A stretch of DNA of 64,000 nt, taken from Lepidodermella squamata. Lineage: Eukaryota > Animalia > Gastrotricha. A program made the translations under genes and the position numbers. The notes under the pieces were generated by a model. The model ran no database searches. It saw only the letters and a list, made by a program, of their open reading frames with translations, and had not been told where the DNA came from. Where the stretch lies: assembly GCA_047495785.1 (NCBI GenBank), contig JBLDXI010000013.1, positions 1,674,001 to 1,738,000 on the forward strand. Direction: 5' to 3'. Of the stretch, positions 1 to 64,000 are shown piece by piece (position 1 is the first letter of the stretch; every line of letters begins with the position of its first letter).

Positions 1-327
1 CGGCTCGGCGTTGACGAGGCGTTGCGCGTAGCCCCGCCATCGCCGCGCGCTAGGCGGACGGGCAGCCGGGGACGTAAGCGATCAATTTTTGCCAATTTAA
101 TTCCCTTTACCCGTCGCCGTGCACGACGCTGAGTATATTCTCAAGCAAATACGCAAATATGGCAGGCCCGGGACTTGGAACACTGAAATATCCCCGAAAT
201 ATATAACAATAATAATAGTAAATATAGTTAGCGGCACATCGATGGCGCCGGTCTTTCTGCTATGATTACTATTATTTCGTTTTCATTTCGTTTTCATTTT
301 GCTTGCCTGAGCTGCTCATCTTCGTAC

Positions 328-351
328 AATAATAATAATAATAATAATAAT
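328..351. repeat. (AAT)8 microsatellite
   Basis: Read directly from the sequence. Confidence 0.9.
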
Positions 352-2823
352 GTATATTACATTGTAATTGCGTTTATTATATATTGCACATGCGACCGCA
401 TCTCGGCCTCAGAGCCCAAGATGTCGGCTGTGGTAAATCTATAAATTACAAGCGCGCCCGCTTTTCGCTCCACTTCTTTCGACGCGAGCGCGCGACCCAG
501 AGGCGGATGCGAAAAGTATTGCGTTAGGTACCACAAGGAACTCGCGAATATTTCATTATATTTTGCTCCCTTCATAAGATGTCAAGTCTAGCACTGAATA
601 TAATTGTAAAATAATAATAATAATACTAATAATAGTAATAATCAGACGGAGGGCGGATGTCGTTGACATTTCATCGCACCCAACCCTCCGCAGAACATTA
701 CGTTATTAGTATTATTACTCATTATTATTACACAATATAAATTATAATATTGAACTCAACAATCATGGGCATATACGCACTCGAAGCTCTAGAAATCTAT
801 CTTCGATTCGAGGTAACTTCACGACAATGTAGCAACGTAAATACGAACAACATATTTCACAAGAGTGTGAAAAGGAAATGTGCTGGAAATTGCGAAACCA
901 TAGGGCCATAACGTGCCGCCTGAAGTTTCGAAGTGCGGTTCCCACACTCATATCGAATGAAAACGGATGTCAACTGTCGGTAGAATAGGGAGGGCATAAA
1001 CAACGCACGTCGAACGGAAATAAATTAGTCACAACAAGCGCGCAGATTTGTTTACGCAACATCACAGGGCAATTAAAATTTGAACTTGGCATGCAAGAAA
1101 AAAAGCCTTGGCTTCTGTGCACCGAGCATCATCACGTTATTTACCAGGTTGAAAACTTTGCGAGTGAAAATGGTCAAAGGCAAATACAATTTAATTTAAT
1201 AAAATGCAGCAAAATATACCGGGCAAATGACGAAAAATGAGCAGAAATCGCTATGTTGGCGAGCATTTTATACTAGCCGCTGAAACGGTAAATAAAGCTA
1301 AATTGCTGCGGCCGTATGAGCGTTCCTGGTGAATTTTATGAAGCTAATGGTAGTTAAGACTCGAAAATGTATGATTTAAAGCTTATTTATACCGCCACTT
1401 TTCAAATATTAAATTGATAAAATGGAATGCCGCTTCGCATAAATGGCTATCATCAAGGCAATCTCAAGCGATTGCATCAAATTGATGCGTCCAGTTGATG
1501 GCTAATAGCTAATGGCTTCTGATTGCGATATGATGACGATGACGGCGATATTATTCACATAATATGCAAATTGATTTTCGGCTCTCGCCGAGAATGCTTG
1601 TCTGTTTACGTACACAAATAACGCGCACATTTGCGGCTATCTTCGGTCTTTTATATTTTGATTGTCAACAGATTCGCGAACTCAATGTTTACGGCGACAG
1701 GAAAGCATCTTCATCTTCACAAAAGGCCACTAGAGCCGTATTTGATGGGTTTCATGAAGAAAGCATCAACATTTACTTCGCATTTCCGTTCATTCGGCGC
1801 ACAAAATTGAAGGATGAAAAGGTAATCAGCGACATTGATATATGCATATTATCACAACAGTGATTATACGGCGTCTTCCCCCGCTTTGCTAATGCACGCC
1901 TCCTGAACCGGCTGGAGTCGATATATCCGCAATTATGCTACAGTGATTTGTCAACTGGAAACTCAGCAGAAGGATGCCAGCGATAGCAACATAATAATTA
2001 AAGTATATAGTTGTGGAGCTCAAAAATATTGAAGAGAAATAACTTATAAATAGATAAAAACCCAGGGCAATACCAGGAGCCAGGAGCTTGCCACCTTGCG
2101 CTCGTCAGAAGGTGGTAAACGCGAATTGAAAACAAGATGAATCGCTTTTGTCTATCGGGGGAATATTTCATCCCCACCGAGACTTAGAAGAATGCCTTAG
2201 CACCAACGCTTTAGCTCTCTATTTTAGCCCACAATTTTTCCACGTTTTCCTCGATTTTGCATCTTCGTCGTGGTATAAGCTGACGACGAACACTGCGCAA
2301 CCCATTTTGTGCACGATGCGTACTCCTTCAGATTCGATTGGTTTTGCAGACACTTTTCTTTTCTTGCGCCTATAAAGTAAACTGAGCGAAATCTTTCAAA
2401 TTATACCTGCAACGAGAAACTCAAAATTCGAGAACCGAGAAAAACGAGAGAAACGAGAAAAAAATGTATGTACAAATCTGCGACCTTCGCAGGGTAAATT
2501 CAATTCAAGACTTTCGTAGTCGTACAGCGAACAACTCAGTTTTAATTATGCGAAATGAGCAGAACTTTGCCTATAATGCAAACATCGGTGGAACTGAAAA
2601 TCCTCAACTGCACTGTAAACGAATTCAAAAGAAAATCGTACTGCAGGGATGGAGTGCAGGAGTCATGGTCAAATTAATATATGCAATGCGGCAACTCGCC
2701 GCGATGTGTTTAGATGAATGTAGCCGACTTCTTTGTTTCAAAGGTCAGAATTTCAGGTTCCTTGTTAAAAATCTACTATCAGAATTTGGATAAATAATGG
2801 CTTATTCTATAGAGAAATGAAAT

Positions 2824-2849
2824 CCCCCCCCCCCCCCCCCCCCCCCCCC
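2824..2849. repeat. Poly-C run (26 nt)
   Basis: Read directly from the sequence. Confidence 0.9.
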
Positions 2850-3563
2850 GATCTGAAACCCCGAGCGAGTGTGCAAACTTACGACGAATGCCAATTTTAG
2901 GCCCGAGCAAATCACATTCGAATCCAATTTTAATCAGATTCCTTCAATGGGCATTGGAAAGGCGATCCGCCCATCAATTATGACTCACATCTGTCAAACC
3001 ATTTAAACTCGCATAGAGGTATTGCTATAGAGCCATTTGTATGGTCCATGCCCCATGGTCCATATCTCAATTTTTCAAGTCAAGAGCATACCAGCAGCTA
3101 TTAGTTTCCTACGAAAGCGAAGGTCGGATGTCTGACAAATCTGGCAAAACCGAAATTGTCATTTTCAGATCGGTTTTGAGGCAGCCTTGCGTCGCATCCG
3201 GAAGAAATTAATACCAAACGATTCCAGATTATTCATTGTTTTATTCCTCCTATTTTGATGAAGATTGATTGAAATTTATATGCCAAAAATTGGCGAATCT
3301 GGCGAAAACCTCCGCCACTGTTGACTCGGATCATCGGAACAAAATAACCGCAGACAATAATTAGCATAAATTCTGTTGATATTTTCAAATAACAAATAAC
3401 CAATATTACTAATTGCGAATTTAAACAAAAAAAGAAGTAGCGAAAATGTCTTGACCTTTATTAATCAATATCAGGTGCATCTTTTCGAGCTTTGTGCCAA
3501 GCTGAAAGTCGATGACTTCGGTCCTATCGGTTGAGCGTGTCCCGCAGGCAGGGTTATGGGGTA

Positions 3564-3626
3564 TGGTTAATGGATAATGGATAATGGATAATGGATAATG
3601 GATAATGGATAATGGATAATGGATAA
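3564..3626. repeat. (TGGATAA)8 tandem repeat plus one degenerate unit
   Basis: Eight exact 7-mers at 3571-3626, preceded by TGGTTAA. Confidence 0.9.
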
Positions 3627-4412
3627 GAATCTTGAATAGGTTTTGATGTTGTCTGGAAGAACTTGATCAGTAATGTCAAATCGCTTTTACCTCGTCCACA
3701 CTGCTCGTCGCAATCTTGGTATATATGTATATTTTTGCTGCTCATTTAGTTTTCTTGGGTTAACGGTGAAATTCTGAAGTTCTGTTACTCGCTGATCCGC
3801 AGATTAATCAGACTATTAAGCAGAGCATCTATCACAACTGCTGATCAAACCCTTCGGTCGATCAACTCAGTTTTGGGTCAAGTTTGTTGGTCAATTGTCC
3901 ATTGTCAATTTCCGAATAATCCCTGTTTCTCTAGATCGTTTTGAAGGCTTTTCTCATGTGTATTAAGATTCTTCCCGTATCACGTATGAAAAATCACGTA
4001 GAGCATTATTTTTCTTGAAATTAGTTCGGACTCTCAGATTATTGAAAAGAGCAGTGTCTCGATCTATGCAGCGATCATATTTGTACGTCAGATTCACAGT
4101 AGTACTGTGTTTTTCGTATACACTATTGGCTGAACTTCCAGAAATCCTGTACCATGAGAATATTCCGAGTGTTACTTGCTATTGGCTATTAGCTATGTGT
4201 GAAACATACGAATCAGGAGGCATTCATGCTGAGCTTCAATCACTCAAATAGCCATTAGCTTAAATCTGCAGGCCATTCCCGTGTTACTGAAATTCACATT
4301 CTGAAATTTGCTACGCCCGGTTTACTGTCGATTGAAAATTGAAAACTTCGCTTATTACCCTCTCGTGCATTTAAGACCATCTCTTTTTTGCGGTAGGTAG
4401 CATTAATTTGTG

Positions 4413-5671
4413 ATGCACAATCGAGATGACGATATGTTGCTGGCGCCCAGAGCAGATGAGCTTGCCGCTGCCGCCTCATCATCAACCCTTGCTACAACGA
4501 CTGTAATATCAGCTGACGCAGACTCAGATCCACAGGTTCCTTGTTGGAGGGGAGCAAAGGCGTGCTTTTGTACGTTACGGCGCTATCTCCTCGTCGCAAT
4601 TTGTGATATTCTCATCATTACTGTCCTCTGTGTGACTCTTGTCGAACCTCGATGGCTAATGATTCGGCAAGGACAATGCCGAATAAACGGCAGAGAAGGT
4701 CGCTATATTGGTGTTGATTTTTTCTTTTCTCGTGGGCTCTACTCTGAAGGTCCACAGGAAATCGTCTTTCGTTACGGCGATAACAGTAAGAATTATTAAG
4801 TGACATTAATCTCGGTGCTAAATAATCTTTCCTATTGCAGATGAATTAATAAATTGTTTGAACGCTGCCGCTGTAACAATTTTTCGATGTGCCGTTACTC
4901 TTATAATTTGCTGTATTTGTCTCACGCTTGTATCCTTCTTCTTCTGCATTGTAAAATTGCGGATTCAATTATTTTTGGTGATAAGGAAATATGCAGTCTT
5001 CAACATTGTTACTGGTAAGGTACCTAATTTCTTTCAATACCATTTTTGATTCTATTGATGGAATTCCAGCGATAATCTGTGCTGCCGTGCTCGTGTTGGT
5101 ATTTTGCGCAAGTGATGAAGTTAATAGCATCCAACAACGTCCACTGAGAGTTCACACCGCGGCTGATGGAATGGTTGGCTCGGCGATGAACCCTCAGTAT
5201 GTGTCACTTGATCCTTACGCAATTACTGACTTCTCGACCGGTTACTACTTGGTACTACTCGCTGCGTTCCTGTCACTTTTAGCTGTTGGAATCACCCTAA
5301 TTGACTGCGCTTGCTATCACCAAGTTTTCACTTCATCGCGGCATTCATCTCGTGGTTACGAGCGTTTAATAGCCTCTTCTAATAGCGTGGCTAATACGGA
5401 ACAAGCCGCCGCTCCACCGGCTGCAGTTGCGAGTTCTAGTCGCCGAGCCATCTTCGCAGTGCCCATTGTTAGTAATCCGGGCAGTCGAAGCAGTCGAGGT
5501 GCCGCATTTACTACGGTGACGGAGAACGCATCAGGCTTATTACCACCGCCTCCACCTTATTCAGTCGCCGCGAATAGCAATAGCAGCGGTACATCGGCGC
5601 CTCTCAGCTCACCTGCGCCTCAGCTATTAGCCGGGTCGAGTGGTGCAGTTTCTACCCCGTCTCAAGCCTAA
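4413..5671 (+). CDS. TMEM127: Transmembrane protein 127 homolog; exons 4413-4785, 4841-5014, 5070-5671 (~382 aa)
   Basis: Two 55-nt GT-AG introns join the ORFs in frame. ITVLCVTLVEPRWLMIRQGQC, RKYAVFNIVTAIICA and FSTGYYLV parallel TMEM127 ([44 protein letters not shown]). C-terminal PPPPY motif. Confidence 0.85.
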
Positions 5672-8600
5672 TTAGCACTAATAGCGTACAAGATTTTTAC
5701 TCTCATGTTTTATTTTACCCTTTTCTTACGGCTATGACGCTGAAGCGCTATGATCTTATCACAAGCGTGTTGAAAAGACAAATTATTTCGTGCCATGGAA
5801 GTGTATAATATGGTGAATCGATATCAGATTCTTATAATTGTGGAAAAAGCTTGTTGCGCTTAATTTCAGTCCTTGGTTTCGAAGTTGTTGGATGTATTAT
5901 GAATCTTTACCCTATCTTTAAGCTTTCCGACTGGAATATTCTTAGTTCAATCACTGTCTTAAAGTTCTGATTTTCGGGGATTTTTATAATATTTTTGTTG
6001 CCGCATGTCTATCTAGTAGAATAATTAATCTAAACTGTGTCATCAACCCCTCTATTTGAACATGGAAAGTTTCTTGGACAAAGCATATAACCGAGTCGGA
6101 AATGGCTACGTTAAAGTACCTTTGTTATTGTTTTTGAATGGATATCAGATCTTGCAAAGAAACGTTTTAATAAAAATGAATTTGATTATTTCTTGGTGTT
6201 TTTTCTGTATATATATATATGAAAGGAAAAGCAGGTGCATTATTCAAGCTGGATGTCTGCTTACTGAGTAACTGAGAAGTAACAGCAGTCATATGCAAGA
6301 CTCGGATGTTGGTTTAGCAGCACAAGAACGGGTTCCCGGCGGGGCCTGAAAGCTGAGTGTGAAATGAAATGAGTAATACATAGTACATGATTGCCTACAA
6401 TTCCTCTGGCCTACTTGAGTAAAGTAATCCGTAAACCTGCTATGACTTGCCTGCGAAAACAGGCTAGCCAAGAACATGTTCGACGTCTTCGGCTATTTGC
6501 GTTGTCCACGGGACTAAAATCGCAGGACCGATCGACAGTATTATATAAAATTGGAGCAACCAGACGCGCGATTCTGAAAGACTTATCAAATTAACTGAGA
6601 GCTAAGAGCTAACAATTTTGGATATGCCATGGTGACAACTTAATCAGCCTAATTCAAGCTATTCCCCTGCTAAGTTGATATGCTACAGGATCCATTTTGG
6701 ATTCAATCTATACGATAAATCTTTAGAAAAATGTAGTTTCATCGCGCACACCATGAATTATCTCTAATATTGGAATATTTGGAAAGCTCTAGGCAGCTTA
6801 GAATCGTGCGAGCATTTTTCTGATGAAGCAATTGTCTACTTCTGAACTTTTAAAAGGGTCTAAATACTTGCAGTACTAATTAAGGTTCCAACCGTTCCAA
6901 CTCCAAAATTAAGCCTGTCTTAGATAACGGGGTTAACAGGGCCTTGCAAAATTTTACTTGTCGTTGCCCGGTTGCGTACTGAAATGGTCAAACATTTCCT
7001 CGTGTTGCAATGTACTGTATCCACATGTTGCATCCAATTAAGTGCACCGTGGCATTTTATTTGGCCTCTGGGACTGCTAATATCGGAGAAATAACTGATT
7101 TTTCAGATCGATACTGGGAATCGACGTATTTGCAGGCTGAGGTATAACTCGTAGACTGACCACCGATAGCGCAAAATGCGATTAATTGTGAGATAATCGA
7201 CTAAGCATTATTTCAAAACAATGAAAAATGATGTGAAGACAGCTGGAAACAATTGTAACAGCCAGTGGTAGCCATCCATGGAACATCATCGGTTGGGAAT
7301 AATTTCTGATAGCGGAAAGCTCCATCAAGTTTTAGAGACAGGTTCGTGAGTAGCTATTCTAAGCCTGTCAATCTTAAGTTATGGTGAGCTTTTCCAAAAT
7401 TTCCTTTTGGAACGACCCTTGACCCTCGAACTGCATGAATGCACCATACTGGCTGAAGTATGACCTTCCGCAAGCTTCGGCTTTTGAAATCGAGATCTCA
7501 ATTGCTTAGCCTGCTGGGAAAACTCGGCAAAACTCGGCAATGTGATTTGTTGGAACCTGCGATCACAGATGTGGCAACCAGTACAGTGACTTGAGGGTTG
7601 GAAAAAAGACAGTAAGGTGATTTCTTTCACTTTTATTTGATCCTTCCTTCGCGAATTTTTTCGCATTGGTTTTTCTTTATCTATAATCCTACTGCAATTG
7701 TATAATTTGTCACTAAATAATTTCGCATTATTACTTTCTTGATCTCGCAGCGCACACAACGTCGTCCAGGTTCACCACAAACACTCGTTCATTCATTCGA
7801 CTTGTCACCACCATGCACTTAGACGCATCATCTCAAGTACAATCATAAACAAGATAGAGACGAAAGGAGACGGGCAGGAAAGAGAAGTCATCAGAACATA
7901 TGATGATGAATAAGGAGCAACAACGAGTAGAAGGCTGCGAACGACGCTGACAACAATTTGCACAGAAAGAAAATGTTTCATTTTGCGTATCACCCTAGAT
8001 GTGAGACTTGAAATTCCTTACATCTTGCCAGAATAATTTATACAATATTATCGGTATTTTTTTAGAGAAATAGTATCTATTGATTTTAGGCACGTTGGAA
8101 GCAAAACTTCGTTGTTCCGTCAAAGTAAAAGAAACCAGAAAATTATTTTTTTATCAATGCTTTCTTCAATCATTTTCTTTTTAGCTTTAAAGCGAACACC
8201 TCAACATCTTGCACGATGAGGTGAAACAAATCTTCTCTCCTTATGATTTCCTCTCGAGGCAACGAAACAGAGAACAAGGAGGAAATTCAGTCATCAATGT
8301 GGACATAATTTCATCTGCTTGATGCGCGGACACGCATATGAAGTAACACTTGAGGGTTGGAATAGGTTTCAGAAGTGTTTTGTACAAGCAGTCTGGATAT
8401 TTACAATATAACGATATATCTGTCTTTATTTAGATAATCATCATCACTACAGGTATCTTCGAAAGTGTTATCGCTTTTCAACTTTGAAACCAGCGTAATG
8501 GGCTTGTTCTGATGTATTATTATTGTATTATAATTTAGCAGACTTTTTATGATGAAAACCGACTTATGTTTGAAGTAAGAATGGAGGAATCTTTACACTT

Positions 8601-10885
8601 GTAGGCTTCGTCAAATGGGATTTGGGCCTTTTACAAAGGACTGCAGAGTAAAAAACGAGAAAACATATGGAGATGACACGTTCAATCATAATTTGGCAGT
8701 TTTTACATCAAGTGCATTAATCATAACGTAGTAGATATTTCCAACATTAGGTGCCTCTCCTAGTTGCTCCGAGCAGCTTGAATATCTTAGCAATTCTTAG
8801 AAGTAATCAGAAACCGGCTGTTCAACGGTAGCATTTCCACGATAAAGATATTTACTATTATGTACAACAGATACAAATATTTTTTATCGACACAACTAAG
8901 CTTCGATGCGACGATTGTAGGAGGATGAGGAGAAAGGGAAAATCGGAAGATGAAGGCGCCAATTGTGTATTTTTTTCACTGTTGCGGAAGTCGCTACGGC
9001 TAATTACATCAATTTGTTTGACTACACATCTTTTCTCGAACAGTGACCACATGAACTGAGCAATCATTCACGGTGTAATTCCAGTTTGGCGTCGAGAGAG
9101 ACAGATAGAGAGAGAAATACAAAGTGCCTCGAATTTTCCACAACGAAACAGATCAGTTGCAGTCATGGTGTTTGTTTTTAGCTCGCAGTTTCGTTTCTGA
9201 TTCATACATTCTTTAATTTGAGAGGAGACTATCATCGTATGAAAATTCTTCCGCGATCGTCGCTTGAGTTTTTACCTTTTTACACATTATTTATAAGAAA
9301 TAGCAGTAATTATTAACAAAATAAATTGGTGATTAGTTTTCTTGAATTTAAGAACGCGGTTATCAATATTCTCCATATATCATCATTATTAACAAAAAGG
9401 CGACCAGATATGAAATTGGTCTAGCAGGCAACGCGAAGGCAACGCAATGACTAATCGGATAGCTTGATCCTTGTACACGATCCCTTTTGCTGAGTCCAAA
9501 CACTTTAATCTTCTATTCTCATTATTATCTCTGAATAGATGTCTTGATAATAACAGGGCATGCATGTTAGCGCGAAAGATATTTTGAGAGAGAGAGAGTA
9601 GTCGCGGTTATTAACAAACTTCATAATGTTTTCGCTAGGAAAAACGACATGCGTGAGAAGAATTTGATGATGAATCATAGACGCTGATCGAATCTATCAT
9701 TAAACGACCGACTTTACAGAGAAAACGGTGGGAGTTTAATTTAAAGAAAACAAAACAAATGTGTCTTGGACGTCCAGGTTATCTCCATCAATCATGTGAC
9801 CAGCGCAACAATTTCAACAACAAAAAGAATGGTATTTTGAATAGACGGAAGAGCGTAGGATGGATAAGTCTATATATTTATATCATATATGTATATAGGT
9901 ATGTATGAACGAATAGCCTCGCTTAAATCCAAAAGCTGCCGCGGCACGATGGCGGACAAAAACGAACAACTTCAAAAAGTGTGCCACTAGATTACAATTT
10001 ATATGTAACTTTTATGTACAAATACGGACGACAATGGTCAAAAAATTAGAAGAGAAGAACTGTGGCCGGGGATGATAAGATTCTGTTTTCACAAAATGGA
10101 TTTGAATCCGAAACATTTTTATGATCGTAGCAGATGATGGCTATTCAGTATTTATAGCATACGGTATTGTCGTAATAACGGTATATCTGGAATATTTACA
10201 TAGGAATTCAATGTATACATATTTCAAAAATTATATTCATCTGTGAAGATTAACAACGTTCTTCATAATATGCTCTTTAAATATAGATGTAATTACTATT
10301 TCGCGGCATTCTTTCCTTTCTTTATCATAAGAATAATATTCAATTTTCATATAGTAAGAAGGAGAAAGCAAGAAATCACAATCAACGTCAATGACGCAGC
10401 AGAACCCCGCCAATGAACATATTTTTAGGCTTCGTTTTCATTTTCATCATTATCATCATGAACGATTCAAGAATCCGTGTTAAATAGGACTATGTAATAA
10501 TTAATAAAGATAATTATCATTCTGAATAGCCGATATCGGCTCCATTCAATTTTTTCTGAAAATTTCTTCATATTTTTTTAAATATCACATCACTCAAATC
10601 AGAATTGTAGAGAGCGAGAAAAAGCGAGAAATGAACAGGGGTGCAATCAATCATCATTATCGGACGTTATCAGTCAAAATAGTCAAGGTGAAACACAGCG
10701 ACAATAAGAGGCGGAAGAAACCCCAGCTTTTCTCTTTTTCCCGCGCATATCTCTTCCTTTTACCCGACAACAAAATGCGTGTCTTGGAGCATAATTGGAA
10801 CAATTTTTGTATTTTTTATATAATAATAATATAAGAATTATTATCTATCTATCATATATCCGGAATCTCGTAATCCCTGAGATTA

Positions 10886-13800
10886 CTAAGACCCAGTCGG
10901 CGCCTCTGACGACTGCCGGCCGCTCTGTTGGGGTGCAGGCCGCCTGCTGTTCTGACTTCCATTGCTGTTGTAGTAGCCACCCCGGCCGTTGCTTGGCGCA
11001 CCACGTCGCGGACCACCGTAACCGCTTTGCTGTTGCTGAGCCGCTGCGGATGAAACTGCACTTTGTTGCTGTGATTGTTGCGATTGCGGTTGTGAAGCAG
11101 GTGCGTTAACCGATGTCGTCGATGTTGCCGCAGATACGTTAGCAACCGAACCAGGAGAAGGAGAGGGCGCACCAGTTGGCGAGGCAGGGGGCGGAACTGC
11201 ACTACCTGCACGAGCACCGAGAATAGGCACCGCCTGAAAATTCAGTATAGCAATGTAATGATGAGTAATTCAGTGAGTCTGGGGGTCAATTTCGAACCTG
11301 ATCTGACGAGGAATTATCTGATGAGGCATTGTTAGATGAAGAGACTTGTTGAGAGGAGCCAGGAGCCGCTGGTTCCTTGCCACGCAGCATAGCCGCATAG
11401 CTGATTTGAGCGGGAGGTACGGTCTGAGCAAGTGATTGGGAAGCGTTCGAGTTGTTGTTGCTGTTGGTGGTCACCGTGGCCGAGGAAGAGTTGGACGAAG
11501 AGCGCCCGTCGCCAGACACCCGCGACTTGTTCGACGCTTCAGAAGCAGCAGTCACAGCCGCCGAGTTGTTGTTGCTGGTCGACGACGCCGAGGAACCGGG
11601 TTGCCGCGACCGCGTCAACGAGTCGGCGCGCGCGGGTGAGCGGCGGTCGATATCACTCGAGTTCGAAGCGAATTCAGCAGCGTGTTTGCTTGTCACTTGG
11701 TTCATGACTTGCACGGGGCTGGGTGATGGGGCACTCGGCGAGGGCGGGACCGGGGACGCCGATTGGGCCCGGTGCGACTGGGCCACCACTGACGCGGCGG
11801 TCGTCGGCACTGACTGTTGAGCTTGGCCTTGCTGTTGAGCGAGCTGCGGCGAGGAGCCACTCAATGCTGTTTGGCCGGGAGCTGCGTTGGTCGCCTCTAA
11901 AACCGGGAAGGATCCCGGATCTAGAATGAAAGATTGCTGATTTTGCATGCCACGACCACCGGAGCCACCCTGGTGTGACGCGCCTGATTGCGAATTCGGA
12001 GAGTTCAGGTCGCGATCACCATCGGCGCCCATCGATTTCGTCATGCGGTCGGAGCCAGTGCCCATGTGCCCGCCACGACCACCGCGCATAGAACTCGGGC
12101 CTCGACCAAACTGCGAAGAGCCTTGCAAACCATCACTTCCCATGCTACCGTCCATCGGCGGCCTTTGACCACGTTCGCCCTGAATAGGACCAGTTCGACC
12201 TCCTCGACCACCTCTCCGCTCACCCATGTAGCGACTAGTTCCTCGGTCCCTAAAATCAAAGACATAACTAATCATGATCAATAATTCAAAAATGATTAGG
12301 AAATTCACCTTTGGATCGGCTTTCCTCCCATAACACCGGTTCCGGAGGAAATACCGCCAACCATGGCACCACTCGGTGAAGAGCCCGAAGTAGAGCTGTA
12401 ACCACTGCTTTTGCCAGGTGAAACCGAAGTCCCGCCGCTTTGTGCGTTGCCGCGGCCGAGGGATCGTTGAGGATTTAACCCGCTTGGAGCGCCGTCTTCT
12501 TCACCGTGGTCCTGGTTGTTCTGGTTTGGCGCTCGCCTGTGGTAATGCTGATCTTCGCTGTTGTACGGACCCGGTTGCAACCGTTGCTGCGAGATGTCGA
12601 TAGGTGGCGGCATCGGAGGTGGATGCCGCGTTGGCCCCGATTGGTCGTAGAAATTATTCGAATCGCCTTGGCCTTGAAGATTTTGATTCTGAACACCGTA
12701 CGATTGTCGGTAACGGCCACCTTGCGATGAGCCCTGACGACTTCCCGACTGTTGACCAGTTTGTTGTTGTTGACCAGACTGTTGTTGACCGAAGCGATTG
12801 GCTTTAAATTATACAAAACAATTAGTTTATCGAATAGCAATCAACACCACAATAGCATGCCTACTTAAAAGCGCTTGACCACGTTAATTTATCTTCTGAT
12901 TTCTTTCAAAAGCACTGCTACGAACTTATTGCTCACGTTCAAGATGCGCTGCTTCACTTATTCTACTTGTATTCTCAGCGGCAGTTTCTTTAAAAAAATC
13001 AGCAACTATTCACGCGAACGAAAACACCAGATGGGTGACAAATTTACAGTTCAACTTTTATTCGTTTATTGAGATTAATGGAGGTTATACTTGTATAATT
13101 TAAGGATTATCAACACGGGTTAGCTAGACATACCACTGACTACAGCAGAGTTGCGATTAGGCTGCTGTTGATTTTGCTGGTTCTGCTGGGTCGCATACGC
13201 CGCTTGAGAACCCAGCATTTGAAGCTGTTGTTGCTGAGCATTAGCAGCCGCGTTTTGCTGCGCGGCAGCCACGTTCTGAATAGTTTGCTGCATAGTTTGA
13301 CCCTGGGCCGCCATTGCCATCGCGACCGCAGCAGCGGCGGCGGCCGGAGTGGTATACGAGCCGAAAAGATGAGGAGGGAACTGAGCGGCGATGAGCGGCG
13401 GCCTCGGACCCTGCTGACCCGGGGCAGAAGGAGCGAAAATTCTGGCACCGGCCTGACCAGCGAAGGCATTTTGCTGTTGACCGGCCTGATTTTGTCCCTG
13501 ATCGGCAGTGTTCGGGGCAGAGGCAGCTCCTGCCTGTCCACCTGATTGCTGCTGACCGCCCTGGGCGTTCCATCCAGCGTTACCTTGCCCGGCTTGGCTC
13601 GCGTTTTGCGCCGCGGCCTGTTGAGCAGCAGCTTGTTGCTGTTGCTGTTGTTGTTGTTGCTGCTGCTGCTGGTGATGCTGATAGAAATTCTGCTGTTGCT
13701 GAAGGGCAGCCAACATCAATTGAGGCTGCAGCTGAGCACCTTGCTGGAAGTACAGTTGCTGAAAAGCGGCTTGTGCATTGCTTTGAGCCTGGCTCGCAGC

Positions 13801-16800
13801 CGACTGAGCGCCGGGGAAGATTCCGGGAACTCCGGCAAAATATGCCTGACCCGCACCTGGTAAGAACTGACCAGGCCAGGTAGGGTACGTAGCGTAAATT
13901 TGCTGGGCAGCCGGAGCGGCTGACACGACCGCGGCAGGAGTTGCATTTGCCGGGGTCGGAGTGGTAGACGCCGAAGACTGAGCCGTTGAGTGGGAAACAC
14001 CCGGAGCAGCTGGGCCGAGGGAAGAACTTGTTCCGGATGAAACTGATGGCGGCGGTGTAGGAATAGCAGCGGGTATCACCGGGGCCGCGCCTGCAGCCAC
14101 CACCGCAGCCTGAGGAGCCGCAGCCACTGCAGCGGCAGCAGCCAGAGTTGAAACCACTGCGCCAGCAAGAGCAGGCGGCGGGGTGGTCGAGACCGGAATC
14201 GCAGGTACAACAACCGGCTGGACCAAACCGATGGCTGGCGAAAGTGCTGATGGAAGGCCCGGTGATGGCTCACCTGACGGTGGGTAACCCGGCCTGCTTG
14301 AACGCCTCGGGCCTGGAACGGTACCAGCAGCACCTGGCGGAATATTAGCGGCACCGGCTGCCGGCATTTGATAGGCAGCAGCCTTGATGCGAGCCTAAAA
14401 TAAAAGAAAAATCAATAAGGGATTTCAAAGCCGGATATTTTACTTACCCTGATCGGATTTCCAAGGAAAGTGACGACTTCCGTTCGCAAGTAATTGAGAG
14501 CTTGTTGCGCCTCGTGCTCGTCCTCAAATGTCAAATACCATGAATCCAAGTTAACGAAGGAGACTGAAATTGGCTTAGCCGGGCAGCTAGGATCTGCGAA
14601 CAAGTTTTCAATCGTTTCTTTCGGCGTATCAGGCGGCACCTCGCGCATAATAACAGTGCATCTCGAACGAGGGCGAACACGCACTTTTTGCTCGTCCTGG
14701 TCTAACTGAAGTACTTCCGACTCACGAAGAGCGTCAGCCAAAAAACTGATATCTTCCGTCAACTTCTTGACCCTTGGGAACTGAATAAGCTTATCGAGCG
14801 GCACGTACTTGTCAGCGTCCATCAACTCGGTGAGGTATTTATCGCGCGAGAGATTGTCTCTGGAAAAGTAGAACTCGACCTGTTGCCGCAGACGTTCCTT
14901 GATTTGAGCCGGAGTGGCATCGGGAGGCATGTCGTTCTGTTGCATGTCTGAGTCGGAATTGTTCGACGACACCGAGCCCGACGATCGCTGTTCGGCTATA
15001 CCCTGACCGCCGAGCGACACCGACAAATCGCCATTGGTTGAACCCGACGTATTATGCATCTGTGTCGAAGTCGACTTTACTGTGAACTGTCCACTGCCAC
15101 TGCTGGCTGGTTGCTCTGAACCATCGAAATTTGCGGAGACAGCAGGCAAATATGCTGTAAATAACAATGATTAAGGTGGAACTTGAAGAAAATGTGAGCA
15201 ATGACAAACCTGGTGACACCACTGGTTGCCCCGGGTTGAATGGATTCGTGATGACTTGAAGAGTAGGTGCAAGCAGGCCAGTCGCAGGCGCTGCGCCGGA
15301 TTGCTGAACTGCTGCGGCAGCGGCGGCGGCTGCGAACTGAGGCGGCAAGTACGATCCGTACACGGCTGGAATCGGTGTGAAAGGCACGGCCGGGACAGCG
15401 CCCGGAACTACGGCGGCGGCGCCTGGTGCGATCGGCGCGGCCGGAGTGAAGTTAATACCGGCGGCTCGAGCTGCGATTTGCGGAGGAGCCTGTGCGGAAA
15501 TAAAACGGAAATGCGTTATTAAGATTGAAGAAAACGCAAATCAGAACATTTAAAAAAATTTAAGTAATCACGTTATGTACCACGAGTACTGGCAGAGAAA
15601 AACAACGTGGCCCTGTGTTGGCAATGACTCTGAATAGAGGCTTCTGTGAGCTGGAAGAAGGCGCGACCGCGGCGAAAACGATTGAGGAACGACTCGAGCC
15701 GTTCGACCGGGTAAGGACGAATAGGTTAGTTGGAGGGGTTGGCGTGCTTTGGCCGAGCACTTTATACGCGCGCTCGGTATTGGGCACAGTCAGGAGCAGC
15801 ATGATTTCGGCAAGTTAGCGCATGTTTACGAATAAAAATAATCGCGAAATCGTGGACAAAATTTGCTACAATGGCCCAACTAAATTTCAAGTGGCTGATT
15901 TAACAAGACGAGCAACGGGCAGCAGCTAAATTTCAGCCGAGAGACAGTAATCCGTCTGAAGTCAAGCTCTTATTCCGTCACACAGGCTGTTATTTAGACA
16001 GAGGGATTGTTTGTTTATCTACCGCTACAAGCAGCCTCTCTTTGGGCCGCATGATATGTTTGCACAACAAAAGAGCCGCTCGCGCGCGTAACAATCGCAC
16101 CGACGCCACCTAGCGCTACGGTTAGAAGCCAATCCCCGGGACATATTAGGGACACACGGGCAATAAACGACCGCGCCTCCTTCCGCCTTTCGAACAGATT
16201 AGTATAGGTAAGAAATAAGTACCGAAGCCGGGTCTACGTCTTGGTGAGACGTTATGAAAGACTTGAAGGTGGCACCAACAGGCAGAGCGCCTTCAAAGAC
16301 AAGCCGACTAATCTGGTATTGTCGCAGGCAGATGATAACACTATTGGGAGACAGGTACATAATCTGGCCCGGTTTCAATACCGGCCAGTTTTGCATGTCT
16401 GCGGCATCGCGTTTCGACGCCGCAATCACGCTGGTCACATCGCCAACGATTGGGAATTTACTGTCAACGAGATCGTCACACGTAGATTTCACCGGTACCA
16501 CGAGTGTGGCGTTCGAAGCAAACTGATGAGATGATGATGATTGCAAGTTGTCGGCCGAAGTAAAACACGACTCAGGCCAGAAGAGCACCAATTTTTGAGA
16601 TAACAAAGAAGAGCTTTCGAAGCAAATGCATTCGCCGAGATCAGCAGTCGTCCCCTCGCTACTGTCACCCTCTTTAGTAGCAACAAGAGGGGGCTTACGC
16701 ATATCGTAGTAAAAACAATGCAGTAATAAACAACAAAAAGAAATAATAAAGGCGGAAGTGTGTTCTAAATGAAAAAATGAAGATGAAACTGATTCAAATT

Positions 16801-18954
16801 AGATTGCCCATCTGTTACATGAAGAATGAATAATCGTCGAGAGCCAAGCATTAAAAAACAGAAACAAATCCTAGCTAGACAGCGGGGTAAAGGTGCGCAC
16901 AGACGATATTAGAGCGTTTTTCCGCTTTCTACACAGAATGTGTGAGCTACAAAGGACGTCTGGTGATTTTAACTTATCGTAGTCACGCAAAAAACTACGA
17001 TGGATCACTTGACTTGGCATTTCGTTGAAGGGTGAAGGGGTAAGGCAAATAAAGGCACGTAATATAATAAATTTTGAACGGAAAACAGCGCAGCTATCGG
17101 TAACAAAATGATGCTCTTTTTCGATATTAAGCGACGAAGGTTGGCATGAAAATATATATATAGTAGGTATGGTTAAACTTTTATAGTGTGAAAATGGCTA
17201 CGTGAAAATTTCTTAGAGGCTATACGCTAATATGGCGACTACTGCGTTTAGAGAAACTACAGCAACAACAACACTAAAAACTATTCGCAGCAGCGCAATA
17301 CCTATATAAAGCACACAGGACGCTGCTGAGACACGTCGCCATATACCTACATATAATGTAGACGGAGAGAGCATCAAGTCTTGTTCTGCTTTTCGCGAGC
17401 TGGCTGTAGGAAGAAGTAGTGTTTGCGAACAGCCGTCAAACATCATGTGAGCGAGAAGACGAATGGGGCCGCGACCACACAGCCGCGCATAAACGCCGGC
17501 AATATATCTCGCATTAAGGTACTACATCGCAATTTACCTACAACGTATTTTGTGGTAGTGTATAAAACTACGTGTTGCTGCTTGGGTGTTGTTGTTTGTA
17601 GGTAAAACGGAGCTATGACCACGACGACGACGACAGCGAGCAAGAAGAACGCTGCGATGTACTGTATTTAGCCCGCAGAATGCTTCGGTTATGATTCGTA
17701 ATAAATAATAGTTATAATAATATTATCATCAATAATAAGATGAGCGCAGAAGCGAGCTCTCAGTGGTAGGTAGAACCAACCGTATATAGAACGACACCTC
17801 AGCACATGCAAGGTGAGGTGGCCTGTGTCGTCGCGGCAACGTTTTCGCCTTACTACCCCACTACTACCTTTATTTCCAGCTTTTATGCTTATTACAAGCA
17901 TCACGATGATAATAATAATAATACCGCAATAAAGAGAGCAAGTGGATGGACAATGATAGTAGTAGCAGAGGCTATCAACGTGGCCGTGCCTCGCAGCTCC
18001 AAACCGCATACAAGCACAAACGGGGACATAATCATCATCATCGTCGTCGTCGTCAGAGAGTGTGTGCACTAAAATGCTACACGGTTTTACTACCATTCTT
18101 TTTAGATGCGACGAGCTCGCGAGACAATGTCCGAGTTTCATTTCGACAGGCGCAGGACCTGGCGCAAGACACGCACAATGGAAGCCGTTAACGGAACGGA
18201 AATAAGATAATGAAACGGCTCATAATGCCATAATCACCAAAACGCAAACATCATAACATAATAAGAACCGGCAATAACAATCATCACCATACTTTCCTGC
18301 CTTTGAAGCATTCACGAAACACGTTTGTACCCCAGGTTATTACCATGATCATTATTATTCCTCCTTCACGCTGTAGTATAATAATATTATTACCACTACT
18401 CTACCGCGATGTGACTCTAAGTTAACGTTTGTCATAAAAACTGTCACGCCGATGGGCTATAACCTAACTAAGAGCATAAACGTGAAAATCCAAGTTTTAA
18501 TCGATTTCCTTCATTCTCAAGTCGCTCGACTGCATTTATTATTCACAGCGAGTTTCTACCGTAAGGCCGGTATTACCACACCGACACCGTGCAACAAATG
18601 AATAATGATGAGTCAAATGAGTGGCAACTATAACGCTAAATAAAACTGAATTGAATCACAACAGCCCTTGTACACCAGCGGCTACCACCCAACAGACACG
18701 CAGAATATTAATGTTACGACGCAAGTCAAGCGAACCATGAAAACAAAGGCTTCTGTGAGTAGTGAGTATAGTATTTGCCGCGACTTCACAAACATGAATT
18801 GAACCGTTGTCCTCATGTTGCTACCATTGAGTGAATCAATGAGATAAGCGCATCAAAGAACTGCATGATACGGACTATCATTTGAACTTATTGTTGCTGC
18901 ATTCATACGCTTAACGAATAAAAATGTGAACAAACTAACCGGATTAGTTAACAT
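10886..18954 (-). CDS. LARP4: La-related protein 4 (La motif + RRM, long low-complexity C-terminus); exons 18954-18940 (tentative), 15489-15210, 15154-14448, 14394-13134, 12801-12309, 12249-11298, 11233-10886 (~1350 aa)
   Basis: La motif LRQQVEFYFSRDNLSRDKYL..M..DKYVPL. LARP4-type RRM RCTVIMREVP...WYLTFEDEHEAQQALNYLRTEVVTFLGNPIR|ARIKA. All introns are GT-AG and phase-compatible. The first exon (ATG TTA ACT AAT CCG|gttagt) is inferred and less certain than the core. Confidence 0.85.
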
Positions 18955-20489
18955 GGTCTTTCCGATAGCTTTGCTTCAGTTGTGACGAATAAACGGCTTG
19001 AAAGTTGTATTTGCCAAGTTTGCCAAATCAAATCGTTCGGGAAACAACCAAAATCACCGTGCAGTAATAATGGATAAGCCGCGATGAGTAGAGCCGGGGG
19101 CTAAAATTGACAAAAAACAGTAGGGTCAGTCAAGGTGATATTGAGCATGATTAAAGATGATCAAAGATACAAAACCCGAGCCCAAGAAAGCAGCGACCAG
19201 TTTATAAAATTAAATGTAACTAAAGCTTCAACTAAATTATTTGCATCTTCTCTTCCCATAACAAAACACTGATCATAAACGGATGCATTATCTATTTACA
19301 ATAGTTTAAGCTGACACGATAATCCAAGAATGGATGGATGACCGTATTAGCAGAAAATCTGAACAATGATCATCATCGCCATTCAAGTACCGATGAGCAG
19401 GAATTAGTAAGCCACGGTGAGCCCGCAGTCGTAAAAGTTAAAAATCGTAAAAATGACTTCTTCGTGGTGGGTTCATAGAGAAAAAATGAGATGGGTATAT
19501 CCACAAGAATGAATAGGATAACACGCTTCAGATTTATCAGAAATCCCAATGGAGGCTGAATAATATGCTTACAGGCAGCTAAATTTATATGTAACTGAAT
19601 CCCATCCATCCATCCTACCCATCCCTAATCGAAAATACATGGGCGTGACCGGATACTTGCGAAATGTGCTCTCCCGAACATTCGGCAAGTTAGAATCCTA
19701 GCACACAGATATAGGAATTGAATGCAATATCAGTAAAAACTCCAGTTTTCGGAATAGCCTAAATCCACACTACACATGATTTCATGATTAATAAGTATGC
19801 TGATACTTTGACAACTGACAAGCTGGATATAAACGATGTAGGATATGAACTTATGAATATACCAATCGCAAATGGCAAAAATGACTTCAAGTATTACTAG
19901 CACATATTACATGATGAGTATTAAATGAGGGTTTATGGCTAATGTACTTAGGGAGAAGGTTTGTCGATCAAAGATGATCCATAGCGGCTGATGTTCAAGT
20001 TCCTTCAACAGTGAGTTCCAGCAAATCTATAATCAAGGAGCAGCTGAACTTGATAAAATATTGGGCAATGGGCCAATATCGAATTCAATCGATCAAACAA
20101 AGCTCCCCGGGTCAAACAAGTAAGTATAACTTCTATAACTTCTAAAAGTTGAGAAAAAATTACAACGCATACCTTCAGAATTTCGATCAAAATCCGAAGT
20201 CCATGAAAACCGGAAATATGCAATTTTTGAACCAGGTATTCTTAAGAATTCGTTTACTGAGACAACAAAGATATCTTGTGAAAACTACGCACAGGCATCA
20301 GCCCGATGATGACTAAGAGGTTACTTCTTCTTGACAGTGTCTAACACGTGCCGCGACGCCCGCCCACAAGCTTCGAGGGCTAGAAAATGAGAAAATTTTA
20401 TTTATAATCTTCACATAATTTATATAAATATCGCTGGACTAGATTTTTGTTTTAAAAAAATGCAAATTGTGGTAAATGTATTTTTACAC

Positions 20490-20518
20490 GGCGCGCGAAA
20501 ATTCAAAAGTTTGGCGCG
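20490..20518. promoter_or_regulatory. Candidate E2F/CDE-CHR (DREAM-type) element upstream of LARP4
   Basis: GCGCG-AAAA-TTCAAA (E2F-like core, 4-nt spacer, TTYRAA), followed by TTTGGCGCG. Confidence 0.35.
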
Positions 20519-20928
20519 TCGACCTTGCTGTTCAAGTTGGCGCTGCATAGCGGCCCGAGCGGAAGCAACACAAAGGGCCAAGTTTGCGCCAATTATTTTA
20601 AGAAAATACCGTTGGCTTCATTCTGACAGGTTGATGATGAATACTCACAATGAAATCGACAGAGTGAATTTCGCTAGTTGCTAGTTTGGAATTAAAACGC
20701 ATATTGGTAAACGACCTTCAATTTGCCTTGCTTTTCTCCCTGTTTAATGATGACTTGTTTGATGAGATGAATAAGCTTGGGTGTAAATTTTTCCCTCATC
20801 CGATTTATTCTGTACACAGAGGATCTTGTTTTTTTTCCGAAGTTATGGTAAAAGTATTTTGAATTTTTTATTTTCGATAGAATTTCGGTCACTGATTATC
20901 GCAAGTCGCAAAATAAACATAGAAACTA

Positions 20929-21548
20929 CCGTCAGATGGGGTGACTTTGCCAGTCGGGGTCACTTTGCCACGGAAAAATGGGGCGACTTTCGCATAGCCA
21001 TATCTCAGAGTTATCAAGATAAAGGCCCCTTGAGTGGGGTACCGTTGGAAAGCCCAAGAAAATACCAGCTGGAATGCCTTGAACATACTTCAGCCCTTCA
21101 CAATACCTGGTGATTAACCACAGGTAAAGTTGAGCGAAAAAATTGAGTTTTCGGTAGAATTTAGATGACTCTAAAGTCGACCAGGTGTGATCAAAAAGAA
21201 AAATCATTGTCATTATCGAGCAATCTCTGACACAAGCTATCCAGCGGTACCCCACTTGAGAGGCATCCGCCTTTCCACCTGGGGTTTGAGATAGGGCAAA
21301 GTCGCCCCATCTGCATCTAAACCGTACGCGGGGTGACTTTGCCAGTATCAAACGTCAGTTTGTAAATTGGATACTGTTCTAACAGCAACACAAGGTATAT
21401 AATTAAATTCTGCATACTCAGGGCTTTCCGTTGACATCCTATTTCACATACATCATGCATGAGATATGGACAGCGTGTGCGATCTAAACTCGATCGCAAA
21501 AACCTATGGCAATGTCGCCCCACTGGCTAAAGTCACCCCATCTGACGG
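20929..21548. mobile_element. Non-autonomous Tc1/mariner-superfamily DNA transposon (MITE), 620 bp
   Basis: Perfect 20-bp TIR CCGTCAGATGGGGTGACTTT with TA on both sides (20927-8, 21549-50). Internal copies of the GGGG(T/C)GACTTT motif. No transposase ORF. Confidence 0.85.
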
Positions 21549-21838
21549 TACGTACAATTTCCAGGGTGCCCATGATCCAGGCTATCCAACGATACCCCAC
21601 TCATAGGATCTTTACCTCACCTCATTCGATTTTTGATATGCCTAAGTCATTTGACGGTGCAAAAATAAATTAGAAAATAGATTAAGGATCTGTTAGATTA
21701 AATTTTCCGAGATTCGCAACGCAGCAAAGAGGGGTCTTTCGTAGCCATAATTCAGGCCTAGTAAACGCGCTTCAGGTCACTAGCCACGCGGCATTTTATT
21801 TTCGTTATTATGGCCTGGTCGCGCAACTGATATAAACA

Positions 21839-22123
21839 CCGTCAGTGGGCTGACTTCGGTTTGCCAAAATGGGGCGATTCTGGAAATGCGTAAAATCAAA
21901 ATAGCAGCTAAAAGACCAATTAAGGGCAGGAAACCCCAAGAAAAGGCACAAATTCATTCGTAAAAATTAATGGCGTTTTCCGAGAATGAACTAGAGCCAA
22001 ACTTGTAATAATTTGCAAGTTTAAGCTGTGTGAATTTCAGGTATCTTTATCTTTCAGTAGTCGCCAAAACCTTCAATAGTGAAAAAATGTCACCCCACAC
22101 AGCTAAGTCGCCACATCGGCCGT
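21839..22123. mobile_element. Degenerate relative of the 20929-21548 MITE
   Basis: Starts CCGTCAGTGGGCTGACTT...GCCAAAATGGGGCGATT and ends TGTCACCCCAC..AAGTCGCCACATC, which are decayed versions of the neighbouring element's termini. Confidence 0.5.
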
Positions 22124-22408
22124 TAGCTGCTTGAAATTGTCCAACAAACACCAGAGTAAATGAGAAAAGGCGGAAATGAGAATCAGTTGTCGATCACCAT
22201 CAATCGCAAACAACGAGCAAATCGAGAAAAATCTTCCGATTCAGGAAAAGGCTTCTAGAAAAATGTAAACCTAACCGATTCTGCGGCCAGTTGACAAGCA
22301 TGAAAACCGTATGTCTGATATCTCTATGTGAATGTTCAATGTCTCATAAGTAACGAGGGTAATACATTAAATAGTATTAGTATAGTCAGAAAACTCAGGC
22401 GGTTTAAA

Positions 22409-22440
22409 ATATCATGATATCATGATATCATGATGCCATG
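22409..22440. repeat. (ATATCATG)3 self-complementary tandem repeat
   Basis: Three exact 8-mers followed by ATGCCATG. Confidence 0.8.
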
Positions 22441-23134
22441 CTATTTCAGATGTCTTTACCCATGAACCAAGTCTCATAACCCAAGAAAAGGTAAACCGAC
22501 GAGAAGATCCGCTAAAATCGGAGCTACCGGATCTGTCATCTGGCGGTTGAATTAGTCGATGTTAAGCCGATAAACACGGTCAATGGCTAAAGGCTTTTTG
22601 TTTCATACAGAGCTCATACATAAAGTATGTCATCCGGCGTCATAGAATTCACTGACTGATCAAGTGTACTTCCGGATCTGGCGGTGAACCCATATTAACA
22701 AGCCGGCCGCTGGAGGGTTCCGGTAATCAATAAGGAATAAAATCTTCCCCAAAAATCCTTCACGAGGCCGATTAAATTATTTCGCGTAGGGATCCGATTA
22801 TCAACATATCTTCTTGGAAACCATATTCTCAAAATTTTACAAAAAGAAAAGCCTATTCACGACAATCAAAGGAACGTTGTACTAATGAAAAATCCATTAT
22901 TAGCAAGAAAAGCCTCCGTTTTATTTCTCAAAATGACTGAATCATAACAACATAAATTTTTTATAGCTTTGAGCATACAATCTCAGTTTCAACCATGAAT
23001 CAACCGATACTTTACAATCAATTGGTATGCTACATGGGATGGTTTTTTATTATCAAATTACAGAGATGTCACAGAAATTACAAAACCTTGTTGTATTAGT
23101 AAAAAATATGTTTCGCTTTCCGGCTCTCACCCAG

Positions 23135-25297
23135 TTACTGTTGAGCACATTGAATACGAACTGGCCGTCGACCGCCAGGCCCTCGTCTTCTGTTTTCGCC
23201 CTCGTCCTCTTCATCATCTTCATCTTCATCGTCACTGTCATCAAGTGATGAATCTGAATCTCGATCGCCGTTTTCATCTGGTTCATCATCATCGTCATCG
23301 TCGCTAACCAACTCATCAATATTTTCACCACGCGCGGCAGCTTGAGCTCGCATGTGACGCCTTCTTTCACGCTGCAAAGCTTCCATCAAAATCCATGCGA
23401 TCGACGGTAGCTGGCCATCACCATCATCATCGGCGAACGCAGATGTCCTGTTCTCCGCATTTTTCCGCGCTAGCTTTGTGACTTTTTCACACAATTCAGC
23501 GGAGTCAATCGGCGATGCTCGTTCCGGAGTCCAAATTTTGATATCATGGTCGAGACCGGAGGTTGCTAGGATAGGATCGAAGGGATGAGGTTCCAACACC
23601 TGTATAAACGTTGATGAAACCTTATCGGAACAGACCATAATCCAACTTACATTTACTACTCCACCATCATCCCCATGAAAAACATTGACAATCTTCCCGG
23701 TTTTAGTCTCCCAAACAAAGATGTGACCGCAGTCTGACCCAGAAACCACAAATTCGGAATGAGGTCCGTAGAAATTAACGCCTTTTACAGTGGCATAATT
23801 TCTATGACCTCGGAATCGCTGAATAGCATCTTCACCGTCGTTTTGATAAGACCCAAAGAGATAAATATCATCGTCATTGTAAGAACCAATAATCTGCTGT
23901 CCGTTGTTGCTGTAAACCGCGCAAGTCACATGCTTCGAGGTTCCATCATCATCTCCTAAAATAAATTGAAATCCCTGAGTCTATAAGTTGATTTATATTA
24001 CGATTGAGATGAGGAGGACAGAATTTTTTGGCGGGCCTGTCTGTTCCAGCATTTGAACCAGCCGCTGGGGAGGAGCAGTATCGGCGGTCATACACGCGGA
24101 CAAAAGGATCGCGACCAGACGTGAGAAATTCGTGCTCATTAACCGGGTTCGCGTGAATAGAGTAAAGAGGGATTCTAGCCTGGCGCTCCTTTGTATAAAA
24201 CATTTTAGTTGGCTTTTCTTCTCTGACATCGAACAAATAAACGGCAGCATCTTCTCCGCAAGAGTAGAAGGAATGCGGACAAGATGGATCGAGCGTTATT
24301 TTGTGAGCTGAGCCCCGATGCATTCCAAGGCGCCGGGTGTTGCGGCATTCTCCGCTCGTAGAAAGCTGAGCAAGCCGAATTTGACCTGGGATATTAACGT
24401 TAACGAATTAGTTCACTTAGCCAAAGAAACCCTAACGTACCATCACGCGCACAAGATACAATATGAAGATCTGATGAATGTGGCAAAAATTTCGATTGAA
24501 AAACGTTCGCTTGGTGACCGCTATCAAAACGACTGACCAAGCGTTTGCGAGCCCAATCCCAAATGATCACATGAAGATCGTCGGAACCGGATGCAATTAA
24601 TGAACCTATAAATTTTTCGTCAACACTCCTTTATAATTTTGGCTTAGGGCAAACCGGAATCGTTGAAATTAACAGCATTTACACAGCCTTCGTGCCGTTC
24701 TAGTTTGGCAGCCATTTTCCATTTGCTAATCATCCAAGCGCTTCCTTGGATGGCCAGACGCGGAACTTTGCTGATATCAGGTACATTTGGACGGCGGCCC
24801 AAGGCTCTTTTGATGTGCCACTCCAAGACCTTACTTGGTTTTGCAGTAGTGGATGTGAGTAAAGAAGAAGTCCAGGCGAGCGATGCATCTTGGGGCGCGT
24901 CCTCCTGCAGTCGACGGACGACTTCGTCAAGTTCCGACCCCCTGTCATCTTCTTCATCCGTGGTAGACAAAATGTCGTCACTGGTATTAATGATATCGTC
25001 AGAAAGGGCTTCTTCGTTATTTTGACGGGCTGGACTTTCTTCCATTACATCTGAAGATGATGAAGAGGTTTGGCGTGGTCGAACGCGTTTCCGAAGGTGT
25101 GACCTGTCGCGGAAATTGTTATCTGAAGTGGAGGTATTTTCAGGTTCGTTCATTTCAGCATTAGCACTGCCTGCATTCACTTCTGCACGAATGGGCGGTT
25201 CCGATGAATTTTCCCCAGTCAATGGTGCGCCAGCATCCGGCATAGGTTCAACCTCAGCTTCTACATTCTGGTCAAATTCATTTAAGTTATCTGCCAT
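23135..25297 (-). CDS. DCAF8: DDB1- and CUL4-associated factor 8 (WD40); exons 25297-24655, 24605-24441, 24385-24002, 23955-23651, 23599-23135 (~653 aa)
   Basis: Motifs [73 protein letters not shown] and LEPHP..PILATSGLDHDIKIW. Acidic N- and C-terminal regions. Introns of 49, 55, 46 and 51 nt. Confidence 0.92.
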
Positions 25298-25367
25298 TTT
25301 TAAGAGTCTATCAAATATAAAGAAATGATAATTCATAAGCTAGTGATTACATCTGCTGCCTGCATGA

Positions 25368-25373
25368 TTTATT
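25368..25373 (-). terminator. Polyadenylation signal AATAAA overlapping the WDR4 stop codon
   Basis: The minus strand reads GAC AAT GAA TAA ATC. This is the only canonical signal between WDR4 and DCAF8. Confidence 0.55.
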
Positions 25374-26565
25374 CATTGTCGCTATCCGAGCTAGAATCTG
25401 ACTGCCCTTGTTCAGTGCCATTAGCAGCAGCATTTTGCGACAGTTTAGCTAACTTTGCCTTCTTGCGCTTCTCAAAATATTCCGCAACATGTTGGTGAGG
25501 ATGCCGCTCAAGCCACAGGCGCGGTGCCCTCAACGAAAACGTCAACGACATGTTATTTGAAACAAAAAAGCTCTCCAGTGTCTTGAGGAGGCTAGCTGTC
25601 CGATCTGAAGCGCCGTAGCACCTCCACGGCCACACTGATTTCCCCGAGTTTCCATGTACCATCAGTAAAGAATTATCAGGCATTTTAGTCGCACAGCAAA
25701 TAGATGAGGTCGGCTCTTTAAAATCGGGAATCAGATCAGAAACCTTTTCAGTTTCGAAACTGAATGACTCTTCCCCTTCGGCAATCAGACTAAATCCGTA
25801 TAAATGAGTGGAATCCTCACCGGTGACCAGCCAGGTATACTTATGAGGCCCGCTGAGTAAACACACCAAACTTTTCGGTCGATTTTGACATAGAACGAAT
25901 GTGTTTTCGTCAAAAAGTGAAAGCTTGGCCAAACAAGATCCGTTGACGATGTTCCATAAACACACAGCACCATCTCCACCCAAACTCATGATGAAATTAG
26001 GCCATTTTTGACTATCAGGAAGCGACAATGCAACAATATATTGAGTGTGACCAAGGCAAACTTGGTGTAAATTGTGAGTAGCGGGGTAATGAAAAATTGA
26101 TAGCCGTCCATCACGATCCCCGACCGCTAAGTACTTCGCGCTCCCCGAACCGCACAAACTCAACGCCAACACGACTGCAACACGGCTACCGATTCCTATC
26201 GGTACCATGGACGGAGACTCCGATGAAAAAGAATCAGTAGATATCGCCCAAATGCAGCCGGATTTGTCACCGACAACTAACGTATCGCCTGAAACATTCC
26301 ACGATAAAGTTGAAACGTTTCTCTCGAGAGTTGCAGACAATTTGGACCATGAATTAGAGCTAGCTTCAAATGATAATACAGCAATTACTCGTTTGCTCGA
26401 AACTGCAACACGGCTGTGCTTGGAGTCGAAACTGACGCAATCAATTCCATCTGAGAAATCACTTCCAAGTTCCGGACGCTGAACACTTTCCTCACGAACA
26501 AAGAACAATGAGTCCCGAGAAACTACCGCAAGGCATGAACCGACTTCAAAGTAGTTTATGTCCAT
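25369..26565 (-). CDS. WDR4: WD repeat protein 4 / Trm82, non-catalytic subunit of the tRNA m7G methyltransferase; intronless, 398 aa
   Basis: Single long ORF. GDRDGRLSIFHYPATHNLHQVCLGHTQYIV resembles the WDR4 signature ADRDEKIRVS..P..IESFCLGHTEFV. Also SLGGDGAVCLWN and a C-terminal YFEKRKK. Confidence 0.8.
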   Translation of the reverse strand: MDINYFEVGSCLAVVSRDSLFFVREESVQRPELGSDFSDGIDCVSFDSKHSRVAVSSKRVIAVLSFEASSNSWSKLSATLERNVSTLSWNVSGDTLVVGDKSGCIWAISTDSFSSESPSMVPIGIGSRVAVVLALSLCGSGSAKYLAVGDRDGRLSIFHYPATHNLHQVCLGHTQYIVALSLPDSQKWPNFIMSLGGDGAVCLWNIVNGSCLAKLSLFDENTFVLCQNRPKSLVCLLSGPHKYTWLVTGEDSTHLYGFSLIAEGEESFSFETEKVSDLIPDFKEPTSSICCATKMPDNSLLMVHGNSGKSVWPWRCYGASDRTASLLKTLESFFVSNNMSLTFSLRAPRLWLERHPHQHVAEYFEKRKKAKLAKLSQNAAANGTEQGQSDSSSDSDNE

Positions 26566-27159
26566 TTATATTTTTGTAGCAGTGAACTACACAACTAGAG
26601 GTGGAAAAAACATCATTAGTTAGGCAGAAATATATGCAATGACAAATCCACATGCTACTTTCTAGTTTTCCTCCTCCTAAGCTTCCTATTCATATGGCAA
26701 ATGGCAAGTGTACTTTTCCACAGCCTCTCTATTTGTGCGACCCACGGCCCACAGGAAGGTGACAAAACTGCACATTTGATTTATAGCGCAGGCAAAAAAG
26801 GCAACACAATCAAACGCGCGCGGATCATTGCACGCAATCAGGCTCACATTAACATTTTTTCGGAAGGACTAGTGCGACAGATAACTTTGTAGAGACTGCA
26901 CCCTGCGCAATAAATAGCCGAACCGTGTCAAAAGGCTACAGTTGGCAGGCAACATCTACTCAAACAGCGACACGGCGACAAGTTCCTAGCCAAGCTGCGC
27001 GGGGTCATTGAAAAAATCGGGTCGAGCTGTGCGCCCGTTAAGCGCGGTCAGCTGATCAGTCTGTGAACCTTCACTTGTTTAATACGATTGAGATAACAGT
27101 AATTTTTAAATCGAAGATTTATATGTTATACAACAATTAGCTAAAAATCAGCTGATTTC

Positions 27160-27739
27160 AAAAAAATAAAAAATAAATAAAAGAGCGGTTCCATTTGAGT
27201 TTTGTTGGCCAGAGCAGCATCATTTCGTTGCAGCCTCGTCAGCGTCGCAGTGGTCTTATGGTCTTATGGCTCTTTGTCTAACCGGTCTCTTTCCGTGCCT
27301 TTGGATTTTGGATAGTCGGAAGGCCATCTGTGACGGGCTCATCGAATCTCGCGTTGGCTACTGCGAAATCTCCCTAGAAGTGTGTTCCGAGAAAGCAAGC
27401 GCTGAAGAAGCACAGCACCCCGGCATTGGATCACGTATCGCTCATGTTCTGCAGTAATGTAGGCATAATGAAGCCGGAAGTTTTCCAGTTGAGCCTTTAA
27501 TTCACGACCTTTGCTTTCCGGCAGACTGTGAACCTTCACTTCAACACCCTCAGCCATTCAGTTCTCCACCGCGGCACGACGGCGTGGAGTAGCGCCACTT
27601 ACTCAACATGAATTCGTCCCTTCAATTCATTCAGAAGGTGAAAAGGTCTTTATTTTGTCGCAAAGCCGCCTACCTGATGCAATTCTTTATCGAGCAGGTG
27701 TCCGAGCGAACCAGATAGATCATAGCTCTTTTTTATCAT
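27160..27739 (-). pseudogene. Possible decayed Qb-SNARE (VTI1/GOSR2-like) fragment
   Basis: The peptide VEVKVHSLPESKGRELKAQLENFR..LLQRLLSRNT resembles the VTI1 Habc C-terminal segment. Flanking frames are broken by stops and by an 8-bp duplication (CCATAAGA). Confidence 0.3.
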
Positions 27740-28065
27740 TTATTTCTAATTGGCAGTCCCTGCGCCTAACATCTAATTATCAGTGACAGGCTTTTCTCCC
27801 GTATCCCGTATCGCCGCTAGCCCTGTTGAATCAACAAAATTGGTAACAGGGTCTAGCATCCAGCCATCCACCGCTGGTGAACTCTGAGCGCTTCCTAAGC
27901 GACGCGGTGTGCGCAAAAGCTATACGCACACCACGACGCGTCCCTTTCGCGCCCATTGATTTGAGTTACTTTTTATCATGTTTGTTGTTATTTTTACATT
28001 GATTTGTTCGTGTTAGAAAGCATCGCTGGTCATAAGCTCGCTTATTATCCCAGGTTCAATTGGAA

Positions 28066-29873
28066 ATGTTACGCATTTGTTCATCATATAACATCGAGAG
28101 GCGGCTCTTTAGCCTGAAATCGATGTGGCTCGATGTCGTCAGTAAGCCACGGTTGGTCGATGGTCAGGGCGAGCTCCCTTTTATTGATAAGGAGTTTTGG
28201 AAGAAGAATGCCTCTCTCTCTGCAAAAATATCCGCATTGAAGCGTCCTGTGCAAGATCAGCGTGTTGGTATATTAACTGGAAATAATCGTGAATTTCTGT
28301 CATCGATATTTGCTACATGGATAAGCGGAAAATCAGCTGTTCCCATGAGTGCCTCTCATCCTTTGCCCCAATTACAATATTATCTGGAAGATTCCGGCGC
28401 CAATATAATTTTAACGGACAGGAATAACAGAGAGCTTGCATTCAGACTCCAAAATTCAGCTAAGGACAGAAATATCGAGGTGATCGTAACGGAAGATTGC
28501 CCCACTATATCCAAGGCTGAATTCTTCATCGCAAATGCTGGCAAAATGTTTCAGATCGGCGAAAATTCCGAAGCAGTTATCCTATATACGAGCGGAACTA
28601 CCGGCAAACCGAAAGGTGTCAGCTTATCTATGAGAAACATCGCTACCCAGGTTCATGCGCAAGCTAAAGCCTGGAAATGGTCTTCTAGTGATATCGTATT
28701 ACACACGTTGCCGCTGTATCATACACACGGATTAGTAAATGCTTTTTTAACGCCAATTTTTCTTGGCGCAGCCGTTGTTATGAGACCTCGCTTTGACGAA
28801 GAAGAGGTAAGTAAAGCTGCAATTCACTTTCAATGTTGCATTGAAATTTTATCGCTATCAGGTTTTCAAGTATTTGACTGCCGAAAAAGTGACTCAAAGA
28901 GGTCCTGTCACTGTTTTCACCGGCGTTCCCACCATGTATTCCAAGCTGCTGGATTACATGCGGAAATCGAAACAATCGAATGTCAAAAGCAGACTTAGAA
29001 ATATTCGACTCCTAATGTCAGGAAGTGCCCCTCTATCCGAATCGGTAAAATTGCACGTTTTTGATCGCCATTTGATATATGATTTATTTAGTTGGCGAAA
29101 GATTGGCATGATGAAACCGGAGTTCAACTACTTGAGCGTTATGGCTGCACCGAAACAGGAATGGTTTTGACAAACCCACTTGAGGGTCGTCGCAATATTG
29201 GTAAAATTGTCCACCCAACTTTCACAATTTTCCATTTAACAAAATGTTTGAAGGTTACGTTGGAATGCCATTCGATACTGTAAATGTACGTTTGGTACAC
29301 AGCCAAACTGGAAAAGTAATTCTCTCAGCCGACGGTACGGGGGTGAAATCCATGGTCCCCGATGAAAAAGACGACTTTGCCGAGCTTCAAGTTTCTGGAC
29401 CAAGCGTATTTTCGCGGTATATCAACCGAGACAGGGAAACATCCGATGCGTTCGCCGTGGACCCGGACGGTACAAGGTGGTACAAGACTGGAGATTGCGT
29501 ATCGTTCTCAAACGAGTTGAATAGCTTCAAAATAAACGGCCGAGCCTCTGCTGATGTGATCAAAAGTGGCGGATACAAAATCAGCGCATTAGACATTGAG
29601 ACCAAATTGGGTGAACATGACCAAATTAAAGAATGTGCTGTGTTCGGCATCCCAGATCCTAAATGGGGAGAGCGAATTGTTCTGATAACTCAGCTTAACC
29701 ACACCAATGAACCTTTCGACCTCGAAACGTTGAAGGCCTGGTGCAAGTCTCGAATGCCACATTATTGGACTCCGACTGAGCTAATTGTGCTGGACAAGCC
29801 AATTCCTCGAAATGCCATGGGTAAAGTCAACAAAAAAGAACTGCGAAACATCTTCTTTCCGCCGAAGAATTAG
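28066..29873 (+). CDS. ACSF3: Acyl-CoA synthetase family member 3 (malonyl-CoA synthetase-like, probably mitochondrial); exons 28066-28806, 28862-29044, 29092-29200, 29254-29873 (~550 aa)
   Basis: AMP-binding motif [12 protein letters not shown], plus [66 protein letters not shown] and [12 protein letters not shown]. Introns of 55, 47 and 53 nt. Confidence 0.9.
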
Positions 29874-30196
29874 TCAAACTTTAATTTTACACTAATTTAA
29901 CCGGTCTAATTTTGTTCTGCTTGTGATTTTTGAACTCTGTGAAAATATTGAGATTAAAAAAAAAACAGATTTATGACGTTTCATTTTATTAGACTTTCCT
30001 TCATTCACATGTAAACAAGAGAAACTTCGTGCCGTGCTTTATTACTATGTAATTATTCTTTAAAAGAAGACTGACCACAATATAAGAATCTTATGGTAGC
30101 TTTTCATAAAATGAAAAAGAGAAAAAGAAGAGGAAACGCAAAAAATTGAATAATGCCAAATCATCCGGACTGTGTAAGACGTTGTTGCATAGCAGA

Positions 30197-32222
30197 TTAC
30201 CTAAGCTTCTCCTTTGCTGGAGCAGCAAGCAGACTAGCAGTTTCCTCCGTGCCTAGGCTGGATGTCAATAGACCGCCAGCACCGTTTGGTTTCTTGAGAA
30301 ATTGCCTTGCTTTATACTTCTTAATTTCGTGATAAGCCAGTGCGACTCCGACAACTATCGCTGAAAAGCCGATGAAACCAGCAAGGATCGAACTCGTAAC
30401 AGGGTAGCCCAAATTGTCGACGGAAGGTCCGGAAAATACGAGACCGATGAACCCGCCAAGACTCATCAGACTGTTGTAAACGGCTGTGGAAAAAATTAAA
30501 AATAAATTCTATAGGGCTAACCAGGCAAATTTTTCATCCTACCAGAAACAGCCGAGCTAGTGCTAAGATCTTTCGCCTTGTCGTCTTTATCTTTTTCTTT
30601 GTCTTTTTCGCCGCCTTCACTGTCTATGAGGTCAGCAGTTGAATCCGAGCGATTTACGCCAGATTCCGTGTCATCGATCGATTTCACTTTGGTCGCAGGC
30701 GATGGATTAACCGGGGTTCGTAGAATTTCGAACAGCACACGAGTTGCAGGCGCCAGAACGAAAGCTAAGCCGAGTCGCGACAAGAAAACCCCAGAGATGA
30801 CCACAATCGCTAGAAGAGTGAGCGAGAAATCGCTGGTTCCGAACCCAGACTGGCTCGAGCCGACTGTTAGAGGGGCGGCCCAACACGGCTGTTGGCTCAG
30901 TTGATCCATTGTTCCAGGGCTCATCGTGGTCGTCATGTTTTTCAGCACGCTATGCAAGTCCGGAACGACTGTGGTCAACGAAACAGTCGCGACAGAGGGT
31001 GACATGGCGTAATAATAGCTGGAGGTCATATTCGCCAGAATGTGGAAAATGTCTTGAAGGAACGGGGACGGGCCGATCAGAAGGAAAGCTGAACAGCTTA
31101 TAATGCAGCCAAACTAAAAAGAATAATAAATCGAAATAATGATGAAGCCCGTAAAATTAATTTAAACTTACAAGAATGTACACTAAACTGTAGCCATGTT
31201 TATCGTTCAATCGGCCAATGATTGGACTGGACAGGGCAAATGAGCAACCAGCACCAAAGAGGACGACACCGATTTGACCGGGTGAGAGTTTGAATTCGGA
31301 AAGGTGGTAAACGATGAGTGTATTGACGAATGACGTAGCGCCGTAAGCGGCCAAGAAAACGTAGCAGATAATCCAAGAGATGGGTTGACGCCATAAATTG
31401 CACAACGGCCAGCTAAAATTTAAAAAATCCAAATAGTAATCAATAATTCACGTTATTGGCTAATATTTACTTTTGAACGCTGGAAGAGTCGTGTATGACC
31501 AGTTTGGGCAGCATGCATGCGACGATTAAGCCAACAATCGGCAAGATAATGCCAAATGGGATCGTCGTAGCCGGAAAGCCGCCATATTCAAACAGGAAAC
31601 CACCAAGCAGCGGGCCAGTGATTTGCCCCAGCTGGTATGACGTTTCCAAACAGCCGTAAATAAATGAAACGCGATCCTAGATTATCGGCGAAAATGTTTT
31701 GAAAAAAATCGGAGTGAAAAAATGACTCACGGGATCGAAATATGGAGCTATCGAAAACAGCGCAGCGCAAATTTGAATCATTCCAACGTTGTATATTAGC
31801 GAGGTCGTGTAAACGATTGCTCGATAAGTATTTCCAGGAGGGCTCCAATGAGTACAACCTGCACTCAAAAATTTAAAATTCAAATTTAACTTGACTGCAA
31901 GAGTCTTACCCATCAAAACTGTGCAAACCGAGGCGATAACAACACCAAAGGCCAGAACGATTCTAGCCTCGACCTTAGTGACCAGATAACACGCAACGGG
32001 ATATAGAGCAGCAGAGAAAATGTAGGTGAAACCGTAGAAAATACCGATTTCAGTGAGGCCGATGCCCTTGCAACGAGCCTCAGGGACAAAAAACGGCACA
32101 AATGTAGCAATATTTAAACCCATCAGGAACAGCACGGCTGCTTCGAGGCCTAGGTAGAGCTTCCAGTTCTTCGAACGCTGCGTCGCCGACGGCGATACGA
32201 TGGACTTGTCTTCGCCGCCCAT
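30197..32222 (-). CDS. MFS transporter, SLC18B1-like; exons 32222-31910, 31858-31731, 31676-31471, 31412-31172, 31113-30543, 30483-30197 (~581 aa)
   Basis: Many hydrophobic helices. Motifs FVPFFVPEARCKGIGLTEIGIFYG, LETSYQLGQITGPLLGGFLFEYGGF, SPIIGRLNDK, FLLIGPSPFL and AVYNSLMSLGGFIG are typical of SLC18B1-type MFS proteins. Introns of 51-59 nt keep frame. Confidence 0.8.
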
Positions 32223-33350
32223 GTTTCTTCACTACCTTTTAAGCAGGCCTAAATAATTGATGTGGTGAATGTAATGCAATTACACGCAGAAAAAACTGAG
32301 CAGTATACGAAAGTGCATGTGAAATGGCTAATAATAATAATAATTTTATCAGCATACGATAATGTGAGAAATGAGACACCTGTGTTCGCACTTACCTAAA
32401 GGCCGCCCAAAAGGCGAAACAAAAGAATACCTGAGCACTGAGAAGGGCGTTACGAATCTTGACTGTCCTGTGGCTATTGTTAGTATTTGTTTGGCGCGCA
32501 TAACTCGAGGATTATAAACAAAGTTACGAAGATCGCGCGACGGGGCACGCAAGTCTATTCCGTTGTTGCCCTTGGATGCGCTTGATTTGCAAGGAGAGCG
32601 CCCGCCCGGTCGGGTGTTCCTTCTGGATCGGATTAGGCAAAGAAAACGAACAAGGCGACGGTTGATTTCAGCGCATAGCAATTAGACAGAAACTGGTTTG
32701 TTGTTAGACTGGGCCCGCATCTGTACCTACCGCCACCACCACTACTGCTGCTGCTGCACTGCTACTAGTGAGAGGCGGGGGCACAGATGGCCTTGGGCTT
32801 CAGACTGACCGGAAGTATAACACATCGTATGCTATTATATATATGTAATAACAGCAAAAGGCAAACACCAAATTAAATTGGCTAGCATGCAAAGACGCGC
32901 TCCATTCACGCAAATTATTGAGAATAACTTGCATATTGCTATACTAATAAGGCGGTAATGCTCACGGAATTTTATTATACTACTGCTGGTAGTTGTTATT
33001 AAAAATATGGATGAGATCTGTAACTATCCTCGCTCAGTGTTTACCCTGCCACATTCGACAGTTCTTTCCTCGCATTATTACTAGCAATTACAATGCCAAT
33101 ACAGCATTACAAGCGGCAAAGTGATAAAGGCCCTGTTTACCAATCGCCTCGGAAAAACAAGACAGCTATCGTATTAATACCAACAAAGCAGAACGGAGAT
33201 ATTTGTATATAAAAAGAAAGAGACGTGTGGAAATTCAGTAGCGGTTATCGGTAATTTTTTTACCTCTACTACAGCACTGCAGCCTGTTCAGGCTAATGGC
33301 ATTTTACCGTAGAAAAAATCGACATGTAGTGACTTTGATAAACCCAACTA

Positions 33351-33788
33351 CCGTATTTTACGAATTATAAGACCCGGCCCTATATTTTTTTCAAACGAGG
33401 TTCAAGCCCTGCCCTGTATTTAGGGTCTGCCCTTTATTTCGGTTCTGCCCTTTAATTTTTCGAAACAAATCAGTCACCTGAAGAGTACCTCGATCAACAG
33501 TTAGAACCTCCAAATAAGCACTGCCTTCCACCCGTGACTACACGCGTGAAATGTTTGCTCAAGTGGATTAAGGTGGATAAAGGACGATTATCGCTCTTAC
33601 TGACGATAAATCGGAACCTATCCAACTTTAACCACTTACCCAGCAGGCGCTCATGTAAGCCACTTCCTACAAGGCCCTGCCTATTAATACGGTTCTGCCC
33701 TTTATTATTTCAAATGACCGTTACCCCCTGCCCTTTATTCCGGTCCTGCCCTATATTTGGGTCCTGACTAATAATTCGTAAAATACGG
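33351..33788. mobile_element. Non-autonomous Tc1/mariner (pogo/Tigger-type) MITE, 438 bp
   Basis: Perfect 18-bp TIR CCGTATTTTACGAATTAT with TA duplication. Multiple subterminal direct repeats CTGCCCT(T/A)TATT. Confidence 0.85.
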
Positions 33789-34817
33789 TAATAATAAAAT
33801 GATTCGCTGCAAGTTTCAGAATATTATAACTACCAAATTGCTATAGAGGTGGTGCCGTTTCATACAATAAATAACGATTTTTTCCACGATGTTTTCACGT
33901 AAGAGACGAGGATTAAATATCAGCTGCATATACAGCAAATAAAATGCATGCGCTCATCTCACCATCGCATTATATTATGTGTATGTTTTTTATATTTGCC
34001 TACATGATACGTTCTGACCACGCTCTTGTGCTCGCTAGGTGAACGCATGATGCCGACTTTTTTCACACTAATATCAGTAAGGGTATGAGTATAATAGCGT
34101 GCTGTATATTAGGTTGTAAAAGGTGAGGTTGTAATAACGGCATAATTAATCGACTAGAAATTACGAAAGCTTTCGACGAGAAAACTGCACACTATAATAT
34201 ATGACGGATCATTGCAAAAAAACTCAGCAGCACTAGCTCATTTCATCAGTAGTTAGTGAGGGTATGGTGAGGGGGTCGCGCTGTAAAAATTATGTCGATT
34301 CATAGCTCATAGAGGGAGAACGATAAAGAGACGGATCACGGGCCGCATTGCAAAAGACGGAAACAGGACGATGACGCCGTGCTCTGCATGGCGCGCTGTT
34401 TTTTGTGTTTTTTATTCATTGAAATAGTACACACAAGTTTTTCATCTAAGCAGCAGCAGCGAGGCAATAATCATTGTCATGGCAACATGGCATGATCGGC
34501 ATGCAATTCTGTAAGACGATGACGGAATTATGGGCAAATGGCACCACCGCTATAAGAATCCTTAGGGAATAGAGTTCTCTTAGCGCGACACAAAATAAAA
34601 AAATATCTTTCCAGTTTTTATCAATTGATTTTCCGAGCATGGCCTTCGTAAAAAACGAAAGATAAACACAGCTGTTTCAACAGACAATCATAATATGAAT
34701 ATTGCACCTTGCGCGAGAAAGCAAGATGGTCTGGAACCACGCTCATTTTTTTTATTAAACCTAAACTAATCAATTGAGCAATGATATTAATGTAGCATTC
34801 CACCTCCGTAATGATCG

Positions 34818-36811
34818 TCAACAGTAGCCCAAGTTTTGGCATTTCTGAGGACAAACAATCAGTCTTTGTTTCCAAAATGGAGGCGGTAAAGGCCAATACA
34901 ACCGAGGCGAGATGTTGGCTCGATTCCTTTCGATCCTGTGTAGAAAAAACATTGTTTTAAAGAGATACATTCAAGCGTGACGTTAAGATGTTTTATACCA
35001 CATAATTTTTCGCTGGACTGCGCAAAATCGGAAATCGATAGGCGTAGTGGTAGGATAAACTAAACATGAAGAGAAAATAATTTCGGACATAGCAATCAAT
35101 ACGTCACATACAGGTGGCTGCTGGTCGGTCCGTTAATCTTGGCCTTCTCGTTGCAGGAGTCGTAGTCGCATTTTGCACAGGAGTAGTTGTTTCTGGAATA
35201 ACTATCAGCTTAACCAGACCAGGTCGGTACATGATTATTTCGCAAAATCTCCCAGTAAATCCAGCCAAACACAGGCAAACCCAATCATCAACTGAGTCCA
35301 CAGTCACGTTGTAGCTTTCGGAATAATCGTTATACTGATCAGATTCGTTCACAGCCGGTCGTCCGCCGTGGAAACAGGTCGGTTTTATGTCATTCAAAGT
35401 TTGAACCAAATTGTCATCTAATCGTTCGCAGCTTGCAATTGAAAAAAATTGACGATCAAAATATAATTGGAAATTGAATGGCAAACCTTAACCCGACGTA
35501 GTCTCCGACACATTTACAATACCATTGATCATCCTGCCATTTCAAGCTTCCGAAATAGCAAACAGGAACGCCGTTATCGTCATCGATGCCAAAACTTTGT
35601 TGTTTAGGCATGTTCAAGGTGACATTTGTGAATTCGCACCGAGGCCCGTAGAATATCGGCGACGAGCAGTTACACAGCTTGGCGGTTCCATTGATTATTT
35701 CAATGATAGCCGAGTCATTAGCAGCAACCAAGTCGTCAACCCATCCTAAAAGTGTTGAATTATTGGCGCAATATGTCGACGGATCTACGCCTTGGGGGAG
35801 AGACAGTTTCTCGCAGAAATAACCAGAGGCGAGCCGATAATCACAATGACAAGTTTGAGTTTCTATCGACAGCAAACCGCCGTTGTAGCATGTCCACGGG
35901 ATCGAAGTCATGTTCCGTTTAGCGAAGAGGACAAATAATGAAGAATCGCGCCATATATATTTCTGGCACACATTCCTCCTCAGGAAGCACTGTTCGTTAT
36001 CGGCAGAATAGGCAAAAGCGTTGCAACGGTAGTCGTTCGTGCATTGAGCACCACAATCGGTCAAATACCGTGCGGTCGTAGTTCGGTAAGCCGAAGCGTC
36101 GCAAAATTGCGGGAATTTTTCATAAGCAACAACTGAAAAAAAATCAAACCAGTCAAAATTTCAAGATTTACGTAGGACATATTTACATGTTTGAAGAAGC
36201 GGAGGCCGCAGCCATAACTCGCAACTCTCGACCATAATTGGGGCTGTGTTGATAACGTAAAACTGAGAGAAATCAATCACAACAACTGCATGCATTTGCA
36301 CCCACTGAGTATTGACATTGTTACTCGAAAAAGGAACCCAATTGAACAAATAGGTTCCGGGCGGTTTTGTTTCCCGTGAATTATGCGTTATAGCTGGATG
36401 ATAATTCTCTAACCCACCGGGCACTGGCATTCCACAACTCAAGCCATGGAATAGAGCATGATCCCAATAAACCCAAGTTCCTAACGGCCGACGTTGCAGC
36501 TGTTGTCCAGGTTCGTTTTGAAGATATTCGATGCCAACTGCAAAGAAGCCCTTGAATGGCACATTAGCGGTTAATTTTACGAACATAGGTGCTCCGGGAC
36601 AATAAAAATCAGCCATCTCCAGCCTAAACGGCTCAAAATCTGCTTTAGCGGGGTTAAAAGATGATTTTCCATCTTCACGGCCATGAACTGGTTTCAAGAG
36701 CTGGCAGGCTGCGCTTGGGGCACCATCAGGGAACGAATCGACCGGAAATGTAACGAAAGATATTCCGATGAAAAGAGAATAAATTTGCGTACAGAATTTC
36801 CGGCTTTCCAT
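34818..36811 (-). CDS. Secreted Reeler + PAN/Apple + EGF-like repeat protein; exons 36811-36187, 36132-35487, 35431-35112, 35059-34999, 34935-34818 (~589 aa)
   Basis: Signal peptide, then a Reeler domain (FPDGAPSAACQLLKPVHG..FKGF..AITHNS..FNWVP). PAN-like CGAQCTNDYRCNAFAY..C. EGF-like units CYNGG..CHC..GYFCE, CNC..YGPRCE, CKC..YVGL.CE and CLCLAGFTGRFCE. Thr-rich linker. The last two exons are inferred from splice sites and phase. Confidence 0.75.
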
Positions 36812-39800
36812 TAATTCAATTTCCAAGGAAAAATTGCAGCTTTTCTTGTGTAAAAAGCAAACTCGTCATTTCAACTTTTCTGTCAGCTCATCATTATTTT
36901 GCCAGTATTCAATAGAAATAACAATGAAAATTAATTGTATCCTTATTTTGTCTGATATTTCACCAGTTGCAGAACAAAGCTTTCTCTAAATTAACTCTGC
37001 ATTCATGCGGTTACTGCAAACGCGAGCGCAAATAATGACACCTGCAAGTTTTGTTTTAACAAATTTGCAAAAACGTGGATAATACTTCATGAATCATCGC
37101 TCACCGGAGAAAATAAGTAATACAGGTAGTCAATTTCTTTTGATTCATCTGTGTGACTTTTGATACCTCCATTCATTATTTTATGAACTAAATGTATGTT
37201 GATGCAAACTGCTTGGCAACGGGGAGCGCCACGAGGATGGTGGAAATTTGAAATTGTTCATGTTAACGCATCCAAATCACGCAGAAAGTTGATCCCTTGA
37301 ACTTACATGCATCTTACACTTCTAATTCTTCACTTGACGCTTCTCCTGCCGGGTAAATTATTTGCTGAATGTTCGTCATTGAATCGCCCCCGCAACCCTG
37401 ATTTTTTACAGGTTCCCTTGCATTGAACTGGTGAGTGCCGTAGGCCGTAGGTCATTGTGTTCGAGAAAATATTTAACTTGTTTCTTCCGTAAGTTATTCT
37501 TGCACTAGCTGCCAATCAGATTGGACTACAAGTGCGAATTCGAAGGAAGCCTGCAAATCTGGATACTATTGTTACGTTGGTTTAATTTGCTATGATTCGA
37601 TTCAGCTTCTTGAAATTTCTTGAACGCAGGAAACTGTAACCGTGGCACTCTTCAACTTACCTTACTACGTTTCTCGCGGTTGTATTAGCGCCTGTCCTAC
37701 AGAGCCCACGATTTACTCGGGAGATGCTATATACAGCAACACGAAAACAGTGAATACCTATTAGAACTTATTAAGGCTTAAACTACCATTTGCATTACAG
37801 ACTTGCTGCAATACGAAGGATTACTGCAATGGCGCAAGTGGTTTCCTAAGTCGTACAAGTTTGGCCCAAAGTGCATCATACGCTATAACAATGTTCTCCA
37901 TTTACCTGATATCGTAACACCCCATGCGTCGAATAGCGTTAGATAAAAGAACTCCGTCTTCAAATTAACATGGATGAATGTGCTACAATGTGACAATTCA
38001 GTTGAAAATAATATACACGCGTCTTGCATGTCGTCAGATTTCGAATAAATGCAAATTGCGCAATTATTACGTAAATATGCTACTCCATCGCGGGTGAAAT
38101 AAAGCAACAGAAAGACTGATACCATGAGAAAGCAATTTTGCCAATCGAACAAAACATCGAAGATACGCAGAGTAAGGTGATGTGCTATGTGCTCCTCAGT
38201 GGTCCTGAGTTCTTCTGCTGCAATGACGCTGTGATGATAGTATGATACTGGGCCACATAATATTGCATTTCGATTATTTGATTTGCTCTGAAATCATGAG
38301 ACAACGAGAAGCTCCCACTTAGTCAAAAGTTCAGCCTTCCATAAAACGCCAAGCGGGCTTTCAAGCGAGAAAACCCAAGATACATGCATAGACCGGCGAC
38401 GTTCGGCACAAGGTAAAGGGTAAACGACCATTCGACATAATCACACTAAGAAGGATTACGGAAGTGACCTTGGCGATCGAAACTCAGCCATGGCTTGAGA
38501 TGAATAATCGAGCGTCGACAATGCGCTCGAGATTGGTTTCTATGAATCGGCGCAAATGTATTTTCTTCAGGTTGATTCTGCAGTAAAGAATTCTTCTAGG
38601 GGATTTCCCAGAGGCTCAAACTAACAGCTGCAGCTCGAAGACATCTCGCCTTCGAAAACTGAAAACTGAACGAAAAAACATCACGAACGCCAAAAAAACA
38701 TGCGACTAAAAGCCTGACCTGGTTTCATAAGGTATATGAGATTTTGATTTATTTGTTTGATTAGTTGTCAATATTTGTTTTGATTTTACAAAATGTCTAG
38801 GATTTTCCCGCTCGAATTCGAAAGCCTCAGGGGTTGCGTTTTCGGGTTCTCGGTTTTTCTCATGCAGGGTTCCTTCGGTTCAACATCGAACATCGACAGA
38901 CTACTGATTTTCCAAGCTCCAAGCTCACATATATTTTGTTGGAGTATGCTGGAGAGGCGACGAATGAGAGCCATCGGGGCAGATATGTACCCAAAACTGG
39001 TCCTTTTGGCCAGTGTGGTCCACGGGCGGGAACTGGCGGGACACAAACCGGAGTCAAAACCAATAAAACGCCATAAAACCAGTGAATATTACGTCTAAAT
39101 ATCACTCCAATTCCCATTCTAGCGCGAAAATTGCTCTCCATACTCACCTGTCGCTGCTTTCGCGGGTTCGACTGGTTTTTAACAAAATTCGTCTTTTTTG
39201 CGCCTTTGCAACTAGAAAAAAGCCACCTGCGAGCTGCGAGCGAAGCGAGCTTCAGCTGACGATATTTTTTTTACTTTTTGGACCAGGGATATATTAGGAA
39301 GAGGGTAAAAAGGCAGTTCGTTTTGGTGTCAATTTCTGACTCGGAGTCAGTTTTAACTGATCTTCTGACTCGTTTCGTAGTAAAAAATTATTTAGTATCG
39401 GAGTCAGCCATGAGTCAAAAAATGCTCAAAAGAGTCCAAATGACTCCGGAGTCAGCCCGTGGACCACGCTGCTTTAGGCTTAAGGCAAAAGGGTGCAAAC
39501 GTGGCGAGCCGCCAGCCATATCCGACTCACTCCCTTCCACACGCTGAGATCAGAGTGTTAAGCCGTGCTATCATCAAGCCCAAAAGGTTTTATCGCTTCT
39601 TGTCTGCCTTGCCCTGGTGCTCATTTCATAGCCAGTCGAAGTTAGATGGAGAGGCGAGAGGCGGTGTTCAAGAGCTTATATTGAATAGGAAAGAACAAAT
39701 AGATAAAAGCTTCGAAAGGCTTGGATATTTTGGATTGGAAATCAATTTTGCTAAAAAAATTGTACACGCTATTATTTACTTATTGTGTCATATAATGAAA

Positions 39801-40201
39801 AGCTAGGATGTTTTCATTTTGTCACCATGAAACGTCAAAACATGGCAACCCCAGGTTTTTTCTACTATTGTCACCTTTCTGATTCATGGTTTGAATTTTG
39901 TATGTAGTATGTAATTTTAACACTTGCCTCGCATAAAATTTATGGTAAAGCTGAGGACCTGGTGGCATTGTCACCTGTCACTGTAGGACGTTGGGCATAG
40001 TGAATAGTGAGTGATGCAATAGATAAAACGCGGAAATGCTAGGCTGCTATTTTTGGTTGGCACCTGATTCGTTTTTCACAAATAACTCACCTGTAAGTAA
40101 TCCTATAATGGTATACACTTTTCTCGATTCAATTTTCTTGATTTCGCATGGGAATGTTCATATTTAGATTTATTATTTGTCTTCAGTCTTTCGGTGCTCG
40201 C

Positions 40202-43200
40202 ATGATTGAAGATCGTCAAGGTGAAGTGTTTTATGACGATGACTCGATGGGCGAAGAGCTAAGTAATGATGGTTTCAGCTATAGAGCACTCTCAAGGCAC
40301 CGGGCCGTTGATCCATCTGTTGAAGAAGAGAGTGAGGAGACTTCGGTAAAATTGTATATATATTCTATGACCTTTTCTCATGTGTTATGTCGCGCCAGAT
40401 TTTTATGGCTTTGATATGGCAACAAAACAAACTGGGAGCCGCCTACTATGACACTGAAAATTGCATTCTTTTCGTCTCACATGATTACTCAGAATTCCCC
40501 GATTTCCAAAACTGCAGACTATTGTTGCAACAAGTTGCGCCGTCAACTGTAATAACGATGGCTAAGCTTGACTCTCGATTTGGAGAATTCTTACGGGAAT
40601 CCTGTGAAGAGGACACGGATAGTAATGTTGGGATCGGGGGGCAGTCAGGAAGTGGTACAATGACAGCCGCTAATTCGGTCAGTGTCAGTCGCTCGGCTTA
40701 CAGCTCCTCACGGCTGTCTGCGGAAACCCTGCCTTTTAAGCTCGCTATGCTGCCTAATCAAGATTTCGGTAATGCGCATTTTTCTACAGATTATATTGAC
40801 AGCTATACGTGAACCTTCGTCAAAGCCAATAATATCTATGATTCATGATTGCTTCCATTCTCCATACTTTCACTGTCTTATCTGCGCGTTTAAAATGCAA
40901 TATTCGAGTCAAAATTGTTTTAAAGCGCTTTCTTTGAAAAGTGGCGCTTTTATTTTTATTTAACTTATTTTTGGGAAATTTAGGTTTCGGTGTTGCCAAA
41001 CAACGATTGACGCAACTGCGCTTGCCTGGAATGCTTGATAACATGACCGAATCAGAGCGATCGGTATTTTTTTCCGCACTGTTTCCAGTGGAATCTGTTA
41101 ATTCCTACCGAGCGGCCGGAGGACTAATGAAATATCTTACCGAGAAGCGTGTAGGCATCGAATTGGAAGACGACACGGCTGTTACTCCGGTTAATGCTGT
41201 GAGGCCATTCAAACTGGAGCATATCATGTTGCTGAATCGCGATACGTACTTCGGCCTTCAGATATTCTCGCCGCTGTCGCATCCATCTGTTTACAAAGCT
41301 GCCTCTAGAAACAGTGGCAAAGAAGGCCTCAGTCTTCGCTTACTCCTTCAAACTCATTGCAAATCCGCTGTTGGCCGAAAATGCATGTCGTTATGGTTGC
41401 TTCGACCGCTCCAGAGTTTAGAGCTTATCCAGGAAAGGCTTCATGCCGTCAAATTTTTCACGAATCAAAGTAACTCAGAGGTTGTTCAGGTAAGATATAA
41501 AATAATATGAACGATGATATGTTTATTAGTTATCTTAGAATATGCAATCTAGCATCAAACGGATTCGAGATGTCAGTCGGATAATTTTTCGAATGGTCCA
41601 CACTCCCATCTCCGTATCGGAGTGGAAAACCTTTCGTGACTCATTGCGTGCTGTTTGCGAGCTGGTCGAGGTTTGCAGGCGCAATCACGGGAAAATTCAG
41701 GCATTGGATCGAGTTTTACGCTTCCCCTCTGACGCCGCAATGGCTCAGTCCGGCAGACTTCTCGAAGGCATGGACCTCATAAATCGCGTGATTGATTTTG
41801 AACAATCAGCCGTCGACAGAAAGTGTCACGTCAGACCCAACGTTGACCCAGCTTTGGACGAAAGTATATTTCAATACAGAAATAGTGGTACAGTGGGTTA
41901 TTTTCTGTTTGATCTTAGAACGGCGCATCTACGCCTCGATTCATGGAATAATGGCCAATGTGGCTGCGGAAGAGTCGAATGAACTCATGCCCTTCATCAA
42001 TGGAACAATCCATGTAACATACGAACCGCAGCTCGGATTTTTTGTGACGATTCCTGAAACTGAAGAAATGCGATTGACCAAAGCATACGATATCCCCGGG
42101 TTGGAATATCGCTACGTTATGAGCGGTATTGTCTACTACAAAAGCAGACGTACAGCTGGTAATTTGTTCTAGGCGTTGACTTTGTATTTCACCGACGTTC
42201 CTATTCAGAGCTCGATCAAGAGATGGGCGACATTTTCAGCAGCATGGGCGATTGCGAAATAGCCGTAATTATGAGGCTTCAAAATGCGATGCTCAACATT
42301 GTTGATCCATTGATCCACGTTATTGAATGCGCTGCTTCGATCGATTGGTAAAACTCACTAATTTGGCCAAATATTCATTGACAAGCTTTTATTCCAGCCT
42401 TCTTGCTTTCTCAGCTTGTGCCATCCAGTACAACTATTGTTGCCCTCACGTCAGTGAAGAACGCGGTATTGAAATTCTGAATGGTCGCCACCCGCTTCAA
42501 GAGCAAACTTGTCCCGAGTTCATACCGAATAATACTAAAATTGGGACTAATGAAGGATGCGTTCAAATTGTGACTGGTCCGAATTCTAGCGGGAAGAGCG
42601 TGTATCTCAAACAAGTTGCGCTTATCGTTTACATGGCACATTTAGGGTGTTTTGTGCCTGCCGAAGCTGCGTCGATTGGGCTTTGCGATCGAATATACAC
42701 AAGAATCAAAACTATGGACTCGATCGCATCAAATCTGTCGGCTTTCGTAATCGATACCAATCAAGTTATCCCGGCGGCTCTACATGCCACAAAGCGATCT
42801 CTGGTTATTTTGGACGAGTACGGAAAAGGAACTGATAATGTCGATGGAGCTGCTGTTGTCGCTGGGACTATTAATAGGTGGCTCAAAAAGCCTGAAACCT
42901 GTCCGCAAGTTATCCTGTCAACTCATCTGCTCCAGGTCGTGAATTTAAAGCTAATCATAGATTCGAAGCTTGTCTCCTATTTGGTTAGTTGAGGAAATAA
43001 TGACTCCACAGATGTATAGTTAATTTTCCAGACGACGGCAGTGTCTCGGCCCCCAAATGGCCGCTTGGTTTTTCTTTACAAACTGGTTCCCGGTCAAGCT
43101 GATGGAAGCTACGCAGCTCACATTGCCGAAGAAGGCGGTCTACCGAAAACCCTTGTCGCTCGAGCGAAAGAAATCACCGAAAACTACGTGGCTATGAAGC

Positions 43201-43361
43201 CGATCCCAACTCGGCCTGTTAGTGACGAGTTCGCAGTTCAAGCTGAGAAAATTGTTGAGAAATTCAAAGCATCAAAGTTCGTGAAAGACACAGATATCAT
43301 AAACTTTTCCAAAGACATTCTTTCTACTCAAATGGGTGCCGTTAGTAATATTTCTGGTTGA
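40202..43361 (+). CDS. MSH5: MutS homolog 5 (meiotic crossover factor); exons 40202-40345, 40399-40768, 40984-41489, 41539-41863, 41919-42158, 42209-42347, 42398-42983, 43032-43361 (~879 aa)
   Basis: MSH5-type motifs LGAAYYDT, LQIF...HPSVYK...KEGLSL, GRHPLQE, TGPNSSGKSVYLKQVALIVYMAHLGCFVPA, DRIYTRI, SLVILDEYGKGT and FLYKL. AATAAA near 43398. A 5'UTR intron is likely at 40093-40186. Confidence 0.93.
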
Positions 43362-43500
43362 TTGTTTTGATTGAATTTTCCACGTGAGGCAAGACCAATA
43401 AAATTGGAAATCAAAGTTTACTTTTTTTTATCATCAACCGAACAAACATTTGAGCAGAAATGGAAAATTAAATTATTTCTGCGCCACAGAAAGGTGATAA

Positions 43501-44731
43501 TCAGTGAACAACTTGAGTGGCGATTACTACTACGACGACGATGAACAAAACCACGGTGAAGCCGACACTCGCCAATATTAGCGACACTTTTTGACGGGCA
43601 GAGCGATAACGTTGACTGCTGAAAATACAAAAAATAAAATCAGTGTTTTCTTCAACCTAATAAACGGCAGAGAATGAAGCAGAAGAACCTAAGATTTGAT
43701 TGTTCTAGGAGAATTAATGAGCTAATAAGCCAAGTAGAGAAATCCGCTTTGCGTACCTCTCTTTGTTAGCCGTGAAGGCGCAAATAACGGCGCCGATTCC
43801 AGTTGGAGGAAAGAGTAGCGATATGATAGCGAAAATTTTGATGAAAACCTCGAGCTGGCTGAAAGATTTCAGCATGTATGGTGGCTCGGTATCTGTGGAT
43901 GAGTCGACGCATTCAAGCTCAACGGATTGCGGCGACGGGGGTGTTCCATCGTTGTAGTAAGGATAATTGTTTCCGACATCGACAGGGGATGGAAATGCGT
44001 CGCCACCTCCGTAGTGATGGTTATTATTTGTCGGAAAGTAACGCTGTTGAGCAGGGTGCATCATAGCTTGCTTCATTGCCTGCTGCTTGTAGTCGTAACG
44101 GTTGTTTTCGGGCGCCATCATCTGGTCAGACTGCGTGGGTAAAAGATGATGATATGACCGTCGGGCTTGTATTTGAGGTTGCTGGTTAGTATGATACGGG
44201 AACCTATAATGGAGGTGTCTCAAAAAAGTCCAATGAAAAACGTAAAAAGAGTAGCTACTTTGGCATGGTTGAGTAAGGAGGAGGCGGAGGGTAATGAGGT
44301 GGATGGAAGTCGTGCGGTTCTTGCTGCTGTTGTTGTTGATGGTAATGAGGTCGTTGCATATTAGCGTTGTCGTAGTTGTAAAACGGAGCTTGATGACGCC
44401 TACCCATGACCGAGCCAGTGACGCCTATCTCTGAAATGGGCGCAGGTGCGGCTGCCGGTCGCCGCGTGGCATTTGGCGGCCCATTGGGGCGTGCCATTGG
44501 AGGTATGGGGGCCAGACGGCGTTGGCTCTGAAAGTGGTGAGGATTGTTATTCGCACTTAATATGCTCGACGTTCTCGAACGAGCTGCCAAATTGTTTTGC
44601 AGTTGGGTGACCCCTAAAACGCTGCTGTGGCGCCGGGTGCCGTGGCCCATCACGCTACCGCCACTTCCGTAATTCGGACCGATTACTGGCTGAGGCTCAT
44701 TAACTCCCCATTCACGGCGTAGAGGGCTCAT
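43501..44731 (-). CDS. Proline-rich CD225/dispanin-family (PRRT-like) membrane protein; exons 44731-44259, 44203-43757, 43618-43501 (~345 aa)
   Basis: Disordered N-terminus with PPPPY. CD225-like IFAIISLLFPPTGIGAVICAFTAN...SARQKVSLILA, followed by a C-terminal TM helix (VGFTVVLFIVVVVVIA). Confidence 0.65.
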
Positions 44732-45929
44732 GCGGAAATCTCGTTGGAAGAAGCGTTAAATTGAAAATTCAATTATCTGCTCACCTCATCTTTTTTGTAA
44801 TTCCTAACATTGTCTAAAAAATTAGCCATAGCTACGTAAAAGCTTCAAGGAAAAATAGGTTTTTGTTGCAGCAAAATCCCGGCTAGGATGTAAAACGGAA
44901 AGATAACAGAGGAACAAAAGCTGCCATCATTAATATTTTTCTTGCGCTGTTCCGGCAAAAAATAACTGCAACAAAATTTGTCGGCTTTGATAGGACTAAT
45001 TCCAGCTCTTAGTATGTTATTATTTTAAAACAAAGTAATGGACATTTTTGCGTTTTACTTATCTTGCAGAAAGGTCAACTACCACCGACCGACAAACGTC
45101 ACATATAAAAGTTTCGCACAAGACGTAAAGAAGAAAAGGCATGGCAAGGTACATAATATTGTAGCAATTGTCGTCGTAAACAGCGCTAGCCCGACCAAAC
45201 TGCGCTCATTGACAACGAATCCTGTGCTCAAAGGGTACACTCGTGCGCGCTCGCTCTCTATGTCATGCGCTATCGTATTGCGAGTTAGTTTTCTTTGTTG
45301 TCGCTCACCTCTTCACGCGCCACAAGAAAGAAAACTTCGCATTGTGTCACTTTGTGTAAGACTCGATAGACCCGTGAATTTCCAGTCGTAAAACTCAGGT
45401 TGGCATTGTTTGCCTTATTATGCTATGTATTTTACCCGACCGTGGGTAGAAATTATGAAATATTTTGCGGCTAATAATGGCCGCATTACGTGTTTGCTCG
45501 CAAACAACCCCAAAGGTGTTGCTACTTCAGGATAGGCGACCCGAGTCATCAAGTCGATGAACTAGTAAGACCACTCTCTACTATCCATTATACCCACCAG
45601 CTTCCAACCCATTTGCACAAAACTCAGACACGTGGGCTTCTCGCTCTTTTATTTCGTTTATTGGCAGTTACATTATTCCATGTAAAGCGCATTCACACAG
45701 GTCCGATATAAGGATAATCGATCGTATTCTACAGAAAACTGGGATTTTTCTCTTTCAAAAGAAAACAACCTCTCTCAAGCGAGGGAAACACACGTACTAT
45801 TGACTAACTTTATTCTGGTGGTTAGGATCATGTGTCAAGTTTTTCAATCATTCTATCGTTCTGAGTTGAGTGAATTACAGCGATTATTTCCGGGATCTTC
45901 AGATTGATTAAAGTTTCGTTCCATCGGGT

Positions 45930-46315
45930 TTACATATCAGCACCGGTGTAAACGGTGCCCGGGACAGGGTAGCCGAGAAGGTGGCCACGGCCAATAGTTT
46001 CTCCAATGAAGAAGCAGAAAGCGATTTCTGCGGCGATCAATGTGTTGAGGGTCGCTTCCTGAAAAATAATTGCAAATTACTCGAATTCGTCCAGCTTAAT
46101 TAATTCAAACGCACCTTAACGGTGAGGTGTCTCCACTTGCCAGTGATGGCACTCTTATAGAGCTTTCCGAGGCCAGCTGAAACTTCGCCGAACTCGCTGG
46201 GCATCGGCGGCTTCAGTTCAACCTTGGCGTACCGCCAAAAAGTGGCAAGCTTGGGACGTGAAGCTTGAACCAAGCCAGCAGCCACCTGCGGGATCTTAGC
46301 GGCAATATTGGCCAT
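45930..46315 (-). CDS. ATP5MG: Mitochondrial ATP synthase subunit g; exons 46315-46115, 46058-45930 (109 aa)
   Basis: RPKLATFWRYAKVELKPP..., GKWRHLTVK|EATLNTLIAAEIAFCFFIGETIGRG..LGY (GxxxG motif). One 56-nt intron. Confidence 0.93.
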
Positions 46316-46908
46316 TACTTTTTTAATAAAAAGCCCTAAAATGAATAAAATAGTAAAAAAAATGAAGCAACACCAATACTTCAAATTTATCGATAGCAAT
46401 AATAATTATATTATTTACAAACAAACAAGAGAGTACAGTCACAGTAGTTATTATTACAATATCTCCTCCACATCTTCCAAATGGCATCCTGAAGACACAA
46501 TGAGAGCTACTCGTCACCAGATATGAAAACAGACCATAATACACAAAAATGCGCAATCCGACTTTGTGGGCTTCGTCAAAAATTAAAACAGGAATAAGTC
46601 CACCTTAATTGTGCACATTGTGAATTATTAGCGATTCTCCCATAGTTACACGAAGTCAATACGATATCGAAAATAGTACAATATATTATCAGAAGTTATC
46701 TTTTACCAAAAGATCAAAATTTAGGCCTCGAATAGTTTAACAGTTTCCCCGGTTGAAGGGGGACGGACGAAATAACTGGTAGGAATAAACAAGTTGGAAA
46801 GAATAAATGTGAATAAACAGGATCATGCACTTGAATATGCAATTTATTTTTCTTTTCGATCTTACGCAACAAACTACTTCCACCACCACGAAGACAAAAC
46901 AAGTCGTC

Positions 46909-49073
46909 TCACTTCATTAAAGCTCGAACAACAGACTCGGCATTGAGCGTGGCAAGATCTGCGTAGGTCTGGCCGGTTCCAACAAACACAATCGGCTTGC
47001 CAGTGGTATAGGTCATCGAAACGGCGGCGCCGACTTTGTCATCAATAGTATCAAATTTGGTCAAAACCACACCGTCGATTGATCGCGGCGGGGGAGCATC
47101 GACAAGCGCCTGGCCCGTCATATTGGCCTGGGGACCGATTGCATTATCCACAAGGGCCTGCTGGAACTTGACCAGCTGGTCGACACCGTCGTTACCAACA
47201 AGCGCCTCGCCGACAAACAAAACCAAATCAGGTTGGTTTACGTGGATCAACTTGCTAAGGGCAACCATCAAAGGACGGTTGTCTTGCATACGACCAGCCG
47301 TATCCACCAGAACAACGTCAAAGCCCGATGATCGAGCGTAGTTGATAGCTTCCATAGCAACACCAGCTGCGTCTTTTCCGTAACCACGTTCAAAAACTTC
47401 GACACAATTTTTGTTGTCAACGGGGGGATGTAAAGCACTGAGGCGGCGAACGTGGGTTCGCAGTTGTTCAATAGCACCAGATCGGAAGGTATCGCAAGCG
47501 GCGATCAGAACTCGCAGACGATTTTCCATAAGCCAAAAGCAAATCTTGGCCAAGTTGGTTGATTTCCCAACACCGTTTACGCCACAAAACGTGACAATGT
47601 AAGGTCTTGCTGCAAGGCCTTCTTTCATCCGACGTTTAGCCTCCAATGCTCCGCCCAGCAAGTCGATGCGGCGGCTGGGTTGAAGCAGCTGCAAGCACGA
47701 TTCGGTAAGAGCGCTTTTCACAGCCGTGTTAATTGTCTGGAATGAGCCTAGCACCTTGCCCTCGAGGCGGGCTGCAACTGATTCACACAACTTTTCCGAG
47801 ACTTCCGCAGCCACGTTTTTAGAAATCAAATGATCACGAAGTCGCTCCAAAGTCACAGCCATAGCTTCTCTCGTCAAAGGAGCACGAGAAGCGACGCCGA
47901 CCAAAGAATCGAATAAACCCCAAACACCACCCTTTTTGCCCTGCGGCTTGTTAAGCTTAACTTCCTGTTCGGCTACATGTGCATCATTCTCTTCCTCGCC
48001 TTCTTCAAAATTAACTTCCTCGCCGTCGTCATCAGACTGGCCCAAAGCCGTTGAAATATCCTTCAAACCACCCTTCATAGACCCAATCAATTTTTTATCA
48101 GAATCACTGACGACCACTTCGGCACTACCATTCGAATTTTCAGCCGGCTTGGAGCTGTAGTCCAGCACAGCAAAATCTTTTGCTGTCCCAGCAAGTTCCC
48201 ATTTTCGGTCGCCCTTAGACTTCTTTTTCGGCTCGGCCTTTTCTTGTTTAACCGGCTCAGGTTTTTTGTTAATTCGAGCAAGCAATTTTTCGCGATTGGC
48301 TCTTATAATAGCAGCTTGCTCAGAGTCCGATCCTCCGGACATATCGCTGGATGGGCTTTGAGGTGACAATGACCCACCATTCGAAGATGGTGAAATCGGA
48401 AGGCTTGGCGGCGGCGTGATGGCGGTAGGGAGCTCATCGGGTTTCTTAATCGGCTTTTTAGTTTCAGTTTTCTCGTTTTCATTTTTTGGCTTCATAATGA
48501 GACCGGTAGCAATGGTCTTTTTCGACTTCTCCGACTCCTCAAAGGTACGCATGGTTCTGGAACAGTAATCAGAATAAACACATGGATGAAAACCATTCAT
48601 GACAATACCTTTTGGAGGCATTTTCTTTAGCATCTATTTCAACTTGTTTTTGAATGACACGAAAATCCTCCGTGAAGTCAAACGAACGGGAGAAATTGCG
48701 CGAGTGCAAGTCGTTTTTAAATTTATCGCGGAAATAAAGTTGAACATCGCTCAACAATTTGTCGACATAAGACAGCTGAATTGACGATTGGTATGCCATC
48801 ACGTATACTAGCTCAAATTCATTGTCGAGTTTATATTTTAACATCAGCTGCTTGTATTGACGCGATAGGTCTCCAAATGTTTTTTCCTGTAAGATAATTC
48901 CAAAAAAGTATACAGTTAATAAACTAATAATAGGACGCAGCACACGGCACACTTACTGGGATCAAAACATTTTGAACCAAGTCATTCACGGGCAGCTTGT
49001 ACGATTCCTGAGCGTTTTGGAAACACCATAGGACGATGCCACCCTTGCTGAAGATGACGAAGAAATCTAACAT
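46909..49073 (-). CDS. SRPRA: Signal recognition particle receptor subunit alpha; exons 49073-48957, 48886-48609, 48556-46909 (~680 aa)
   Basis: N-terminal longin start MLDFFVIFSKGGIVLWCF and YKLDNEFELV. SRP GTPase motifs FCGVNGVGKSTNLAKI, ACDTFRSGAIEQL, DTAGRMQDN and TKFDTIDDKVGAA. Confidence 0.95.
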
Positions 49074-51685
49074 TTTAAAGTTGAAATTTCTAGTAAGAAT
49101 AGTAACCGTTTCATCAACAAGTAACGTTTCAATCTCCTCATTCCTCATAAATGAGTCCATGTGAATATTCTTGTGGCTGCTCATAAGTTAAGTTTGTAGT
49201 TAGAAGCGCCACGTTCTATTATGACAGCTCGCCAAACAATCAGATGCATAAGTAGGTTCAAATTCGTTTTTAAAATTTGACAGCAGAGTGCTGGCCTCAA
49301 GAAACTGCATTTAATGGTCCGAACCAAAGGATAAGAGCTACTACTGCTTATTCGACGGATTGTTTTAGAGCATGGAAGTCTGACCCCTTATTTGATAATC
49401 TTTAATTTTTTCAAGGCGTGACTGGCACTGCATTCAATTGAGACCGCAATTCATTCAGTCACAAGTCATATACATATACTGATATTAAGAGACGTAATTA
49501 AATGGGTAATCAAATCCACGCCATTGCTCACACAAGCCGAACATACATGCTTTCCATTTCCATAAGGAATTTCAATTTACGGCTTGTTCCTCCCCTATGG
49601 ATCGCTAGAAATGTTCCAAGATACAAACGGCATTACTAGTGTCAAAAGAGTGTAATAACAGCCACTCAGCCACAGCAAGAAGAAGTGTTACTTGCATCAT
49701 ATTAGAAAGTTAGGTAACGATACAACAGCATACGAAAAGGCATTTTGAACAAGTGTAACTTTAGGCACGCAAAAGTGAGCAGCTGAATTGACAAGAATGG
49801 AAAAGATTCTCGATGCAAATCTAAGAAAAAAAGGCATAGGGTTTCAAAAGTGGCTCATCGCTCATCGCAAAAGGCCAATGTATAGATGGGTGGTGGGCGA
49901 GCAGGTTTCATGCATTGATAGCCCTATTTGCTTCCTTAGTTTCATCTGATCGCAGTTCGCAGTTTCTGGGTCACGTTGACAATCAAGAAAAGACTTTTCT
50001 TTAAATGTTAAATGACCGATCTGTAAACGTATAACGTATAACACGTTATCTCAATCCTAGACTGACGATAAGTGGTCTTTGAGATGGACTATCCTCGATC
50101 TTCGATGTCTAGCCAGCGTACACGATGACGGAATCTCGCCGCCCGCGGTGTGTGGTGACGTGACAAAATCGCTCCGATCGGTGCCTAAGCGCGCGCCAGT
50201 AAGTTATCATTAGACGGTGAAGGATGACAAAACAATTTATTTTACCATATTTGATAATAAAACCTAATTTTAAGCTAAACATAAAATTATGATTTATTGA
50301 TAGATCAAAAATTGATCGCATGTTTTATCCCTCAAATTCGTTTATTTTTTCAAGTCGCGCAACATTTTCGACTTTTCAAAACGCCAGCTCTCGCTTCGAT
50401 TCCAGCCAAAATTCATGAATCATTGATGAGTAATACTGTTTACTACAAGGAATCATTTGATGACAGTTTTGTCCGACTGAGACCACTATCGGCTGAGCGA
50501 CACTATTGAAAAAGATGGCGAACGACTTTGACACTCAACTTAACTTGCATTGGGTAACACTGTTACTTCCGTTTAGCATCTGGGATTTTCAGGGATTATC
50601 GCCTATTTAAGTGAATCGAATGTCAAGGCCGATATTTTGTAGAGCCAATGATCCTGTGATGTCTTCCTTCGCCCTTTCAAGCAATGAAATGAAATACCTG
50701 AACAAGACTGCTTTGCGCAGTAAAAATAGTTTTATGCCATGGCGAAGCGTCTTGGTTCACCGCCGGGGAATTTCCTAAGCTCCACGAGGAGGGCAAGGCT
50801 GACAGCTTGTCCAAACTTTTAAGGGGGCCCATCAAGATTTGGAGTTATATCAAAAACTTTCGGGTTCGCACGGATGTTCATAGCGACAACCACAACGGTC
50901 AATCATTTGAGTATCGAAGGGGTTTTATCGACTGTGGTCAGGAAACAGTCTGTCGAAACTTTTATTCATGTTATTAATCCGTTCAGTGTCTTTAGCCCAA
51001 AACCCAGCCAGGAACGTGGCTTGCTCGCACCAATGTTTTTACAACACGCGCTGCCACAATTCTTTGTTTACTCTAATACTTTACCGAGGTGCTCTCTCAT
51101 GCCTATAGGACGACAATTGGCTTAGTTTGATTTCAAATTTTTCTTGAAAAAGGGCTAACGTTGACCGTTTAAACGGCATTGGGCCAGACTTATTCGCTCA
51201 AAGTCTTTTCCAAGGGGTCTCTAGTGGTTCTAAAAACCATCTACCATCTTGCCAGCAACTTCAACCATGTCCCACCACAGTAATGAGGATTCGGCTCTTC
51301 GTATGCCATTTTTTGGAATACATCCTTCCATGCACCTGCTTACAGCTGTCAGCAATTTCGATGCAAATTCAATCAGTATCACTTGCTAGGCGTTCCGTCA
51401 AAATTTCATTTGTGAAAAGTCGCAAGAAGTCTCAACTTTTCAAATCGAAATTTTCATTTTCATGTTGAACCTGTGATTAAGTCTGTGATTCGGTGGTTCC
51501 ACTAAGATTATATAGCAATTTACTAGCTACTTTCAGATATACTTCTAAAATATGTTAAAATTTCAAGCTGCAACCATGGTTTAATTTTCGCAAATGACAT
51601 GTCGCGAGAGTAATCCGCCGTATTCCGTGCACCGATGACTATTACAATCACGGCTGTATTGGAAATTTCAAATTAGATTAACATT

Positions 51686-52905
51686 GGGTGCGTTTCTTTA
51701 TCTCAATTTTATTTCATTTTTTAAAATAAAATGAAAATAAAATGGTCGTTTCATCGATATTCATTGTTTATAAATTTTTTGTGTTTTCACGTTTCTTTTC
51801 GTCATTTTATTTTATAAAATGGCGCAAATAAAGCACGCGTTTCATCGAAAAAATCAATTTTTTTAGCTCAAGGAAAAACAGGGGGTAGAGCCGTTTTGGT
51901 CTTATTTTACACTTGTATTCTGAGGCTTTTCTGCGGAAAAACGTCCATTTTTATATCGTCTTATATAGAATTGCGCTCGTAGAAGAGTTCAGCGGAACTT
52001 GGTTCGACAACGTCACTTCTCTATGGCAATGTTTGAGCAGTGACACTTCAGCAACTGCCACTATAGCAGTTGTGTTATTCAGCAATACAACTATAGAGCC
52101 CACGTCATTTCAGTTGAGGTTTTTTAAGCTAACGGTATCTGCTCAGTGCGTAGTGCGACATGTCAACCACGACATTCGCGCTAACGACATTTGAGCTGAC
52201 TATAAATTAATTATTAATTTAAGTGTTGAATCTTGGCTATACGAGCGGAGCGAGCATGCCCAGCTCCACCTCTATAGCTTCTATATAGGTCCATTGTATT
52301 TGAATAATAATAAAAATAATTAACATAAATTTAGCTGATTTGTCGAGTGGCTAAGTTGTCGCTTCGCTCAGCTCAGTTCGCGCAAATATCTTAGAGCCTT
52401 TAATTCGACGAATGTGGAAAACTTCTACTGCCCAAATATATTATTACAAATCTTTTGCGGAAGTGGCAGTTGCTGAAGTGTCGCCTGCTCAATCGGCAAT
52501 GCTGAGGTGAAGTCGTTGAACTACGTTCTACTGAACTTTCCTAAAACCTATAATGTTTCGATGGGACGAATTTGAGATCGGCGCTTCCCGGACGCTCTCA
52601 TGCTCCTATGGGCTTAGGGCAATCACGTTCATACGTTCAAACTACGCTCAAAACATTCATTTTTTTCATTTCTTTATCAGTGCGTAGTTTATAAACAGCA
52701 CGTGTCGTTTCATTCACATTTTCTTTTCCAAAATCATGAAAAAAATGTGATAATGAAATGACGTTTTATTTTATAAAATAAAATGGAAAAAATCGAATAA
52801 AGAAATGATATTTATTTTAATTTTAAAATTTAAAATGATAAAGAAATGTCAGTGTTTAATTTTAATTTTAAAATAAAAAATGGCTTGTGATAAAGAAACG
52901 CACCC
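51686..52905. mobile_element. Non-autonomous PIF/Harbinger-like DNA transposon, 1220 bp, with a nested internal inverted repeat
   Basis: Perfect 17-bp TIR GGGTGCGTTTCTTTATC and a 3-bp ATT duplication (51683-5, 52906-8). AT-rich subterminal repeats. Inner IR at 51986-52062 / 52462-52537. Confidence 0.8.
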
Positions 52906-54125
52906 ATTTTTGGGCTAAACTTTGTCGGCTAATTCTGAACTTCGAATTTCTTTCAAATTAGGCTCTCGACCTAAGTTCGTGCTTCTGCTGTTAAAAGTTA
53001 AAGTTGAAGAAATAAAATTTTCATAAGATTTGTAAGGATAGCAGAATAATTGGATGCTAGAATAATAGGGAGTGTAACTTCAAACTCAGAATTCAACTGT
53101 TCTTCAGTTGGGGACGCATTCCAGGGGACGAAAAATTACTTCGACGATTGTCTTTTTATAGTCTTCTATGCATGCAGGTTTTCATTCATCAATCCTGCAA
53201 TCATTTTATGCTAGCTTTCAACGTTTGACCAGTGAGAGCTGTAATCTTTTCACCCAACTTTATTGAAGTGCACAGACAAATCTCTACCTATAAAAATAGA
53301 TTTATCAATGTTGCTAGTAAAAAACCATCAATGGAATCCACGAAAACACTCTCTTCAATGTTTTTTGCGTAGGTATTGTAGCAATGAATTGACAGCAACG
53401 GTAATATTTTACTTATCAACAAGTCGAATATCCCCGTATCTATAGACATGAATAAATACAGTGCAACTGAAGAGCATAAGAGCCAAATTTTAGAATATGT
53501 AGTTCCGTTTACTTATAAAAATAATTACACCCTATTTCCATTTACAAAGCTCAATATGTACAGTTTCTTTCCGCCAGCTTTGCCAGCGAAGCGTTAGAAC
53601 ATGAAAAACACAAAGCACTAACAATAAGCAGCTACATTGACAAAAGAATTACAGACATAAACGTGTTACAAGAATTAGCGGAGGTATTCAGGTGACAGTA
53701 AATGGTGGGTCGAAAATATGGCGAATTAACAAATAGATATTTCAGTAATTTATATGTAAATCACGGAATCTGGTAGCAATACTCTTTCAATGCCAGAAAT
53801 TTCATCTCTTAGGATGAAAATTCGAAAACAAAATGTCATGCTCAGCTTAACCGTTGTCAAAAATGGCACAAATTTTCGCAAGGTGTTAATGAAATACCTA
53901 CTTCGCATCAGTGGTTTTATATAAGGCTTCTAATGAAAGCTCCGCATGAACATTTAGTCTTGTCGCAAAGCATATTTTTAAAATATTCAACGACAGCTTT
54001 CAAATACACACACAACACACAAGCACACCCGATCGTTATGTTGTTACAAACACAAACTTAAAGTTCCAAAGTGCGGCTACTGCATCGCGAAGAGAAATGT
54101 TTTGAAAGTTCAAGGCAAAAGTGAT

Positions 54126-57100
54126 TCAAGATTTTGGCGTGTTACTCACACCGGACCCAACAAAGCGGACCTGTTTTGAATCAAAAGATGATTGACGACC
54201 AGAATTTGAACCGTTGTTATAAGCAATTTGCTTGTCTTGCTCATGGCGGCGCCGAAGTTCTTCAAACGCTGCCAGATCGGACGGCTCATCAAAGTGTGGC
54301 CTAATCTGCGCATTGGCATTGTTTGACCGTGCGAAGGCCAAGAAGCCATCATCTGGCTCCTCATACATTTGTTGTTGATTGTTAGGCTGACTTTTTGTTC
54401 TAGACACCTTCCCGCTAGTTTTCGTGGATTTCACTTGCTTTTCTGGCTCCTGGGGTTTCACCCGTTTAACCTTTGGTTTAGGCACATTACGCGCATACTC
54501 CAACAACTTTTATGTAAATAAAATGAAATTACTTAAATGACACGCTTGATGTTTTTCTTACTTTTTGGCGCCTCAATTGTTCATCCGACGGCTGTTGAGC
54601 AAATCTGGGGGAGGCGTCTCGATTTTCTAGAGCATGTCTATTCATCTCTTCCACGACCTGGGCGTATTTCAACCTCCTCGTCTGCCTTTCAGCTTTAGCT
54701 CGCACATGCTCGTTATCGAGATCAGGCCCAAGACCGCCAACTTTGCTTAAAGCCTGGATTTCTTTCTTCATTTGTCGATAGTCGCGGAGAGTGTAAGGTT
54801 TGTAGCTGGTCACCTGGTTCGCCTTTGACATTTGATTCAAAAAGTTCATTGCATAGCCTGAATTTTGTTGGGCCTCTTGAGGCAACTGTTGCTGCATATA
54901 CATGTTGTGACGGTCTATAGAATCAAAAACAGTACATAATAATTCTCGTGTGATTTAACGGGTCAATTAAGCAAAAAAAGAAGAAACAGCGTGAAATTGA
55001 AGATAAGAATAGGGTACCTTTAAGATGAGTATATTCAGATTGGGCTCGAACTTTGTGTTTCGACTTTTTTGCGGGTTCAAGGTTAAGTCGCGACGAAAAC
55101 AGGGTTTCTAAGAAAATTAAAAAGCCAGGCGTGCAGTTAAAAAATAGAAAAGCCAGGTGTTAGTCAGCAGGAAAAACTACTGTCACTCGAATCAATCTTA
55201 AGTTGTAAAATTGTATACCTGGAATGATGGGCGGTAACAAATTGTATTGATTCATCGACTCGTTATATAGATTGTCGTAGTATTGCCTCGATTGCCTTGC
55301 AGACATTAGAGGCCAGTCAGCCTGTGGCGAGAATTAAAAACAGTGCAAAATATCAGAGATTAAGCCCGGAAAATTACAGCTTGTCCGACCGCATGACCTC
55401 GAAATTGTTGACCAGGTTGATAAAGACCAACTTTGTTGACATTTTGGTGTGAGAAAGAGTTTGACAAGCGCATATCCTGTGGCAGTCCTTGGGACATATT
55501 TTGAGGACTTCCATAGTAGAGGCTTGGATCTTGCTGCATTTGCCTAGGTTGGGTCGCCATATAATCATCGTACATTGCCGCACGTTGAGGTTGCATCATA
55601 GGTTGCATCATAGGTTGCATCATGGGTTGCATTTGGAAATTAGCCATTTGTCTGTAACCCTGTTCCGGTTCCATGTAATTTTGTTGATAGTTTGCAACCC
55701 GCTGAAATTGTTGTTGTTGCTGAGGTGGATTCTGATATCTATTGACAAGTTTGTATTTGAATTCTAATAACAAGCAACAATATCGATACCTAGGAAACTG
55801 GGCCTCTTGAATCTGCATAGATTGAATTTCGTGGTTAACTCTAAATCGGTTGGGCATAGTTTCTTCAGTGACAGCTGATAGCTGGTTCGGTACAGGTCCA
55901 TGTTTTTTCTGCAGCTGAAGGCCAGATTGCCCGGTAGGCGCCGGCTTAGGTGGACCTATTATTGCCGAAGATTTGCTTGGCGCTGACGAGGATTTTGCCG
56001 CGGCTGATTCGTTAGCTTTGCGCAGAACGGCTCTTTTCTCCTGAGCTAGAGCCAGCCTTTCTACATTAGCCTGCCAACCCGATTGTACATAAGCCTCCTC
56101 CGCGTTATTGTAACCGCTTTCATAAAAATCGTTGTTGGACAAATATCGCCCGTCATTCTCTGACTCCGCAGTAGCATACGAATAGCTGCCTTCATAGTCT
56201 TGATCTGTTTCAGCGCGGTACGTTTGACCCTGCTTTTCCAGGCGTTTAGCTCTTCTCAATTCGGCAGCTTTCTGCTCAACTTTCATTCGAATCCGATATC
56301 TTTCTTCTTCTATCAGATCCGTCACGTCCTTATCTTCTTGCTTCCTTTCCAAAATTTGTCCGTACGATGAACCCTAATTACATCATTAACATTAATAAAA
56401 AAATTCATTGCGCTCCAATCCTAACCTTTGATCGACCGTAAGTTCGTTTGTTGTGCTCTACATAATCGACGTCTGTGCGTCGAAATGGCAGGGGCTGTTG
56501 TGGTTGCTTTCGAGTTTGTGGCTGTTGCTCGCCATTGTTTTGTTTCTTTTGGTACATTGAAGAATCATTTGCGCCGAACGGACGGTCCACAATCCTTGAT
56601 TGGCTTTGCTGCTGGCTGCTTTTTCCCATGCTTCGATCTGATTCGATTCTTTCGTAAGCATAACCTTCATTGTAGTTTTGGGCCGCGTTTCCCCAAGGTA
56701 GGTTGCTGGCATTGGGACTCAAGCCCTCGGCGTACTTTTTTCCTGGCTCATAATAGTATTCATCTTCAGCATATGGATCTCGGCTGCTGCCTCCAGAAGG
56801 CACAGTAACGGATCCTTGAAGTGTCGAGGAAGACATTGTGTTTTTAAGAGGAATTCGAGAATTCGGTGTGTTATCAGGTGATGTCATTTCACCAACATCG
56901 CGAGTATCTTTGCTGTGCTTTTTATGATGTTTTCGTTTTTGTTTCGTCGGATGCTCGGTAACTGTCGCATCAGAGTCGCTGCTTTGGCGAATTTCCGTGA
57001 CCTGGGCTGGTGGCGGCATCATCTGATACATAAATGAGAATGGCACGGGTAATCCTGAGGGGAAACCGCCTGGAGCGGCTATATAGATCATTCCTGGATT

Positions 57101-57670
57101 TGTACCAGGCCCAGGAAATGCACCCGGCGGAATATATGTTGGCATCGCTTGCTGGCCTTGTGACCCAGCCGCTTCTTGATTGACGGCGCTAGAATCGCCA
57201 GGCGGTTTAGCTTCGCCAGCACTTTGTTCCAATGCTTTCTTTTTGTTGGATCGTTTATGGTGTCCATCGGCTCTCTTCTCTCGAGGTTTTGAGGGTGTCT
57301 CGACATCACGCAATTCCAAAGGCGGAATAGCACTTGTGACACTTTCCAGGCGTGGAGGGTCAGCCCATCCGGTATCGAGCGAGTCACGAAGCTCTAGGCT
57401 CCTATTATTACCACTTTTAGAGCGACTCTGTTTTTGTCGAGATATTGGTTTACTGTGAGGGGTAGCACCTTCCAATGAATCGGTCGAGCTTATGCTGCTC
57501 GAGACATCATCGTCCTCAGGAACATCCTGCACTCGACTGCTGACAAAGCGATACAGCTCTTCATCTTCTTTAGTGAAAACTGGCGAGTATACGTAAACTT
57601 TCTTCGTATCACCAACAATTTCCACTTCAACGTCCGATTCTTTTTCCGATTCAGTCCGATCTGAGTTCAT
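54126..57670 (-). CDS. JHY: JHY-like protein (juvenile hydrocephalus; motile cilia); exons 57670-56426, 56373-55790, 55738-55378, 55321-55219, 55107-55018, 54914-54562, 54506-54126 (~1038 aa)
   Basis: DYVEHNKRTYG..SY. C-terminal YKPYTLRDYR..GGLGPD..RLKYAQVVEEMN, LEYARNVPKPK and ELRRRHEQDK match the JHY conserved blocks as I recall them. Introns are phase-compatible. Confidence 0.75.
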
Positions 57671-58614
57671 TGATGGCTAGGCATTTTCAAATAAAAGCAG
57701 ACGATCTCTTGGTTACTAATTCCCTACAATAAGAGGTAAGAAACAGTTATGGGTGAATAAACGGATATTATATTTCGTCACATTCTGTGGTGTTTTTAAA
57801 GAGCAAAGGCTGATCAAAATCAATTTGCCAACTTCTGTGTCCAATACGGTGATCTCTAGACAGAAAACAGCGATAAGTAAGCTATCAAGCTGCGCAAAAT
57901 GAGCGCAGGAAATACCCTTAACCATATTTCCCATATATAGATTTAATTAGAACACGCAAACACAAGGAATACTGATCTTTCCAGCTAAATATAAGATTGT
58001 AAGCAAGCATATTTAGGTCGATGCGCTACATGAGACGGCCTTGCATTCGAAGGGCCGCGATAAGATCTAGGAAGAAAATCCGGCAGAAAAGGTGGAATGT
58101 TCTTATCACGATACAGTGAATTATTCTCTCAACATCTAAAGGGTTCTGACGTCCCGATTTAGATCAAGTTCCCTTCTGTGCTATATTTAGAGCCACAATA
58201 TGGGCGTAACTAAGACGCTATTTTTCACACAAAATATTGCTTTTAAGAAAAATCAGTTTTAAATATTGTTATAAATTTTTTTTTCACAAATTGTTTATTA
58301 GGCATAGTGATGCGTCCTTCGTGTTTTGTGCGGTGTCGTCGATCTTGAAGTCAGAAGTCTGAATTCGCACGGGTCTGAATTATGCTTCCCTGTTGCCTGA
58401 ATTTGCACGGGACATTATTAGCCTGAAGGAGTATGTCCTTACTGCCATTTTTTACGGCAATTTGGCTGCAGTCAAATGAGTTGGCCCAAATTAATCTCCA
58501 ATACATGAAATCATGACCATGTCTACGTTCAAAAACCGGTCTACATTTTGCCTTCACTGTTCACTGCCGCAATCCATAAATAGCGCCGAAGACATCGCTC
58601 TCCTGAATGAATAG

Positions 58615-58651
58615 CCACAGATCTCCAACGTTGGACGTTGGAGAGCTGTGG
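58615..58651. repeat. Short hairpin/palindrome (17-bp arms, one mismatch, 3-nt loop)
   Basis: CCACAGATCTCCAACGT-TGG-ACGTTGGAGAGCTGTGG. Confidence 0.8.
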
Positions 58652-59016
58652 AGAGCGCAGCCAACTATGGAATAATACCTCTGTAAAAATTAGCATGTTT
58701 AACTAGCATGCAAACTAGTATTACTTCTATTTAACTAAAATAGTAGCAAACTACTATTACTAGGCTGAAAAGAGACTCGTCAGAAGGCTTAGAAAAGTAC
58801 CTGTGAAAGAAAGAAAAATCAGCCAAAGACAGGTTTTGCACCGTGGCACTTGGCCTCGGAATTGCATGATAGACTTCATTGTTCATTGCCTTTCTTGCAC
58901 TCGTCTAGCTGCCATTGCTGTCGAAGGAACTACTCGATCGATACATCGCAATTAAGCCTTGATGAACATTTTGTTTATTTTTAAACGGAAATGTGCCATT
59001 AGGCTATTGTAGAATA

Positions 59017-59204
59017 CAGTGGAACCCCGATTTCCCGTCTTCTGCGGTTCCACGAAAATCCAGACGGGAAATCAAAATTGACGGGAAATATAGGTAGTTT
59101 TGCGTGTAATTGCCCTCTGCGGGGCCAAGTCGCTCCTAAATATTTATATGTCGCGATTTCTCGTCAGACGGAAAATCAGGTGACGGGAAATCGGGGTTCC
59201 ACTG
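59017..59204. mobile_element. Tc1/mariner (Tigger-like) MITE, 188 bp
   Basis: Perfect 23-bp TIR CAGTGGAACCCCGATTTCCCGTC with TA duplication. Internal GACGGGAAAT repeats. Confidence 0.88.
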
Positions 59205-59492
59205 TATTGAATATTGCTATCGCGGTGGATTGGTTGTAGATTTTAACCTGAAGTCACTTCTTGGACTTGGACTCACTCATAAACTCACTCATAAACACGG
59301 CCTTTATAAATTAATCGATGTCGTTTCCCCATTATTCATCATTGCCACAACCTAATTCGAAATTCGAAATTAGTTCGAAGTTCGATCTTATAACCTCTTC
59401 CCTCTTTACCCCCTCCCGTTCTTCACGGTTCAGTACGGTCTTCCAATTTAGATTGTATTGAAATTGAAGCTTCTACAGACATCTAAAGCCAT

Positions 59493-60236
59493 ATGGTATC
59501 ACCTTTCAAAGACGAAATTGACTTCGACGAAGTGGAGAGACTGGGCATAAAAGCTATCGACCGAGACGTTAGATACTGGCGTGAAAATGATGCGAAATTT
59601 AGAGCCGTCAACCAAAAGGTAGCTACATACGAAGAATTTCGCGATATTGTCCTCGCTGCTCATTTGAACCCTTTGGACAAAAAAGACAAAGCGGCTCTTA
59701 CCCCTCAAAGCAAGTCTCACCTGTCATGCTGGAATTCTGCCGCAAAGAAAGGTTTGATTGCGATAAAATGAATTGTTAACCCCTAACTTGTTACAACAGG
59801 TGCCGATATTTCATGCGACAAATTACCAATCGCCGAACATTTAACCGAGTCATTGCCCATGCCTAAGAGTCCTGCGGAATTTTGGAAATATTGGAAAATT
59901 GCCGAAACGAAGGATTCGCGATATAACTACCTCGTCAGCTTTCCAACAGGTGCGATTTCAGATATCTTCAGGACAGAAATACCCGCCGGCCTGTTGATGG
60001 AAATTGTATCTGTGCTTCGATCAGCTTATGAAGAGCGCAATCCGTCAGAAGTTTGCCCTCTTGTCGTCAGCATACTCAGCCAACTTTCTGAATCGTCGCG
60101 GTTTACACTTAACATGATGTTCCTCGGGAACAGCGACAAATTACTTGTGAAAGAATTGCTCGAAACTATCTCAAAATCAGCGGATGAATCGTTGATCCCT
60201 GGCATTAATGATCTTCTCATGAAATATTGCCCGTAA
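59493..60236 (+). CDS. CCDC103: Dynein attachment factor CCDC103 (DNAAF19); exons 59493-59751, 59800-60236 (231 aa)
   Basis: IDF...D.RYWRENDAKFRAVNQKVATYEEFRDIVLAAHLNPLDKKD, followed by an RPAP3_C-like domain (PKSPAEFWKYWK..IFRTEI..SRFTLNMMFL). One 48-nt intron. AATAAA 5 nt after the stop. Confidence 0.92.
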
Positions 60237-60594
60237 TATTCAATAAAACTTATTTCATTAGCGCAGTTTATTTTCTTGTTCATATGATTGTTCAAAATTG
60301 ATCCAGCAAATGAATTATTAAATAACAAGGTAATAATTGCTGCAATAATTGCAATGCCAGTGACGGCATTGACTGTCGCAATAAATTGGAGGCCTTCACT
60401 GAACCAGGCCTTGTTCGTTGCAAATAAATCAACAATCAATGAGCAGTTGTCATGAAACAGATCGAGATCAAATCTTATAATACAATAAAAAACAATAACA
60501 ATAACAAAATGATGGCTTTCTCGTATTTCACCCGTTCTCAATAAAGCTCTTTAAGCACATACGATAGAATAACTAATACTTCTAGGATAATTTC

Positions 60595-62769
60595 TCACAC
60601 CAAGCTTTCACTGCGAGGCAGAGTAGGCGGCGCGACCGGTTTACCCGACGGGCCTTGTTGGATAATAACCGGTACTATAGTAGCAGTGGGCTGCTGTTTT
60701 TTGCCGTCATCTGTCGAAGATGGTAGCATAGAAACGAGGTTGGAGTTGAGAAATGCTGACGAGTTCGGGGAAATCATGCCAACGTAAACTTTATCGGCGG
60801 CCGATGGGGGTGAATTCGATGAAGCCGAGTTTGTTCCGACGAGGCTGCGCTGATCGCCATTGCTACTCGCGGCGCCGTTGCCGAGAACGGCGTTCAGCAA
60901 CGCTTGCAGGTGCTTGTTAGTCGGATCGGCCATGTTAACATTTGCAGGTCCTCGGCCAGGGTAGTTGTAAACGGCTGGCCCGCGAATGCTGCTCGTGAAT
61001 GTGTTATCCTGAAAATCAAAATGAAGTTATGAATATATGAATATATTTGAATATTCCGAGTTGACTTACCATGTGAAAAAAGCTGTGATTGTGAATAGCT
61101 GGGCCAGGGTGATATAGCGAGTCATCGCTGCTCGTGTGACTCTTGGCATTAGCCGATGTATCGATAACAGTAGCTGGACCTGACAACTCTGATCCCTTCT
61201 CAGTGCTCTCGCCACTTGCCGACCCAGCTCCGCCACTCTTGCTACGCTCGTCATGGAAACCAGCCAGCTGATGACGAATGTGAGCTTTGGTAGCAGAATG
61301 CTTGTGAACGCGAATGTACCATACTGCGATAGCCAGTAAAATGACAGCGATCACTACGGCTCCAATAGTGATGCCAATGATTGTCGCCAACTTTTCATCC
61401 ATCATGAGCTGACTCGATGAAGCAACGCTTTGACTGTACAGCGAATTGAGGCTTTTCAGCATCTCGGAGTTGGAATCCATCGCAGCGAAGCGTTCGACGG
61501 TGAAAATTTTGGAAGTTGGCGCCGTTGTTGGGGCTTCAGTCGTGGTCGTAGTCGTGGTGGTTGAAGTCGTTGTAGTCGTCGTAGTTGTGCTGGTTGTCGT
61601 GCAAATCAAGCGGGAAGCTTCAACGGTCAACAAGTAGGTTCCAGCGAACTGGCTCGGGAATGAACACTTGGGTCCGCAGATTTTGTTGTGCGAATCGACT
61701 GCCGGGCAAGATGGATCCCAGCTGACAGTAGTTCCGTTTTGCTCGCTCCACAACTTGAGAGCTTGCAGCTTGCAATCGCAAATGAACGGATTTTCGGCGA
61801 GGTACAGAGACTTGAGCGAAACGAGAGTAGAGAAAGCGCGGAAGTTGATATAAGGCAACAAGTTTGATCGCAGATCAATCAATTGGAGCGCTGGTGTTGT
61901 TGAAAATGTCGTTTCGTCCACTTCGCGAATCAAGTTTTCGGAAAAGTCGACGGATTGCAGGAAAGGCAAATAATTGGAAAACGTGGCGGTTGTCAACGAA
62001 ACAAGACCGTTCTTGGCAAGGTTGAGCTTTTCGAGGCGAACTAGATTGAGCAAGTTGCGTTGGATGAGCGTAAAACTGTTCTGAGACAAGTCCAGCTCGC
62101 GGAGGTAGCTTAGTTGCTGGAAGAAATTAACGGGCAGGTCGGTGAGTTCGTTGCGCGAAAGATCGAGAGATTCGAGTTTCGGCGTATTGCGCAACAACCC
62201 ATCAGGAAGTTGGGCCAAAAGGTTGATCGACAAGTCGAGTTTGGAAAGCTCAAACAACCCAGCGAACGCATCATCGGAAATCGATGAAATCTATAATAAA
62301 ACAAATTTAGCATAAATTTAACCAAGTACAAACACTCCCATACCTGATTAATTGCAAGAGACAAAGACCGCAATTGCGAATATCCGATAAATGGCTGGCC
62401 GTAAATTGAGCGGAAATTAGCCTTTTGGATTGACAGGTCAATGACGGTGATTTTTAATTTCTCAGGCAAATTTTCTAGGTCCTCGACGGAAATGTTGGCG
62501 CGAGCCCCGCAAGACACGGAAAAGGCACTTGAACCAGTCTGGGTTAGGCCGGCTAAATGCGACAAGCTGACTGTCTTGCAAACGCAGCCGGCAAGATATG
62601 AACAAGGCGTAGCGTTTTCGTCGGCCTGAGGTTGTACAACGACTCCACCGTTGGAGAGCCGTTGAAAATTTGATGTTAGATTAGCGAGAGTCAGCAATTG
62701 CGAGAACAGGACGCTCGTGAACATGGCGCGTAAAATTCGAGATCGATTCGATAAAATATCCAAAAACAT
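60595..62769 (-). CDS. Type I transmembrane leucine-rich-repeat protein with LRRNT/LRRCT caps, Thr-rich stalk and PDZ-binding tail; exons 62769-62344, 62290-61070, 61008-60595 (~686 aa)
   Basis: Repeated LxxLDLSxNxL units, LRRCT NPFICDC, poly-Thr mucin-like stalk, TM helix IIGITIGAVVIAVILLAIAVWYI and C-terminal ESLV. The start could be 62769 or 62724. Confidence 0.85.
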
Positions 62770-64000
62770 GGTCAACAAAAATCAGCACGAAACCAGTTTC
62801 GGCTGCAACGAATAGAATATATCGAATAAATCAACACAAAATCAACAATTATCCTATATAACAAAGAGAGAAATTTTAGTTATCATCAATAACAAAAGAA
62901 TTCTTGATGGGATTTTCGGATTTGAAAGGCCAAAACTGGTATGGAGCAGGCTGTATTTATATGAGGCAGGTTTGCGCTGTATGACTCCGGATGGTCAAAT
63001 ACCTAGCGCGACATGCTGCCGTTTGCTCGCGATCGCGGCGATCATCGAGATCTGAGGCGGCATCTCTGGTGGCAGCTTAATAAAACTGCAAGGCGCCACT
63101 CGACAAGTGTGCAGTTGAAAAGCTGGTGGGGTGCCTAATCCTGTTTGGCGACGAGCAATAGCAACCTGACGCGTGTGACTTTGTGTCACCTGATACCCTT
63201 GCGCGTGTAGACGGTGAGCAATAACAACTCTCACGAGACAGAAGCGGCGATCAGCAAGTGCCAATTGTCGGCAACACCTCCATCGCGCGCGGCGGCCTTA
63301 GAAATGCGGCGCGAGGATTTTGAGCGTGAAATCTACCTCTTTCCAGGTAGGAACGAAAACGTGAACATACACAGGCGTGTCTCACACCTTCGACGAGAGA
63401 TTCTTAAGATACTAGGGTATAAATGTGCGTAGGAGAATGTTCAATTTCTGTTTAGCTAGTGGCCTTAGAAAAACAGAACGCGACAACTCGCGGGCTCTTG
63501 AAGAAACGAGCCGAAGTTTAGATGGTTTATTTAATAATTGTTTTACTTAGCCGGTCGTTGCGCAGCGTGCGGGGTTTAGAGATGATTTTATTATTTAATG
63601 AAACGAAAGCTCCTTGTCCGCATTCTTGAATTTCTGCTATATACCTGTGTGTGCGCCCGACGCGCACTTGCACAGATCAAGAATATCGCTGCTCACGCGC
63701 GCGCGGCCTTGTAAAAACAAAGTGGCGAAAAGAACGCTGTCATCACGAGACGGTAGTAGCAATAATATCACCACGCGCTTTGGCAGCTCTAATACCCTGC
63801 TACACTATACGTACCTATACTGGTTGAAATGATTATAAATAATAACACGTATTTGAACACAAATGAGATGGATATGCCACCGCCGAAATTGTTGTTGTTA
63901 GCTTTGTTCCGAGGTATAGGATCATGCGCCTCATTTGTCGCTACAATTTTGAAACACAAATTTGAAGACGATACAATTAATACTTCTAAACTTCCGTCGG

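Follow-up and report, generated by a model that had tools for sequence, protein, structure and literature searches.

A WDR4/Trm82-like gene and DCAF8, which follow one another on the minus strand of the analysed window (the whole 64-kb stretch of DNA), on balance probably form a two-gene operon resolved by spliced-leader (SL) trans-splicing. We favour this reading because the start of the DCAF8 cDNA contig, the end of the WDR4 cDNA contig and the layout in a relative agree with the short spacer and the acceptor-like site within it. Co-transcription of WDR4 and DCAF8 and the addition of a leader to DCAF8 are what we infer from these observations. An earlier note had proposed such an operon from the letters of the DNA; the RNA boundaries and the layout kept in the relative now speak for it, whereas neither a leader at 25307 nor a read-through precursor was seen in the RNA contigs.

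Structure of the locus

Three sequencing runs were compared with the locus. X1 and X3 are cDNA, because both carry DCAF8 splice joints, and X2 is DNA. X1 is a cDNA library of SMART type, recognised by the oligo in a loose contig end at 27542. The features of the locus are listed below.

26566..28065: divergent 1.5-kb region from the WDR4 ATG to the ATG of an acyl-CoA synthetase gene (28066, plus strand), the presumed promoter region of the pair
26595..26614, minus strand: gatgttttttccacctctAG, pyrimidine tract plus AG (14/18 pyrimidines), 29 nt upstream of the WDR4 ATG, candidate WDR4 acceptor
25369..26565, minus strand: WDR4/Trm82-like gene, a single exon of 398 aa, intronless, stop TAA at 25371-25369
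25347-26596, minus strand: cDNA contig cover of the WDR4-like gene
25368..25373, minus strand: AATAAA overlapping the WDR4 stop codon, read from the sequence
25298..25368, minus strand: spacer from the WDR4 stop to the DCAF8 ATG, 71 nt, covered by the X2 DNA run
25345..25350, minus strand: GTAATC, donor-like hexamer for a 43-nt GT..AG interval, read from the sequence
25308..25325, minus strand: TTTCTTTATATTTGATAG, T-rich tract plus AG (13/18 pyrimidines), candidate trans-splice acceptor
25309-25308, minus strand: AG of the candidate DCAF8 acceptor, 10 nt ahead of the ATG at 25297
minus strand: ACTCTTAAAAATGGC, exon-side part of the predicted leader/DCAF8 junction word
24655..25297, minus strand: DCAF8 exon 1, ATG at 25297, found by tblastn with the relative's DCAF8
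24606-24654, minus strand: intron after DCAF8 exon 1, confirmed by an X1 joint
24441..24605, minus strand: DCAF8 exon 2, X1 joints and GT..AG intron ends
24002..24385, minus strand: DCAF8 exon 3, X1 joints, WD40 matches, 70% identity to the relative
23651..23955, minus strand: DCAF8 exon 4, X1 and X3 joints, DCAF8 match
23135..23599, minus strand: DCAF8 exon 5, stop TAA at 23137-23135
22919..23134, minus strand: DCAF8 3' UTR, AATAAA at 22925-22920, reached by cDNA contigs to 22976 (X1) and 22919 (X3)

The sequence agrees with every coordinate that the earlier note gave for the strand of the two genes, the spacer, the AATAAA in the WDR4 stop codon and the pyrimidine tract with its AG just before the DCAF8 ATG; the GTAATC is also present where it was placed and yields the 43-nt GT..AG interval. 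With an AG at 25309-25308, the DCAF8 exon would start at 25307. An in-frame ATG lies at 25336, upstream of the candidate acceptor, and the program-made list of open reading frames begins DCAF8 there. Concatenated for a codon count, the five DCAF8 exons give 653 codons with no internal stop. All four introns between them were confirmed by cDNA contig joints; they are 46-55 nt long, and the donor of intron 3 is GTAATA.

Identity of the two proteins

The first gene is predicted from sequence comparison to encode a WD40 propeller protein of ~400 aa, nearest to WDR4/Trm82 among characterised proteins. In a single-sequence search its best PDB matches were WDR4 (1.6e-10) and Trm82 (5e-7), and a two-sequence WDR4 profile matched Trm82 at 1.4e-14 and WDR4 at 3e-11; with the same profile, the designed WD40 protein Ika8 scored 9.5e-8 and other natural WD40 proteins 3.7e-5 or weaker. 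An exact look-up across public assemblies returned no record, a word-based homologue search gave no match at E 1e-5 or better, and a scan of JGI metagenomes with the WDR4 alignment returned pattern matches and no true relative, while exhaustive HMMER searching among 1.8 billion representative proteins found only one relative at E < 1e-30. The identity of the second gene was established from searches with its separate exons. The named homologues of its exons are DCAF8/WDR42A at 45-60% identity, in annelids, molluscs, arthropods and vertebrates alike, and the last exons match the human DCAF8 structure 9u7t at 6e-46. Both names proposed in the earlier note are upheld by these PDB matches.

RNA boundaries of the two genes

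The RNA data consist of assembled contigs, not raw reads, and contigs drop rare molecules. The 5'-most aligned DCAF8 cDNA contig (X1 record 3) matches the locus to 25300 and carries 7 further letters beyond it, which places its start at ~25307-25308, within ~1 nt of the predicted exon start. Records 3 and 4 wholly explain the depth that X1 shows in the bin 25272-25438, and no longer contig extends upstream. On the other side of the spacer, X3 record 15, the WDR4 cDNA contig, has its end at 25347, 21 nt beyond the AATAAA, and shows no poly(A) tail. At the 5' end of WDR4, X1 record 5 aligns to 26596 with 2 more letters, where a pyrimidine tract plus AG is found, and between 26608 and 27275 the RNA depth is zero. 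No RNA contig in X1 or X3 lies on 25301-25346, a gap that is evidence neither for nor against a polycistronic precursor, and no leader was seen on DCAF8, the X1 contig having at most 7 unaligned letters. Such coverage gaps are partly technical, because the final 57 nt of WDR4 coding sequence are likewise without aligned contigs in X1. The letters beyond the exon start number 0-1 at DCAF8 versus ~4 at WDR4; since these counts differ, one shared leader explains the contig ends poorly.

These boundaries bear on whether the two are simply separate, ordinary genes of a compact genome, with DCAF8 having a conventional capped start at ~25307-25320 and no leader. The cDNA contig just ends near 25307 with no leader displayed, and in a SMART-type library a contig end may be a true 5' end. 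The acceptor itself is statistically ordinary: among random 71-nt segments drawn from this sequence, 18% contain an acceptor-like motif, taken as an AG that follows at least 13 pyrimidines in 18 nt, so the motif alone is not significant at this chance rate. Moreover, in the relative no AG is found within 60 nt of the WDR4 ATG, indicating that not all genes need trans-splicing. Against this explanation, the DCAF8 contig end meets the AG within ~1 nt, and a second coincidence of this kind occurs at the WDR4 5' end. A TATA-driven start in the spacer was considered and rejected, as the sole TATA-like element, TATATTT (25322-25316), would set the start site after the DCAF8 ATG. We therefore regard two separate conventional genes as decidedly improbable.

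The earlier note had also raised a cis intron of 43 nt, from the GTAATC at 25350 to the AG at 25308, which would give a bicistronic WDR4-DCAF8 mRNA with DCAF8 translated by reinitiation or internal entry. Its length falls just under that of the confirmed introns and its donor resembles the GTAATA of intron 3. The relative likewise has a GTAAAT 10 nt after the WDR4 stop, followed 56 nt on by an AG, so that its sequence still permits such an interval. The RNA contigs, however, give it no support: X3 record 15 is unspliced through the donor to 25347, the joint 25351/25307 appears in neither cDNA run whereas the four true introns do appear, and the DCAF8 contig does not run on into WDR4 but breaks off at the acceptor. 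It would also be unusual for a second ORF of 653 codons to be translated efficiently behind a first one of 398 codons. A bicistronic message of this kind is thus very improbable.

Conservation of the gene pair

WDR4 followed after 95 nt by DCAF8 on the same strand was also found in the metagenome contigs (L001, L002 and L004) of one relative, whose WDR4 (L001) is 35% identical over its full length. The relative has a ttgtttAG 30 nt before its DCAF8 ATG that aligns with TTTCTTTATATTTGATAG, and the spacer is otherwise unalignable between the two animals except for the stop region. The two genes lie in a block of four (MFS, acyl-CoA synthetase, WDR4 and DCAF8) that is syntenic with the relative, and the conserved adjacency is thus not specific to an operon, because the whole block is kept. 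The surroundings of the pair differ by the gain or loss of a DUF1295 gene, which is extra in the upstream region of the relative, ~400 nt from WDR4; the linkage of the pair is in this respect kept beyond the background synteny, with the caveat that all four genes are syntenic. In Capitella, no WDR4 was found within 10 kb of the DCAF8 locus, which has a different upstream neighbour, so that the WDR4-DCAF8 linkage is specific to this lineage. The adjacency that the earlier note had proposed to look for in related genomes is therefore retained in a deeply diverged relative and absent in Capitella. The Logan RNA contigs of the best unnamed DCAF8 match (L005-L008) were set aside as coming from an unrelated animal; they have a 5' UTR of 260-340 nt and no WDR4 upstream.

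The comparison is also relevant to a promoter of DCAF8 inside the WDR4 gene, from which a message with a short outron would be trans-spliced at 25307, the leader replacing the outron. In that case the arrangement would be one of closely packed neighbours, or of a hybrid operon with an internal promoter, and not a simple operon. This reading would account equally well for the RNA boundary at the acceptor, agrees with the lack of any read-through RNA contig, and has a precedent in the internal promoters established for C. elegans operons. In addition, other genes too, both here and in the relative, have a pyrimidine tract and AG a few nucleotides ahead of the ATG, which fits the favoured operon as well, and such acceptor-like sites precede even the acyl-CoA synthetase gene and WDR4, the heads of the divergent region, so that an acceptor before the ATG is general and not confined to downstream genes. 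On the other hand, the promoter would have to sit in fast-evolving coding sequence, as the low identity of WDR4 attests; the spacer can be aligned only at the stop region and the acceptor, and the tight spacing has been kept across a deep divergence. We consider an internal promoter unlikely, although it deserves to be weighed.

Proposed expression of the pair

In the operon that we favour, transcription would begin above 26600, within the divergent region on the upstream side of WDR4, and would run through both genes. The WDR4 message would be cleaved and polyadenylated ~20-40 nt past the AATAAA that overlaps its stop codon, and a short spliced leader would be trans-spliced to the AG at 25309-25308 to provide the capped 5' end of DCAF8. 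The mature DCAF8 mRNA would accordingly begin at 25307, 10 nt ahead of its ATG, and would not contain the in-frame ATG found further upstream at 25336. An Rfam search of the whole 64-kb window found no family, indicating that no SL RNA gene lies in this window.

Relationship between the two functions

WDR4 and DCAF8 are functionally unrelated WD40 housekeeping genes, and animal operons seldom group related functions. The established role of WDR4 is that of METTL1 cofactor in tRNA methylation, and a member of the WDR4/Trm82 family would be expected to bind METTL1 and to support m7G46 tRNA methylation. WDR4 has also been described as a CRL4 receptor, and the earlier note suggested on this basis that the linkage of the genes could be that of two CRL4 receptors; nothing found here supports such a connection, and a functional CRL4 link of WDR4 and DCAF8 is speculative. 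A review (PMC13587420) presents WDR4 as the METTL1 cofactor and contains no usable statement on WDR4 as a CRL4 receptor.

Comparison with known operons

The arrangement resembles the SL operons of tunicates (Ciona, Oikopleura) and flatworms in having its genes on one strand with a spacer well below 100 nt, an upstream poly(A) signal close to the downstream acceptor, apparently one acceptor class for the first and the downstream genes, and genes that are functionally unrelated and of housekeeping type. It differs from them in belonging to a different, poorly sampled lineage and in that leader addition and a polycistronic precursor are predictions here. With the SL2-type operons of C. elegans it would share the coupling of upstream 3'-end formation to downstream trans-splicing, as proposed here, and it shares the conservation of the linkage between species. 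In C. elegans, however, the poly(A) site and the acceptor are typically ~100 nt apart, and a U-rich element as well as a dedicated SL2 is involved, whereas here the RNA 3' end (25347) lies ~40 nt from the acceptor. Trans-splicing is reported to be absent from the Dimorphilus genome (PMC7854359).

Operons of this kind are already known in animals, and the pair by itself adds little to what is known of them. Its main value is as one more data point and as a convenient target for RT-PCR or RACE. If confirmed, the pair would offer a small, clean test case for the resolution of a polycistronic transcript in an under-studied animal lineage, with two genes set 71 nt apart and with both the poly(A) signal and the acceptor defined; because a deeply diverged relative keeps the layout, spacing and signals can be compared. 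No published SL trans-splicing is known for the host phylum, and it is conceivable, though on present evidence somewhat doubtful, that the pair has been a true SL-resolved operon since the split from the relative with the 35%-identical WDR4. If this is true, the pair would rank with the earliest operons described from the gastrotrich phylum and would be evidence for an ancient origin of operon linkage there.

Anatomy and identity of the WDR4–DCAF8 pair

Re-reading of the gene pair, in which a WDR4/Trm82-like gene is followed by DCAF8 on the minus strand, agreed with the earlier note's coordinates for the ORFs, spacer, AATAAA, pyrimidine tract with AG, and GTAATC.

Features of the WDR4–DCAF8 pair
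26565–25369, minus strand: WDR4-like ORF, 398 codons without interruption, TAA at 25371–25369
25373–25368, minus strand: AATAAA at the WDR4 stop
25368–25298, minus strand: 71-nt spacer from the WDR4 stop to the DCAF8 ATG (25297)
25350–25345, minus strand: GTAATC in the spacer
25336, minus strand: in-frame ATG upstream of the candidate acceptor, at which the ORF list begins the second gene
25325–25308, minus strand: TTTCTTTATATTTGATAG, the 3' end of the spacer
24606–24654, minus strand: DCAF8 intron 1, 49 nt, GT..AG, confirmed by cDNA contig joints
24386–24440, minus strand: DCAF8 intron 2, 55 nt, GT..AG, confirmed by cDNA contig joints
23956–24001, minus strand: DCAF8 intron 3, 46 nt, GT..AG, confirmed by cDNA contig joints
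23600–23650, minus strand: DCAF8 intron 4, 51 nt, GT..AG, confirmed by cDNA contig joints

As TTTCTTTATATTTGATAG ends in AG at 25308, an exon following it would start at 25307.

In a search of solved structures, the WDR4-like ORF matched human WDR4 (1.6e-10) and yeast Trm82 best. A two-sequence profile of the window protein and its orthologue in a relative gave Trm82 at 1.4e-14 and WDR4 at 3e-11, with other natural WD40 proteins well behind (3.7e-5 or weaker) and only the designed WD40 protein Ika8 (9.5e-8) nearer; Pfam returned generic propeller matches only. The last exons of DCAF8 matched the human DCAF8 structure (9u7t) at 6e-46, and their named homologues were DCAF8/WDR42A at 45–60% identity. 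DCAF8 homology searches were done per exon, and the joined exons were used solely for codon and stop counts; the five exons total 653 codons without an internal stop. The last intron is in frame and stop-free, so the ORF finder passes through it, and its retention would add 17 residues within the WD40 domain. The earlier suggestion that a shared CRL4 role lies behind the pairing drew no support from any result here.

RNA boundaries of WDR4 and DCAF8

Three public sequencing runs contain the region. X1 and X3 are cDNA, because they carry splice joints (X1 also with a SMART-type oligo), and X2 is a heterozygous DNA run. The 5'-most aligned DCAF8 contig (X1 record 3, 276 nt) aligned at 25032–25300 with seven letters beyond, and thus starts at 25307 if these are colinear with the genome, or one letter farther upstream if X1 has the 1-nt shorter A-run allele seen at 25297 in X2 on the same haplotype. 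In both cases the DCAF8 RNA 5' boundary and the predicted exon start differ by no more than about 1 nt. An ordinary DCAF8 start site near 25307, without a leader, would place the boundary similarly, and we regard it as improbable. At the WDR4 5' end, an X1 contig stops at 26596 (plus two letters), beside ttttttccacctctAG (AG at 26596–26595).

At 25187–25297, one haplotype of the heterozygous X2 run has nine substitutions in a cluster and lacks 1 nt of the A-run that precedes the DCAF8 ATG. X1, under a different organism label, has this haplotype, and the two labels probably represent one species with high heterozygosity.

The depth of bin 25272–25438 (15.4) is exactly the sum of X1 records 3 and 4, so no longer X1 contig extends upstream over the spacer. 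The cDNA contigs showed no RNA depth at 26608–27275, and aligned X1 contigs were also missing from the final 57 nt of WDR4 coding sequence. As these data are contigs rather than reads, to which a few-letter leader, a tail or a rare precursor is invisible, such coverage holes prove nothing. Identical trans-splicing of a DCAF8 transcript made from a promoter inside WDR4 is unlikely in our judgement, but is the foremost of the alternatives.

The WDR4 contig X3 record 15 terminates at 25347, 21 nt beyond AATAAA, and crosses GTAATC unspliced. This bears on the 43-nt cis intron, also offered previously, which would yield a bicistronic WDR4–DCAF8 mRNA. The window sequence permits such an intron, and the relative likewise has GTAAAT followed by AG 56 nt later; the cDNA contigs, however, lend it no support, with no 25351/25307 joint among their splice joints, and we consider it very improbable.

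Conservation of the pair

No close relative of WDR4 was found in the word-indexed database, and just one with E < 1e-30 was found among 1.84 billion representative proteins, indicating that the lineage is very poorly sampled. This single relative is encoded in three metagenome samples, on contigs L001, L002 and L004. With DCAF8 on the plus strand, L001 carries an MFS transporter (+), acyl-CoA synthetase (−), DUF1295 (−), WDR4 (+) and DCAF8 (+); apart from DUF1295, gene order and relative orientations are identical in the window. Protein identity between the two is 52–87% for MFS, 52–62% for acyl-CoA synthetase, 35% for WDR4 and 39–70% for DCAF8.

As the earlier note proposed, adjacency was checked in other genomes. 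The relative keeps the pair, with 95 nt from the WDR4 stop to the DCAF8 ATG, and cacgttttgtttAG, 30 nt upstream of that ATG, aligns with the window's candidate acceptor; the remaining spacer is unalignable apart from stop-adjacent bases. In Capitella, by contrast, DCAF8 has an oppositely oriented lipase gene as its upstream neighbour and no WDR4 was found within 10 kb, so the linkage is specific to this lineage.

The last WDR4 codons, AGC GAC AAT (S-D-N), and the stop-flanking bases are identical (window 25374–25385; L001 7254–7265), whereas neither the remaining acidic tail nor the spacer can be aligned; this end may be a C-terminal motif or a piece of a 3'-end signal. The DUF1295 gene (L001 4776–5684, minus), between acyl-CoA synthetase and WDR4, shares the strand of the synthetase gene and sits 134 nt upstream of it, forming another operon-like pair. 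It has no match anywhere in the 64-kb window, including the corresponding region 26566–28065.

Other features of the window

The divergent region between WDR4 and acyl-CoA synthetase holds a 20-nt direct repeat, CAGTCTGTGAACCTTCACTT (27057–27076 and 27522–27541, 95% alike, 465 nt apart). Low-level transcription was seen at 27199–27600, where 'opposite strands' joints occur twice in X1 contigs (27307/27420 and 27359/27471). An X1 loose end carrying the SMART oligo falls at 27542, directly after the second repeat copy. This stretch could represent a small transcribed element or a hairpin RNA. Elsewhere, a GC-rich island at 12000–16000 (53% versus a window mean of 43%) contains a Q/A/P-rich ORF of 415 aa (13120–14367, minus); the ORF upstream of it (14412–15167) looks like a La/LARP-type RNA-binding protein.

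Operon interpretation

Taken alone, the acceptor motif is weak evidence, as an AG whose preceding 18 nt include 13 or more pyrimidines turns up in 18% of random 71-nt windows; tracts are poorer in the confirmed cis introns (8–12). The kept adjacency, lying inside a four-gene syntenic block, is suggestive. Stronger is the RNA 5' boundary matching the predicted acceptor, with a similar match at WDR4. The operon proposed earlier is partly supported: it gains from this boundary and from the layout kept in the relative, but is tempered by the wider synteny and the weakness of the motif alone. On balance, we lean modestly towards a two-gene operon in which DCAF8 acquires its 5' end by leader trans-splicing. 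Transcription of both genes would begin in the divergent region above 26600, and the WDR4 3' end would be made just past the AATAAA at its stop; leader trans-splicing at 25307 would create the DCAF8 5' end and also strip the upstream ATG at 25336.

A literature search found no paper connecting gastrotrichs and spliced leaders. The pair is likely a member of an already known class, the animal SL operon. Several other genes in both species have a tract and AG a few nucleotides upstream of the ATG; for acyl-CoA synthetase and MFS, these lie 4–27 nt before it in the window and/or the relative (window 28040–28068 and 32223–32260; L001 780–811). Such tracts with AG would suit a genome with wide trans-splicing, in which most mRNAs may receive a leader.
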